Assembly (NCBI RefSeq): GCF_964204645.1
Contig: NC_134035.1
Location: 10,076,451 to 10,140,450 of the forward strand
Length of the DNA: 64,000 nt
Source of the DNA: Tubulanus polymorphus
Taxonomy: Eukaryota; Animalia; Nemertea
Reading direction: 5' to 3'
The position numbers were made by a program, and so were the translations under genes. Position 1 is the first letter of the stretch. Each line of letters starts with the position of its first letter. Of the stretch, positions 1 to 64,000 are shown in pieces. Under the pieces are notes generated by a model. The model ran no database searches and had not been told where the DNA came from. It was given only the letters and a program-made list of their open reading frames with translations.

Positions 1-59
1 TCCCAGATTTACACCGATGAGTAGTTATCTGAAAGATAATCAAATAGAATTTTAATTAA

Positions 60-224
60 GGGATCATTCATTTATTACGTACGCATAAAATTTGAATTTT
101 TCAACCCCCCTTCCCCCTCTGTACGCAAAATCGGCCATATTTTCATATAGATTAAGCATTACAGTACGCAATTGCACTGAACCCTCCCCCTCCCTTGATG
201 CGTACATAATAAATGAATGACCCC
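60..224. mobile_element. MITE, PIF/Harbinger (Tourist)-like
   Basis: 26-bp terminal inverted repeats GGGATCATTCATTTATTACGTACGCA / TGCGTACATAATAAATGAATGACCCC (2 mismatches), with TAA on both flanks (57-59, 225-227). A related TIR fragment lies at ~512. Confidence 0.8.
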
Positions 225-1162
225 TAAGTCTTCTTACTTTCAGATACACAGTTACACACACACAATGTGCAGATTACAACAGTATATCAGTACTCCAAGC
301 TGAATGCGTTGAAAACAGTCACTACTGTTTTTCTTTGTTCCGCGGCGAACATTTTTTTTTCATTATTTACCGAGTACGAAATGTATGTATACACATAATC
401 ACTGAATACATTCCCTCCACGTGTGGGCATGAAATATCACCAAAGTACTGTTATGAGTACCTGTATGAACGATAATCAAGTTAGTCTCAACTGCCAAATA
501 AATCTTCACTAGGGGCCATTCATAAAGTACGTACTAAAACTACTGATGTCTTTTCCAACTTTGCTGGAAAGAATGTCGGGTGGCTCGGGTGGTCAGTTTT
601 GTTAGTACATATATAGGCCTAACAAAGATGGCCAGTTGATCTAAAACGTCGAATTTTAATCCATTTTACACCGTACTGGAGGCTAACCAGAAAAGTCTCC
701 TTTCTGTGGTGGTCCTATTAAGACCCCATATCGGGTATGTGCTTCCGAAACTGGCTCAGCTAAGCCACTCAACATCCTCGAGAGCCAAGTTGAAAGAGAC
801 ATTACTTCTCTCAATGTATATAATACTTAGAATTGCGTACATGGAGGAAAAGGGGTTTGAAAATCGGGGGCCTTATGCTCAAAAGTTGGTTAGAGTTTAC
901 TGGTGGACAGACACCGCAGTTTCAATTGTCAATATGGCATATATCCACCCAGATTACTCTAACCAATTTTGAGTAACTGGCCACAGCTTTTTGAGCGTAC
1001 ACAGACTTTATTGATGAAATGATCATTATTCAACATACATTCTTTGATCGATGTTAAATCTGTTTAATGTTTATACAATCGAAATCACGCTTCGACTGAG
1101 CATATGCCTATTCGTGATGTTTGTGGATTCAAATTTTCTTTTATTTCTTTCTACTAAGAATT

Positions 1163-1363
1163 AAGCCCAACGCACACGGCAAAACATTTGTTTCGCCGAA
1201 ACAGAAAACACGTTTTTCAGAAAACGTTTTTTGCTCGTGAAAAACGTTTTTCGTGAAAAGCGTTTTGTGTTTTGCCTCCCCGCACACTGCATAACAAAAA
1301 CATCGAAAAAAATGTTTTTTCACAAGGAAAAAACGTTTTTTCGGTGCCGTGTGCGTTGGGCTT
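1163..1363. mobile_element. MITE with 19-bp perfect TIRs
   Basis: AAGCCCAACGCACACGGCA at 1163-1181 has its exact reverse complement at 1345-1363. The interior is made of AAAACGTTTT subrepeats. Confidence 0.8.
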
Positions 1364-1640
1364 TCAGCTTCGCAGCAGAATGACAAATGTTGGCTTTTAT
1401 GAACTCGGCGCGGTGCCTGTCACAGGTGTTTTCTCAGTCGTTTGTAAGTTAGTTCTTGGCACACAAACAAATAACAAACTGATATGTATGTCCATATGTT
1501 CTGTATTAAGATGCTATCATTTGAATTTGTAATGAAAACGCCAGCTGGTGTGAAATAAGGTGAAAAAATGTTCGACAGCACATTCTTGAGACTTGCTAAA
1601 AATAAGTCTTGTGATACACGGTTGAACTTCATTGGCTGCA

Positions 1641-1781
1641 GGGGCCAGTTGCACAGTCAAGGCTTAGATTTTCGATGCAGGCTGAGACCAACTTAATTCT
1701 ATAGCCAATTCAACAACTTAAGACCAGTCTTAAAATCAAAGACCATTTCTGGAATTAGGTCATGAATGTGCAACTGGGTCC
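1641..1781. mobile_element. MITE (GGGGCCAGTTGCACA family)
   Basis: Termini GGGGCCAGTTGCACA ... TGTGCAACTGGGTCC. A second, interrupted copy lies at ~5386-5695. Confidence 0.7.
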
Positions 1782-4741
1782 ACAACTAAACAGATAGTTC
1801 TTTATAATATCTCGTATGTAAATACGGGCAGTTAAATTTGTTCGGGACAGAGTATAGAACGAAGGAGGAACCAATATCCAGCACTGACACTGGTTAATTT
1901 ATGTTCCGCTAGTCAGTGGCTTATTTACGTCACTTGTAAATGGTCTTGATTATCTCACGACCTGAGAGGTTTTCCGAGTGGACCGCATCACCTAGTAAAG
2001 ACTAGTCTATCGCACATGGCTTTATTCATTTCATTTTTCTAATCTCGCATAATTGTTATAAATAAATCTCTACTATTATTAGTGCTATTAGTGTAAAAAA
2101 GAAACGACCGGTATTTTCAGTAACGACAATACATGGAAATAATCTTAAACGAAAAAAAAACAGTTAAAACGTTACTTTTGATTGTTACGCTTGTATTTGT
2201 TTTAATCGATGTAGTAATTGTACTGTATTAATTGCGTTGTTAATTCGTATTCCGTGTAAATATACGTGTAAATAATGTAACATTATCAAGTGTCGCGCGC
2301 GCGCGCAATTTTTTTCTCGCAATTTTATTAGCTTGTGATAGTAGTCGGAGAATTTGTATTAATATTAATTTAATTATCAATGTTTGTATACGAGATGAAT
2401 GTGTATTGTATTTTTTAATTGTACGGGCGGCAGAAAACTCTGCGTTTATTATGATTCCAGCAGATTTTGCTCGTTTAAACCTAGTATATAGATTGTAAAT
2501 TTCCTTCCTGATGATAGCTGCCATAATAATGTGATTCGATGGACATTATCCAATGAGCAGGTGTTGCTGAATACTTGTTTTCAGTTGACAAAAAAACTTA
2601 ATTTATCTCGCTCCTGCTCGTGATGTTTGATGAATTATGCACGCGTTTATATGAGATTTCCATTTCTAAGTTGATTATATGTTAAAACGCGAAGTTCTAT
2701 TAGAATTTGCAAAATTTGGGCATGAAAAAGTGGAAGAAACGAGCATCGGGCATAAAGCACTGGAAATGTCAAACTCAAATCGGCGAAACATGATCAATTA
2801 TGAAAAATAACGCTGCTCTTTGTGTCGGGAATGCTTGGTCAAGGTTTTGGTAAATGTTTCTGTGTTGGTCACAATATTTTCAATCATATTTACTGTTAAC
2901 TAAGCGGTACATTGTTTAGGGGCCAAATCTGACCCGATTGGGTGGGTTTATTGTTTTTTATGTGTTCATCATACGTATGCAGAAGTTTGGTAGTACAGTA
3001 GACTCCGTTTACCATGGAGTCAATAGCCTCGTATTATCGCATGCTCCGGATAATATATTACAAATTTTCTTACTCCAATTCACCGTGGCAATGGCCCACC
3101 CATCCTTGCTCTGAGCACCCCAGAATTTGCGTACCTCAGTGAGAGTTTATTGTTCCCGTGATTTTCAAGGCAAGCGCAGTCTACTGACTACTTAATTGAT
3201 TTAATTTGTTTGAATGATGTTTTGCTTTAAGTCCGATCAGAGATTTTCTCAGTCACTGAATTGATATCATCGATTCTGAAGTCGTATATTCAGTATTTGT
3301 TAGAGAAACTTCAACCAAACTATACAAAACTAACCTCTAAAATATGTGGGATCATCCATTTGTCGTATATGCAAAATATTCTTTAATATTCACGATGTAC
3401 ATATTGATCGGATGGTCCCTTACTTGGACTGTGCCTTTAGCTTGCCAGTGTTAGAAAACACATGCAATTTCATACCTCAAAAAAGCCTTCTCTACTTAAA
3501 GATGTGTAGCATTTCGTTCATTGGTCGTTGTCCTATTATCGGTGATAATTTTCAAATAAAAGAATCTTCTAAATTATGAAATTATTGTCTAAACGTGTCG
3601 GCCGAATTAAGCACGGGCCAAATTTGACTCGGTTCTGGTCTGAGCAAAATTCCCTGTGACCGTGGCTATCATTTGAATTTCTTCAGTTTTTCCAAAAAGT
3701 CTGCATCCCCAATTAAATTCTTTGAAAAGGGCTGAAACAGTAGGATGCATGTAACCAGAAAGAAATGCTTGTGTGCGTGTACTTTTATCGAATGCTGGTC
3801 ACTTTAAATTGAAATATCAGTTATTATGATATTAGATATAAATTCTCTAGATATTGATCGCTAGTCCTTTTAGTCCATTTTATGAAACGTTATGCCAATA
3901 ATAGTCGATGTGAATGAAGAAAATTATTCTTTGCATTTCAAAAAAATTCGTAGATGTAATTTCACTCGTATTTTAGTCAAGAATGTGATTAATCATTTTT
4001 AGCATTGCTCAATTCTAAATCAGCGGGTAAATCTATGATGCCTTAAATCTAGCCTTCAGTCACCTGAGTGCCAGGAATGCGCGCGTTGCCTTCATTCAGG
4101 TACGCGCCAAAGAATCAAAATTGCATCAGAGTTAGAACTATTAGTATAATTAGCATTTCCTAAAAATCAGGTCAAACGCTTTTTCGGCTTTCAATGAAGT
4201 TGAGGCTGGTTTTCCGTTCAAAACCTTAAACAATTTTTACTCTGCTAGTAATACAAGAAAGAATTTTTATACTTTGATGATACATCGTAAGCTTTATTAT
4301 TGTGAACTCGATTTATCCTGCCTTTAAATGGAAATATTGCTGTCAATTTATTTTGCACTTTAGATATTCAAACCAACAAAACCCAGATTGTTAAGTTAGT
4401 TTTAACGCATTAGGATCTAGTATTATGTATAATTGGATGCATTTCTCTCTTCGATTTGTTTTTAGTAAAGATGTGTTAATTGTATTATGTCATTGTGTTT
4501 TTATTTGTTAGCATGATTGTCTAGAATTTGTTAAATCTTAAGTCAAACTAACGCTGTGCAGTATTCTAAGTTATCATCAAAATTCTACAAGTTTGATTTG
4601 TAAATTTGCCAAATTGTGAGATATTATAGGTAAGCGTAAGTCAAAGTATAGAAGGGTTTTTGGTATTGTAAATGTCTTGAGTTTCATTCTCTACTGTAAC
4701 CATGTACGATGCAACATATACGATTCAACAAACGTGTTTCT

Positions 4742-4857
4742 GAGTTAACAAATAAAAACCCACGGTTGGATCTGTAAAAAACTGTTTATTTTCCTATACA
4801 CTAAAGGAAAATAAACTGTTTTTACAGATCTAACTGTGGGATTTTATTTGTTAACTC
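4742..4857. repeat. Foldback palindrome (probable small MITE)
   Basis: GAGTTAACAAATAAAAACCCACGGTTGGATCTGTAAAAAACTGTTTATTTTCCT pairs with AGGAAAATAAACTGTTTTTACAGATCTAACTGTGGGATTTTATTTGTTAACTC across a short loop. Confidence 0.8.
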
Positions 4858-5385
4858 TACACTGAGATTGATATCAGTTAATTGCAGTCATGTTTTTCTG
4901 TGTTTTCGTTTATTAAGTCGCAAATTGAGATTGAAGAATTGTTAACGTAATCCACGCGCAGAATCATCTGTATAAGTCTTGCTGGTTGTCGTATATCTGT
5001 AATCCAGTACACAACAGTTCCACAGTTGGAAGGATGCGCCTAAACTGTGTCACCTTTCCTTTCGAGGAGATAAGCTAGTCTATGAAATCCGTCAAAAGAA
5101 ACTATTGCCAATTAATTCATAGAAGAGAGTTGATGTCCTATCTCTTAAAGTTAAACTGTGGAACCCCGTTACCAAAATGTCCAATAATATACGTCACCAC
5201 GTTCATTTTGAAGTGTATCTGTTATTGTGGCACGTCGTTTCATTGTATCATAGTGCAATACTATAAAAAAATACCAGGTGCATTGTTTGTCTTTATAGAA
5301 ATAATGATTGATTATTATCATAAATTATGTCTTTTCTGGTTTGTTTGTTTCCTTTCTTTTGCGATCCTATTCGAAAAACTTGAGA

Positions 5386-5695
5386 GGGCCAGTTGCACAG
5401 TCAAGGCTAAATATATCTGTACTATCGATTTCCGATTTCAAAATCAAACCCCCTGTTTCGCTCCTGGCAGGTGTGGTGGGTCTGTAAGGGACACTCAATC
5501 GAAAAATCAAACAAAATTTACCAGCCAAATAAATGAATTATGGGGACAATCCCTATTTTAAGATAAAAAAAAGATTTGAGACCAGCCTTAGGCCATCTTG
5601 AATAGTCAATCTACCAACTTACAGCTACCTACCAACATACATGTACTCGTCTTAAGATTCAGAACTACTTCGGATGTCACGACTGCGCAGCTTAG
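5386..5695. mobile_element. Diverged copy of the 1641 MITE, interrupted by a nested repeat (~5415-5572)
   Basis: Starts GGGCCAGTTGCACAGTCAAGGCT as at 1641. After ~5573 it resumes with similarity to the rest of that element (gagacca...atagtcaat...caactta...gtcttaa). Confidence 0.55.
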
Positions 5696-5972
5696 CACAG
5701 ATGTTTATCTTAGGTCTGAGCATGGACGTCGTCCATGGTCTGAGCTTGGAGTAATCATTGAACAACAAGATCCGAGTGACACTAGTGCCGGTGAGGACCT
5801 TGTAAACATTCACGCGCCACATTATACATGCATGAAGACATCTTCGGACTGAAATCTTTATCTGGGAGCTACTCTAATGGAAGACTATATAAACGAATGA
5901 AAATAACGCATGTGCATCCTTGGATTTCGTAGTTTTATAGATCACGTGTGACAATTTTGCAAGACAAAATTA

Positions 5973-6185
5973 GGTGCTGTTCAAAAATTACGTATCACAT
6001 TTTTTTGGAAAATCTGACATTCCCTCACTCTAGTGACAAGCTGTAACAAATTTGGCAGAAATTCCAAAATTCTGCTATGTAACAGATGTTGAGATACCCC
6101 CCCCCCCCCTGTAGCAATCTGTAACAAACTTTTTGACACCCCGCCCCCCCCCCCATACGTGTTACGTAACTTTTGAAAAAGCCCC
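5973..6185. mobile_element. MITE, PIF/Harbinger-like
   Basis: Imperfect TIRs GGTGCTGTTCAAAAATTACGTATCAC / GTGTTACGTAACTTTTGAAAAAGCCCC with TTA on both flanks and internal poly-C tracts. It lies ~65 bp past the stop codon of the Gly-rich gene. Confidence 0.7.
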
Positions 6186-6250
6186 TTACGATGAAGCAGT
6201 CCTTGGTTTACGTGATAATGTTGATTTAACTTCATAAAACAGTTTGAGAA

Positions 6251-7204
6251 CTAGTAATAAAGGCCATTCATCGGACCACCGCCTCCCTGGCCTTTGCCAC
6301 TTCCCCATCCACCTCCGCCGCCTCCTCCGAAACCTTTTCCAGTACGAGCATCCCATCCTCCGTATCCAAAACCATAGCCGCCTCCATTACCGGTACCGTG
6401 ACCGCCTCCGTAAGCTATACCCGGGATGAATGAGTAGCCACCCCCGTAACCAGAAGCATGTCCAGCACCCGATCCCTGTGCCGATCCGTATCCGTTGGTT
6501 CTGTGCATATTGCCTTTAAACAAGGACTTTTTGGTACCTCCCATCTCGGTGTACTGCTGCCTAGTCGTATCAATAGGCGCGTTCAAACGGCGACCTCCGT
6601 AAAGGTTAGAACCACCATAATTACCGATGTCAGCATTGCCGAGGACGTAATGGCCAGTTTGGCCGCTGTTTCCCGAGTTACGTATAACTCCGCCGCGATT
6701 CAGATAGCCGTAGTTACCCATAACACGTCGCCCGGCGTTTACATTAGCCGCACCTCCGGCGTAACCAGCAGCTCCAGCTGCACCAGCACCATAACCAGCA
6801 CCGTAACCGCGTGCACCTCCATATCCACCAGCACCACCATATCCTACTGCTCCAGCGGCACCGTACCCTCTACCGTACCCACTGCCATATCCGCTGTTGT
6901 ACTGATTTCCGTAGTTTCCTTGAGCACCTCCGCTCTGATGACTGGCGACGTCATAAGCTCCGCGACGCCCTGCCTGGAACTGGTTGGCTCCTCGTCCGTA
7001 CGTACCACCGCCGGCTCGGGCTCCAGCAACGCCGTATGCCCCAGCCGTACCGCCAGCACCGTATGCTCCGTAATTTCCCCTGATTCCATTTCGATTCGCG
7101 TTAGCCATCGAGTAAAGTTGTCGACCACCCCTGCCATAAGCTCCGTATCCCATTTGGCTGGCCGTAGCGGCTGCTACTAACAGCAAAAGCAGAAAAATCT
7201 TCAT
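6251..7204 (-). CDS. Secreted Gly/Tyr/Ala-rich low-complexity protein, 317 aa (structural/adhesive-type or Gly-rich peptide precursor)
   Basis: Single-exon ORF. The start was moved to the ATG at 7204 because MKIFLLLLLVAAATA is a classic signal peptide and a TATA/Inr pair lies just upstream. The protein has GYG/GAYG/GGYG repeats, no Cys, and is GC-rich relative to its flanks. Confidence 0.88.
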   Translation of the reverse strand: MKIFLLLLLVAAATASQMGYGAYGRGGRQLYSMANANRNGIRGNYGAYGAGGTAGAYGVAGARAGGGTYGRGANQFQAGRRGAYDVASHQSGGAQGNYGNQYNSGYGSGYGRGYGAAGAVGYGGAGGYGGARGYGAGYGAGAAGAAGYAGGAANVNAGRRVMGNYGYLNRGGVIRNSGNSGQTGHYVLGNADIGNYGGSNLYGGRRLNAPIDTTRQQYTEMGGTKKSLFKGNMHRTNGYGSAQGSGAGHASGYGGGYSFIPGIAYGGGHGTGNGGGYGFGYGGWDARTGKGFGGGGGGGWGSGKGQGGGGPMNGLYY

Positions 7205-7251
7205 TTTGGCGCTTAAGTTCGCGGTTGTATGTGGTTTCTGAAAATGTGAAT

Positions 7252-7285
7252 GAATGACGCCATGAGCTGGGTGGTAAGATTTATA
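7252..7285 (-). promoter_or_regulatory. Core promoter: TATA box plus initiator
   Basis: Minus-strand TATAAA at 7285-7280 and TCATTC at 7257-7252. The Inr A is 30 nt from the first TATA base and ~50 nt before the ATG. Confidence 0.7.
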
Positions 7286-7310
7286 AAGCGAAAGATTTAC
7301 GCACGCAGAA

Positions 7311-7510
7311 TGGGGATACTTGAGACAACGAGGTAACTTGAGACGATACCTTTTTGTTGATGTAAGCGACAGGGGTGAGTTCATCGGCATTTTCTCGAAT
7401 GGAATGAATCGCTATTATGCAAGAAAATGATGAAAATGACCAAGAAAATGTCGATGAACGTCAATAAAAGATGTTTTGCCTCAAGTTATCCCGTTGTCTT
7501 AAGTATCCCA
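7311..7510. mobile_element. MITE immediately upstream of the TATA box
   Basis: TGGGGATACTTGAGACAACGAGGTAACTTGAG (7311-7342) is an imperfect reverse complement of CTCAAGTTATCCCGTTGTCTTAAGTATCCCA (7480-7510). Confidence 0.7.
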
Positions 7511-7619
7511 ATTCTTCGGTACACGTAGGTAAAATATCTATACATTTATATCAAAAATCTAGAAAACTTTCATTGGGATCACGATAATAAAGAAGATACC
7601 AAAGAACGTATTTGTGTCT

Positions 7620-7740
7620 TTGATCTTGGAACAGGGGATTGTCCAGCTTATTGATTAGATTGATCGATTAATTTTGATTCGATATAAAATTCTGTGTCCA
7701 TTACAAACCCACCACACCTGCCGGGAACGAAACGGGGAGT
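7620..7740. repeat. Dispersed repeat; inverted, diverged copy at ~5449-5570
   Basis: GTGTCCATTACAAACCCACCACACCTGCCGGGAACGAAACGGGG matches, as reverse complement, CCCTGTTTCGCTCCTGGCAGGTGTGGTGGGTCTGTAAGGGACAC at 5451. Confidence 0.7.
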
Positions 7741-8867
7741 TGTGTTCTTGTTTTTAAAAAGTGAAACTAGATAATTGAGGAAATGAGTTATCTTTGTTTC
7801 TCTTACCTTAGTAGCTGGTCCACTAGAATGAACACTCCGAACACTTTGCGAACTTCTTTAAACCTGCTAGGTGATGAGGCGCAAGTGTTTTTGATAACTA
7901 GTGTAAATCATTTGTATACCGCAAATAGAGGTGACCGTCGTTTGCATGTGTGTCTCCTTCGCTCATTGCAAAATAAATTACAAGATGTGTTTTGAGACAT
8001 GATAAATGAGTGCGCTTGTGTAAAGAATGTTATCCCTTTTGGCTGAATGTCATGTTGGCTCAGACATGTATTTGATTTTTATCTGTTTTTACGAATAAAA
8101 CTAAAGACGGAGACACTACAAAAGTTGGTTCATTTTTCATTTATGGACAGGTTGTTTTTGTTGCCTATAATTTCATCCGGGTGCGGTAGAGACCCGTCTG
8201 CTCCGCTTCAACTTGAAATGCAAGCAAAGTCTGGTGTTATGCATTACAGTAAGATTAATTTAGTCATTTTTTCGCTAGTATCACATTGAAAACGAAGTAA
8301 AAAATGAATCACGTATACGTCCATACAGCTAAACATCTATCAAAACGTCTTTATTAACATGATCTATCCTGGAACAATAATATATCCATCCTTATATGAT
8401 CTAAAAGAAGGTTAAATGTGAAGTTTAGTTGATCAGACTAGATGTGAGCGTGCCTATATTCCTAGCCTATCTATAAGTAACATATGTTTGAAATTATAGA
8501 GCTTTATACGTATGGCTTTAAACCCCACCTGCGCTGAAGACATAATGGTTTTATGGCCAGGTAAATACGAAAGTGACTGTTAACATAGTTGGTTACAGCT
8601 GGTTGAAGCGCTTAATCTTAAATTATTCGCCTTGATGATAGAAAGTGTTCATTGATTCAAATGACAACCTAGAGTCAAGTGAAACCTAGCCGATGTCTCA
8701 TAATTGAGGAGCAAAAAATTGCATTTCAAAAACTCGCGTATCCATGTTACTATCGACCACACGACCAAAACGGGGCATCACAGAAAGGGCGCACCACAGT
8801 GATCCATCGACTTCGAGTTCAGTGCGAAAAACCTTATTGGTGGATGGGTGAGGAAACACCGTCTACA

Positions 8868-9021
8868 GTCCAGACCGGGAGGAGTGGTCTACTACCCATT
8901 TGGAGACACCGTCCAGACCGGGAGGAGTGGTCTACTACCCATTTGGAGACACCGTCCAGACCGGGAGGAGTGGTCTACTACCCATTTGTAGACACCGTCC
9001 AGACTGGCATTTGGAGACACC
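8868..9021. repeat. 43-bp tandem minisatellite, 3 copies plus a partial
   Basis: GTCCAGACCGGGAGGAGTGGTCTACTACCCATTTGGAGACACC repeated head-to-tail with no spacers. Confidence 0.95.
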
Positions 9022-9473
9022 ATCTAAGTAGTCTCTTACGCATTCAGAGAGACCAACCCGAGTGAGAAAAATTACTTTCAGACACGGTCTACGCCCTCCT
9101 CATTATTTTGAGGGAAGCTATGAGAGAGCTATGAAAAAGATGATCGCGGGCAATGAATTGTTTATTAAGGACAAACAACTGTTTATCTTACTGGATAAAC
9201 GCTGCTATTAGATAATAACGGGAACACCAGAACACCATTAGATAATAACGGTTCGAACCTACGTCGGACAACCGTTTCATTAGTTAATATTCTATTCTTA
9301 GTTCATTGAAGATCTGCTACAGGGCGACTGTGATTTTCATTTTTGCAAAGCAAAGCGTCAATCTGACATTTTATGCTGTGTTAAATATAAGTAGTTTTAT
9401 ATATTATATTTTCATTTCCGTGTAACTGTTACAGGTTGCGGCTAAGAAATAAAAATGGACTAGAAATACACGG

Positions 9474-10604
9474 TTATTTGACTGAATTTCTGCAACGGAT
9501 TTTTGTACAGAAATATTCACGAATTTCTCGTCCGAGTAAAAGATATATGTAGAAATTGACCACATAGTTACACTGTTGGAACTGAGTGAAAATATCAAAT
9601 AGAAAATCTTTCTGTTCCGTAGAGATTGGCAGGTATACAGTAATAGTGGTTGGAAGTGTAAATATTGCAAATGCGAGTGAAACTGTTACAAGCATTGTTG
9701 TTGTTCGTATAGATTTTGTAGTTTTCTTATCATTCGAGACCATCTTTGAGCCTCTGAATAACTGAAATATTATGACAGAATTCGATATAATAATCAATGT
9801 TAAAGGTAAAACGTAGAGGTTGAAAACAATTTTCATAAAAAACATTAAACGGTCTATTGCTTCATAATAACATCCAAAAAACTTGTCGGAAAAATACATC
9901 GATAGAGTAGGTAGAAAATACAGAATCAGTGCATTAACTGCGGTTGTTATCAATATGGTGAATCTAGCGAATCTAGGAGTACATATCAAACGAGATGTGA
10001 ACGGGAAGAGAACAATTGCCGCACGTTCTAGAGATATAGCTACTATAAACCAGGAACTATTACAGGCTGCAAGTACTACAACGAATTCATAGATCTGACA
10101 ACCGACAAGCGAATTCATTATAAATATTGGACCAGTTTCTACGTGCAACATAACAAACTGTAAAACAGGCATCAAACATAGATGGAAGCAGAACAAAAAA
10201 TCACTGAGTGATAAAACGATAAGATAATTAGCGTATGATAATTTCCTGAATCTGCGACTTATCGTTATTAGGAAAGTAGCTGAATTTCCAAAGGCTCCGA
10301 ACAGGAACAATATAGGTAGAATGGCCGATGATAGCGTACGGTAGCTACCAGACCGGTTTGCTATAGACATGATGACCATATAACTGTGATAACTTCGAGC
10401 AATTTGTATCTGAGTAAGATTCATGATTCCCGGGTTGAGGAACTGCTGTCTTAGAGAACGGTAGCTTCCAGACCGGTTTGGTATAGACGTGATGACCAGC
10501 ATATAACTGTGATAACTTCGAGCCATTTGCATCTGAGTATTCACGAGATGAAAGAACTCCGTGTTAGTATTGGGAAATGAATTTACTGAATTTCGGTATT
10601 TCAT
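9474..10604 (-). CDS. Intronless class A (rhodopsin-like) orphan GPCR, copy 1; peptide-receptor/chemoreceptor-like
   Basis: Seven hydrophobic segments with GN in TM1, LSxSD in TM2, C...ISLERA in TM3, FAIFTLP in TM6 and NYVVNFYIY in TM7. The N-terminus has a 41-aa tandem duplication. The true start could be the shared MNLT Met. Confidence 0.9.
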   Translation of the reverse strand: MKYRNSVNSFPNTNTEFFHLVNTQMQMARSYHSYMLVITSIPNRSGSYRSLRQQFLNPGIMNLTQIQIARSYHSYMVIMSIANRSGSYRTLSSAILPILFLFGAFGNSATFLITISRRFRKLSYANYLIVLSLSDFLFCFHLCLMPVLQFVMLHVETGPIFIMNSLVGCQIYEFVVVLAACNSSWFIVAISLERAAIVLFPFTSRLICTPRFARFTILITTAVNALILYFLPTLSMYFSDKFFGCYYEAIDRLMFFMKIVFNLYVLPLTLIIISNSVIIFQLFRGSKMVSNDKKTTKSIRTTTMLVTVSLAFAIFTLPTTITVYLPISTEQKDFLFDIFTQFQQCNYVVNFYIYLLLGREIREYFCTKIRCRNSVK

Positions 10605-11029
10605 TCGTCATTCGATATTGTTAATACGATGAAGTTATCTGAAGAAAATGAAAATCAATTTTCCACGGTATAGATCTAATTCAATTCGCTCAGATATAGA
10701 AAAGTCTATTATATGTGAAGACTAGCATGAAATAATGTAGCCTAACTAAATTGAATATAATTTTCGAACACAACAGACTATCTGTGGTGATGTATCTTCT
10801 ATGGGTTTTAAGCTTATTGAATTAAATTTCAACAGTAGAACTAGAACTGAGGTCGTCATCAAACACGTAAATATCCGTTCATGGAAATGAGATTTTGAGA
10901 AAGGGATCAGAAATTGTTCAAGAAAACAGTTAATTCTTAAGTGGGCACCCTGAATGAATTTTGCGCTCTCACGGGTTATCGCATTTAGATAAAAACGATG
11001 GAAATAAAGTGAAAAATGTACGCTAAATT

Positions 11030-11220
11030 CAAAACCCATATTAGGCTCACCTCGATATGTTCAAAAGTTATGGAAAGTTCTTTCGGAGATCAGATCATGA
11101 CGTACTCGGAAGGTAAGAGACTGATCAACCGGCATCAACGTGGTTTCGTGAAGGGACATTATTTACACCGATTTTGCCAAAGCCTTCGACTGAGTTCCAC
11201 ACCAACGGTTATATAGCTGT
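11030..11220 (+). mobile_element. CR1-like LINE reverse transcriptase fragment
   Basis: Translates to IRLTSICSKVMES...LINRHQRGFVKG and, after a deletion, IYTDFAKAFD*VPHQRL. A more deleted copy lies at ~13935-14085. Confidence 0.85.
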
Positions 11221-11785
11221 AGCAAATACTTGATGCAGTATATATTTAGTGTAAATTGGTCATAAACGTTGTATGAGGTATCAGAACTCTGTGCGTGGTT
11301 ATATATGGAAAGTCGTCAGCAGTTTTTATATCCAGTATGAAATTACCAAAGTGGTCCTACTTATGGTGAAACTCTCGGTACGTATACAATAACTGATAAA
11401 AATTGTCCTTTTTGGATGAAATTCTTCTAGATTTGTGATGACCGATGGATATCCGAGGTTGTAATAACAAGGTTCCATAATCGGCGTAAATTTAAAATTC
11501 TAAATTTCAGCAGAATGTGTTGACCACTAAGTCGAAATTGACTACGATAATTACCGACGTAAAATTGATTTACATGCAGAAAATATAGGTTTATTCCAGA
11601 TTTATTTTCGAATCCTAGGTTTTGCTAGGATATGTCAAACACAAAACGTTTTCGCCCAAGAAGTCTGCAAGGGTTCGAATCTTGTCACTCAGCCTCCTCA
11701 TCAGGTATAATATAAGATATAACATAAACGAGAATTCTCTGAAAAAAAAGACAAATTAATCAATTTTTCGAACATCTCAATCGTG

Positions 11786-11920
11786 TTTACCACTACAATG
11801 TTATAACTGTACTCACGACAAATCAGTTGTTGAAAATGGCTCATCAATATCAGAGTCACTTGTCTGTGGAAACCAGCTATGCAGCCCTATTGAGTATTTG
11901 GGGGACAAGGTCCGTGCGGT
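11786..11920. repeat. ~135-bp element, also present at 53109-53243
   Basis: Near-identical direct copies sharing ATGGCTCATCAATATCAGAGTCACTTGTCTGTGGAAACCAGCTATGCAGCCCTATTGAGTATTTGGGGGA. Confidence 0.9.
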
Positions 11921-12343
11921 TCTACAGTATCCGAGATCCTAGAAGAAAAAGGTAATATATAGGATACTGTAGTATCTCCATGATTTTCTACCAGGGCCCC
12001 TCATCATAGTCATCATAGTGACTAGCTTTAATCAGCTTCCAACAGTAGACTAAGGTCCGTGCAGCCCTACCGGATATTTGGGGACACATGAAAGTCACCG
12101 GAAAACATCAACTATATTTTTGAAACACTATATTTTTGGGTCATCTTAAAATTTTGAGCGGCGGGGAGCGCTCCCCCTGCTCCCCTCGAATCCGCCCCTG
12201 AAACGCGTAAAACACTAAACGCCATCAATTAGTTCTTGTGGTGGCCTAGCAGTAGGTGGATACGTTCTGTGGATATATCCACGATTAACCAGGAAGTAAT
12301 ACAGGCTGCGGCTAAGAAAATAAAATGGAATAGAAATACACGG

Positions 12344-13294
12344 TTATTTGACTGAATTTCTGCAACGGATTTTTGTACAGAAATATTCACGAATTTCTCG
12401 TCCCAGTAAAAGATATATGTAAAAATTGACCACATAATTACACTGTTGGAACTGAGTGAAAATAGCAAATAGAGAATCTTTCTGTTCCGTAGAGATTGGA
12501 GCGTACACAATAATAGTATTTGGAAGTGTAAATATTGCAAATGCGAGTGAAACTGTTACAAGCGTTATTGTTGTTCGTATAGATTTTGTAGTTTTCTTAT
12601 CAGACGAGACCATCTTTGAGCCTCTGAATAACTGAAATATTATAACTGAATTCGATGTAATAATCAATGTTAAAGGTAGAACGTAGAGGATGAACATAAT
12701 TTTCATAAAAAACGTTAAACGGTCTATTGCTTTATAATAACATCCAAAAACCTTGTCGGAAAAATACATCGACAAAGTAGGTAGAAAATAAAGAATCAGT
12801 GCATTAACTGCGGTTATTATCAACATAGTGAATCGAGCGAATCTAGGAGTACATATCAAACGAGATGTGAACGGGAAGAGAACAACTGCCGCTCGCTCTA
12901 GAGATATAGCTACTATTAACCAGGAACTATTACAGGCTGCAAGTACTACTACGAATTCATAGATTTGACAACCGATCAGCGAATTCATTATAAATATTGG
13001 ATCAGTGGCTATGTGCAACAGAACAAACTGTAAAACAGGCATCAAACATAGATTGATGCAGAACAATAAATCACTGACCGATAAAACGATAAGATAGTTA
13101 GCGTATGATAAACTCCTGAATCTGCGACTTATCGTTATCAGGAAAGTAGCTGAATTTCCAAAGGCTCCAAGAAGGAACAAGATAGTTAGAATGGCCGTTA
13201 ATAGCGTACGGTAGCTACCAGACCGGTTTGCTATAGACATCATGACCATGTAACTGTGAAAACTTCGGGCAATTTGCATCTGAGTAAGATTCAT
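12344..13294 (-). CDS. Intronless class A orphan GPCR, copy 2 (316 aa)
   Basis: Close paralog of copy 1 with an intact 7TM. The upstream N-terminal extension is disrupted by an in-frame TGA, a 33-bp duplication and a 2-bp insertion, so the ORF begins at MNLTQ. Confidence 0.88.
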   Translation of the reverse strand: MNLTQMQIARSFHSYMVMMSIANRSGSYRTLLTAILTILFLLGAFGNSATFLITISRRFRSLSYANYLIVLSVSDLLFCINLCLMPVLQFVLLHIATDPIFIMNSLIGCQIYEFVVVLAACNSSWLIVAISLERAAVVLFPFTSRLICTPRFARFTMLIITAVNALILYFLPTLSMYFSDKVFGCYYKAIDRLTFFMKIMFILYVLPLTLIITSNSVIIFQLFRGSKMVSSDKKTTKSIRTTITLVTVSLAFAIFTLPNTIIVYAPISTEQKDSLFAIFTQFQQCNYVVNFYIYLLLGREIREYFCTKIRCRNSVK

Positions 13295-14149
13295 GATTCA
13301 CGGGTTGAAGAACTGAGTAAGATTCATGATTCACGGGTTGAAGAACTGCTGTCTTAGAGAGAACGGAGGCTTCCAGACCGGTTTGTTATAGACGTGATGA
13401 CCAGCATGTAACTGTGATAACTTCGAGCCATTTGCATCTGAGTATTCACGAGATGAAAGAACTCCGTGTTAGTATTGGGAAATGAATTTACTACATTTCG
13501 GTATTTCATTCGTCATTCGATATTAATGTTAATACGATGAAATTATCAGAAGAAAATGAAAACCAATTTTCTACGGTACAGATTTAACTCGATTCGCTCA
13601 GATTTATGAAAGTCTATTATATGTGAAGAATAGTATGAAATAATGTAGACTAGCTAAATTGAATATAATTTTCGAACGCAGCAAGCTATCTGTGGTGATA
13701 TATCTTCTATGTTTTTTAAGCTTATTGAATTAAATTTCTACAGTAGAACTAGAACTGAGGTTGTCATCAAACACGTAAATATCCGTTCATGGAAATAAGA
13801 CTTTGAGAAAGGGATCAAAAAATTGTTCAAGAAAACCGTAAATTCTAAGTGGGTATCCTGGATTAGGTTTGAACTCTTACAGGCTATCGAATTTAGGTAA
13901 AAACGCGGAAGTAAAGTGAAAAATGGAAATCTAAGACCCATGGTAGCCTCAACTATATATAGACGTACTCGGAAGGGTAGAGACTGATCAACCGGTTTCC
14001 ACGTGGTTTCGTGAAGGGACATTATTTACACCGATTTTGCCAAAGCCTTCGACCGAGTACCGGTACCACACCGACGGTTATAGCTGTAGCATATATTCGA
14101 TGAAGTATTTGTATATTGGTCAAAAACTTTCTATCAGGTATCAAATATT

Positions 14150-14660
14150 TCGAACCCGGGACACCCCTGTCCATCCTCTATGCCATCAGGACCACCCTGA
14201 ATCAGACTGGGTGCGAACCCGGGACACCCCAGTATATCTTCTATTCAACCACTCTGAATCAGTATCAGTAATTACTGGGTTCGAACCCGGGATACCTCAG
14301 TACATCATTTATTCAGCATCAGTAATTACTAGGTTCGAACCCGGGACACCCCTGTACATCCTCTATGCAGCATCAGGACCACTCTGAATCATTGTCAGTA
14401 ATGACTGGGTGCGAACCCGGGACACCCCAGTACATCTTCTATTCGACCACTCTGAATCAGTATCAGTAATTACTGGGTTCGAACCCGGTATACCTCAGTA
14501 CATCATTTATTCAGCATCAGTAATTACTGGGTTCGAACCCGGGACACCCCTGCACATCCTTTATTCAGCATCATGACCACACTGAATCAGTATTAAAAAA
14601 TAGTGGGTTCGACCCGGGACAACCCTGCACATGCTCTATTCACCATTTGGACCACTCTGA
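14150..14660. repeat. Small array (~7 monomers) of the 76-bp B-box satellite
   Basis: Same monomer (GGGTTCGAACCCGGGACACCCCTGTACATCCTCTA...) as the 35.6-49.7 kb array. It starts right at the end of the segmental duplication. Confidence 0.92.
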
Positions 14661-14807
14661 TTCAAATCATCCTATATTTAGACTGGTCGCCTGTCCAATT
14701 CTGCGCCACCTGCATTCGCAGTCCCGTCCGCCATCTTCCGTGGAATATACGGATCCAATCAGATTTCAGTATTTCATCACGTGAACAATGTAACATGGCC
14801 GCCTCCA

Positions 14808-15560
14808 GAGCGTCTCGATTTGCATTCCATGGACCTCTTAAAAGTCGATTTTTACATCAATGGAAGAAAGAAACTCGACGAAAACTATCAGGTAACGCTT
14901 ACTGCGTGTGGCATCGAAGATATCGACATACAAGGCAGTATGTCTCCGTTACAGCACCATCAAAACCTACCCTACTCAAAGGAACGGTCAATCGACAAAA
15001 TACCGACGAACTTTGTCATTGTCTTGAGATGGAAAACTGACTGACTTTCTGAACTGAACCAGCCATGCAGCAGAGGCCACGACACCGGCAATTTGTTTGT
15101 TCACTTTAGATGACTGATTGATTATGCTGTGAATGTGACACTAGATATTAGCAGTCAATTCAGTGTGGTGAAAATATTAGCCTATATATACGACAGCCTG
15201 TAACTTTCACTTACTTCACTTCAATAATCAATGTCTTTTAAAACTTGTGATCAATAAATGAATACTTATTTACAAATATTCTGTGATTGTCTATTGTAGG
15301 TCATTGTGTGTGTTCTGATGTTGATTTTCTGAAATACAACTCAGGTTTTCTTAAGAATTAGAAGTTATACGTATTAAATTGAATGAGCTCAACATGCACA
15401 GAATTGTTGTTGTATCATGGTAAGTTTGAAAAACGGATAAAAACATGAATTGAAAAGTCAATCCAGGTTTAATTGTTAGTATATGTATTGTAAAGCCTAT
15501 CGGTTTAATTTCAGAAAGTAACCTCAATCACGAATCAAAGAGATTAACGAATCCGGCATT
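14808..15560 (+). pseudogene. Relic of an unidentified coding sequence plus 3' UTR-like tail; second copy at 33515-34238
   Basis: ~750-bp direct dispersed duplication. Differences between copies in the first ~180 bp are largely synonymous in one frame. AATAAA at ~15253. Confidence 0.55.
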
Positions 15561-15651
15561 ATTTAACCTTTAATATTTGCTTTAACCCTAACCCTATCAC
15601 TTAACCTCTGTATACTAACGGATCTGTTTGTATTTGTTGATTTATCTGTAG

Positions 15652-17574
15652 GTGGCGCCCTTGTCATCGAATCGCGCCTGTTTTCGAAGGATACGCCGCC
15701 AAATATTCTAATGCTGTTTTTTCTAAAAGTCGACGTCGATGAATTGACCGTAAGTCCTAGTGAGATGAGTTCGACCGTACTTTAAGCGTCCAAAAACCCG
15801 TCGTATTTTGCTTTAATGATTTATTCGTCGGTTTTTTAGGAAGTGATGAATCGTTACAATATCGCAGCGATGCTGACCTTCACCTTCTTCAAAAACAAGG
15901 TCAAAGTCCAAAGGAAACATCAAAAAGCATTATCAAGAGCCAGGTGTAAGTGATGAAACAGTCAAAGTTAAAGGCCACGTAAGTTTGTAAAATACAGTAG
16001 ACTCTGTCTCTTACTGCGGTTAAGTTGAGACTGGTAAAATTCTACCCCGAGTTGGTGTCAAAAACTAAGATAAGAGTTCGTGAAATACAGTAGACTCTGT
16101 CTCATTCCTCAACTGTTAACTGATAGGCCGATTATGAATTTTTAAGATTGAACTCATGAATATTCAAACAGACCTCATAAATATTGAAATGAACCTCATG
16201 AATATTTACAGATTGCTAAGATGATACAGATGAACGGTTCGGAATGTTTAAACGAATCGAACAATCACAAGTTGAAAGACGCTCTCTCTCCTAAAGGCGG
16301 ATATTTACAATCGGACTGCGACGAACAGTTGATAATTTCCCTCGAATTCTCACAACCTGTTAAACTACATTTGTTAAAGATGTACGCCCCAGACGGTAAG
16401 AGACTCCAGCATCCCTACGACTCCTTGATTCCTTTAAACAGGGTCCCCATATCTCGTTGATTCCTTCAAAACTCCTTTTAAACTGAAAAAGCTGTTAAAA
16501 GGTGCTTGAAACTCCTTCAATTTTGAGAAATAGTCAATTAGAAATTTTTGTAGTTGTACATTAGACTATGCCTAAATCTGTTAAGTTGGGACCAGGATTT
16601 TTCATTACCCAATTACTGGGTAGGCCAGATACTATAAGTTCTAGTAATACAGTAAGTTTTAAACGTTTGCCCCTCCCCCATTGTCTCTCCCTGAGTCTCC
16701 CCATCTCTCTCTCCATGAGTCTCTTTCATCTTGTTTCTTTTTGATCGCAGATTGACCCCAGACAATGTAAAAGAAGGAACTTTAATACCGCTACGATACG
16801 TCAAATTCCAAAATGTTTCCAGCCTTTCGGTTAGAATGAAAATCATTTCATATTTCAACAGTTAAAACAGTTACAGTTCAAATTCGAAAAAAATAGATGC
16901 GGTTGCTGCGGCAACGCAAATGATGATAACAATGATGATGATGATGATTATTTAACCGAGGAGGAAGAACCTGAATTTATTAAAACGCATTTTCAAATGA
17001 TTTTAATGAGGTTTAATATTGAATTTATACAAACGAGTTTCTTAGGTCATTATTTCTCCCTGCCCTAGTAGAGTTCATACACAAATTTCTGAAAGGGTTG
17101 ATTTATGAGGATATTTGGTGGATGTTAGGCTCCCCCTTCCTTCTCCATTCAGATAAGATATTTTTGAAATTTACATTTTTCTAATGGACACGTTTTGTAA
17201 AATTTGGTGATTGTTTATTTCACGTATGTTTAGATATTTCAGTGACGGATTTTTTTGGAATTTCAACCTGAATTGAGACAAAGAATTCTGAGATGTTTTC
17301 ACCATCTGTAGAACTCTGTTTGCAGTGGAACCTCGTTTTAACAATTTATCAGTTATTACAAAACTAGAATTTCATTTTATTTCCATACTTGATATAACGA
17401 ATTATAACTAACAGATTTTCTGGTGCCCTGAATTTCGTTGCAACAAGGTTCCGCTGTATAATTTTCAAAATTCAAAGAATGTTTTACAGACTTTTCGACA
17501 TCAATAATTAAGCACTAAGAAATACTTTCTTTTTATTATTTCAGGTGGCGGGAAAGAAAGGCAAGAGTCATTGA
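15652..17574 (+). pseudogene. TXNL1: Unprocessed thioredoxin-like protein 1 (Trx + PITH domain) pseudogene
   Basis: GT-AG bounded exons: 15652-15749 (RPCHRIAPVF...LKVDVD; +1 frameshift; CGPC reads WRPC), 15840-15978 (NIAAMLTFTFFKNKVKV...IKKHY; internal deletion), 16212-16395 (ECLNES...LQSDCDEQLIISLEFSQPVKLH), 16751-16829 (LIPLRYVKFQNVSSLS) and 17545-17574 (VAGKKGKSH*). AATAAA at 17727. Exon 1 and two internal PITH segments were not found. Confidence 0.9.
17323..17456. mobile_element. Tc1/mariner (pogo/Tigger-type) MITE in a TXNL1 intron
   Basis: Termini CAGTGGAACCTCGTT ... AACAAGGTTCCGCTG, followed by TA. Confidence 0.7.
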
Positions 17575-19039
17575 TGGCGAAGGCCAATATCGAACGTACA
17601 TTATTTCACCAAGAAACAAAGATTTGGAACTTAAGGGATTAATTTCACCAGAGACACATTACATCAGCGAGCGTATGAATTTGCATGAGGCAAATTGAAA
17701 ATTTCCACTTTTATCGCATTGTGATTAATAAACTCAATATTATTATTATCATTTACTGAATGGTTTTTCTTTTGAGTTTATTTTTCTTCTATCAGAGGAC
17801 CGGCATCAATGATGACATGATTTTTGTAGGCTTAAGCAAAATTTAACACTTAATGCGGAAAATTGGCAGGTGGCATTTTTTCACTTAGTGAATTGCATCA
17901 ATGCCTAATCATGACTTGTCTGACTTATCACAACTAGTATCCTCATGGACAGACTGACCCTGTACGCATGATTTGATACCGCCATACTCTTTGACCAAAA
18001 TCAAAAATGGGATAAGAGTAAATTGGAACAAGAAACCAAATTCTAATATGGACTTTCCTAACTTTACATGATGATGTACTGTTTAATCCAGTATCAAATT
18101 TAAAGAAAATTTGTTTTTTTCAAATTATGAGTGAAGTTTTTGACAGAATTTCAGAGGATCGGTGCTCCAAGTAATTAAAAAAGCCTAATATGTCTCCCCT
18201 GAATTGAATCAAGGAGTTTTTCTTATGAAAATCTGTCTATTGACGGATTCTGTGATAACAGTATGAATGATGATTAATCATGAATACATGGTATTAGTGG
18301 GTTTCCCCCAATGACTCAAATAGACCGCTTTCCTCGTGCATGGTGTGAGTTAGTTATCTCGGGATGCGTGAAATGTCCTTACGTAGTTGTGACTAATAAA
18401 CTAATTTCATTAGAAAATGTTTACGCGGTTACTATGATATGAAGACCTGTGTTGGTGTGAATCTTTAACTTAAGTGCTATCGGTCGGTATAATTTATAAA
18501 TTATTCTAGAATTTAAGAAAAAAAACAGGCGGTGGCTTATAAACTGATAAATTTTGAAGTAAGTAGCTGTTGGGAATCAAGTAATTTATTTCATGGCCTT
18601 ATTAAAGTTCCTCCACTATATTGTTCAGCTGACTACCGGCGCGTATTCAACCCGGCAGTGGAACCTTTCATAATGTAAACCCATTCAACAATAGAGACAC
18701 AATTGCGGTTTTCAGAGTTGTTGATATCATTTATACGCGCTATTGAATACGTCACCGGCTGACCACGGTGTACACAAGCATAGGCCATTCACCTCAGCTT
18801 ACTCACACTGTGAACATGCTACCACGGATTCTCCTGGCGATATTCACTGCGCTCCCGCTCATGCTCCTGTTCCTGCTTCCGGAGGAACGACGTCTTTATG
18901 TTTTATGTGTTACTGTTCGTCTCCGTACTGTCCTGTACTGTTCCGTGTTTATTAATCCGTTCTATTTTTCAGGGTCTAATCCGTTTTATTTTTCAGGGCC
19001 GATTTCTCTGTCGAATTTCAACGTTTGCTGGAACAAAAC

Positions 19040-19215
19040 TAATGTCCGAAAGCGTCGGCTCCCCTTCGCCGGTCACGTGTCGAGGATGTCAGACAAAGAG
19101 TCGGTCAGGAAATGACTGCCCTCTACACGCCCTCATACGGAACACGAAAACCTGGATGACTAGGCCTCACTCTCCCCACGTATCAACAGAGTGTACTTAG
19201 TGACATCAATGACGG
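19040..19215 (+). mobile_element. RTE-like LINE ORF C-terminal fragment
   Basis: Translates to NVRKRRLPFAGHVSRMSD...LYTPSYGTRKPG, matching the RRLxxAGHVxRM...G.RxxGRP tail of RTE-type elements. Frameshifted. Confidence 0.75.
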
Positions 19216-19929
19216 GTAAGTCAGTCGGATTGCACGGGTTAAAAGTGGAGTGGTAAAGCTGGACTGTCTACTAGTATTCATTGATTCCTTTTCAGGAATT
19301 GCTTCGGACAAAGATTTAGTCTTGTCTTCCTTTGCGTTCTAGCATTCATTGATTCCTTTTAAGGGATTGCTTCGGGCAGGGATTGATTTCCCTGTCTTCC
19401 TTTGCGTGCTAGGATTCATTTATTCACTCCCAAGATGAAGAAGAAGAAGATGCTGAAGGCGACTACAACGAAGATGATGCCGAAAAAAGAACACTGAACT
19501 CAGCAATATTGAAAGTTAAGTTGATACACATGTAAATTACGATGCGTGATACCGAAAGGATTGTGTAACTACAGAATATCATTCTTTTACTCATTTCAGG
19601 TTAATCCGGAAAGGCCCATCTAAAATCTGCCCACCAGAAGTGCCCACAAAAGACTCCACCTTGAAGTACCACCAAACACCGAAAGACCTGCGGCAACCGA
19701 ACCTGGCAGTCTTGACCTCATCCTGCATGGCAACAGGAATGCATACATACATAAAGCTAAGTTGATTTTTCATAGCTGGGGTAGAATGCATAGGCACTGG
19801 AGAGGATAGAGACGCTGGTCAAGCTCACCATCTCCGCACTACTTTATTGAAGCTCTGTGGCCGGTAGTAAATTGAAATATAGTTAGGCAATGATTGCTTG
19901 AATATTTACAATATTAGACGAAACGATTG

Positions 19930-22900
19930 AGTGAGGTCCCTTAAATATTCTTTGGTCTGATAATTAAAATGTAGATTGGTCAGTTATTAATTAAACGATT
20001 TTGTAAGTATGTACAATTAAGGTAAATTCAATATCTTATGTGACATTTGAAATTTTTCAAATGTACCGTATATATTTCAGGCCTCATATGACTATTGTTT
20101 AACTGACAATCAAGATATAGATAAGACAATTTACTAATTAACCAATCGCTTAGATATAAGCAATCATTCAATATCTTATAATGTTTGATGAAAAATTCTT
20201 CTGGTGTAGATATTTTAGGGCCCCATATACATTAAGGCTGGCTTTACTTGTTAAGATATATATGAATTAAACTTTATCGTCAGTTAATAGATTTTTTTAC
20301 AAATAATATATTGATACATATGTCATTTATATGTCATTTATAAACATTCAGGCACTTCACAGTATATATTATATTCTGCTTTACCCATTGCATTAATGAA
20401 TTTCTGGGGGAAAGATGTATAAAATAGTGTCTAGGGCGTATCGAGATCTGGTGTAATATACATGGGGAAAACTATGGACTGCGGGTCTTTTAGAAACTGT
20501 GATTAGGTCTCAGCACTTTGACAAATCTAGAATAAAACAAAGCTTTAATTGGTTCAAATCATTCCCGAAAGCCATACTCTGTGCCTTGTTTTGAGCTATG
20601 ATTATTGTTTAACTGACAATTATCATATATAGCTAGGAAAAATTGCTCATTAACCAATGGCTTAGATCCACAATTAAGATGGATTCAATATTTCTAAGAT
20701 CAAAAACTATTTATACTGTATGTAATAAAGGTCCATAATATAAATGTCGTAAAAATGAATCTTTAAATATAGCTGATAAATGTACGAGCACATCTGAATC
20801 AGTCTCATCGACTGATCAGTACTTCCATCTCCAACGTGCTGGTCATGTTCTTCACAATTGCAAAAATTTACCTAAACCTAACTGATTCATCTAAAAGCCA
20901 TACTGTGTGTCAAGTTACGCATAAAAGATATTGTTTAACTGACAATTAGAATCAAAGGTGAATAACTCATTAATGTATTACTATAAGATATCTATGATTT
21001 AGGTAAATTCAATATTTTATGTGAAATTGTTTTTAATTCAGGTCCATGGACATTTAAAATGTAGCTGATACATCTGTATCTGATCACATTTATTTATCTG
21101 TATCTAGTGAACCTATTGTGTCTTCATACAGCTGTATTAGTTTTGATGCATATTGCCAAAATCATTTAACGCAGATTTACTTCCGATCGAAGGGAGATAA
21201 AACAAATCTGTATGTGCACAAATACATTCCTGAACTTGGAAGGGAGAATATTTCAATTTCACTGTGTATGTCAGATTGAGAGCCTTATTCTGACAGGATA
21301 TCCTAAACTTAGGTCTTATTCCTCTTGCTAATAGCTCTCTTTTACTAACCCCTCTCCTTCAAACTATTTTCTAGCATCATGACTCGCACCGCACCAGGGA
21401 GGTCCGGTCATAACAAGGTCTTTCGGTCCTTATACACAGTGTACTACTATAAAAGGGAAATAAAGATTATATATTAATTCGGCTTTAAGGGAATTTCTAA
21501 TTACCACTTAAATGTGCTTTTATCTTAATTTCTAATGAATTCATAATAGTGATGAATTCACCACATCTGACATTCTACTCATGTAGATTTACAGGCTCCA
21601 TGTTCAACTGACTATTAAAATGTAGCTAGTATGATTACTAATTAACGGATCACTTAGATATCTAGAAGATTAATTAAAATTAATTCAATGTAATGAATAT
21701 AAGGGAAAATTAGTTAAAAAATAGTGCAGTGGATGAGATGACTGTATCTTGCAATGTCACCTGCGTCATAACTGGGCGACATGTGTGTGGAATCTGTTGA
21801 ATCAGTTAGGTTTTGGGGAATTCTGTATTCATCAAACTAGATATCAAAAGCTCTGATGCAAAATAAGCATTTTGAAATAGTGATCAATCGAAACCAGATC
21901 TGAAATTCTCGTCGTGTAGAAATATCAAGCCCCGTATGAAATATTGTAAGAGACAATTTTAAATTTTAGCTAGGAAATTAATTGAGTGATTAGGTATCTA
22001 AGATGAAGATTAATTTAGCATCTTCATATAAGGTAAAAGTGCTCAAATCTAAACCGTAGGGGTTGATAAGTAAACTGTATAATCTAATTGGTTGATATCT
22101 AAAGAAAACAGGGTGTGTTTAAACTCTGTCTCTTAGGCGTGGGATTTATTGAATCTTTTTAGGCTTTGCAGAATTCTGGATTTGTCAAGGCGTTGGAATG
22201 GTTCAAGGTTTCTTAAATCTGTAGAACCATGTTGTCCAGGATCAGTGTGCTCAATGCTGGCAGCGCACTAATCAGTCAGTTTAAACAACATGATTACAAG
22301 ATCATTGTATATATTAGGAGCAATATTTAGAGTTACTGAAATGGATTAGAATACCATTAACTGGATACATCTGTGGGTACTAGAAAACAGAAGTTTATTA
22401 ATTGACGATGGCGTTAATTTTATAATACAAACATAGTTTAGCTGACAATTGAAATGCATATAGGGAAACAGTACAAAAACAATTTGATCAGATTGATAAT
22501 GCATTACTAAATTTGTTGTAACTCTGGTATTCCTAGAGATGACCATAGATGCTTTAGTCGAATTGTTGTTAAACTACAATAATCAACCGTTGCTTAGATA
22601 TCTAGAATATAGATGAATTACGATACGAGTTGAATTTCATATAAATATCATTTAATAATTGACTATTATCAAAATCTACCTACCAGTCCACATTGCTGAT
22701 CTTGACACATTAATTATGATCAGTGATATTCGAAAGGATTTTCTGCTCACAAGATTCTGCTCTTTTTTCAGCTATACTACTAATCAGCTAGTCATAAAAT
22801 GTACAAAATGAACTTCAACCTTGTAATATAGATATTCCAAATCTCGATGTATTAAAATAGGCAGTCAACTTAATTGACCCCAATCAGTCGCTTGCCGGTT
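19930..22900. repeat. Ancient decayed array of a ~100-150-bp motif
   Basis: Recurrent TTGTTTAACTGACAATT...TTAACC...CTTAGATATCT...ATTCAAT at ~19957, 20095, 20605, 20931, 21601, 21943 and 22434/22581. Confidence 0.65.
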
Positions 22901-23218
22901 CAGACTGGTTGGAAGATTCATTGAATGAACCGGAACCGAATTTCCCAATTATGTGCTCGGATTTAAAGAAAAAGAAATTTATGTAAAATCGACCGCCGAT
23001 CACACAACTATATCTGTACTTCGATTTTCGATTTTGAAAAAACTTAAAACTACAAAAAAATTAAATATTAGACAAAATTACGACCTTGTAAACTTTCGGA
23101 CTATTTACATGAAAAAAATACCAAAGAAATGTAAACATTAGACAAAATTATCTTAAACCTTGTAAACTTTCGGACTAGTTACACGAAAAAAAGAGCAAAG
23201 AAATGTAAAATTAGACAA

Positions 23219-26200
23219 CCAACTTAGGAGATCTCACCGATAATGAACCCGGCAATCACAAAAGGTAACTTAATGTATTTGGAATTATTGCAATAAATTC
23301 TGAATGAAATATTTTGTCATTACAGGATATCTATTTTTGATCATTGCAGCTAAATTTCAACTATGAGAAAGAACCTAGCTTGAGAACAAACTACTCTGCC
23401 AAAATCGACCAACTTGCACAGCGCACAGATGGAGCCAACAGAATCGAACTCATTAACGCTCGAACTTTAGATGATCCACACCGATAACGAACCAAGCAAT
23501 CATAAAAGGTAACTTGATATACATGAAATTATTACGATTAATTCTTATTGAAATATTTTGTCATTAAAGGATATCTTCTTTTGATCATTGCAGCTAAATT
23601 TCAACTATGCGAAAAAACCCAGTTTGAGAACAACTATTAGTCAAAAATCGACCAACTTGAACGGCGCACAGCTAACTAGGATCGAACTCATTAACCAATC
23701 AACTAATAAGATAATCGCCAATAATGAAACCAGCAATCATAAAAGGTAACTTGATATACATGGAATTATTACGATTAATTCTCATTGAAATATTTTGTCA
23801 TTAAAGGATATCTTCTTTTGATCATTGCAGCTAAATTTCAACTATGCGAAAAAACCCAGTTTGAGAACAACTACTCGTCAAAAATCGACCAACTTGAACA
23901 GCGCACAGCCAACTAGGATCGAACTCATTAACCAATGAACTAATAAGATAATCGCCGATAATGAAACCAGCAATCATAAAAGGTAACTTGATATACATGG
24001 AATTATTACAATTAATTCTTATTGAAATATTTTGTCGTTACAGGATATCTTCTTTTGATCATTGCAGCTAAATTTGAACTATAAGAAAAAAACCCAGCTT
24101 GAGATCAACTACTTGTCCAAAATCGACCAACTGGAACAGCGCACAGATGAGGCCAACAGAATCGAACTCATTAACCCAGCAACTTTAGATGATCCACACC
24201 GATAACGAACCAAGCAATCATAAAAGGTAACTTGATATTGATGCAATTATTACGATTAATTCTTATTGAAATATTTTGTCATTAAAGATTATCTTCTTTT
24301 GATCGTTGCAGCTAAATTTCAACTATGCGAAAAAACCAAGTTTGAGAACAACCACTCGTCAAAAATTGACCAACTTGAACGGCGCACAGCCAACTAGGAT
24401 CGAACTCTTTAACCAATCGACTAATAAGATAATCGCCGATAATGAAACCAGCCATCATAAAAGGTAACTTGATATACATGGAATTATTACGATTAATTCT
24501 CATTGAAATATTTTGTCATTAAACGATATCTTCTTTTGATCATTGCAGCTAAATTTCAACTATGAGAAAAAACCCAGCTTGAGAACAACTACTCGCCCAA
24601 AATCGACCAACTGGTACAGCACACAGATGAGGCCAACAGAATCGAACTTATTAACCCACCAACTTTACATGATCCACATCGATAACGAGCCAAGCAATCA
24701 TAAAAGGTAACTTGATATACATGAAATTATTACGATTAATTCTTATTGAAATATTTTGTCATTAAAGGATATCTTCTTTTGATCATTGCAGCTAAATTTC
24801 AACTATGCGAAAAAACCAAGTTTGAGAACAACCACTCGTCAAAAATTGACCAACTTGAACGGCGCACAGCCAACTAGGATCGAACTCTTTAACCAATCGA
24901 CTAATAAGATAATCGCCGATAATGAAACCAGCCATCATAAAAGGTAACTTGATATACATGGAATTATTACGATTAATTCTTATTGAAATATTTTGTCATT
25001 AAAGGATATCTTCTTTTGATCATTGCAGCTAAATTTCAACTATGCGAAAAAACCCAGTTTGAGAACAACTACTAGTCAAAAATCGACCAACTTGAACGGT
25101 GCACAGCTAACTAGGATCGAACTCATTAACCAATCAACTAATAAGATAATCGCCGATAATGAAACCAGCAATCATAAAAGGTAACTTGATATACATGGAA
25201 TTATTACGATTAATTCTCATTGAAATATTTTGTCATTAAAGGATATCTTCTTTTGATCATTGCAGCTAAATTTCAACTATGCGAAAAAACCCAGTTTGAG
25301 AACAACTACTCGTCAAAAATCGACCAACTTGAACGGCGGGCAGATAACTAGGATCGAACTCATTAACTAATCGACTAATAAGATAATCGCCGATAAAGAA
25401 ACCAGCCATCATAAAAGGTAACTTGATACACATGGAATTATTACGATTAATTCTTATTGAAATATTTTGTCATCAAAGGATATCTTCTTTTGATCATTGC
25501 AGCTAAATTTGAACTATAAGAAAAAAACCCAGCTTGAGATCAACTACTTGTCCAAAATCGACCAACTTGAACAGCGCACAGATGAGGCCAACAGAATCGA
25601 ACTCATTAACCCAGCAACTTTAGATGATCCACACCGATAACGAACCAAGCAATCATAAAAGGTAACTTGATATTGATGCAATTATTACGATTAATTCTTA
25701 TTGAAATATTTTGTCATTAAAGATTATCTTCTTTTGATCGTTGCAGCTAAATTTCAACTATGCGAAAAAACCAAGTTTGAGAACAACCACTCGTCAAAAA
25801 TTGACCAACTTGAACGGCGCACAGCCAACTAGGATCGAACTCTTTAACCAATCGACTAATAAGATAATCGCCGATAATGAAACCAGCCATCATAAAAGGT
25901 AACTTGATATACATGGAATTATTACAATTAATTCTCATTGAAATATTTTGTCATTTAACGATATCTTCTTTTGATCATTGCAGCTAAATTTCAACTATGA
26001 GAAAAACCCAGCTTGAGAACAACTACTCGCCCAAAATCGACCAACTGGTACAGCACACAGATGAGGCCAACAGAATCGAACTTATTAACCCACCAACTTT
26101 ACATGATCCACATCGATAACGAGCCAAGCAATCATAAAAGGTAACTTGATATACATGAAATTATGACGATTAATTCTTATTGAAATATTTTGTCATTAAA

Positions 26201-28735
26201 GGATATCTTCTTTTGATCATTGCAGCTAAATTTCAACTATGAGAAAAAACCCAGCTTGAGAACAACTACTCGCCCAAAATCGACCAACTGGTACAGCACA
26301 CAGATGAGGCCAACAGAATCGAACTTATTAACCCACCAACTTTACATGATCCACATCGATAACGAGCCAAGCAATCATAAAAGGTAACTCGATATACATG
26401 GAATTATTACGATTAATTCTTATTGAAATATTTTGTCATTAAAGGATATCTTCTTTTGATCATTGCAGCTAAATTTGAACTATGCGAAAAAACCCAGTTT
26501 GAGAACAACTACTCGTCAAAAATCGACCAACTTGAACGGCGCACAGCCAACTAGGATCGAACTCATTAACCAATGAACTAATAAGATAATCGCCGATAAC
26601 GAACCAAGCAATCATAAAAGGTAACTTGATATACATGAAATTATTACGATTAATTCTTATTGAAATATTTTGTCATTAAAGGATATCTTCTTTTGATCAT
26701 TGCAGCTAAATTTCAACTATGCAAAAAAAACCCAGTTTGAGAGCAACTACTCGTCAAAAATCGACCAACTTGAACGGCGCACAGATAACTAGGATCGAAC
26801 TCATTAACCGATCAACTAATAAGATAATCGCCTATAATGAAACCAGCCATCATAAAAGGTAACTTGATATACATGGAATTATTACGATTAATTCTTATTG
26901 AAATATTTCGTCATTAAAGGATATCTTCTTTTAATCATTGCAGCTGAATTTCGACTATGAGAAAAAACCCAGCTAGAAAACAACTACTCGCTTAAAATCA
27001 ACCAACTTGAACAGTAAACAGATAAGGCCAACAGAATCGAACTCATTTTACCAACCAACTAATAAGATAATTGCCGATAACAAACCCCGCAATCATAAAA
27101 GGTAACTTGATATACATGAAATTATTACAATTAATTCTTATTGAAATATTTTGTCATAACAGGATATCTTCTTTTAATCATTGCAGCTAAATTTCAACTA
27201 TGTGAAAAAACCCAGTTTGAGAACAACTACTAGTCAAAAATCGACCAACTTGAACGGCGCTCTGCCAACTAGGATTGAACTCATTAACCAATCAACTAAT
27301 AAGATAATCGCCAATAACGAACCAAGCAATCATAAAAGGTAACTTGATATACATGGAATTATTACGATTAATTCTTATTGAAATATTTTGTCATTACAGA
27401 ATATCTTCTTTTAATCATTGCAGCTAAATTTCAACAATGCGAAAAAACCCAGTTTGAGAACAACTACTCGTCAAAAATCGACCAACTTGAACGGCGCACA
27501 GATAACTAGGATCGAACTCATTAACTAATCGACTAATAAGATAATCGCCGATAAAGAAACCAGCCATCATAAAAGGTTACTTGATACACATGGAATTATT
27601 ACGATTAATTCTTATTGAAATATTTTGTCATCAAAGGATATCTTCTTTTGATCATTGCAGCTAAATTTCAACTATGCGAAAAAACCCAGTTTGAGAACTA
27701 CTACTCGTCAAAAATCGACCAACTTGAACAGCGCACAGATGAGGCCAACAGAATCGAACTCATTAACGCGCAAACTTTAGATGATCCACGCCGATAACGA
27801 ACCAAGCACAGCCAACTAGGATCGAACTCATTAACCAATCAACTAATAAGATAATCGCCGATTATGAAACCAGCAATCATAAAAGGTAACTTGATACACA
27901 TGGAATTATTACAATTAATTCTTATTGAAATATTTTGTCATTAAAGGATATCTATTTTTGATCATTGCAGCTAAATTTCAACTATGAGAAAGAACCCAGC
28001 TTGAGAACAACTACTCTGCCAAAATCGACCAACTTGAACAGCGCACAGATGGAGCCAACAGAATCGAACTCATTAACCCAGCAACTTTAGATGATCCACA
28101 CCGATAACGAACCAAGCAATCATAAAAGGTAACTTGATATTGATGAAATTATTATGATTAATTCTTATTGAAATATTTTGTCATTAAAGATTATCTTTTT
28201 AATCATTGCAGCTAAATTTCAACTATGCGAAAAAACCAAGTTTGAGAACAACCACTCGTCAAAAATTGACCAACTTGAACGGCGCACAGCCAACTAGGAT
28301 CGAACTCTTTAACCAATCGACTAATAAGATAATCGCCGATAATGAAACCAGCCATCATAAAAGGTAACTTGATATACATGGAATTATTACGATTAATTCT
28401 TATTGAAATATTTTGTCATTAAAGGATATCTTCTTTTGATCATTGCAGCTAAATTTCAACTATGCGAAAAAACCCAGTTTGAGAACAACTACTAGTCAAA
28501 AATCGACCAACTTGAACGGCGCACAGCTAACTAGGATCGAACTCATTAACCAATCAACTAATAAGATAATCGCCGATAATGAAACCAGCTATCATAAAAG
28601 GTAACTTGATATACATGGAATTATTACGATTAATTCTCATTGAAATATTTTGTTATTAAAGGATATCTTCTTTTAATCATTGCAGCTAAATATCAACTGC
28701 GAGAAAAAACCCAGCTTGAGATCAACTACTCATCG
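23219..28735 (+). repeat. Tandem array, ~23 units of 237 bp (type A) and 243 bp (type B)
   Basis: AAAAGGTAACTTGAT recurs every 237 or 243 bp. A higher-order block repeats at a 1435-bp offset (ORFs at 24312 and 25747). Confidence 0.97.
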
Positions 28736-28877
28736 GAAAATCTACACGTAGATACTGATTGACCCATTTGCTGATGAAAACTGCAGAAGCCCAGACGGGA
28801 AGTTGAGGAGCCAGCAACAGAAATCACTCAACGATGGATTCTTCTACAAACGGTGGTTGATTTCTATAAAATATTTT

Positions 28878-29080
28878 ATCAGGAGCAGTAGAGAATATAG
28901 TGAATCTTATAAACATTGATTCAACCGACAAAGCTAATGGATTATCTCATTAACACTGATTCAGGATAAGCACTGTTTTAAAAGCAGCAAAGACAATAGT
29001 GTATCTTATTAGGATCAGCATTAACAATAGCGCATCTTATAAACACTGAGATACAGGAGCGGCAAAGACAATAGCGGATT
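28878..29080. repeat. Degenerate ~42-bp tandem repeat
   Basis: Units resembling CAGGAGCAGCAAAGACAATAGCGCATCTTATAAACACTGAT, about 4-5 decayed copies. Confidence 0.6.
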
Positions 29081-29739
29081 TCTGTCGTAAAGTATTGATT
29101 TTTTTACTTATCACCCTTTTTCAAACCAGTCTGATATAGTTATATATATATATGTTTTAAAGGAAATTATTTTATAATGTTTAATGCAATGTTAGAGTCT
29201 AATAAAAGCTAAGCTCCATTAATTCACGATATTGGTATTCGATCCTTGGTTGATAGAGAAGTCAAGTTAGGTTAGTCACTATGGGTAAATGGTTGCGTCG
29301 AGCACCTTGTTTGGGCTGCAGGTCTGATGAGTTAACTCCTAAACTGAGATATAGTTTCAACATGATATTGTGACTTTAATCTTTTAACTTTACCATAGTT
29401 GAAATAGTCAACTATGGCTATTTGTCCGTGTAGGTATCACATAATTAGGAAACAGAACATAACGTTAGGCCAGTGTTGATGTACAAATATTAAGTATTTG
29501 CTGAATTGTAGATGTATTTATTTGATGGATTTATATTTTCAAAGGCCCATGTAACTGATTTCACAATTTGAATCGTACATGTCGATTTTCAAATCGAGTT
29601 TTAACTTTGAGCCTCCATCAATCTGTTTGATGATCATCGCTACGTATTTAAAATCAAAAGCTTTATTTGAAAGGAGACCATTATTTACATTTGAGAGGTA
29701 AAGCTTGGAATAACAAGGCATAAAGTTATTGCTAGGACT

Positions 29740-29850
29740 AATTTTTAACGTTTTAACAATGTTTATAGCTGTTTGAACTTCTTTTATTGTAATGGGTAAA
29801 TCCATATCACGTGATGGCTCTCGTGAATTATCACTTAGCTTCAAATTGGG
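29740..29850 (-). mobile_element. L1/Tx1-like LINE fragment (pre-RT region)
   Basis: KLSDNSRE...DLPITIKEVQTAIN...KISPS resembles the 'PITxxEIxxAIxxLKxxKSPG' motif. A separate plus-strand CR1-type tail motif (VIHLWNNLP) lies at ~30175-30203. Confidence 0.5.
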
Positions 29851-30221
29851 TGTATAATGATTATCAAGGAGTGGCAGTGAATCGGTAGTGCGTTTCTAAA
29901 ATGGGCCCAGAAACTTTACAGTGAAAAAATGCCTGCAGTTGTAAATAGAGGAGTATAAATAATACATAATACAAATTACAAGTACATAAATTAATATAAA
30001 AATAAATAGAAAAAAACCAATAAATAATAAGTAGTAAATAATACAAAATACAAATACATACATAAATAGATAATATTAAATAATAGATAAAAATAATAAA
30101 CAACAATAGAAACAAACAACAAATTAATATTCTATTTACATGAAAAGGCATTTTTTCAAATATTTATCAACAAGGTTATTCATTTATGGAACAACCTTCC
30201 CTAAGTATAGCGAAAACCCTA

Positions 30222-30368
30222 GATCTTTTCTGTTGTTATTCAAAGCATTCTATCGGACTCAGTTATTGTAATGAACAAAACAAATAACCATAAACCTTAA
30301 CTAAAGCAAACACACTTAAAAAAATAACTGATATGATAGAATGCTTTGAATAACTGTGATGAAAGATC
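30222..30368. repeat. Foldback/MITE-like inverted repeat
   Basis: GTTATTCAAAGCATTCTATC..TCAGTTATT pairs with AATAACTGA..GATAGAATGCTTTGAATAAC; outer arms GATCTTT/AAAGATC. Confidence 0.75.
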
Positions 30369-30599
30369 GACCGTCCTTTCAACTAGCCGCGCTTAATCAC
30401 TGCTGTGACCGATGATTGTTATGCGGGAGTAGACTTACTATCTAAAATCTGGTACATACATTTTACTTTTTAGAAAGAATGTAAAACAGCTATAAACTTA
30501 CGTTATTGATGTTATTGATTAGTTACCGATTGTATGATTATGTTGATGTTTTCGAAGCTGCCAGAAAAAAAACACCAGAATACTTAGTATTTAATGCCA

Positions 30600-33050
30600 A
30601 GGTGCTTGGACATCTTTAAGTAAGGGCAAAGTAGGCAAAATTATAGTTTTCTAGCGAAAGTTATGATTAGTTGATTTCCAGAGTTAATCTGTATGTTCCA
30701 TCTCTAGTTTTAATGCTTTATGTTGGAAACTGTTATTGTAACACAGTTCGCATGTTTGGTAATTAGGAACTTGCATGATGATTCCTCGATTAAGATATTA
30801 TTGTTGTGTGAATACAACGATGTACATTTTCATCATTCATGTTGAAACTTTTTAGTTGTTAATTTCTATAGCAACAATTCCACTGTGGTGCTTTTCAGTG
30901 GTTCATAAAATACTGATTTAATTAGCAGGAGCATAGAATAGAAGGAGCAGTTTCTTGATAGGCTAACTCCAGGATACAGTGCTAATTGGTCAATTGTCCT
31001 AGCTTTGTTTTGATTATCAGTTTAACCACAACTGTGTGTGGCCTGTAATATCTGGACAAGAAGAATTTCTGATCTTTATATAGAGTTGTATTCATATCTA
31101 CTATCAAGTTGAATAATATAATTAAGAAGTTGCCGTAGCTTCGTCAGTCAAACGATATTTATATGAAGATACTCGATTTATCTTAAATCATTACGAAGAA
31201 AAACCTTTATAATAGTTTGCAGGGTTTGATCTAAGGAATAAATGCCACTTGACCTTGGGGCAAGCATATGTAATATCACTTGCCCCCTCAAAAATCAACT
31301 TGCCCTACATGAGTAGTCCGATTGAGACACAATCATCCCTTGCATCGAGTGGGATAAAAGCTTTGAGATATAGAATTACACAAACCCGGTGGACGAGTGA
31401 TTGTGATAACCTACATGCCCTAATGAAAATATACTAGTCCCGGGGAATTGGACTAGTGCTTAAATCAGACCCTGCTTTGTTTCAAATGTAACATTTGTGA
31501 AATAAGTTGAGTTGATAATTAGAAATCTCTCAGACGAGGAAAATTTTGGCAATGTTTTCAGTTTTCTTGTAATAACTAAAGAATAATTAGTTTACTCTAC
31601 GCTTTCCAGAGTGAGTGAATTTGTAGGTTTTATGTTGAACTGTTTTTTAAATAACTCATTTAACGGGGTATAATTGTTGTGTAAGAATAAAATGATACAT
31701 ATGTTTCGTCATTCATACTGTGGTGCTCATCAATGCGTTCATAAAATACTATTTTATTAAGGCCCTTATGGAAAATAGAGTAGCAAAATAGAGGAGCAGT
31801 CTCTTGATAAATGTGGATGACCAGTATTAATCAGTAGATTATGCTAGCTATGGACTCTAAAACCATGGTTTAACAATGTCTATATGGGTTCTGAAATATC
31901 TGCACAAGATGCACCTCAAAATGTTAGTTATTGAATCTTAACTTAATTGTAGCAAAGCCATTAGTTATTAGTAATTGCCCTAGCTCTATTCAAATTGGCA
32001 GTTGAACAATATTTATATACTCGATTTATATACTCTTGCTGAATGCATAGAAGAGAATACCTCCAAAATACTTTACATTAAATGTAACATCTGAGAAAAC
32101 CAATTTGATAATGTCTTGAAACCTCTTAAAGACAAGGCAAGGTGGCAAAACTAGTTATCTTGTAAAATAATGTTAATGAAAATTAAATCAAAGACTGTTT
32201 ATTTAATCTAATCTTTAGCTTTCCAGATTGAATTTGTGGTTTTATCTCCGGTTATAATGTTTTTATGTTGGAGACTTTTTTGAAATACAGGTCACGTTTT
32301 TGTAAATGACTGAGGCACCTCCTCCAGTACATGAATACCTGTTATTTAGGTATAATTGTTGTTGTGCAGATAAAATGACATGGTCATGTCAATTGTTCAT
32401 AGAACATTGATTTATTAAGGTCCTATCAAATAAAGTTGAGCTTTTTCTTGATAAATGAGATGTCCTCAATCGATGTCATTTGAAAAGTTGACATGATAGA
32501 TTCATATTTCATGAAATATAACAAAGTGTCGGTTATATTGAACTCATGAATTGTCAAATTCATAATCTTAGACTAGTCCAATTTTCGGTTTTTTATGGAT
32601 CAAAGTGTATAATTCTTTGTGTATTTTTATTATTTTCCTATTGATTCAAATTGTATAAATCAGCTGTAGTGGAAATGTATTGTAAAGACTTTTAAATACC
32701 TTACATGTAACTTTGTTTTAAGTAAATATGATATGTGAAAATAAAATGATGTAAGAATGTAAATCAGATTGATTACATAATCCTACGCTTTCCAGAGTAT
32801 TTGGCCAGGTTTATCTCTGGTTTTAGTGCGGGGAGCCATGGACTCACGGTTTAAGAGTCCATTAGAGTCTATGGTTGGACCATGGGCGTACATCTCGTTT
32901 ATAATCCAACGCCTATGGTGGTTGGACTAGTTGTTTTTGAAAGTCCACGTGTTTGAGGAGCTTACATTATAATTCCTCGAGCACAAACCTGGCATTATGT
33001 ATAATTGTTTTATGAGAATAAATATGATTGATTTTGAAATTTGTCATTCG
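30600..33050. repeat. Ancient decayed tandem array, 4 units of ~600-950 bp
   Basis: TTTCCAGA...TTTTATGTTG...TATAATTGTTGT...ATAAAATGA blocks at ~30675, 31603, 32220 and 32789, plus shared GGAGCAGTT-CTTGATA and AAATGTAACAT blocks. Confidence 0.7.
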
Positions 33051-33066
33051 ATTAGTTAAGCAACAA

Positions 33067-33276
33067 GTGTTACTAAAACGAAGCACTACTAAAAACGAAG
33101 ACTATATGCACCCGAGAAAACCGACGTCCAGGCAATTTACGTTTCCGACAGAGGTTGTACAGAGCGCCCGAAGTGGTGATTTCGAGTATCTTTGGACGTG
33201 TTTTTAGTCATGCATAGTTCTAATACCCCAAAGTGCATAGGTCTTCGTTTTAGTAGCGCATAGTTTTTAGTAACAC
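33067..33276. mobile_element. MITE with ~45-bp imperfect TIRs
   Basis: GTGTTACTAAAACGAAGCACTACTAAAAACGAAGACTATATGCAC / GTGCATAGGTCTTCGTTTTAGTAGCGCATAGTTTTTAGTAACAC. Confidence 0.75.
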
Positions 33277-33348
33277 CCCCATTTCACTGCCCTGCTTTAA
33301 AATTAACTGCTTTTCACGGCCGGCCCGTGAATCATTTTCACGAACCCA

Positions 33349-33509
33349 GGGCCACCTTCGGTTATCTGAGTTAGTCGACTATAGTCGAACTAAAACGAAA
33401 CCGAATGTCCGTTAGTCGGAACTATATTCCGGAAATAGTTCGAAAATCAAGCGCATTCGGTTATTAGTTCCGACCACTAGTCGACTAGATACGAAAACCG
33501 AATTTGGCC
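33349..33509. mobile_element. Foldback MITE
   Basis: GGCCACCTTCGGTTATC..TAGTCGACTA..ACCGAATG is mirrored by CATTCGGT..TAGTCGACTA..AAAACCGAATTTGGCC. Confidence 0.6.
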
Positions 33510-33514
33510 TCGAA

Positions 33515-34238
33515 GTGTCTCGATTTACGTTCCATGGACCGCTGTAAAGTCGATTTTTACACCAATGAAGAAAGAAACTACCAAAACTATCAGGCAACGC
33601 TTCTGCGGGCACCTGTACTACGTGTGGCTTCGAAAATATCGATATACAATTCAGGATGTCTCCGTTACAGCGCCGTCTAAATCTACCCTGCTTGAAGGAA
33701 CGGTCGTCAATAGTCAACAACGAACTTGAGATGGATAAACCAATCTCTACTGTCACTGACATACTGAACTGAACCAGCCATGCAGCAGAGGCCACGACAC
33801 CGGCAATTTGTTTGTTCACTTAAGATGATTAATTTATTATTCTGAACGTGACACTGGACATTAGCAGTCAATTTCATTGTGGTGAAAATATTATACGACA
33901 GGTAACTTCACTTCATTCTTTTAAAACTTGTGAACAGTAAATGAATACTTATTTACAAATATTCTGTTGATTGTCTATTGTAGGTCATTGATTGTGATCT
34001 GATGAATATTCTCTGAGATACAACTCAGGATTTCTTAAGATTTAGAAGTTATACGTATTATTAAATTGAGCTCAACATGCAGAGAATGAATTGTTGTTGT
34101 ATCATAGTCAGTTTGAAAAACGGATGGAACACGAATTGAAAAGTCAATCCAGGTTTAATTGTTAGTATATCGATATTGATTTAATTTCAGAAAGTATCGT
34201 CAATCACGAATCAAAGGGATTAAACGAATCCAGCACTA
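33515..34238 (+). pseudogene. Second copy of the 14808-15560 coding relic
   Basis: Colinear with 14808-15560. Stop codons occur in the conserved frame. Confidence 0.55.
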
Positions 34239-34971
34239 ATCGTCATGAAATGAGATTCCAAATAACGGTGAAACTCCTAGATTCTGATACAGTGATGATG
34301 TCTAAAGAGCTGGAATTTATGAATAACTATACGAGCGAGCATGCAATTGGAATTGAGATTGGATTGAGGCCTACTGTCTGGTAAAGACTTGGTCTTTGTG
34401 ATTCGAGTTAAGTTAGAGATATCAGTATCGTTCTGTTGTCACACAATTTGCAATGTCACAAAATACGTATGTCACCGTCTTGTCGGGCTGTCTGTATATT
34501 GAATAAGATTTTGTACTAGAAGTGGACAATAAATATAGAATAGCAATAAAAAGAGTTTGTCGTGATGGATTTTATACTCAATTTCTAGCAAAAATCATGT
34601 TTGGTCCGTGAGGAGAGGAAAATATTGCGAATATCCAGATGATCTGAATTACTGGTCTTTCCCAAGTCTGTCCCAACTCACTGTCTGTATCGAGAATATA
34701 AGTAGAGATGCTGCGGTGGATCCAAATATCTGATCTCACAAAACACTGACAAGGAGTTCAACTATTGTAAACTTTATTCAGACTTTAGTCATTTTCACAT
34801 CATCATAAACACAACAATTCACTGAATATATTCCACATACGGTTGATAAAGAAAGCATGTCCCCCTTCGGCCAAGTTCCTTCAGAATGACTATCACAGCT
34901 GAGCCCTTTTTCTTACCTACAAAATGAATAAGTATTAATTCAGTTGTCTGTTTGAAATCCGAGTAAATATC

Positions 34972-35115
34972 AGTAATAGGGAATATGGGCTTTCATACCA
35001 AAGGTCGAAAGGTCGAGCTCATAAAAAATAAATTCTCGCACGCTCGAATTTATTTTTATTTTTTACTCACTCTCCCCTTCAACCTTTCATATGAACCCCC
35101 ATATTCCCTATTACT
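34972..35115. repeat. ~145-bp foldback palindrome (non-autonomous DNA element-like)
   Basis: AGTAATAGGGAATATGGGCTTTCATA...AAAAAATAAATTC pairs with GAATTTATTTTT...TATGAACCCCCATATTCCCTATTACT. Confidence 0.75.
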
Positions 35116-36037
35116 CTAATAATTTCATATATATGAATAACATGGAATATGAATATTTTCTAAAATCAATTTTAATAAAAAATTTGTTATTAAAATGGAG
35201 AGTAAACCAATAAGGGTAAAAAAATATTCTAGAGCGATAGGTTTCAGCGAACTCTGACTATATTAAAAGTGTGAGTAAAATAATTTAGATTTTTTAATAT
35301 TAAAAGTGTGAGTAAAGTGTGAGTAAAATGATTTAGATTTTTTAATATAAATAATCTAGAAAAATTCATTTTCATAAAAGTTTTGTTACAAAAATGAAGA
35401 CAGAAGAAGAAGAACCTAAATTCAAAATCGGATAAAAGAAACTAATAACTTATTTTCATTATCTAACATCAAAAATTATATCTCAGCAACAAATTTAGTG
35501 TATGCAAGACAATATAAAATTGATAATATTACTATAGTTAATCAAATATTATCAAATGAAAAATATTTGATTACTGAACTAGTAGATACTTTTGATAATG
35601 GTGCTAGATGAAAACATAATGAACCAAGGACACCCCTGTACATCCTCTATACAGCATCAGGACCACTCTGAATCAGTGTCAGCAATTACTGGGTTCGGAC
35701 CAAGGACACCCCTGTACATCCTCTATACAGCATCAGGACGGCACTGAATCAGTATCAGTAATTACTGGGTTCGAACCCGGGACACCCCTGTACATCATAT
35801 ATACAGCAATAGGACCACTCTGAATCATTGTCAGTATTTACTGGGTTCGAACCCGGGATACTTCTGTACATCATCTATTCAGCATCGGGACAACTCTAAA
35901 TCATTGTCAGTAACGACTGGGTGCGAATCCAGGACCCCACAGTACATCATCTATTCAGCATCAGGACCATTCTGAATCAGTATCAGTAGTTACTGGGTTC
36001 GATCCCGGGACATCCGCTTAGTTTTATAATGATACAA

Positions 36038-36274
36038 TGATCGCCATCTATTGGATTTAGGCAGAACTGACTAGATAGCTCTTATTTGTCTCACTGACTC
36101 TTCTTTAATGCGTTGAAATCCCAATCGGCATCTGGTGGATTTCTATGCTACTACAGTCTAATGATGGTTATATCCACCAGATGGCGAGTGTGATTTTAAC
36201 CGATTAAAGAAGAGTCAGTGAGACAAGTAAGAGCTTTCTAATCAGTTCAGCCAAATTCCAATAGATGGCGATCA
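36038..36274. mobile_element. 237-bp foldback (MITE-like); first of 16 copies inside the satellite
   Basis: ~100-bp imperfect arms TGATCGCCATCTATTGGA...CATCTGGTGGAT / ATCCACCAGATG...TCCAATAGATGGCGATCA around a ~30-bp loop. Confidence 0.85.
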
Positions 36275-39200
36275 CTTTAGAAATCTTGATATCCTCTCTT
36301 CGTCGGGCACCCCTGTACATCCTCTATACAGCATCGGGACCACTCGGAATCAGTGTCAGCAATTACTGGGTTCGGACCAAGGACACCCCTGTACATCATC
36401 TATGCAGCATCAGGACCACTCTGAATCAGTATCAGTAATTACTGGGTTCAAACCCAGGACCCCCGGTACATCATCTATTCAGCATCAGTACCACTCTGAA
36501 TCAGTATCAGTAGTTACTGGGTTCGATCCCGGCACATCCGCTTAGTTTAATAATGATACAATGATCACCATCTATTGGATTTAGGAAGAACTGACTAGAT
36601 AGCTCTTATTTGTCTCACTGACTCTTCTTTAATGCGTTGAAATCCCAATCGGCATCTGGTGGATTTCTATGCTACTACAGTCTAATGATGGTTATATCCA
36701 CCAGATGGCGAGTGTGATTTTAACCGATTAAAGAAGAGTCAGTGAGACAAGTAAGAGCTTTCTAATCAGTTCAGCCAAATTCCAATAGATGGCGATCACT
36801 TTAGAAATCTTGATATCCTCTCTTTGTCAGGCGACCCTGTACATCATCTATTCAGCATCTGGACCAGTCGGAATCATTGTCAGTAATGACTGGGTGCGAA
36901 TCCAGGACCCCACAGTACATCATCTATTCAGCATCAGTACCACTCTGAATCAGTATCAGTAGTTACTGGGTTCAAACCCAGGACCCCCGGTACATCATCT
37001 ATTCAGCATCTGGACCACTCGGAATCATTGTCAGTAATGACTGGGTGCGAATCCAGGACCCCACAGTACATCATCTATTCAGCATCAGTACCACTCTGAA
37101 TCAGTATCAGTAATTACTGGGTCCGAACCCGGGACATCCCTGTACATCATCTATTCAGCATCGGGACCACACTGAATCAGTATCAGTAGTTACTGGGTTT
37201 CGAGACCGGGACACCCCTGCACATCCTTTATTCAACATCAGGACCACACTGAATCAGTATAAGAAAAATAGTGGGTTCGAACCCGGGACATCCTCTATTC
37301 AGCATCAGGACCACTCTGAATCAGTATCAGTAATTACTGGGTTCGAACCCGGGATACTTCTGTACATTATCTATTCAGCATCGGTACCACTCTGAATCAT
37401 TGTCAGTAATGGCTGGGTGCGAATCCAGGACCCCACAGTACATCATCTATTCAGCATCAGTACCACTCTGAATCAGTATCAGTAGTTACTGGGTTCAAAC
37501 CCAGGACCCCCGGTACATCATCTATTCAGCATCTGGACCACTCGGAATCATTGTCAGTAATGACTGGGTGCGAATCCAGGACCCCACAGTACATCATCTA
37601 TTCAGCATCAGTACCACTCTGAATCAGTATCAGTAATTACTGGGTCCGAACCCGGGACATCCCTGTACATCATCTATTCAGCATCGGGACCACACTGAAT
37701 CAGTATCAGTAATTACTTGGTTCGAACCCGGGATACTTCTGTACATCATCTATTCAGCATCTGGACCACTCTGAATCATTGTCAGTAATAACTGGGTTCG
37801 AACCCGGGATACTTCTGTACATCATCTATTCTGCATCTGGACCACTCTGAATCATTGTCAGTAATTACTGGGTTCAAACCCAGGACCCCCGGTACATCAT
37901 CTATTCAGCATCAGTACCACTCTGAATCAGTATCAGTAGTTACTGGGTTCGATCCCGGCACATCCGCTTAGTTTAATAATGATACAATGATCGCCATCTA
38001 TTGGATTTAGGCAGAACTGACTAGATAGCTCTTATTTGTCTCACTGACTCTTCTTTAATGCGTTGAAATCCCAATCGGCATCTGGTGGATTTCTATGCTA
38101 CTACAGTCTAATGATGGTTATATCCACCAGATGGCGAGTGTGATTTTAACCGATTAAAGAAGAGTCAGTGAGACAAGTAAGAGCTTTCTAATCAGTTCAG
38201 CCAAATTCCAATAGATGGCGATCACTTTAGAAATCTTGATATCCTCTCTTTGTCGGGCACCCCTGTACATCCTCTATACAGCATCGGGACCACTCGGAAT
38301 CAGTGTCAGCAATTACTGGGTTCGGACCAAGGACACCCCTGTACATCCTCTATGCAGCATCAAGACCACACTGAATCAGTATCAGTAATTACTGGGTTCG
38401 GACCAAGGACACCCCTGTACATCCTCTATTCAGCATCAGTACCATTCTGAATCAGTATCAGTAATTACTGGGTTTCGAGACCGGGACACCCCTGCACATC
38501 CTTTATTCAACATCAGGACCACACTGAATCAGTATAAGAAAAATAGTGGGTTCGAACCCGGGACATCCTCTATTCAGCATCAGGACCACTCTGAATCAGT
38601 ATCAGTAATTACTGGGTTCGAACCCGGGATACTTCTGTACATTATCTATTCAGCATCGGTACCACTCTGAATCATTGTCAGTAATGGCTGGGTGCGAATC
38701 CAGGACCCCACAGTATATCATCTATTCAGCATCAGTACCACTCTGAATCAGTATCAGTAATTACTGGGTTCAAACCCAAGACCCCGGTACATCATCTATT
38801 CAGCATCAGTACCACTCTGAATCAGTATCAGTAGTTACTGGGTTCGATCCCGGCACATCCGCTTAGTTTAATAATGATACAATGATCGCCATCTATTGGA
38901 TTTAGGCAGAACTGACTAGATAGCTCTTATTTGTCTCACTGACTCTTCTTTAATGCGTTGAAATCCCAATCGGCATCTGGTGGATTTCTATGCTACTACA
39001 GTCTAATGATGGTTATATCCACCAGATGGCGAGTGTGATTTTAACCGATTAAAGAAGAGTCAGTGAGACAAGTAAGAGCTTTCTAATCAGTTCAGCCAAA
39101 TTTCAATAGATGGCGATCACTTTAGAAATCTTGATATCCTCTCTTCGTCAGGCACCCCTGTACATCATCTATTCAGCATCTGGACCACTCTGAATCATTG

Positions 39201-42200
39201 TCAGTAATGACTGGGTGCGAATCCAGGACCCCACAGTACATCATCTATTCAGCATCAGTACCACTCTGAATCAGTATCAGTAATTACTGGGTTCAAACCC
39301 AGGACCCCCGGTACATCATCTATTCAGCATCAGTACCAGTCTGAATCAGTATCAGTAGTTACTGGGTTCGATCCCGGGACATCCGCTTAGTTTTATAATG
39401 ATACAATGATCGCCATCTATTGGATTTAGGCAGAACTGACTAGATAGCTCTTATTTGTCTCACTGACTCTTCTTTAATGCGTTGAAATCCCAATCGGCAT
39501 CTGGTGGATTTCTATGCTACTACAGTCTAATGATGGTTATATCCACCAGACGGCGAGTGTGATTTTAACCGATTAAAGAAGAGTCAGTGAGACAAGTAAG
39601 AGGTTTCTAATCAGTTCAGCCAAATTTCAATAGATGGCGATCACTTTAGAAATCTTGATATCCTCTCTTCGTCAGGCACCCCTGTACATCATCTATTCAG
39701 CATCTGGACCACTCTGAATCATTGTCAGTAATGACTGGGTGCGAATCCAGGACCCCACAGTACATCATCTATTCAGCATCAGTACCACTCTGAATCAGTA
39801 TCAGTAATTACTGGGTTCAAACCCAGGACCCCCGGTACATCATCTATTCAGCATCAGTACCACTCTGAATCAGTATCAGTAGTTACTGGGTTTCGAGACC
39901 GGGACACCCCTGCACATCCTTTATTCAACATCAGGACCACACTGAATCAGTATAAGAAAAATAGTGGGTTCGAACCCGGGACATCCTCTATTCAGCATCA
40001 GGACCACTCTGAATCAGTATCAGTAATTACTGGGTTCGAACCCGGGATACTTCTGTACATTATCTATTCAGCATCGGTACCACTCTGAATCATTGTCAGT
40101 AATGGCTGGGTGCGAATCCAGGACCCCACAGTATATCATCTATTCAGCATCAGTACCACTCTGAATCAGTATCAGTAATTACTGGGTTCAAACCCAAGAC
40201 CCAGGTACATCATCTATTCAGCATCAGTACCACTCTGAATCAGTATCAGTAGTTACTGGGTTCGATCCCGGCACATCCGCTTAGTTTAATAATGATACAA
40301 TGATCGCCATCTATTGGATTTAGGCAGAACTGACTAGATAGCTCTTATTTGTCTCACTGACTCTTCTTTAATGCGTTGAAATCCCAATCGGCATCTGGTG
40401 GATTTCTATGCTACTACAGTCTAATGATGGTTATATCCACCAGACGGCGAGTGTGATTTTAACCGATTAAAGAAGAGTCAGTGAGACAAGTAAGAGCTTT
40501 CTAATCAGTTCAGCCAAATTTCAATAGATGGCGATCACTTTAGAAATCTTGATATCCTCTCTTCGTCAGGCACCCCTGTACATCATCTATTCAGCATCTG
40601 GACCACTCTGAATCATTGTCAGTAATGACTGGGTGCGAATCCAGGACCCCACAGTACATCATCTATTCAGCATCAGTACCACTCTGAATCATTGTCAGTA
40701 ATTACTGGGTTCAAACCCAGGACCCCGGTACATCATCTATTCAGCATCAGTACCACTCTGAATCAGTATCAGTAGTTACTGGGTTCGATCCCGGCACATC
40801 CGCTTAGTTTAATAATGATACAATGATCGCCATCTATTGGATTTAGGCAGAACTGACTAGATAGCTCTTATTTGTCTCACTGACTCTTCTTTAATGCGTT
40901 GAAATCCCAATCGGCATCTGGTGGATTTCTATGCTACTACAGTCTAATGATGGTTATATCCACCAGATGGCGAGTGTGATTTTAACCGATTAAAGAAGAG
41001 TCAGTGAGACAAGTAAGAGCTTTCTAATCAGTTCAGCCAAATTTCAATAGATGGCGATCACTTTAGAAATCTTGATATCCTCTCTTCGTCAGGCACCCCT
41101 GTACATCATCTATTCAGCATCTGGACCACTCTGAATCATTGTCAGTAATGACTGGGTGCGAATCCAGGACCCCACAGTACATCATCTATTCAGCATCAGT
41201 ACCACTCTGAATCAGTATCAGTAATTACTGGGTTCAAACCCAGGACCCCCGGTACATCATCTATTCAGCATCAGTACCAGTCTGAATCAGTATCAGTAGT
41301 TACTGGGTTCGATCCCGGGACATCCGCTTAGTTTTATAATGATACAATGATCGCCATCTATTGGATTTAGGCAGAACTGACTAGATAGCTCTTATTTGTC
41401 TCACTGACTCTTCTTTAATGCGTTGAAATCCCAATCGGCATCTGGTGGATTTCTATGCTACTACAGTCTAATGATGGTTATATCCACCAGACGGCGAGTG
41501 TGATTTTAACCGATTAAAGAAGAGTCAGTGAGACAAGTAAGAGGTTTCTAATCAGTTCAGCCAAATTTCAATAGATGGCGATCACTTTAGAAATCTTGAT
41601 ATCCTCTCTTCGTCAGGCACCCCTGTACATCATCTATTCAGCATCTGGACCACTCTGAATCATTGTCAGTAATGACTGGGTGCGAATCCAGGACCCCACA
41701 GTACATCATCTATTCAGCATCAGTACCACTCTGAATCAGTATCAGTAATTACTGGGTTCAAACCCAGGACCCCCGGTACATCATCTATTCAGCATCAGTA
41801 CCACTCTGAATCAGTATCAGTAGTTACTGGGTTTCGAGACCGGGACACCCCTGCACATCCTTTATTCAACATCAGGACCACACTGAATCAGTATAAGAAA
41901 AATAGTGGGTTCGAACCCGGGACATCCTCTATTCAGCATCAGGACCACTCTGAATCAGTATCAGTAATTACTGGGTTCGAACCCGGGATACTTCTGTACA
42001 TTATCTATTCAGCATCGGTACCACTCTGAATCATTGTCAGTAATGGCTGGGTGCGAATCCAGGACCCCACAGTATATCATCTATTCAGCATCAGTACCAC
42101 TCTGAATCAGTATCAGTAATTACTGGGTTCAAACCCAAGACCCCGGTACATCATCTATTCAGCATCAGTACCACTCTGAATCAGTATCAGTAGTTACTGG

Positions 42201-45200
42201 GTTCGATCCCGGCACATCCGCTTAGTTTAATAATGATACAATGATCGCCATCTATTGGATTTAGGCAGAACTGACTAGATAGCTCTTATTTGTCTCACTG
42301 ACTCTTCTTTAATGCGTTGAAATCCCAATCGGCATCTGGTGGATTTCTATGCTACTACAGTCTAATGATGGTTATATCCACCAGATGGCGAGTGTGATTT
42401 TAACCGATTAAAGAAGAGTCAGTGAGACAAGTAAGAGCTTTCTAATCAGTTCAGCCAAATTTCAATAGATGGCGATCACTTTAGAAATCTTGATATCCTC
42501 TCTTCGTCAGGCACCCCTGTACATCATCTATTCAGCATCTGGACCACTCTGAATCATTGTCAGTAATGACTGGGTGCGAATCCAGGACCCCACAGTACAT
42601 CATCTATTCAGCATCAGTACCACTCTGAATCAGTATCAGTAATTACTGGGTTCAAACCCAGGACCCCCGGTACATCATCTATTCAGCATCAGTACCACTC
42701 TGAATCAGTATCAGTAGTTACTGGGTTTCGAGACCGGGACACCCCTGCACATCCTTTATTCAACATCAGGACCACACTGAATCAGTATAAGAAAAATAGT
42801 GGGTTCGAACCCGGGACATCCTCTATTCAGCATCAGGACCACTCTGAATCAGTATCAGTAATTACTGGGTTCGAACCCGGGATACTTCTGTACATTATCT
42901 ATTCAGCATCGGTACCACTCTGAATCATTGTCAGTAATGGCTGGGTGCGAATCCAGGACCCCACAGTACATCATCTATTCAGCATCAGTACCACTCTGAA
43001 TCAGTATCAGTAATTACTGGGTTCAAACCCAGGACCCCGGTACATCATCTATTCAGCATCAGTACCACTCTGAATCAGTATCAGTAGTTACTGGGTTCGA
43101 TCCCGGCACATCCGCTTAGTTTAATAATGATACAATGATCGCCATCTATTGGATTTAGGCAGAACTGACTAGATAGCTCTTATTTGTCTCACTGACTCTT
43201 CTTTAATGCGTTGAAATCCCAATCGGCATCTGGTGGATTTCTATGCTACTACAGTCTAATGATGGTTATATCCACCAGATGGCGAGTGTGATTTTAACCG
43301 ATTAAAGAAGAGTCAGTGAGACAAGTAAGAGCTTTCTAATCAGTTCAGCCAAATTTCAATAGATGGCGATCACTTTAGAAATCTTGATATCCTCTCTTCG
43401 TCAGGCACCCCTGTACATCATCTATTCAGCATCTGGACCACTCTGAATCATTGTCAGTAATGACTGGGTGCGAATCCAGGACCCCACAGTACATCATCTA
43501 TTCAGCATCAGTACCACTCTGAATCAGTATCAGTAATTACTGGGTTCAAACCCAGGACCCCCGGTACATCATCTATTCAGCATCAGTACCACTCCGAATC
43601 AGTATCAGTAGTTACTGGGTTCGATCCCGGGACATCCGCTTAGTTTTATAATGATACAATGATCGCCATCTATTGGATTTAGGCAGAACTGACTAGATAG
43701 CTCTTATTTGTCTCACTGACTCTTCTTTAATGCGTTGAAATCCCAATCGGCATCTGGTGGATTTCTATGCTACTACAGTCTAATGATGGTTATATCCACC
43801 AGATGGCGAGTGTGATTTTAACCGATTAAAGAAGAGTCAGTGAGACAAGTAAGAGCTTTCTAATCAGTTCAGCCAAATTCCAATAGATGGCGATCACGTT
43901 AGAAATCTTGATATCCTCTCTTTGTCGGGCACCCCTGTTCATCCTCTATACAGCATCGGGACCACTCGGAATCAGTGTCAGCAATTACTGGGTTCGGACC
44001 AAGGACACCCCTGTACATCCTCTATGCAGCATCAAGACCACACTGAATCAGTATCAGTAATTACTGGGTTCGGACCAAGGACACCCCTGTACATCCTCTA
44101 TTCAGCATCAGTACCATTCTGAATCAGTATCAGTAATTACTGGGTTTCGAGACCGGGACACCCCTGCACATCCTTTATTCAACATCAGGACCACACTGAA
44201 TCAGTATAAGAAAAATAGTGGGTTCGAACCCGGGACATCCTCTATTCAGCATCAGGACCACTCTGAATCAGTATCAGTAATTACTGGGTTCGAACCCGGG
44301 ATACTTCTGTACATTATCTATTCAGCATCGGTACCACTCTGAATCATTGTCAGTAATGGCTGGGTGCGAATCCAGGACCCCACAGTACATCATCTATTCA
44401 GCATCAGTACCACTCTGAATCAGTATCAGTAATTACTGGGTTCAAACCCAGGACCCCGGTACATCATCTATTCAGCATCAGTACCACTCTGAATCAGTAT
44501 CAGTAGTTACTGGGTTCGATCCCGGCACATCCGCTTAGTTTAATAATGATACAATGATCGCCATCTATTGGATTTAGGCAGAACTGACTAGATAGCTCTT
44601 ATTTGTCTCACTGACTCTTCTTTAATGCGTTGAAATCCCAATCGGCATCTGGTGGATTTCTATGCTACTACAGTCTAATGATGGTTATATCCACCAGACG
44701 GCGAGTGTGATTTTAACCGATTAAAGAAGAGTCAGTGAGACAAGTAAGAGCTTTCTAATCAGTTCAGCCAAATTTCAATAGATGGCGATCACTTTAGAAA
44801 TCTTGATATCCTCTCTTCGTCAGGCACCCCTGTACATCATCTATTCAGCATCTGGACCACTCTGAATCATTGTCAGTAATGACTGGGTGCGAATCCAGGA
44901 CCCCACAGTACATCCTCTATTCAGCATCAGGACCATTCTGAATCAGTATCGGTAATTGCTGGGTTCGAGGCCGGGACCCCCTGCACATCCTTTATTCAGC
45001 ATCAGGACCACACTGAATCAGTATAAAAAATAGTGGGTTCGAACCCGGGACAGCTCTGTACATCCTCTATTCAGCATCAGGACCTCTCTGAAACAGTATC
45101 AGTAATTACTGGGTTCGAACCTCTGCACATCCTTTGTTAAGCATCAGGACCACATTGAATCAGTATCAAAAAATAGTGGGTTCGAACCCGGGACAGCTCT

Positions 45201-45313
45201 GTACATCCTCTATTCAGCATCAGGACCACTCTGAATCAGTATCAGTAATTACTGGGTTCGAACCCGGGACACCCTTGTACATCCTCTATTCAGCATCAGG
45301 ACCACTCTGATTC

Positions 45314-45839
45314 TGTGGTTACCGACGACCAAACAACACTTAATCGACAACATTCATATCCATTATCATAAATACGTTTTATTGATCTCGTTGAAACGAT
45401 TTACTACAAGTGAAACAAACAAAAAATACAATAAATCTCAGTTCTAAACATTTCTAAAAGATCATCAAAATACGAAAAACAGTACAGATTAACACTCACC
45501 GAGTTAATGGATATCATATAATTTTAGTATAGATAACTTAAGATCAGGAGATCTGAACAGGACAGCACTCACATGACAAGTATCTGTGAAAAATACCCAA
45601 AACCTTAATATTGGAAGTTCTGTATTCGTATATAAGCTGCTTTACAGCGATTGATTAGACATAGAACAGTGAGCAGGACACGTACAATCTACTATTATGA
45701 AAATCCAAAAGCGTGTATACACACTGAATAGGGAACCAAACGAAAAGATAAACTCTAACCTAACAAATTAGAACACGGGAAAACTCTGGTTAACAAGTAC
45801 AATAAAGATATACATCGATAGTGAGAATTGTGCATAACA
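45314..45839 (-). mobile_element. Solo LTR (~526 bp) inserted in a satellite monomer
   Basis: TGT...ACA termini with 5-bp target-duplication-like flanks GATTC/TATTC that interrupt the monomer at CTGAATC. The minus strand has TATATA (~45630) followed by AATAAA (~45380). Confidence 0.75.
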
Positions 45840-48748
45840 TATTCAATGTCAGTAATTACTGGGTTCGAACCCGGGACACCCCTGTACATCGTCTATTCAG
45901 CATCAGGACCACACTGAATCAGTATACAAAAATAGTGGGTTCGAACCCGGGACACCCCTGTACATCCTATCTTCAGCTTCAGGACCATTCTGAATCAGTA
46001 TCAGTAATTACTGGGTTCGAGGCCGGGACACCCCTCGGAATCAGTATCAGGGGAATCAGTATCAGTAATTACTGGGATCGAACCCGGGACACCCCTGTAC
46101 ATCCTCTATACAGCATCAGGACCACACTGAATCAGTATCAGTAATTACTGGGTTCGAACCCGGAACACCCCTGTACATCATCTATTCAGCATCAGGACCA
46201 CACTGAATCAGTCTCAGTAATCATGGGTTCGAACCCGGGATACTTCTGTACATTATCTATTCAGTATCGGTATCACTCTGAATCATTGTCAGTAATGACT
46301 GGGTGCGAATCCAGGACCCCACAGTACATCATCTATTCAGCATCAGTACCACTCTGAATCAGTATCAGTAATTACTGGGTTCAAACCCAGGACCCCCGGT
46401 ACATCATCTATTCAGCATCAGTACCACTCTGAATCAGTATCAGTAGTTACTGGGTTCGATCCCGGGACATCCGCTTAGTTTTATAATGATACAATGATCG
46501 CCATCTATTGGATTTAGGCAGAACTGACTAGATAGCTCTTATTTGTCTCACTGACTCTTCTTTAATGCGTTGAAATCCCAATCGGCATCTGGTGGATTTC
46601 TATGCTACTACAGTCTAATGATGGTTATATCCACCAGATGGCGAGTGTGATTTTAACCGATTAAAGAAGAGTCAGTGAGACAAGTAAGAGCTTTCTAATC
46701 AGTTCAGCCAAATTTCAATAGATGGCGATCACTTTAGAAATCTTGATATCCTCTCTTCGTCAGGCACCCCTGTACATCATCTATTCAGCATCTGGACCAC
46801 TCTGAATCATTGTCAGTAATGACTGGGTGCGAATCCAGGACCCCACAGTACATCATCTATTCAGCATCAGTACCACTCTGAATCAGTATCAGTAATTACT
46901 GGGTTCAAACCCAGGACCCCCGGTACATCATCTATTCAGCATCAGTACCACTCTGAATCAGTATCAGTAGTTACTGGGTTCGATCCCGGGACATCCGCTT
47001 AGTTTTATAATGATACAATGATCGCCATCTATTGGATTTAGGCAGAACTGACTAGATAGCTCTTATTTGTCTCACTGACTCTTCTTTAATGCGTTGAAAT
47101 CCCAATCGGCATCTGGTGGATTTCTATGCTACTACAGTCTAATGATGGTTATATCCACCAGATGGCGAGTGTGATTTTAACCGATTAAAGAAGAGTCAGT
47201 GAGACAAGTAAGAGCTTTCTAATCAGTTCAGCCAAATTCCAATAGATGGCGATCACGTTAGAAATCTTGATATCCTCTCTTTGTCGGGCACCCCTGTACA
47301 TCCTCTATACAGCATCGGGACCACTCGGAATCAGTGTCAGCAATTACTGGGTTCGGACCAAGGACACCCCTGTACATCCTCTATGCAGCATCAAGACCAC
47401 ACTGAATCAGTATCAGTAATTACTGGGTTCGGACCAAGGACAACCCTGTACATCCTCTATTCAGCATCAGTACCATTCTGAATCAGTATCAGTAATTACT
47501 GGGTTTCGAGACCGGGACACCCCTGCACATCCTTTATTCAACATCAGGACCACACTGAATCAGTATAAGAAAAATAGTGGGTTCGAACCCGGGACATCCT
47601 CTATTCAGCATCAGGACCACTCTGAATCAGTATCAGTAATTACTGGGTTCGAACCCGGGATACTTCTGTATATTTTCTATTCAGCATCGGTACCACTCTG
47701 AATCATTGTCAGTAATGGCTGGGTGCGAATCCAGGACCCCACAGTACATCATCTATTCAGCATCAGTTCCACTCTGAATCAGTATCAGTAATTACTGGGT
47801 TCAAACCCAGGACCCCTGTACATCATCTTATCAGCATCAGTACCACTCTGAATCAGTATCAGTAGTTACTGGGTTCGATCCCGGGACATCCGCTTAGTTT
47901 AATAATGATACAATGATCGCCATCTATTGGATTTAGGCAGAACTGACTAGATAGCTCTTATTTGTCTCACTGACTCTTCTTTAATGCGTTGAAATCCCAA
48001 TCGGCATCTGGTGGATTTCTATGCTACTACAGTCTAATGACGGTTATATCCACCAGATGGCGAGTGTGATTTTAACCGATTAAAGAAGAGTCAGTGAGAC
48101 AAGTAAGAGCTTTCTAATCAGTTCAGCCAAATTCCAATAGATGGCGATCACGTTAGAAATCTTGATATCCTCTCCTTGTCAGGCACCCCTGTTCATCCTC
48201 TATTCAGCACCAGGACCATACTGAATCAGTATACAAACATAGTGGGTGCGAATCCAGGACCCCACAGTACATCCTCTATTCAGCATCAGGACCATTCTGA
48301 ATCAGTATCGGTAATTGCTGGGTTCGAGGCCGGGACCCCCTGCACATCCTTTATTCAGCATCAGGACCACACTGAATCAGTATAAAAAATAGTGGGTTCG
48401 AACCCGGGACAGCTCTGTACATCCTCTATTCAGCATCAGGACCTCTCTGAAACAGTATCAGTAATTACTGGGCTCGAACCCTTGCACATCCTTTGTTAAG
48501 CATCAGGACCACACTGAATCAGTATCAAAAAATAGTGGGTTCGAACCCGGGACACCCCTGTACATCCTCTATACAGCATCAAGACCATTCTGAATCAATA
48601 TCAAAAAATAGTGGGTTCGAACCCGAGACAGCTCTGTACATCCTCTATTCAGCATCAGGACCACTCTGAATCAGTATCAGTAATTACTGGGTTCGAACCC
48701 GGGACACCCTTGTACATCCTCTATTCAACATCAGGACCACTCTGATTC

Positions 48749-49274
48749 TGTGGTTACCGACGACCAAACAACACTTAATCGACAACATTCATATCCATTA
48801 TCATAAATACGTTTTATTGATCTCGTTGAAACGATTTACTACAAGTGAAACAAACAAAAAATACAATAAATCTCAGTTCTAAACATTTCTAAAAGATCAT
48901 CAAAATACGAAAAACAGTACAGATTAACACTCACCGAGTTAATGGATATCATATAATTTTAGTATAGATAACTTAAGATCAGGAGATCTGAACAGGACAG
49001 CACTCACATGACAAGTATCTGTGAAAAATACCCAAAACCTTAATATTGGAAGTTCTGTATTCGTATATAAGCTGCTTTACAGCGATTGATTAGACATAGA
49101 ACAGTGAGCAGGACACGTACAATCTACTATTATGAAAATCCAAAAGCGTGTATACACACTGAATAGGGAACCAAACGAAAAGATAAACTCTAACCTAACA
49201 AATTAGAACACGGGAAAACTCTGGTTAACAAGTACAATTAAGATATACATCGATAGTGAGAATTGTGCATAACA
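48749..49274 (-). mobile_element. Second copy of the same solo LTR
   Basis: Nearly identical to 45314-45839 and with identical flanks, so it was duplicated together with the array. Confidence 0.75.
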
Positions 49275-49987
49275 TATTCAATGTCAGTAATTACTGGGTT
49301 CGAACCCGGGACACCCCTGTACATCGTCTATTCAGCATCAGGAATCAGTATCAGTAGTTACTGGGTTCGATCCCGGGGCATCCGCTTAGTTCAATAATGA
49401 TACAATGATCGCCATCTATTGGATTTAGGCAGAACCGACCAGATAGCTCTCATTTGTCTCACTGACACTTCTTTAACGCGTTGAAATCCCAATCGCCATC
49501 TGGTTGATTTCTTTGCTACTACAGTCTAATTATGGCTATACTCAGCAGATGGCGAGTGTGATTTTAAGGGGTTAAAGAAGAGTCAGTGAGACAAGTAAGA
49601 TTTATCTAATCAGTTCAGCCAAATTCCAATAGATGGCGATCACGTGAGAAATCTTGATATCCCTCCTCGTCAGGCATCATCTATTTCATCTATTTAGATC
49701 CCCCTATGCCATGCGATGTAAGGTACGAGATGGGATAATTCCCGAGATTGTATAAACTAGTTGCGATACAGTGAGTCAACGACGCCTGTCAGTAAAGGGG
49801 TTCTAAAGTTTAGTGCGAGACATATATACGGAAATTCAATTCTCGATGTATATATTGTAAAAAGATTGAAAGCTTCATCATTATCAAATGATTTGCTGTA
49901 ATACAATCATAATCCGCTGGATTTATAGTTTCACAATAAATATGTAATTTTCTGACGATCCGTGCAAATACAGGTAGAAATCATAAG

Positions 49988-51046
49988 TTATTTGACTGAA
50001 TTTCTGCAACGGATTTTCACACAGAAATATTCACGAATTTCTCGTCCAAGTAAAAGATATACGTAGAAATTCACCACATAGTTACACTGTTGGAATTGAG
50101 TGAAAATATCAAATAGAAAATTTTTCCGTTCCGTAGAGAGTGGCAGGTATGCAGTGACAGCGGTTGGAAGTGTAAATATTGCAAATGCGAGTGAAACTGT
50201 AACAAGCATCATTGTTGTACGTATTGACTTTGTAGTTTTCTGATCAGACGAAACCATTTTTGAACCTCCGAATAAATGAAATATTATAACTGAATTTGAT
50301 GTGATGATTAGCGTTAAAGGTAGAAGGTACAGGATCATGGCAATTTTCATGAAAAACATTATTTGGTCAATCAATTTATAATAACATCCAAAAGTCTTGT
50401 CGGAAAAATGCATCGACAAAGTAGGTAGAAAATAAAGAATCACAACATTCACTCCGGTTATTATCAATACAGCGAATCTAGCGAATCTCGGTGTACATAT
50501 CAAACGAGCTGTGAACGGGAAGAGAACAATTGCCGCACGTTCTAGAGATATAGCTACTATTAACCAGGAACTATTGCAGCCTGCGAGTAGTACTACGAAT
50601 TCATAGATTTGACAACCGATCAGTGAATTCATCACATACATTGGACCTGTTTCTACGTGCAAGAGAACAAACTGTAAAACAGGCAACAAAGACAGATTGA
50701 CGCAGAACACAAAATCACTGACGGATAAAACGATGAGATAGTTAGCGTAGGATAATCTCCGAAATCTACGACTTATCATAATCAGGAAAGTAGCTGAATT
50801 CCCGAAAGCTCCAAACACGAACAATATAGGCAGAATGACTGATGAAAGCGTACGGTAGCTACCAGATCTGTTTGCTATAGACATGATGACCATATTACTA
50901 TGATAGCTTCGAGCAATTTGCAACTCAGTGAGATTCATGATTGACGTGATCGAAGAACTGTTTAACGTACTCGGTCGCTTATTGGAAAATGAATTCAGAT
51001 TGAAATAGATCCACAATAACGTCTTATTTGTGAAGCTGATATTCAT
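49988..51046 (-). CDS. Intronless class A orphan GPCR, copy 3 (352 aa)
   Basis: Same 7TM motifs as copies 1 and 2 but more diverged. The N-terminus is unduplicated and has five N-x-S/T sequons (NIS, NKT, NSS, NLT, NRS). Confidence 0.9.
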   Translation of the reverse strand: MNISFTNKTLLWIYFNLNSFSNKRPSTLNSSSITSIMNLTELQIARSYHSNMVIMSIANRSGSYRTLSSVILPILFVFGAFGNSATFLIMISRRFRRLSYANYLIVLSVSDFVFCVNLSLLPVLQFVLLHVETGPMYVMNSLIGCQIYEFVVLLAGCNSSWLIVAISLERAAIVLFPFTARLICTPRFARFAVLIITGVNVVILYFLPTLSMHFSDKTFGCYYKLIDQIMFFMKIAMILYLLPLTLIITSNSVIIFHLFGGSKMVSSDQKTTKSIRTTMMLVTVSLAFAIFTLPTAVTAYLPLSTERKNFLFDIFTQFQQCNYVVNFYVYLLLGREIREYFCVKIRCRNSVK

Positions 51047-53339
51047 TTGTCATTCAATTAGTTTTAATAAGATGAAATTTTCACTTTGTCCACGATTTAT
51101 TGTTGACGGCGAATGAAAATCAATTTTCTGAAATCTAACACAATTTACTCGGATTTGTTAATTCTTGCTATTGTATCAGATATAGAATTCTCGAACACAA
51201 ATCAATGGTGAAATATCTAGTAAAACACCCGAACAGGTTAACGGACATGAATAACTGAACTTCCATTTCATTCCCAGAGGTCAGAATGCCATCAAAATGC
51301 ATCCCATCAATATAGTTGAGAGTCCGAGCACAAATATTCGTTTAACTACATTCTACTTTTATCGGTTCATTCTCAATCATTTGTTCTTGTTTCTTTTGAA
51401 AAAAGAGACCACTTGTACATAACTTTTATAAAAATTCCCGCAAAAAACATTTCGTTCGAACGAAAAGATCATTTCATTCCCACGCAAAAATATAATTTTT
51501 CACCTTGGGCACCGGGGGCCCCATAAACAGATAAGCACATGGTGGCACTTTATTGAATTCTCCCGCCACAGAAAAAAAAATCCTATCCTGTTTAGTGCTG
51601 CCACTAAGTTTATAGACAGCGGGGAAACGTGAACTAACATAATACTCGCTTGCCGAAGTCTTTGAACAAACTATTTACAGATTTGCGGGCCGGATTCCGA
51701 ATAAAATTCGCAGACACTTAAAACAGCACAACTACATACTTCAATGGCAATTTTTCTACAAAAGAATTAGTTTTGAGTAGCTTAATTCGGGTATTTGCAT
51801 TTTACTTGGGAGAGGGCGATGGATGTTGGTTTCCTTCATTCGGATTTTTTTCGCAATATATATCATGGAAGAAAAAAATTGGAAGTTTTGTCAGTATCTC
51901 AGCTAGTGAATGAATCAGATTATTCAAAAATTTAATTGCTATCTATCCTGTATAAAAATACAAATCAAGATAAGCAAGAAATAGAATTACCTAAGAAATA
52001 TGGAAATATCATTCAAAATTAAGGATGGATTCAAAATATCATAAATTATTAGAATTGGGCGCAACAGTGGTCGGTATTGAACATAGTAAGCAACTTTCAT
52101 CAAATTCATATTCCGTGTAAAATATGCACGAATATTTTAGTTCACAGAAATCCCGCTATCGTTATTCATAGGGGCAGCACTGAACGGTTGAAATTTGATA
52201 AAGCCTTGGTATTCTACTGTGGCATGTGAGGAAAACAGATAATAAGTTTTCATTCAAATTCAATTCAATACTCCACGCAACTAATATGTTTGTTTAAGAT
52301 GAATAATCTTATCAACTTTGAAGCATTATTGAAGGGAGATCTGCGTTTTGAGTCAATATTCAAGCCATTTTTGATAGAACTCATTACTCAGCGAATGTAT
52401 TCGCATTCAGTAAAGCGGCATACTCACATGCCAGAGGAAGAATTTCAAGCTAAAAAAAACTTCTTATGAAAAACTTGTCCATTTTTTTATCACTTTTGAC
52501 TCGACTACTGCAATACTTGGAATAACGGAATATCATACGTAAAAACTTCGAACCACCCAAAATGCAGCTGCAAGTTTTAATTACTCAATGTTCTAAATTT
52601 GTTTTCATATATCACCCCTGTTTTATATGAGTCAGATTCATGTATTCACAGTCTTGCATTCTTTATGTTAGTATACATAATTTACTGTCTCTCCAATAAT
52701 TTAGTCGGTCATTATAAGCTAACAAGTTCATTCCGTCTCATGTATCATTAAAAAAAAACATTGGTTTATGGAAACATAGCACTTTTATGGAATGGATCAC
52801 CCTTATATTATATGTATCGATGATATTGATACTTTTAATGTTAGTCTTAAAACATATCTATTCACTCAATATTATTCCAACTTATGTTTTAAATCGTTTT
52901 GTATTCTGGTTTTTAAGTTACTTTACATATCATCATTGTAAACCGCTTTGAAACACATGCGCAATAGTTAGTTGTCTAATCGTTAGTGGTAAGCTTTTTT
53001 GAGTCTGAGGTTTGCGAAAATATCCGATCGTGATACTACACAACAGACTGGTGACTGAATATTTCCACCAGTAGACAGGTTCGAACCTATTAGCATCTCA
53101 ACTGTATTTTTACCACTACAATGTTATCATAACTGTACTCACTGATCAGTTTTTGGAAATGGCTCATCAATATCAGAGTCACTTGTCTGTGGAAACCAGC
53201 TATGCAGCCCTATTGAGTATTTGGGGGATAAGGTCTGCGCGGTAGATTGGTCCGACTCCTCATCCAGCTCCAAAAAGATTACTTGCTCCGACTTGTGCTT
53301 GAAACAAATATACAACCACTAAACACTAATGCGGCAAAT

Positions 53340-54557
53340 ATCTTCCTTTAAAGGTTTTTATTAGACTTTTTTCTTTGTCTATATATTTATATATATATAT
53401 ATATATTGTGTTTTGTTTTTTGATGAGATCTTTCGTAGTATCTCATCCATGTTTACTACCACATTACAGCTGATTATTGAACTAGTATTATCTTTTTCGT
53501 TTCACAAAATGTACACATATCCAGCTCGGTAATTTTTTGTCCGATGACGTCACTCACTATTTACGGGCGGGGGAGGGGAATTACTCTCCGTGGTAAACAC
53601 ACGGAACGAAACGAAGCGTACAAAATACAGCCATGAAAATATATACCTATGCGTTTTTTGTTTCGTTTTTTTTTGGTCAAAATGTGGTCAAATTTTCTAC
53701 ACCTATTCGTGTTTTTAATCGGGTCATCATCGTTAACGTAATCGTTCAATGCACTAGATTCTAAAAAATAATTTACATTTATTACACATTTTACAAACAA
53801 GCCATCGGTTACCTTTAACAAAATAATAATAATAATGATAATAATAATAATCATAATAATAAACTTATCGATGTCAATGATCACTTGATGCTCTATTTGC
53901 GAGTCGGTATTTCGTCCGATTTTCATAATCGTATTGCACTGAAATATTAAGAAACCGTTTCTTTGATTCGACAATTTGCTAATTGAAATACGAGACGAAT
54001 AGCTCGTTAAATGCTCCTGCAAATAATGTTTCGCGACAAAGAAACCCGGTAAATGCACATCTTAAAGCCTAAAAATGGGTATGTCACCTTCAAGCTTTAA
54101 GTTCAATAGGACATTACAGAGGATTCAGGTACCGGTATATAATAAACAGGGCAGGAAAATTAAACAAATTAAGTTGAAAACTTCCGAGACATAAGTCAAA
54201 AATTGTACTGTGCCATTTTGATAAAGCTTAATATGTTACCTGGCTACCCTAGCGCTGTATAGTCACCGACCTAGCGGCGCCAACCTCGCCATTCTCATTT
54301 GATCGAAGGGAAACAAAAAAAAAATAAACCGAAAATGGAATGACTGACTACTATACAAATGAACTGACGAAATAAATCAGAAATAATACCACACACACGA
54401 AGGCGGCGGCGCCAACTGTTTTACATCGTTGTAAAATACGCAGAAAATACAAGACTCATTTCGTTATTTCGTATTTATAATAATAATAATAATATATATG
54501 TATAATATTTTCATTTATAGATTTACAAAAATATACATGTATATTTATGTACGGACT

Positions 54558-54644
<87 letters not shown>

Positions 54645-57600
54645 AATGTATAATCGTTATATGATTAGTACACTAGTAGTGAGTAGTAGTAGTTTGTTTT
54701 ACAGACAGATAGATGATGGCCTTGGGCCCAACACTAAATGAAACATTCAATATTGTGTATACGGGGACAACTATGGCGGAGGCAGCACTCATTAACGCGA
54801 TACTCATTAACATAAAAGTCGGGGTACGCGGCGTGCAATAATTCATGAAAAAAATGCTGCCGATTACGAAGATGACCGAACTTGTTCAAAACTGTACCGC
54901 ATAGGAAGCCGAGATTATAGAAAATGTGGAGTATATCTACATACATAATGCAAGTTACGTGTACAATTATTCAGGTAACATGTACAGCACAGTGGTAGAC
55001 GAAGTCCCCTAATCGTTGAAACAAAATCCTCTGATTCAAGTCATTTTCATATTGTACAGTGATGACATATCGAATGCCTCAAACAAAGAACCCGGGTGTC
55101 AACCCTTGTCATGTAAAGTCTCATCATTTTACATTATCTACTACTAGCTATACGACGACATTTTCTTGACGTACAAATATTTCATCTACAAAAAATACCC
55201 TAAGTAAAGGTGTCTATTCATCTATTCATAACAAGTTCAACCCTTGATGACCTGAATTTCAGTTTCTCCAATGCATAGTTCATAACGAATAGCAGAATCT
55301 GAAAATCTAGTTTGCACTGTCAAATGAAAGTGTTCGTCTTAACTGCTGAAAGAGTTTCACGAGTTAAGTTTGTGCTGAATAGATCACTACAAACTGAAGT
55401 AATAATGACAAATGCGTCGCTTCAAAGCGCATCTCTTTTTTTCCGTAAAATGCCACATGAGGAAGTCACATCACCAAGAGGGAGATCTGTATTACACATA
55501 CGTTCAATGTCATGGGGTCTATGTACAATAAGGTGGCAAGTTCACTAAGATATGGTATACATGATGATGAGTAGCTGCACACAGCACAAGTAGTAATCAT
55601 GGACCTGCTTACGAGGTGACACTTAATAAACCAGACGAGATATGCTGACATGATACGACATAAGGCGAGTCAAAAATGATATGCAAAGGTATGATGGACA
55701 AAAAAACGCGAGTAACTAATAAACAGAAAAAAATAAAAAATGCTGTCTAAAAATAAATGTCTAAATGTAGTGAGATTCGCTTTTTCCGTTAGAAAGTCGT
55801 TCAAAATTATTATCAATCAATGATAATAATAATCGTAATAATATTATCAATAATAATAATGATAGGTGTAAAGTTAACAAATGCAATCTCGATTCGATTT
55901 ACATGTACATAATATATGTACACAGAGTTCGAAGTTGTTTACAAAAAAAGTTGGAAGACGAAAATCACCATCTCATCCGGAGATTGGTAAATAAACTGAA
56001 TGAATTCAAACTAAAATGAATCACAGAATCTAAGAGAGAGAGAGAAAGATAAATAACATTTACGAGCAGTAATGACTAACTAAAATGTCAATGGAAGCGT
56101 TCAGAGATTATCAATTTTGCATAAGAACATTTTTTTGAGACACTGGTTTTCACTTCGTATCAACGAAACTTCAGTAAACTGCGATTCAATCAGCGATCAA
56201 TCGATATCATTTGCTTTTCATAAACAAAAGAAAAGAAGCAAACCGAAATGATCATTCGTAATATGCATCTAACCCGAAGTGGAATTAAGAAGAGCTAAAG
56301 CGAGTATTTTGTGGTGGAAGATCTAACAAATAATCAATACATACAGCAGAAGTCATAAACATAATATGAAACAACGAAGACTTTAACAAAGTCTAGAATT
56401 CATCTTGTATCGCAATGCACTACTTTTAAATGAAGGATTCTTCAGCTAGAGGTTGTTAATGGTAATGAATGTCATCAATCGAAAGATCAAAAGATGCCAA
56501 CCAACCGATACAGACGATCAGCTCTAAGAGATTGGAACCGATGAAATAGAAGCCGACAACATGCGAGTATGAGAGAATTGATCATGAGAGTATTACAATT
56601 ATAAACACAATACCAAGTTCATTCAGCAGTACAAACAAGAGACAAAATGCTGATATAAAAGAAATAGATGAAGAGATACATGTCTCAAAGCTGCCTTGGC
56701 CTTAGTGAATGCGACACATTTGCATCATCCGCAACTACTTTAGATAATAATATCGGCCCAAAACTTGAAAAATGTGGCGTTCGTGGTGAGAAATTTGGCA
56801 AGCTTTTGGAAACTTATGGCAAGAGAAAGGGCAACAGAGGTGTGTCATATATGATCTACACATTATGTACACCTTCGACATGGAAGCACCATATATAAAC
56901 TAATCATTATATTACATATGTTTTGATATGTTTTGTCATGATAATGCTTTCGATATACTACGAGGATTACGAGGATATATGACGTTATTTCCATAAAACG
57001 TGACAGCGAGTTTCTGTATTGAATCAGCGAGGGTCGTCGCGTGGACATAGCTGATTATACTTTTTTCACTCCAAATTCAAAGAATTGAAGGATGTTGTAA
57101 TATTTGAAAAATAATTCTCACATTATTATCCACCCCAGGAATTCATCAATGCACAGAGCTAATTCTTCTTCAAATTTAGCTAGAAATTTCAGTTCAAGAA
57201 GTGGTTTAAGTTAATCTTGCATCTCCTAATGAAATATATTAAGACGCTTATCTAAATGAAAATCTGATTGCTGCTGATAAAAATGTAGGTAATGAGATCG
57301 TTTTTTTTACTCATTTCTTTCTTGAATCTATTTCATATTTCGCGTCAATCTACGGGCGGCCAGAGTCGAAGCGAGTACAAACATTATACATCAGTTAGGA
57401 TAGAAAGTGGTTTCGAAATTTTTAGTAGAAAACGGCGATAAGCGCGACATACACGATCACCACAAATTCATGTTAGGAAATTGACGAGAACGGCGATGAA
57501 AATTTTAAAAAAAAAAAAAAATGTCTCCCATAAGAGCAGTTTTTCAGGGCATGATTAGGCGTTTAATGCATTTGTAGTGGTCCCCTTTATTCAGATTCAT

Positions 57601-59813
57601 CTGTGTGCATGAAGTACATTATCTATCTATGTAGAAACAATCGTTTTTAGGATGTAAAGTGCCTGTTTTAAATAGTAAAACATACGACAACGTTGGCACC
57701 CATTAGTTATCGAGTTCACGCGCATAAATGTCCGGTAAAAATATAGATTATCATTTTTAGCTATTGATTAGTAATACAAGTACAACAACAGGCGCGTGTA
57801 TTAAATCGTTTTACACAAATCTTATTCAGAGTTTTCCTTTTTCCTTTGAGGACAGCGGTGAAAAATATATCTATCTATATACGGTTTTATATACATAGGC
57901 AATCGTAGAGAAGACAACTTTTTGAAGAGATTTCGAGATTCAATCGTAAAGTGGCAGTTAGAGTGAGTATTCACTAAGGCTTCATTATTAGAATACGAGT
58001 GTTGGATATTGGCGAATTAGTCTTTGAACACGGAAAACCGTCGTCGCAATACCTTTCTCATCACAAATAGGCGATTTTGTTTGATTTCACAACCGATTTT
58101 CGGACGCTAGGCCCTCGATTAGTACAAAAATGCAGGCAAAACGTATACATGTACCTTTATCGTATTACGTGCTATGTACAATAACAAAATAGAAAAAAAA
58201 AGAAACACCAACAAAAAAGTTTTCAAACAAACAAACAACAAAAAATGCTAGTAGAAAATTGTCGTTTTGAGTAAAATGCCATATTATACATAGTTTAAGT
58301 ACACAGGTTGCTTTGTTCTAAATGCAATCATTACCAGTATCATCGAGAAATGAATCGAAGTTAAAATAACGAAATCTAAACAAAATTGAAACTTTATCCA
58401 CACAATGCACTAGTGGATAAAGGTCATTGTCAAAGTTTTTTGCTTAACCAAGTCGACTTGACATCATCAGACGCCTCAATCAAATGTATCCGTCAAAACC
58501 AGTACAGTTGTAGCCAAAATCAGTATTTTGATAGGACTGCACTAACGGTCTTATTGGATGACACCATTTTGGATTGACCGACCCACAAGGCTGGTTCATT
58601 CAGCCATGATGGAATTCCTATAACGGCAGACCAAGCCGGCTTGGTTAACCAAACGAACCCCGTATTGGTAAAACTGAGTTACCCGGATCGGGAAATTAAT
58701 CGAAAAGCCCCAGTAACCTTCTAGTTAAACTAAGTGAAATTTTCGAGCTTGTTACTTCAAAGTAAGGCATTTCGATTCCACAATCGAACGTGTCAACTAA
58801 ATGGTAATTCCCGTTTGAAACATCTTTTTTCCATTATTTCTCTGAGCAAGACATTGATAGAGCTGAACACACACACACACATACATACATACACATACAT
58901 CGCCCTATTTGTGTAAATATGAGTTTTCCCCGACAAAAATATGGCACGTAGAGTGGCAGGCATTATGATAACTGACGACAAACGCCGACAACCTTGTTTC
59001 CTATACAAGATTGGGTTTAGATATATATGTATGTATATGTACTGAGTTCACGCCATGAATTTACACCTATGATATAATACAGCAATACAGGCTGACCAAT
59101 GAACATTGAGCATACATTTAGTGATTATACTTATTATTATCATCATTATTATAATTATCATTATTACTATCGTTTTAATATCGTTAGTAGCATTTAGTTT
59201 ATATAAATATATATATATACATATAAATATATACATATACTTATATAAACAAACATATTCATATCAAGATACGTAGTTGTTACAGTCAGTGTACAACACC
59301 TTAGTGTCATGGAAATTTTATATAGTACAATGTAAGCATGTGTACACTCACTGTACATTGCACAACCTCTCTGTTACACTGTAAGGGTTCAAACATCTTG
59401 ATATAACATATATCCATAGGTATATACATATACTTTAATATCTATATACACAAGCATATGAGTACTGTTTAATCTACGCGGTTGAGTACTGTTTAATCTA
59501 CGCGGTTAAGTACAGTTGACCACAACATACAAGTTTTTTTACGGGCTAAACGAGAAAATATCACTCCGCATCCGATGTGGCTGATATTTCAACATTCAAA
59601 GTTCGATACTCCGATTCAATTTTCTGCTTCCTAGTAACGTTCAAGAATGTACCGACAGGAATACCCTACCACGGAAACAAAAAACGATCCACCAACTGTT
59701 CGCGATTAGCCACTAGATTCCTATCCTAGGATTGTCTCGAAGATAAGGATGCTATAAGCAGCGACCTACGGGCTCCACGGTCTCGGGGCGCGGATGGGTG
59801 AAAGCACTCTCTA
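53340..59813 (-). other. Candidate long 3' UTR of the zinc-finger gene
   Basis: No credible ORF, U-rich minus strand and few recognisable TEs. Minus-strand AATAAA at 53362-53357 is followed by a GT-rich stretch. The actual 3' end is uncertain. Confidence 0.4.
54562..54642. repeat. (TA)n microsatellite
   Basis: ~35 uninterrupted TA units. Confidence 0.98.
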
Positions 59814-61108
59814 TTATTGTTCACCGATATCGGTCACCGTGCTACGTATAACATCCATCAACATCAAATCGACATCTTCGCTTTCTCGATTCATCTCTTT
59901 GTCCATCGGCAAATCGGGCAACATCATGTGCAACATACGAACGACGTTCTTGCGTAAATCTTTCAGTTTCTGCTCGTACGGACAGTCGTCGGCCGGGCCG
60001 GCGCTCGAGCCGCTTTTCTTGCTGTCCTGCGACGAGTCACTCGACGTACTCGTGTTGTGTGAATGATTGTGATGAAGCGAGCCGGTGCTCGCACTGTTCG
60101 GCGATACGGTGACCGTCGCCGGCGACGATTCGCGCTGTAGGGGGCGTTGTTGTTGCTGCTGCTGCTCGTTGTGTAAATGAGAAGGCGAAGGCGTTGGTTT
60201 CGGCGAACCGGTCATGTTTATTTTCGGAGTCGGCGACGGCGTGTTATGACGACTGCTGATCGGCGACGCGTGCGACACGGAGAGATTCTCCGGTTCAGAC
60301 GGCGACGATAACTGCTGTTGATGATTGTTGTTCATGACTTTTCGAAAATCAGACGGTGGAATATCTAACCCGAGTTTCGCTTGACCCTGTAATATCGCGT
60401 TCATGTTCGGTATAAGATTATTGTCCGGTTGAACGTTCAGATTGTTTAAGATGTTCTTGTTGTCGGCGCCGGCGTTGCCGTTTATAATCGGCTGTTTCGT
60501 CAACGGCGGCTTATTTTCATTGTTCCGAACGTGTTCAAGGTCGAACTTGGTCGTTTTCGTGAAAAACGCGGAGTTTTTCAGATTGAGTCCGTTCAACAGG
60601 CCCTGAGGAGGAATGAACATATTGCCGTTCATGCCGTTCAGATTCATGCCGCCCATCATCAGATTCGGCGCGGCGAGCGGATTCTGCGTCAGCAGATTCA
60701 AACCGAGCGGATTCATCATCGGATTCAGCATGTTCATACCGTTCGGCAACATGCCGAAGTTACCGAGCTGATTTTGCGCGCCCATGAACGCCGGGTTCAT
60801 ATTCGGATTGGGCATGTGCCCGTCGACCGAGTCCGTGTTGTTGTTGTGAATGAGACCCTTGTTAGCGAGGTCGCCGGCGGTCATCATCGCGTTCAACGCG
60901 TTGATGTCCGGTTTGATGTCGCGTTCGTCGCTGGCGTGCGACCCGGAGTCGCGTCGTTGCCAAAAACGAAGCAAGTTCGCCTTGCCGAGTTTGCGATCGA
61001 GGATGAAGTACTTCTTGTTGCCGCCGTGTTTCGAGATGATGTGTATTTTCAGCGAGCTTCCTTGACTAAACGAAGCCCCGCAAGCGCCGCACCAGTACGG
61101 TTTGTCAC
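59814..61108 (-). CDS. C2H2 zinc-finger protein, last coding exon (3rd finger, N/M/S-rich region, C-terminal helical domain)
   Basis: Acceptor tttgcag|GT at 61109/61108. Splicing to the upstream exon rebuilds the HTGDKPY linker. Finger is CGAC...HIISKH; stop is TAA at 59816-59814. Confidence 0.92.
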
Positions 61109-62062
61109 CTGCAAATGTAATAAAACGTACATACATATGTAATCAATATATAACAACATGAAACGAGGATAACGTCGTTCGTCTGCGGTCGGAGGAGACA
61201 TTAATGTGATTTCGCTCGACGATATACAATTATTCACGGTCTCAATTCTCGCCGCAAAAGAATAAACACGTAGCCCTAAAATTACATTATCCATAATATA
61301 TCATGTCCGGCTAAAAACGGCGGCTGTAAAACCATAGCGGAACCGCGCGTCGTCGGTATTATTACTGTTGTAGATAAATTAATCGGAATTAGGTAGAATC
61401 TACTTCGATGCGAAAGAATATATCGTTAATATAGTAATACATTCTTTTCAGTAATGACGCAATGGTGCAGGTTTATAAGCCGATAATTCGATAATGGACT
61501 TTGTCAAAGTTCATGATTGGATCTACTTATTAAGTACGTCTCAAATGACTACATATTCACTGCCGATTTCGTTCGACTGCTTTGTTCTCACAGCAATTAC
61601 TTGTAAAATGAATTGACTCAGTCGGGACATGCGTGTGTGTGTCATATTCTGTAGTAGGCCGATGGCTGCTGCCAGCTACTAGTAGAATCATGAACTATGC
61701 AAGAATTTAGTGAGTGGCACATTATTTGAAAACTCTTACGAGTTTGGACCAATATTTGTTATAATATATCTAGACTGTAAGCTAGTTAAGGAGTGGTTTC
61801 CATTGACAAGTGACTGTCTGATTCAATTGAAGAAAAAAGTCACAAGAAGGAAGTAAAACTACCCGGTAATAGTTCGATGTTTCCACTATGTTGCAATGAG
61901 CTATATTCAAAACGATTAGAAAATGGCTCATAGCATTTGTATAGAAGTTTCAATCCTCAATTAGTTTTACTTCAAAACCATGAGTTTTTTCTTCGAAGTC
62001 AAGGATCATTTAAAAACAACTTTCAACAGAAACCCTGAAGCTTCTCATCATAAAATACGTAC

Positions 62063-63155
62063 CAGTATGCGTGCGAATATGAACGTACATATTGCTGTAG
62101 AATTTGGTCGTGTATGGACATAGTAGACAAGTGAAGATTTTACTGTTCTTCGGATTGTGGGCCTTCTCCATGTGTCGGTCGAGGTTGATCTGCGATTTGA
62201 ACGGGCGTCGACAATGACGGCACATGTAATCGTGGATCGGTTCGTTGGTATGAATGTCCGTCGTCGTCATCGCGCCGTTCGGGTACGCACCGCCGTACGC
62301 CGCCGCGCGCATGTCCAACGAGTCCTGAGCGTCTAATTTCTCCTGTTTGATTTGAGCCGTACTCGTGCTGAAATCAATCGGGATATCCCCGCCGACCATA
62401 CCCCCGGCCACGCCGCCGCTGCTGCTGCTGTTCATATTATTATTTTGTTGCTGTTGTAGTTTTTGATGATTTTGCGGCGAGTGCTGCGTAGGTGGCGCTA
62501 CCGCGTGCATCGACGGGTACCCGTTCATCGGTACGGCCGTCGGCGAGCTGAGATTCAACCCGTTGTGATTCGGCGTCATAATTCCCGGTTCGGTTTTGAT
62601 GTTCAACGGCATATTGTGCTGCTGTTTCATCTGCTGGTGCTGGTGTTCGATTTGTTGTTGAATTTGTTGTTGGAATTGTCGCTGGTTCTCCTGAGTTTGC
62701 TGCTGCAACTGTTGCAAGTGATACTGTAACTGCTGCTGTTGTTGTTGAAAGTCCATCGCGGTCGGGAACGCGGGCGGCATTTTCAGACCGTTCAATCCCG
62801 GGAAATCATTCGCCGTGTCGGCGTATTTAATGCGTTGATCGGCCTCTTGGTGGCGTTGCGGCGTTAAGTCCATGCCGTTATCTTGGAAACTAGCCTCGTC
62901 CTTGACGACGTTCATCGGTATCGGACTGTCGGGATCCGACTCGCCTTCCGAGTTCATCTCGTCGTTCGACAGCTCGGCCGCCGCCTCGTCGGGCATTCGC
63001 ATTATTCCGTTCGGATAAAAGTCTTTGCGCTTATTCCGCGGCCGATGCGAGAACATGTCGGTCATCGCGCACGATTTGATCGAATCGGTGTCCTGGGTAC
63101 CGCCCAGGAACGAGTTAGGCATCGTTTGTCCTATACTGCACATAGCCGAGTCCAT
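62063..63155 (-). CDS. C2H2 zinc-finger protein, first coding exon (Q-rich region, fingers 1-2)
   Basis: ATG at 63155 (MDSAM) within an exon whose acceptor is tttcag at 63245. Fingers CRHC...HMEKAH and CLLC...HIRTH; donor ACTG|gtacgt at 62063/62062. The two exons total 1093+1295=2388 nt, or 795 aa plus stop. Confidence 0.92.
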
Positions 63156-64000
63156 AGTACGTAAATCGACGCGTTTAAAAAAAAAATACACTTGAACGCA
63201 ACACGTATTTTCACGTAATCAACGATTCCTGCTTCTCATAGAACCTGAAACGACACGAATAGTGAAAATGATTACAATACTGAATATTGTCATCGACGTT
63301 AAACATGATTATATATAACAAACATATGCACAACGCGTGCACACGTACGGTTCATACACTCTAATATCGCGTATCGAGCAATGAAAATATCTGCAAACGG
63401 TAAAAATATACACAAATACTATTAAAATCAAACAATGGATCCGAAAAGCGGCAGATGTATGTTTTTACATATATATCTATATACGCTGCGATTTTTTTCA
63501 TAATTACACCGATCTTTTTTATACCCCGCCAATACCAGATGGCTCAAAAAAGTATTCGAACAATTACGTCAGCGAGGCTCGAAACTAAAAACCTGTCAAT
63601 GTCGTCAATAATCATACACTCGTTCATATTGATTACTTTTATGATAAATTAGATATTAGGATATTAGTGATGGACCAAAAAATGTGTCTGTGTAAAAATG
63701 TCTGTGTACAAAATCCAACTATAACAATGAAAAATGACGGTAACATAGTCTGATAATGTTTCCCCGAGGTAGGAGTTTATTTGATGTTTTAACTATATTC
63801 TAATAGTCATCTTGAGGAATACTGAGTTGCAACAGATATTATGAAATGCATATATTCAATCCAGATACTACCAGCCCAAGGAAACATTTTTGGACTTAAT
63901 ATCATTTTTTTCGTTATGATCCTCAACATATTATCGCCACAACACAGATATACAGTGTTTTATCAATATTATATAATATCAATTATATATATTATATATA

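What the first reader, a model, noticed from the sequence alone, without database searches (positions are those of the whole stretch)
59814..59984. C2H2 zinc-finger protein ends in a MORC3/MORC4-like C-terminal helical domain: possible sequence-specific MORC adaptor
Seen: after ~350 aa of low-complexity sequence the protein ends in an ordered amphipathic segment, YEQKLKDLRKNVVRMLHMMLPDLPMDKEMNRESEDVDLMLMDVI. Recalled, not searched: the extreme C-termini of vertebrate MORC3 and MORC4 follow the pattern KLxxLRxNVxxLLxxxxPDL...(SE)xVDxILxxV, the terminal coiled-coil region implicated in MORC dimerisation. This gene has no GHKL ATPase, S5 or CW domain, only three C2H2 fingers. Inference: a DNA-binding protein carrying the MORC dimerisation module could heterodimerise with MORC ATPases and target them to specific sequences, by analogy with KRAB-ZFP/TRIM28 logic. 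It could also simply use the module to homodimerise.
Basis: partly seen in the sequence, partly recalled or inferred. Interest (0 to 1): 0.8.

Follow-up and report, generated by a model that had tools for sequence, protein, structure and literature searches.

The report
Zinc-finger protein carrying a MORC tail
A ribbon-worm DNA-binding zinc-finger protein ends in the same small helical module that closes MORC3/MORC4 chromatin ATPases; the module also occurs outside MORCs, which gives a testable idea for how MORC-type silencers could be paired with or aimed at DNA.

Summary
The window (Tubulanus polymorphus, a nemertean) carries a transcribed two-exon gene on the minus strand. It encodes a 795-aa protein: a Q-rich N-terminus, three C2H2 fingers, a 347-aa low-complexity linker and an ordered 56-aa tail.

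The tail is a true homologue of the extreme C-terminus of MORC3/MORC4-type ATPases.
- The only other match in the whole 268-Mb genome is the last exon of its single MORC3-like gene.
- A profile built only from zinc-finger tails finds 102 of 132 MORC3/4-like proteins, 95 of them at the C-terminus. Reversed decoys reach 2.9 bits at most.
- hhalign of zinc-finger tails against MORC tails gives 98.6% probability, E 1.3e-15.

Pfam has no model for the module. AlphaFold2 predicts a helix-loop-helix hairpin (pLDDT 86).

The fingers-plus-tail architecture is conserved in molluscs, annelids, a brachiopod, an orthonectid and nemerteans, and none of these proteins is characterised. A third protein class carries two tandem copies, predicted to pack as one bundle.

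The function is inferred, not shown. Most likely the tail is a pairing module, giving homodimers and possibly hetero-pairing with MORC.

The parts
62063..63155 (-). Exon A coding part: first ATG (MDSAM...), a 309-aa Q/P/D/N-rich N-terminal region, then fingers 1 and 2. It ends in phase 1 inside the Gly codon of the TGDKPY linker.
   Evidence: ORF; donor ...ACTG|GTACGT read; junction seen in a run X4 contig; coordinates.
62157..62228 (-). C2H2 finger 1 (residues 310-333 of the model).
   Evidence: Pfam zf-C2H2 E 4.1e-5 for exon A; C-x2-C-x12-H-x4-H pattern.
62067..62135 (-). C2H2 finger 2 (residues 341-363).
   Evidence: Pfam zf-H2C2_5 E 2e-4; pattern; 42-46% identical to the finger region of mollusc relatives.
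61109..62062 (-). Intron of 954 nt (GT..AG) inside the linker between fingers 2 and 3. Many database relatives start exactly at finger 3, so this intron position appears to be conserved.
   Evidence: (joint 61106->62061, cut +2).
61026..61097 (-). C2H2 finger 3 (residues 369-392), followed by a conserved ~50-residue stretch.
   Evidence: Pfam zf-C2H2/zf-C2H2_4 E ~0.05; pattern; 74% identical over 82 aa to P0002 and 36-60% to other relatives.
59985..61025 (-). Linker of 347 aa rich in N, L, S, P and G, most of it low-complexity and likely disordered. Its first ~50 residues after finger 3 are conserved.
   Evidence: Composition; no Pfam family.
59817..59984 (-). MORC-tail module, the last 56 residues of the protein (740-795): KL..LR.NV..ML....PDL, a loop, then VD..L..VI.
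   Evidence: homology; fold.
59922..59981 (-). Predicted helix 1 of the module (tail residues 2-21). It contains the invariant L-R, and the invariant P follows it directly.
   Evidence: AlphaFold2, pLDDT 92-94 over this part; invariant columns L10, R11, P23 in A4.
59823..59876 (-). Predicted helix 2 of the module (tail residues 37-54), with the conserved V-D..L..V-I.
   Evidence: column frequencies.
59814..59816 (-). Stop codon (TAA). The transcript continues into a 3' UTR past 59600.
   Evidence: X4 contig covering 59600-59930.

Best explanation
The gene encodes a nuclear, sequence-specific DNA-binding protein with three C2H2 fingers. It belongs to an uncharacterised family found across Lophotrochozoa. 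Its last ~50 residues are a portable module of common descent with the extreme C-terminus of MORC3/MORC4-type GHKL ATPases.

Shown: the homology, the C-terminal position, the conservation of the architecture, transcription and splicing, and a confidently predicted helix-loop-helix hairpin.

Inferred: the hairpin is a pairing unit. Two hairpins pack into a four-helix bundle, so the module sets the protein's oligomeric state. By default it would make the finger protein a homodimer that reads a bipartite or palindromic site through 2 x 3 fingers on long flexible linkers. Because the animal's MORC3-like ATPase carries the same module, mixed pairing that brings MORC to the sites bound by the fingers is possible but not demonstrated.
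For: Homology
- The only non-self match of the tail in the 268-Mb genome is the last exon of the one gene with HATPase_c_3, Morc6_S5 and zf-CW. With the family profile both places score E 2e-18 and 2e-12 and nothing else in the genome matches.
- An HMM built from zinc-finger tails only hits 102 of 132 MORC3/4-like proteins, from cnidarians to mammals, 95 of them at the C-terminus. The top score is 55 bits; reversed decoys reach 2.9 bits at most.
- hhalign gives 98.6% probability, E 1.3e-15.

Fold
- AlphaFold2 predicts helix 2-21, a loop, and helix 37-54, with pLDDT 86.

Pairing
- Both helices carry wide conserved hydrophobic stripes, at tail positions 7, 10, 14, 17, 18, 21, 22, 25 and 38, 41, 42, 45, 46. 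That is more than one hairpin needs to bury.
- A third protein class carries two tandem copies. For one member (P0017) AlphaFold2 gives pTM 0.70 despite a disordered 17-residue connector, and structural matches span both copies, so the model is one bundle.
- The best solved-structure match of the profile is the MORC2 C-terminus, residues 984-1015, at the end of the dimeric CC3 (PMC13189624).

Selection
- Zinc-finger tails are strongly conserved across mollusc classes, annelids and a brachiopod.
Against: - No multimer prediction or experiment was possible, so pairing rests on indirect signs.
- The pTM argument comes from one model built on a six-sequence alignment.
- In MORC2 the dimer interface lies at 901-975, upstream of the weakly matching stretch. 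The stretch itself overlaps an IDR-binding domain (1004-1032) and a DNA-binding 'CC4' (963-1020), so the module could do something other than dimerise.
- The MORC2 match is weak (E 0.036).
- The papers held do not map MORC3 dimerisation to its last 50 residues.
- The Tubulanus tail departs from the family consensus. It is Met-rich, has C-P-Y where most relatives have C-x-H, and has T where most have N.
Confidence: 0.55

Rival explanations
1. MORC adaptor. The zinc-finger tail pairs specifically with the tail of the animal's MORC3-like ATPase, so the three fingers deliver the ATPase clamp to defined DNA sequences. The logic is that of KRAB-ZFP/TRIM28.
For: - Both proteins of the same genome carry the module at their extreme C-terminus, and no third carrier exists in that genome.
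- Helix 1 is 14/23 identical between the two.
- Among 184 distinct tails, H at position 19 (3%) together with P at position 26 (2%) occurs only in the Tubulanus finger protein, the Tubulanus MORC and one unplaced sequence, P0071 (noticed post hoc).
- The tandem-copy class pairs two diverged copies in one chain, so unlike copies can probably pack.
- MORCs of other eukaryotes are reported to work with sequence-specific factors, for example AP2 factors in Plasmodium (abstract of PMC11483127).
Against: - Same-species zinc-finger/MORC tail pairs are not more alike than cross-species pairs in 10 species.
- Spiralian MORC tails have a shortened loop and have diverged fast (10-25 bits against the zinc-finger profile), while zinc-finger tails stay near-constant. 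They resemble amphioxus and hemichordate MORC3 tails more (51-55 bits) than the MORC tails of their own phyla.
- No interaction data exist.
Confidence: 0.25
2. Shared-partner or condensate sticker. The module does not pair with itself. It binds a third component: a disordered region (as reported for the MORC2 IDR-binding domain), a nuclear-body scaffold or another conserved protein. Finger protein and MORC would then be sent to the same compartment without touching each other.
For: - The profile's best solved-structure match overlaps MORC2 1004-1032, which NMR shows binds the MORC2 IDR and drives condensation.
- The finger protein carries 347 + 309 residues of low-complexity sequence that could take part in such multivalent contacts.
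- High conservation of zinc-finger tails despite divergent MORC tails fits a conserved third partner.
Against: - The MORC2 match is weak (E 0.036) and covers mainly helix 1.
- The tandem-copy proteins and the wide hydrophobic stripes fit self-pairing better.
- No candidate partner is known.
Confidence: 0.2
3. Auxiliary nucleic-acid-binding helix. The tail adds DNA or RNA contacts, as reported for the MORC2 segment 963-1020 ('CC4').
For: - Helix 1 is basic (K/R at tail positions 6, 8, 11, 12, 16).
- Tan et al. 2025 found that isolated MORC2 963-1020 binds DNA (PMC12216690).
Against: - Helix 2 and the loop are strongly acidic and the module's net charge is about -3 (8 K/R against 11 D/E).
- The conserved positions are hydrophobic rather than basic.
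- The protein already has three fingers.
Confidence: 0.05
4. Chance or convergent amphipathic helix with no common descent, or a gene-model artefact that fuses two genes.
For: The segment is short, and no Pfam model exists that could anchor it.
Against: - Reversed-sequence controls reach 2.9 bits at most, against up to 55 bits for real sequences.
- hhalign gives E 1.3e-15.
- L-R and P are invariant, and the position is always C-terminal.
- Finger 3 and the tail lie in one open frame that is covered by transcript contigs.
- More than 10 named species share the same architecture.
Confidence: 0.01

Closest known systems
C-terminal tail of MORC3 and MORC4 (animal GHKL-CW ATPases)
   Same: The same ~50-residue motif ([KR]L..LR.NV..LL....P.L, loop, [VI]D..L..V), always at the extreme C-terminus. 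Profile-profile probability is 98.6%. It is present in this animal's own MORC3-like protein.
   Different: The host protein has no GHKL ATPase, S5 or CW domain. It has three C2H2 fingers and long low-complexity regions instead. Spiralian MORC tails have a shorter loop than the zinc-finger tails.
MORC2 C-terminal region (CC3 dimer 901-1003, IDR-binding domain 1004-1032; PDB 9KQL, 9CDF)
   Same: It is the top solved-structure match of the tail profile, at residues 984-1015: a KL.KLR.N[IV]..LL helix near the C-terminus of a MORC paralogue. The region is part of a constitutive dimerisation and condensation unit.
   Different: The match is weak (E 0.036) and the invariant proline is not conserved in MORC2. 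The mapped MORC2 dimer contacts (L911, L915, F922) lie upstream of the matching stretch.
KRAB zinc-finger proteins with TRIM28
   Same: The same logic: DNA-reading C2H2 fingers joined to a small module that could couple to a chromatin silencer.
   Different: This is analogy only. The KRAB domain is unrelated in sequence, sits at the N-terminus and binds TRIM28. Here there are only three fingers, the family is single-copy, and the partner is unknown.
Ikaros-family factors (N-terminal DNA-binding fingers plus a separate C-terminal dimerisation unit)
   Same: A few DNA-binding C2H2 fingers and a distinct C-terminal module proposed to set the oligomeric state. Some mollusc relatives are automatically named 'Ikaros-like'.
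   Different: From my own knowledge, Ikaros dimerises through two C-terminal zinc fingers, not through a helical hairpin. No orthology was found.

Membership tests
MORC (microrchidia) ATPase family | GHKL ATPase domain (Pfam HATPase_c_3) | tested here: not met
   There is no hit in either exon at E<=1. The true MORC gene of the genome, on contig C1, does hit.
MORC (microrchidia) ATPase family | S5-fold transducer domain (Morc6_S5) and CW zinc finger | tested here: not met
   Neither is found in the window gene or in full-length relatives. Both are present in the C1 MORC gene.
MORC (microrchidia) ATPase family | MORC3/4-type C-terminal tail motif | tested here: met
   It is the only MORC feature the protein has, so the protein is not a MORC.
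C2H2 zinc-finger DNA-binding proteins | Tandem C-x2-4-C-x12-H-x3-5-H units joined by TGEKP-like linkers | tested here: met
   Three units lie at residues 310-333, 341-363 and 369-392, with a THTGDKPY linker across the splice site. Single-finger Pfam scores are just below the gathering threshold (24.2 against 25.2 bits).
MORC-tail module (no Pfam model; defined here by alignment A4) | [KR]L..LR.N[VI]..[LM]L....P.L, an 8-15-residue loop, [VI]D..L..V, within ~25 residues of the C-terminus | tested here: met
   The invariant L10, R11 and P23 are present. The window tail scores 73.6 bits against the family profile. The module ends 6 residues before the stop.
MORC-tail module (no Pfam model; defined here by alignment A4) | Helix-loop-helix hairpin fold | tested here: met
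   AlphaFold2 with A4 gives pLDDT 86 and pTM 0.66, with helices at 2-21 and 37-54. This is a prediction only.
MORC-tail module (no Pfam model; defined here by alignment A4) | Self- or hetero-pairing (dimerisation) | not testable with these tools
   No multimer prediction is available. Indirect support comes from the tandem-copy protein model.
Lophotrochozoan three-finger-plus-tail family (uncharacterised) | Three homologous fingers, a conserved stretch after finger 3, a variable linker and a terminal MORC-tail | tested here: met
   BLASTP of both exons finds the fingers and the tail in the same order in Mytilus, Octopus, Bulinus, Babylonia, Elysia, Dreissena, Lingula, Capitella, Paralvinella and other relatives.

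The most novel reading that the evidence does not exclude
In Spiralia, a dedicated three-finger C2H2 protein uses a copy of the MORC3/4 C-terminal hairpin to hetero-pair with the MORC3-like ATPase and load it at specific DNA sequences. This would be the first sequence-specific adaptor of an animal MORC that works through a shared module. It would also imply that the unstudied last 50 residues of vertebrate MORC3 and MORC4 are a partner-exchange interface.
Probability: 0.2. Interest if true: 0.8.

Novelty: new variant of a known kind. Interest (0 to 1): 0.6.

Why it matters
How animal MORC ATPases are aimed at their targets is only partly understood. Reported routes are H3K4me3 reading by the CW domain and SUMO/DAXX for MORC3, and HUSH for MORC2.

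This work defines the last ~50 residues of MORC3/4 as a discrete, ancient module present from cnidarians to mammals. The module has no Pfam model and no assigned function. It has also been moved onto a DNA-binding zinc-finger family and onto a tandem-copy family.

That yields concrete experiments: whether the tail pairs with itself, whether it pairs across proteins, and whether the zinc-finger protein and MORC co-occupy chromatin. It also points to a neglected part of disease-linked vertebrate MORC3/4. If the module only homodimerises, the finding is a modest domain-shuffling case.

Tried and rejected
- The search for homologous proteins with exon B restricted to the tail gave nothing. The length filter of 242-770 aa excludes the ~800-aa relatives, so this is uninformative.
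- Pfam on the tail, on the MORC last exon and on ten unexplained carriers found no family.
- Foldseek of the tail model against PDB found nothing at E<=0.001. VIA-align wide and ESM-Atlas searches with the two-copy model found only generic helical bundles (best Z 5.9, best TM 0.48), so no fold assignment was made.
- A protein-atlas feature search of P0017 gave no usable hit. The contig context of P0066 gave no annotated neighbours.
- Co-evolution or gene conversion between same-species tails was tested by an identity matrix over 10 species. There was no excess, so this was rejected as support.
- Seven literature searches found no paper that describes the module outside MORCs or maps a function to the MORC3/4 tail. 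Mimura 2010 is not held in the library.
- The chance-resemblance and fused-gene-model readings were rejected (see the rival explanations).
- The spliced protein was never sent to a search or folding tool. Exons were searched apart by reference. They were joined only inside a local script to count residues and convert coordinates.

Full report
**What is in the sequence**

The finding lies at the 3' end of a gene on the minus strand. A 440-codon open frame (59814-61136) runs without interruption from the third C2H2 finger to the stop.

A second open frame upstream (62010-63191) holds a Q-rich region and two more fingers, and ends in HIRTHTG followed by GTACGT. Joining donor 62062/62061 to acceptor 61110/61109 restores the canonical THTGDKPY linker in frame.

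A contig of public run X4 carries exactly this junction (it skips 954 nt, GT..AG on the minus strand). Contigs of runs X2-X4 cover the exons, including the tail and a 3' UTR, but almost none of the intron. The gene is therefore transcribed and spliced as modelled.

The model is 795 aa:
- a 309-aa N-terminal region rich in Q, P, D and N;
- fingers at residues 310-333, 341-363 and 369-392;
- a 347-aa linker rich in N, L, S and P;
- the tail, at residues 740-795.

The joined protein was used only for this bookkeeping. All searches and folds used single exons or the tail by reference.

Pfam sees only C2H2 families and nothing on the tail.

**Whose genome**

The tail's only other match in the 268-Mb assembly lies on contig C1. 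[quoted passage not shown]

**Is the tail really MORC-like?**

Four lines of evidence agree.

1. Own genome. The tail searched in six frames against its own genome gives one non-self hit (E 0.015, 48% identity). That hit is the last exon of a gene whose upstream exons match HATPase_c_3, Morc6_S5 and zf-CW. With a family profile the two places score E 2e-18 and 2e-12, and nothing else in the genome matches.
2. Profile without any MORC sequence. An HMM built only from 36 non-redundant tails of proteins that also carry the homologous finger 3 was run against 132 MORC3/4-like proteins collected with the Tubulanus MORC. It hit 102 at i-E<0.01, 95 of them within 25 residues of the C-terminus. The best were amphioxus and hemichordate MORC3 (55-48 bits). 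The same proteins reversed reached at most 2.9 bits.
3. Window tail alone. As a single sequence it hits 42 of the 132, 39 of them at the C-terminus, with decoys at 2.8 bits or less.
4. Profile against profile. hhalign of zinc-finger-only tails (A6) against MORC-only tails (A7) gives 98.6% probability and E 1.3e-15 over 49 columns.

The module is [KR]L..LR.N[VI]..[LM]L....P.L, a loop of 8-15 residues, then [VI]D..L..V. L-R and P are invariant in the 31-sequence alignment A4.

No Pfam family covers it. This holds for the library used here and for the precomputed domain lists of the MORC3 and zinc-finger proteins.

**Who carries it**

A profile search of 1.84 billion representative proteins returned 71 clusters at E<=0.001, nearly all matching at their very end. 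There are three classes.

- **MORC3/MORC4**, from cnidarians (Acropora, Dendronephthya, Rhopilema) to mammals.
- **The three-finger family of the window gene.** BLASTP of both exons shows fingers, a conserved post-finger stretch and the tail in the same order in:
  - Mytilus, Dreissena, Octopus, Argonauta, Bulinus, Babylonia, Elysia and Candidula (molluscs);
  - Lingula (brachiopod);
  - Capitella, Paralvinella and Dimorphilus (annelids);
  - Intoshia (orthonectid).

  All carry automatic or "uncharacterized" names. Many 300-450-aa database entries start exactly at finger 3. They are last-exon-only gene calls, which also suggests that the intron position is conserved. Every named carrier is a lophotrochozoan. 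I found none in ecdysozoans, deuterostomes or cnidarians, but the search does not prove absence.
- **Two-copy proteins** without any Pfam domain, with two tandem copies of the module at the C-terminus (P0014, P0017, P0052, P0059, P0062, P0066).

**Structure**

AlphaFold2 with alignment A4 predicts a hairpin: helix 2-21, a 15-residue loop, helix 37-54 (mean pLDDT 86, pTM 0.66). Foldseek finds no significant solved relative.

By sequence, the best solved-structure match of the profile is the C-terminus of MORC2 (residues 984-1015 of 1032; E 0.036; entries 9CDF, 9CDG, 9KQL). That region ends the dimeric CC3 (901-1003). It overlaps the IDR-binding domain (1004-1032) of PMC13189624 and the DNA-binding "CC4" (963-1020) of PMC12216690. 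The match is weak and is treated as a lead only.

**How it most likely works**

Shown:
- homology to the MORC3/4 tail;
- terminal position;
- strong conservation of the zinc-finger tails;
- a confidently predicted hairpin;
- expression and splicing of the gene.

Inferred: the hairpin pairs with a second hairpin. The reasons are these.
- Both helices have conserved double hydrophobic positions (17/18, 21/22, 41/42, 45/46), which is more than one hairpin can bury.
- Nature has made single chains with two copies. For P0017 the model has pTM 0.70 despite a 17-residue low-confidence connector, and structural matches span both copies, so the model is one bundle.

I therefore read the protein as a dimeric three-finger DNA binder. 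Pairing with MORC is a possible extra.

**The adaptor idea**

It remains attractive. The zinc-finger protein and the MORC are the only two carriers in this genome. Their helix 1 is 14/23 identical. Among 184 distinct tails, H19 together with P26 occurs only in these two and in one unplaced sequence. I noticed that pair of residues before counting, so it is weak evidence.

Against it:
- In ten species, same-species zinc-finger and MORC tails are no more alike than cross-species pairs.
- Spiralian MORC tails have shortened their loop and drifted, while the zinc-finger tails stayed nearly constant. The zinc-finger tails resemble deuterostome MORC3 tails more than the MORC tails of their own phyla. 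A tail that must fit a fast-changing partner would be expected to change with it.

I put the adaptor reading at about 0.2-0.25 and a shared third partner or condensate sticker at about 0.2. A nucleic-acid-binding role is low, and chance is near zero.

**Novelty and verdict**

The proteins involved are of known kinds: C2H2 factors and MORC ATPases. What is new:
- the last ~50 residues of MORC3/4 are a discrete, ancient and portable module;
- a lophotrochozoan-wide zinc-finger family and a tandem-copy family carry it.

Seven full-text searches found no description of this. That is a limited test of novelty.

The functional part is open, and the experiments listed under next steps would settle it.

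Noticed in passing
not in the window; proteins P0014, P0017, P0052, P0059, P0062, P0066 (alignment A5): A third class of carriers has two tandem copies of the MORC-tail module at the C-terminus, separated by a conserved V-V-L-C-K-S/T-P stretch. They have no Pfam domain and come from organisms I could not identify (ENA assemblies). AlphaFold2 models the two copies of P0017 as one bundle (pTM 0.70).
   Followed up: partly
tails of zinc-finger family members (alignments A4, A6); window 59976-59984: Most zinc-finger-family tails are preceded by C-x3-5-C-x-H, and many have a further H in helix 2 (LLHEVI). This could be a zinc site stapling the N-terminal extension to the hairpin. Tubulanus has only C-P-Y there, and MORC tails lack the motif.
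   Followed up: no
window 59907-59930 and L007:9747-9770 (MORC last exon): The Tubulanus zinc-finger tail and MORC tail share two residues that are rare in the family: H at tail position 19 (3% of 184 tails) and P at position 26 (2%). Only one other sequence, P0071, has both. Overall identity of the two tails is not elevated, so this may be coincidence, co-evolution or a local conversion.
   Followed up: partly
MORC tails of molluscs, Lingula, Lineus and Tubulanus (alignments A4, A7): Spiralian MORC3-like tails have a loop 5-8 residues shorter and are much more diverged than the zinc-finger tails of the same phyla. The zinc-finger tails score best against amphioxus and hemichordate MORC3 tails.
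   Followed up: partly
PDB 9CDF/9CDG/9KQL, MORC2 residues 984-1015: The tail profile weakly matches the MORC2 C-terminus (E 0.036), which lacks the invariant proline. This hints that the module is older than the MORC2 / MORC3-4 split.
   Followed up: partly
window 9474-10604, 12344-13294, 49988-51046 (all minus strand): Three intronless open frames of 316-376 aa match rhodopsin-family 7TM receptors (Pfam 7tm_1, E 1e-14 to 3e-16). This is a small cluster of GPCR genes upstream of the zinc-finger gene.
   Followed up: partly
window 59459-59517: A 24-nt unit is repeated 2.5 times (94% match), about 300 nt downstream of the stop codon and probably inside the 3' UTR.
   Followed up: no
window 60262, 62004, 62936, 63083 (loose ends of X2/X3 contigs): Several transcript contigs end in the same foreign 10-12 letters, once followed by the start of an Illumina adapter. 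This is most likely a library adapter left in the contigs, not biology.
   Followed up: no
window 63272 (X2 contig loose end) and 61516-61746 (X4 contig inside the intron): One contig upstream of the start codon continues into unrelated sequence at 63272, which may mark a further 5' exon junction. A low-depth contig lies inside the intron and may be unspliced RNA. The 5' end of the gene was not resolved.
   Followed up: no
P0126 (Intoshia linei, named 'PRA1 family protein 1'); turtle 'RNA-binding protein 41' isoforms in the cluster of P0046: These public gene models appear to fuse neighbouring genes. The Intoshia entry combines C2H2 fingers and a MORC-tail with a PRA1 domain. Some turtle RBM41 isoforms run into MORC4 and so end in the MORC4 tail.
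   Followed up: no
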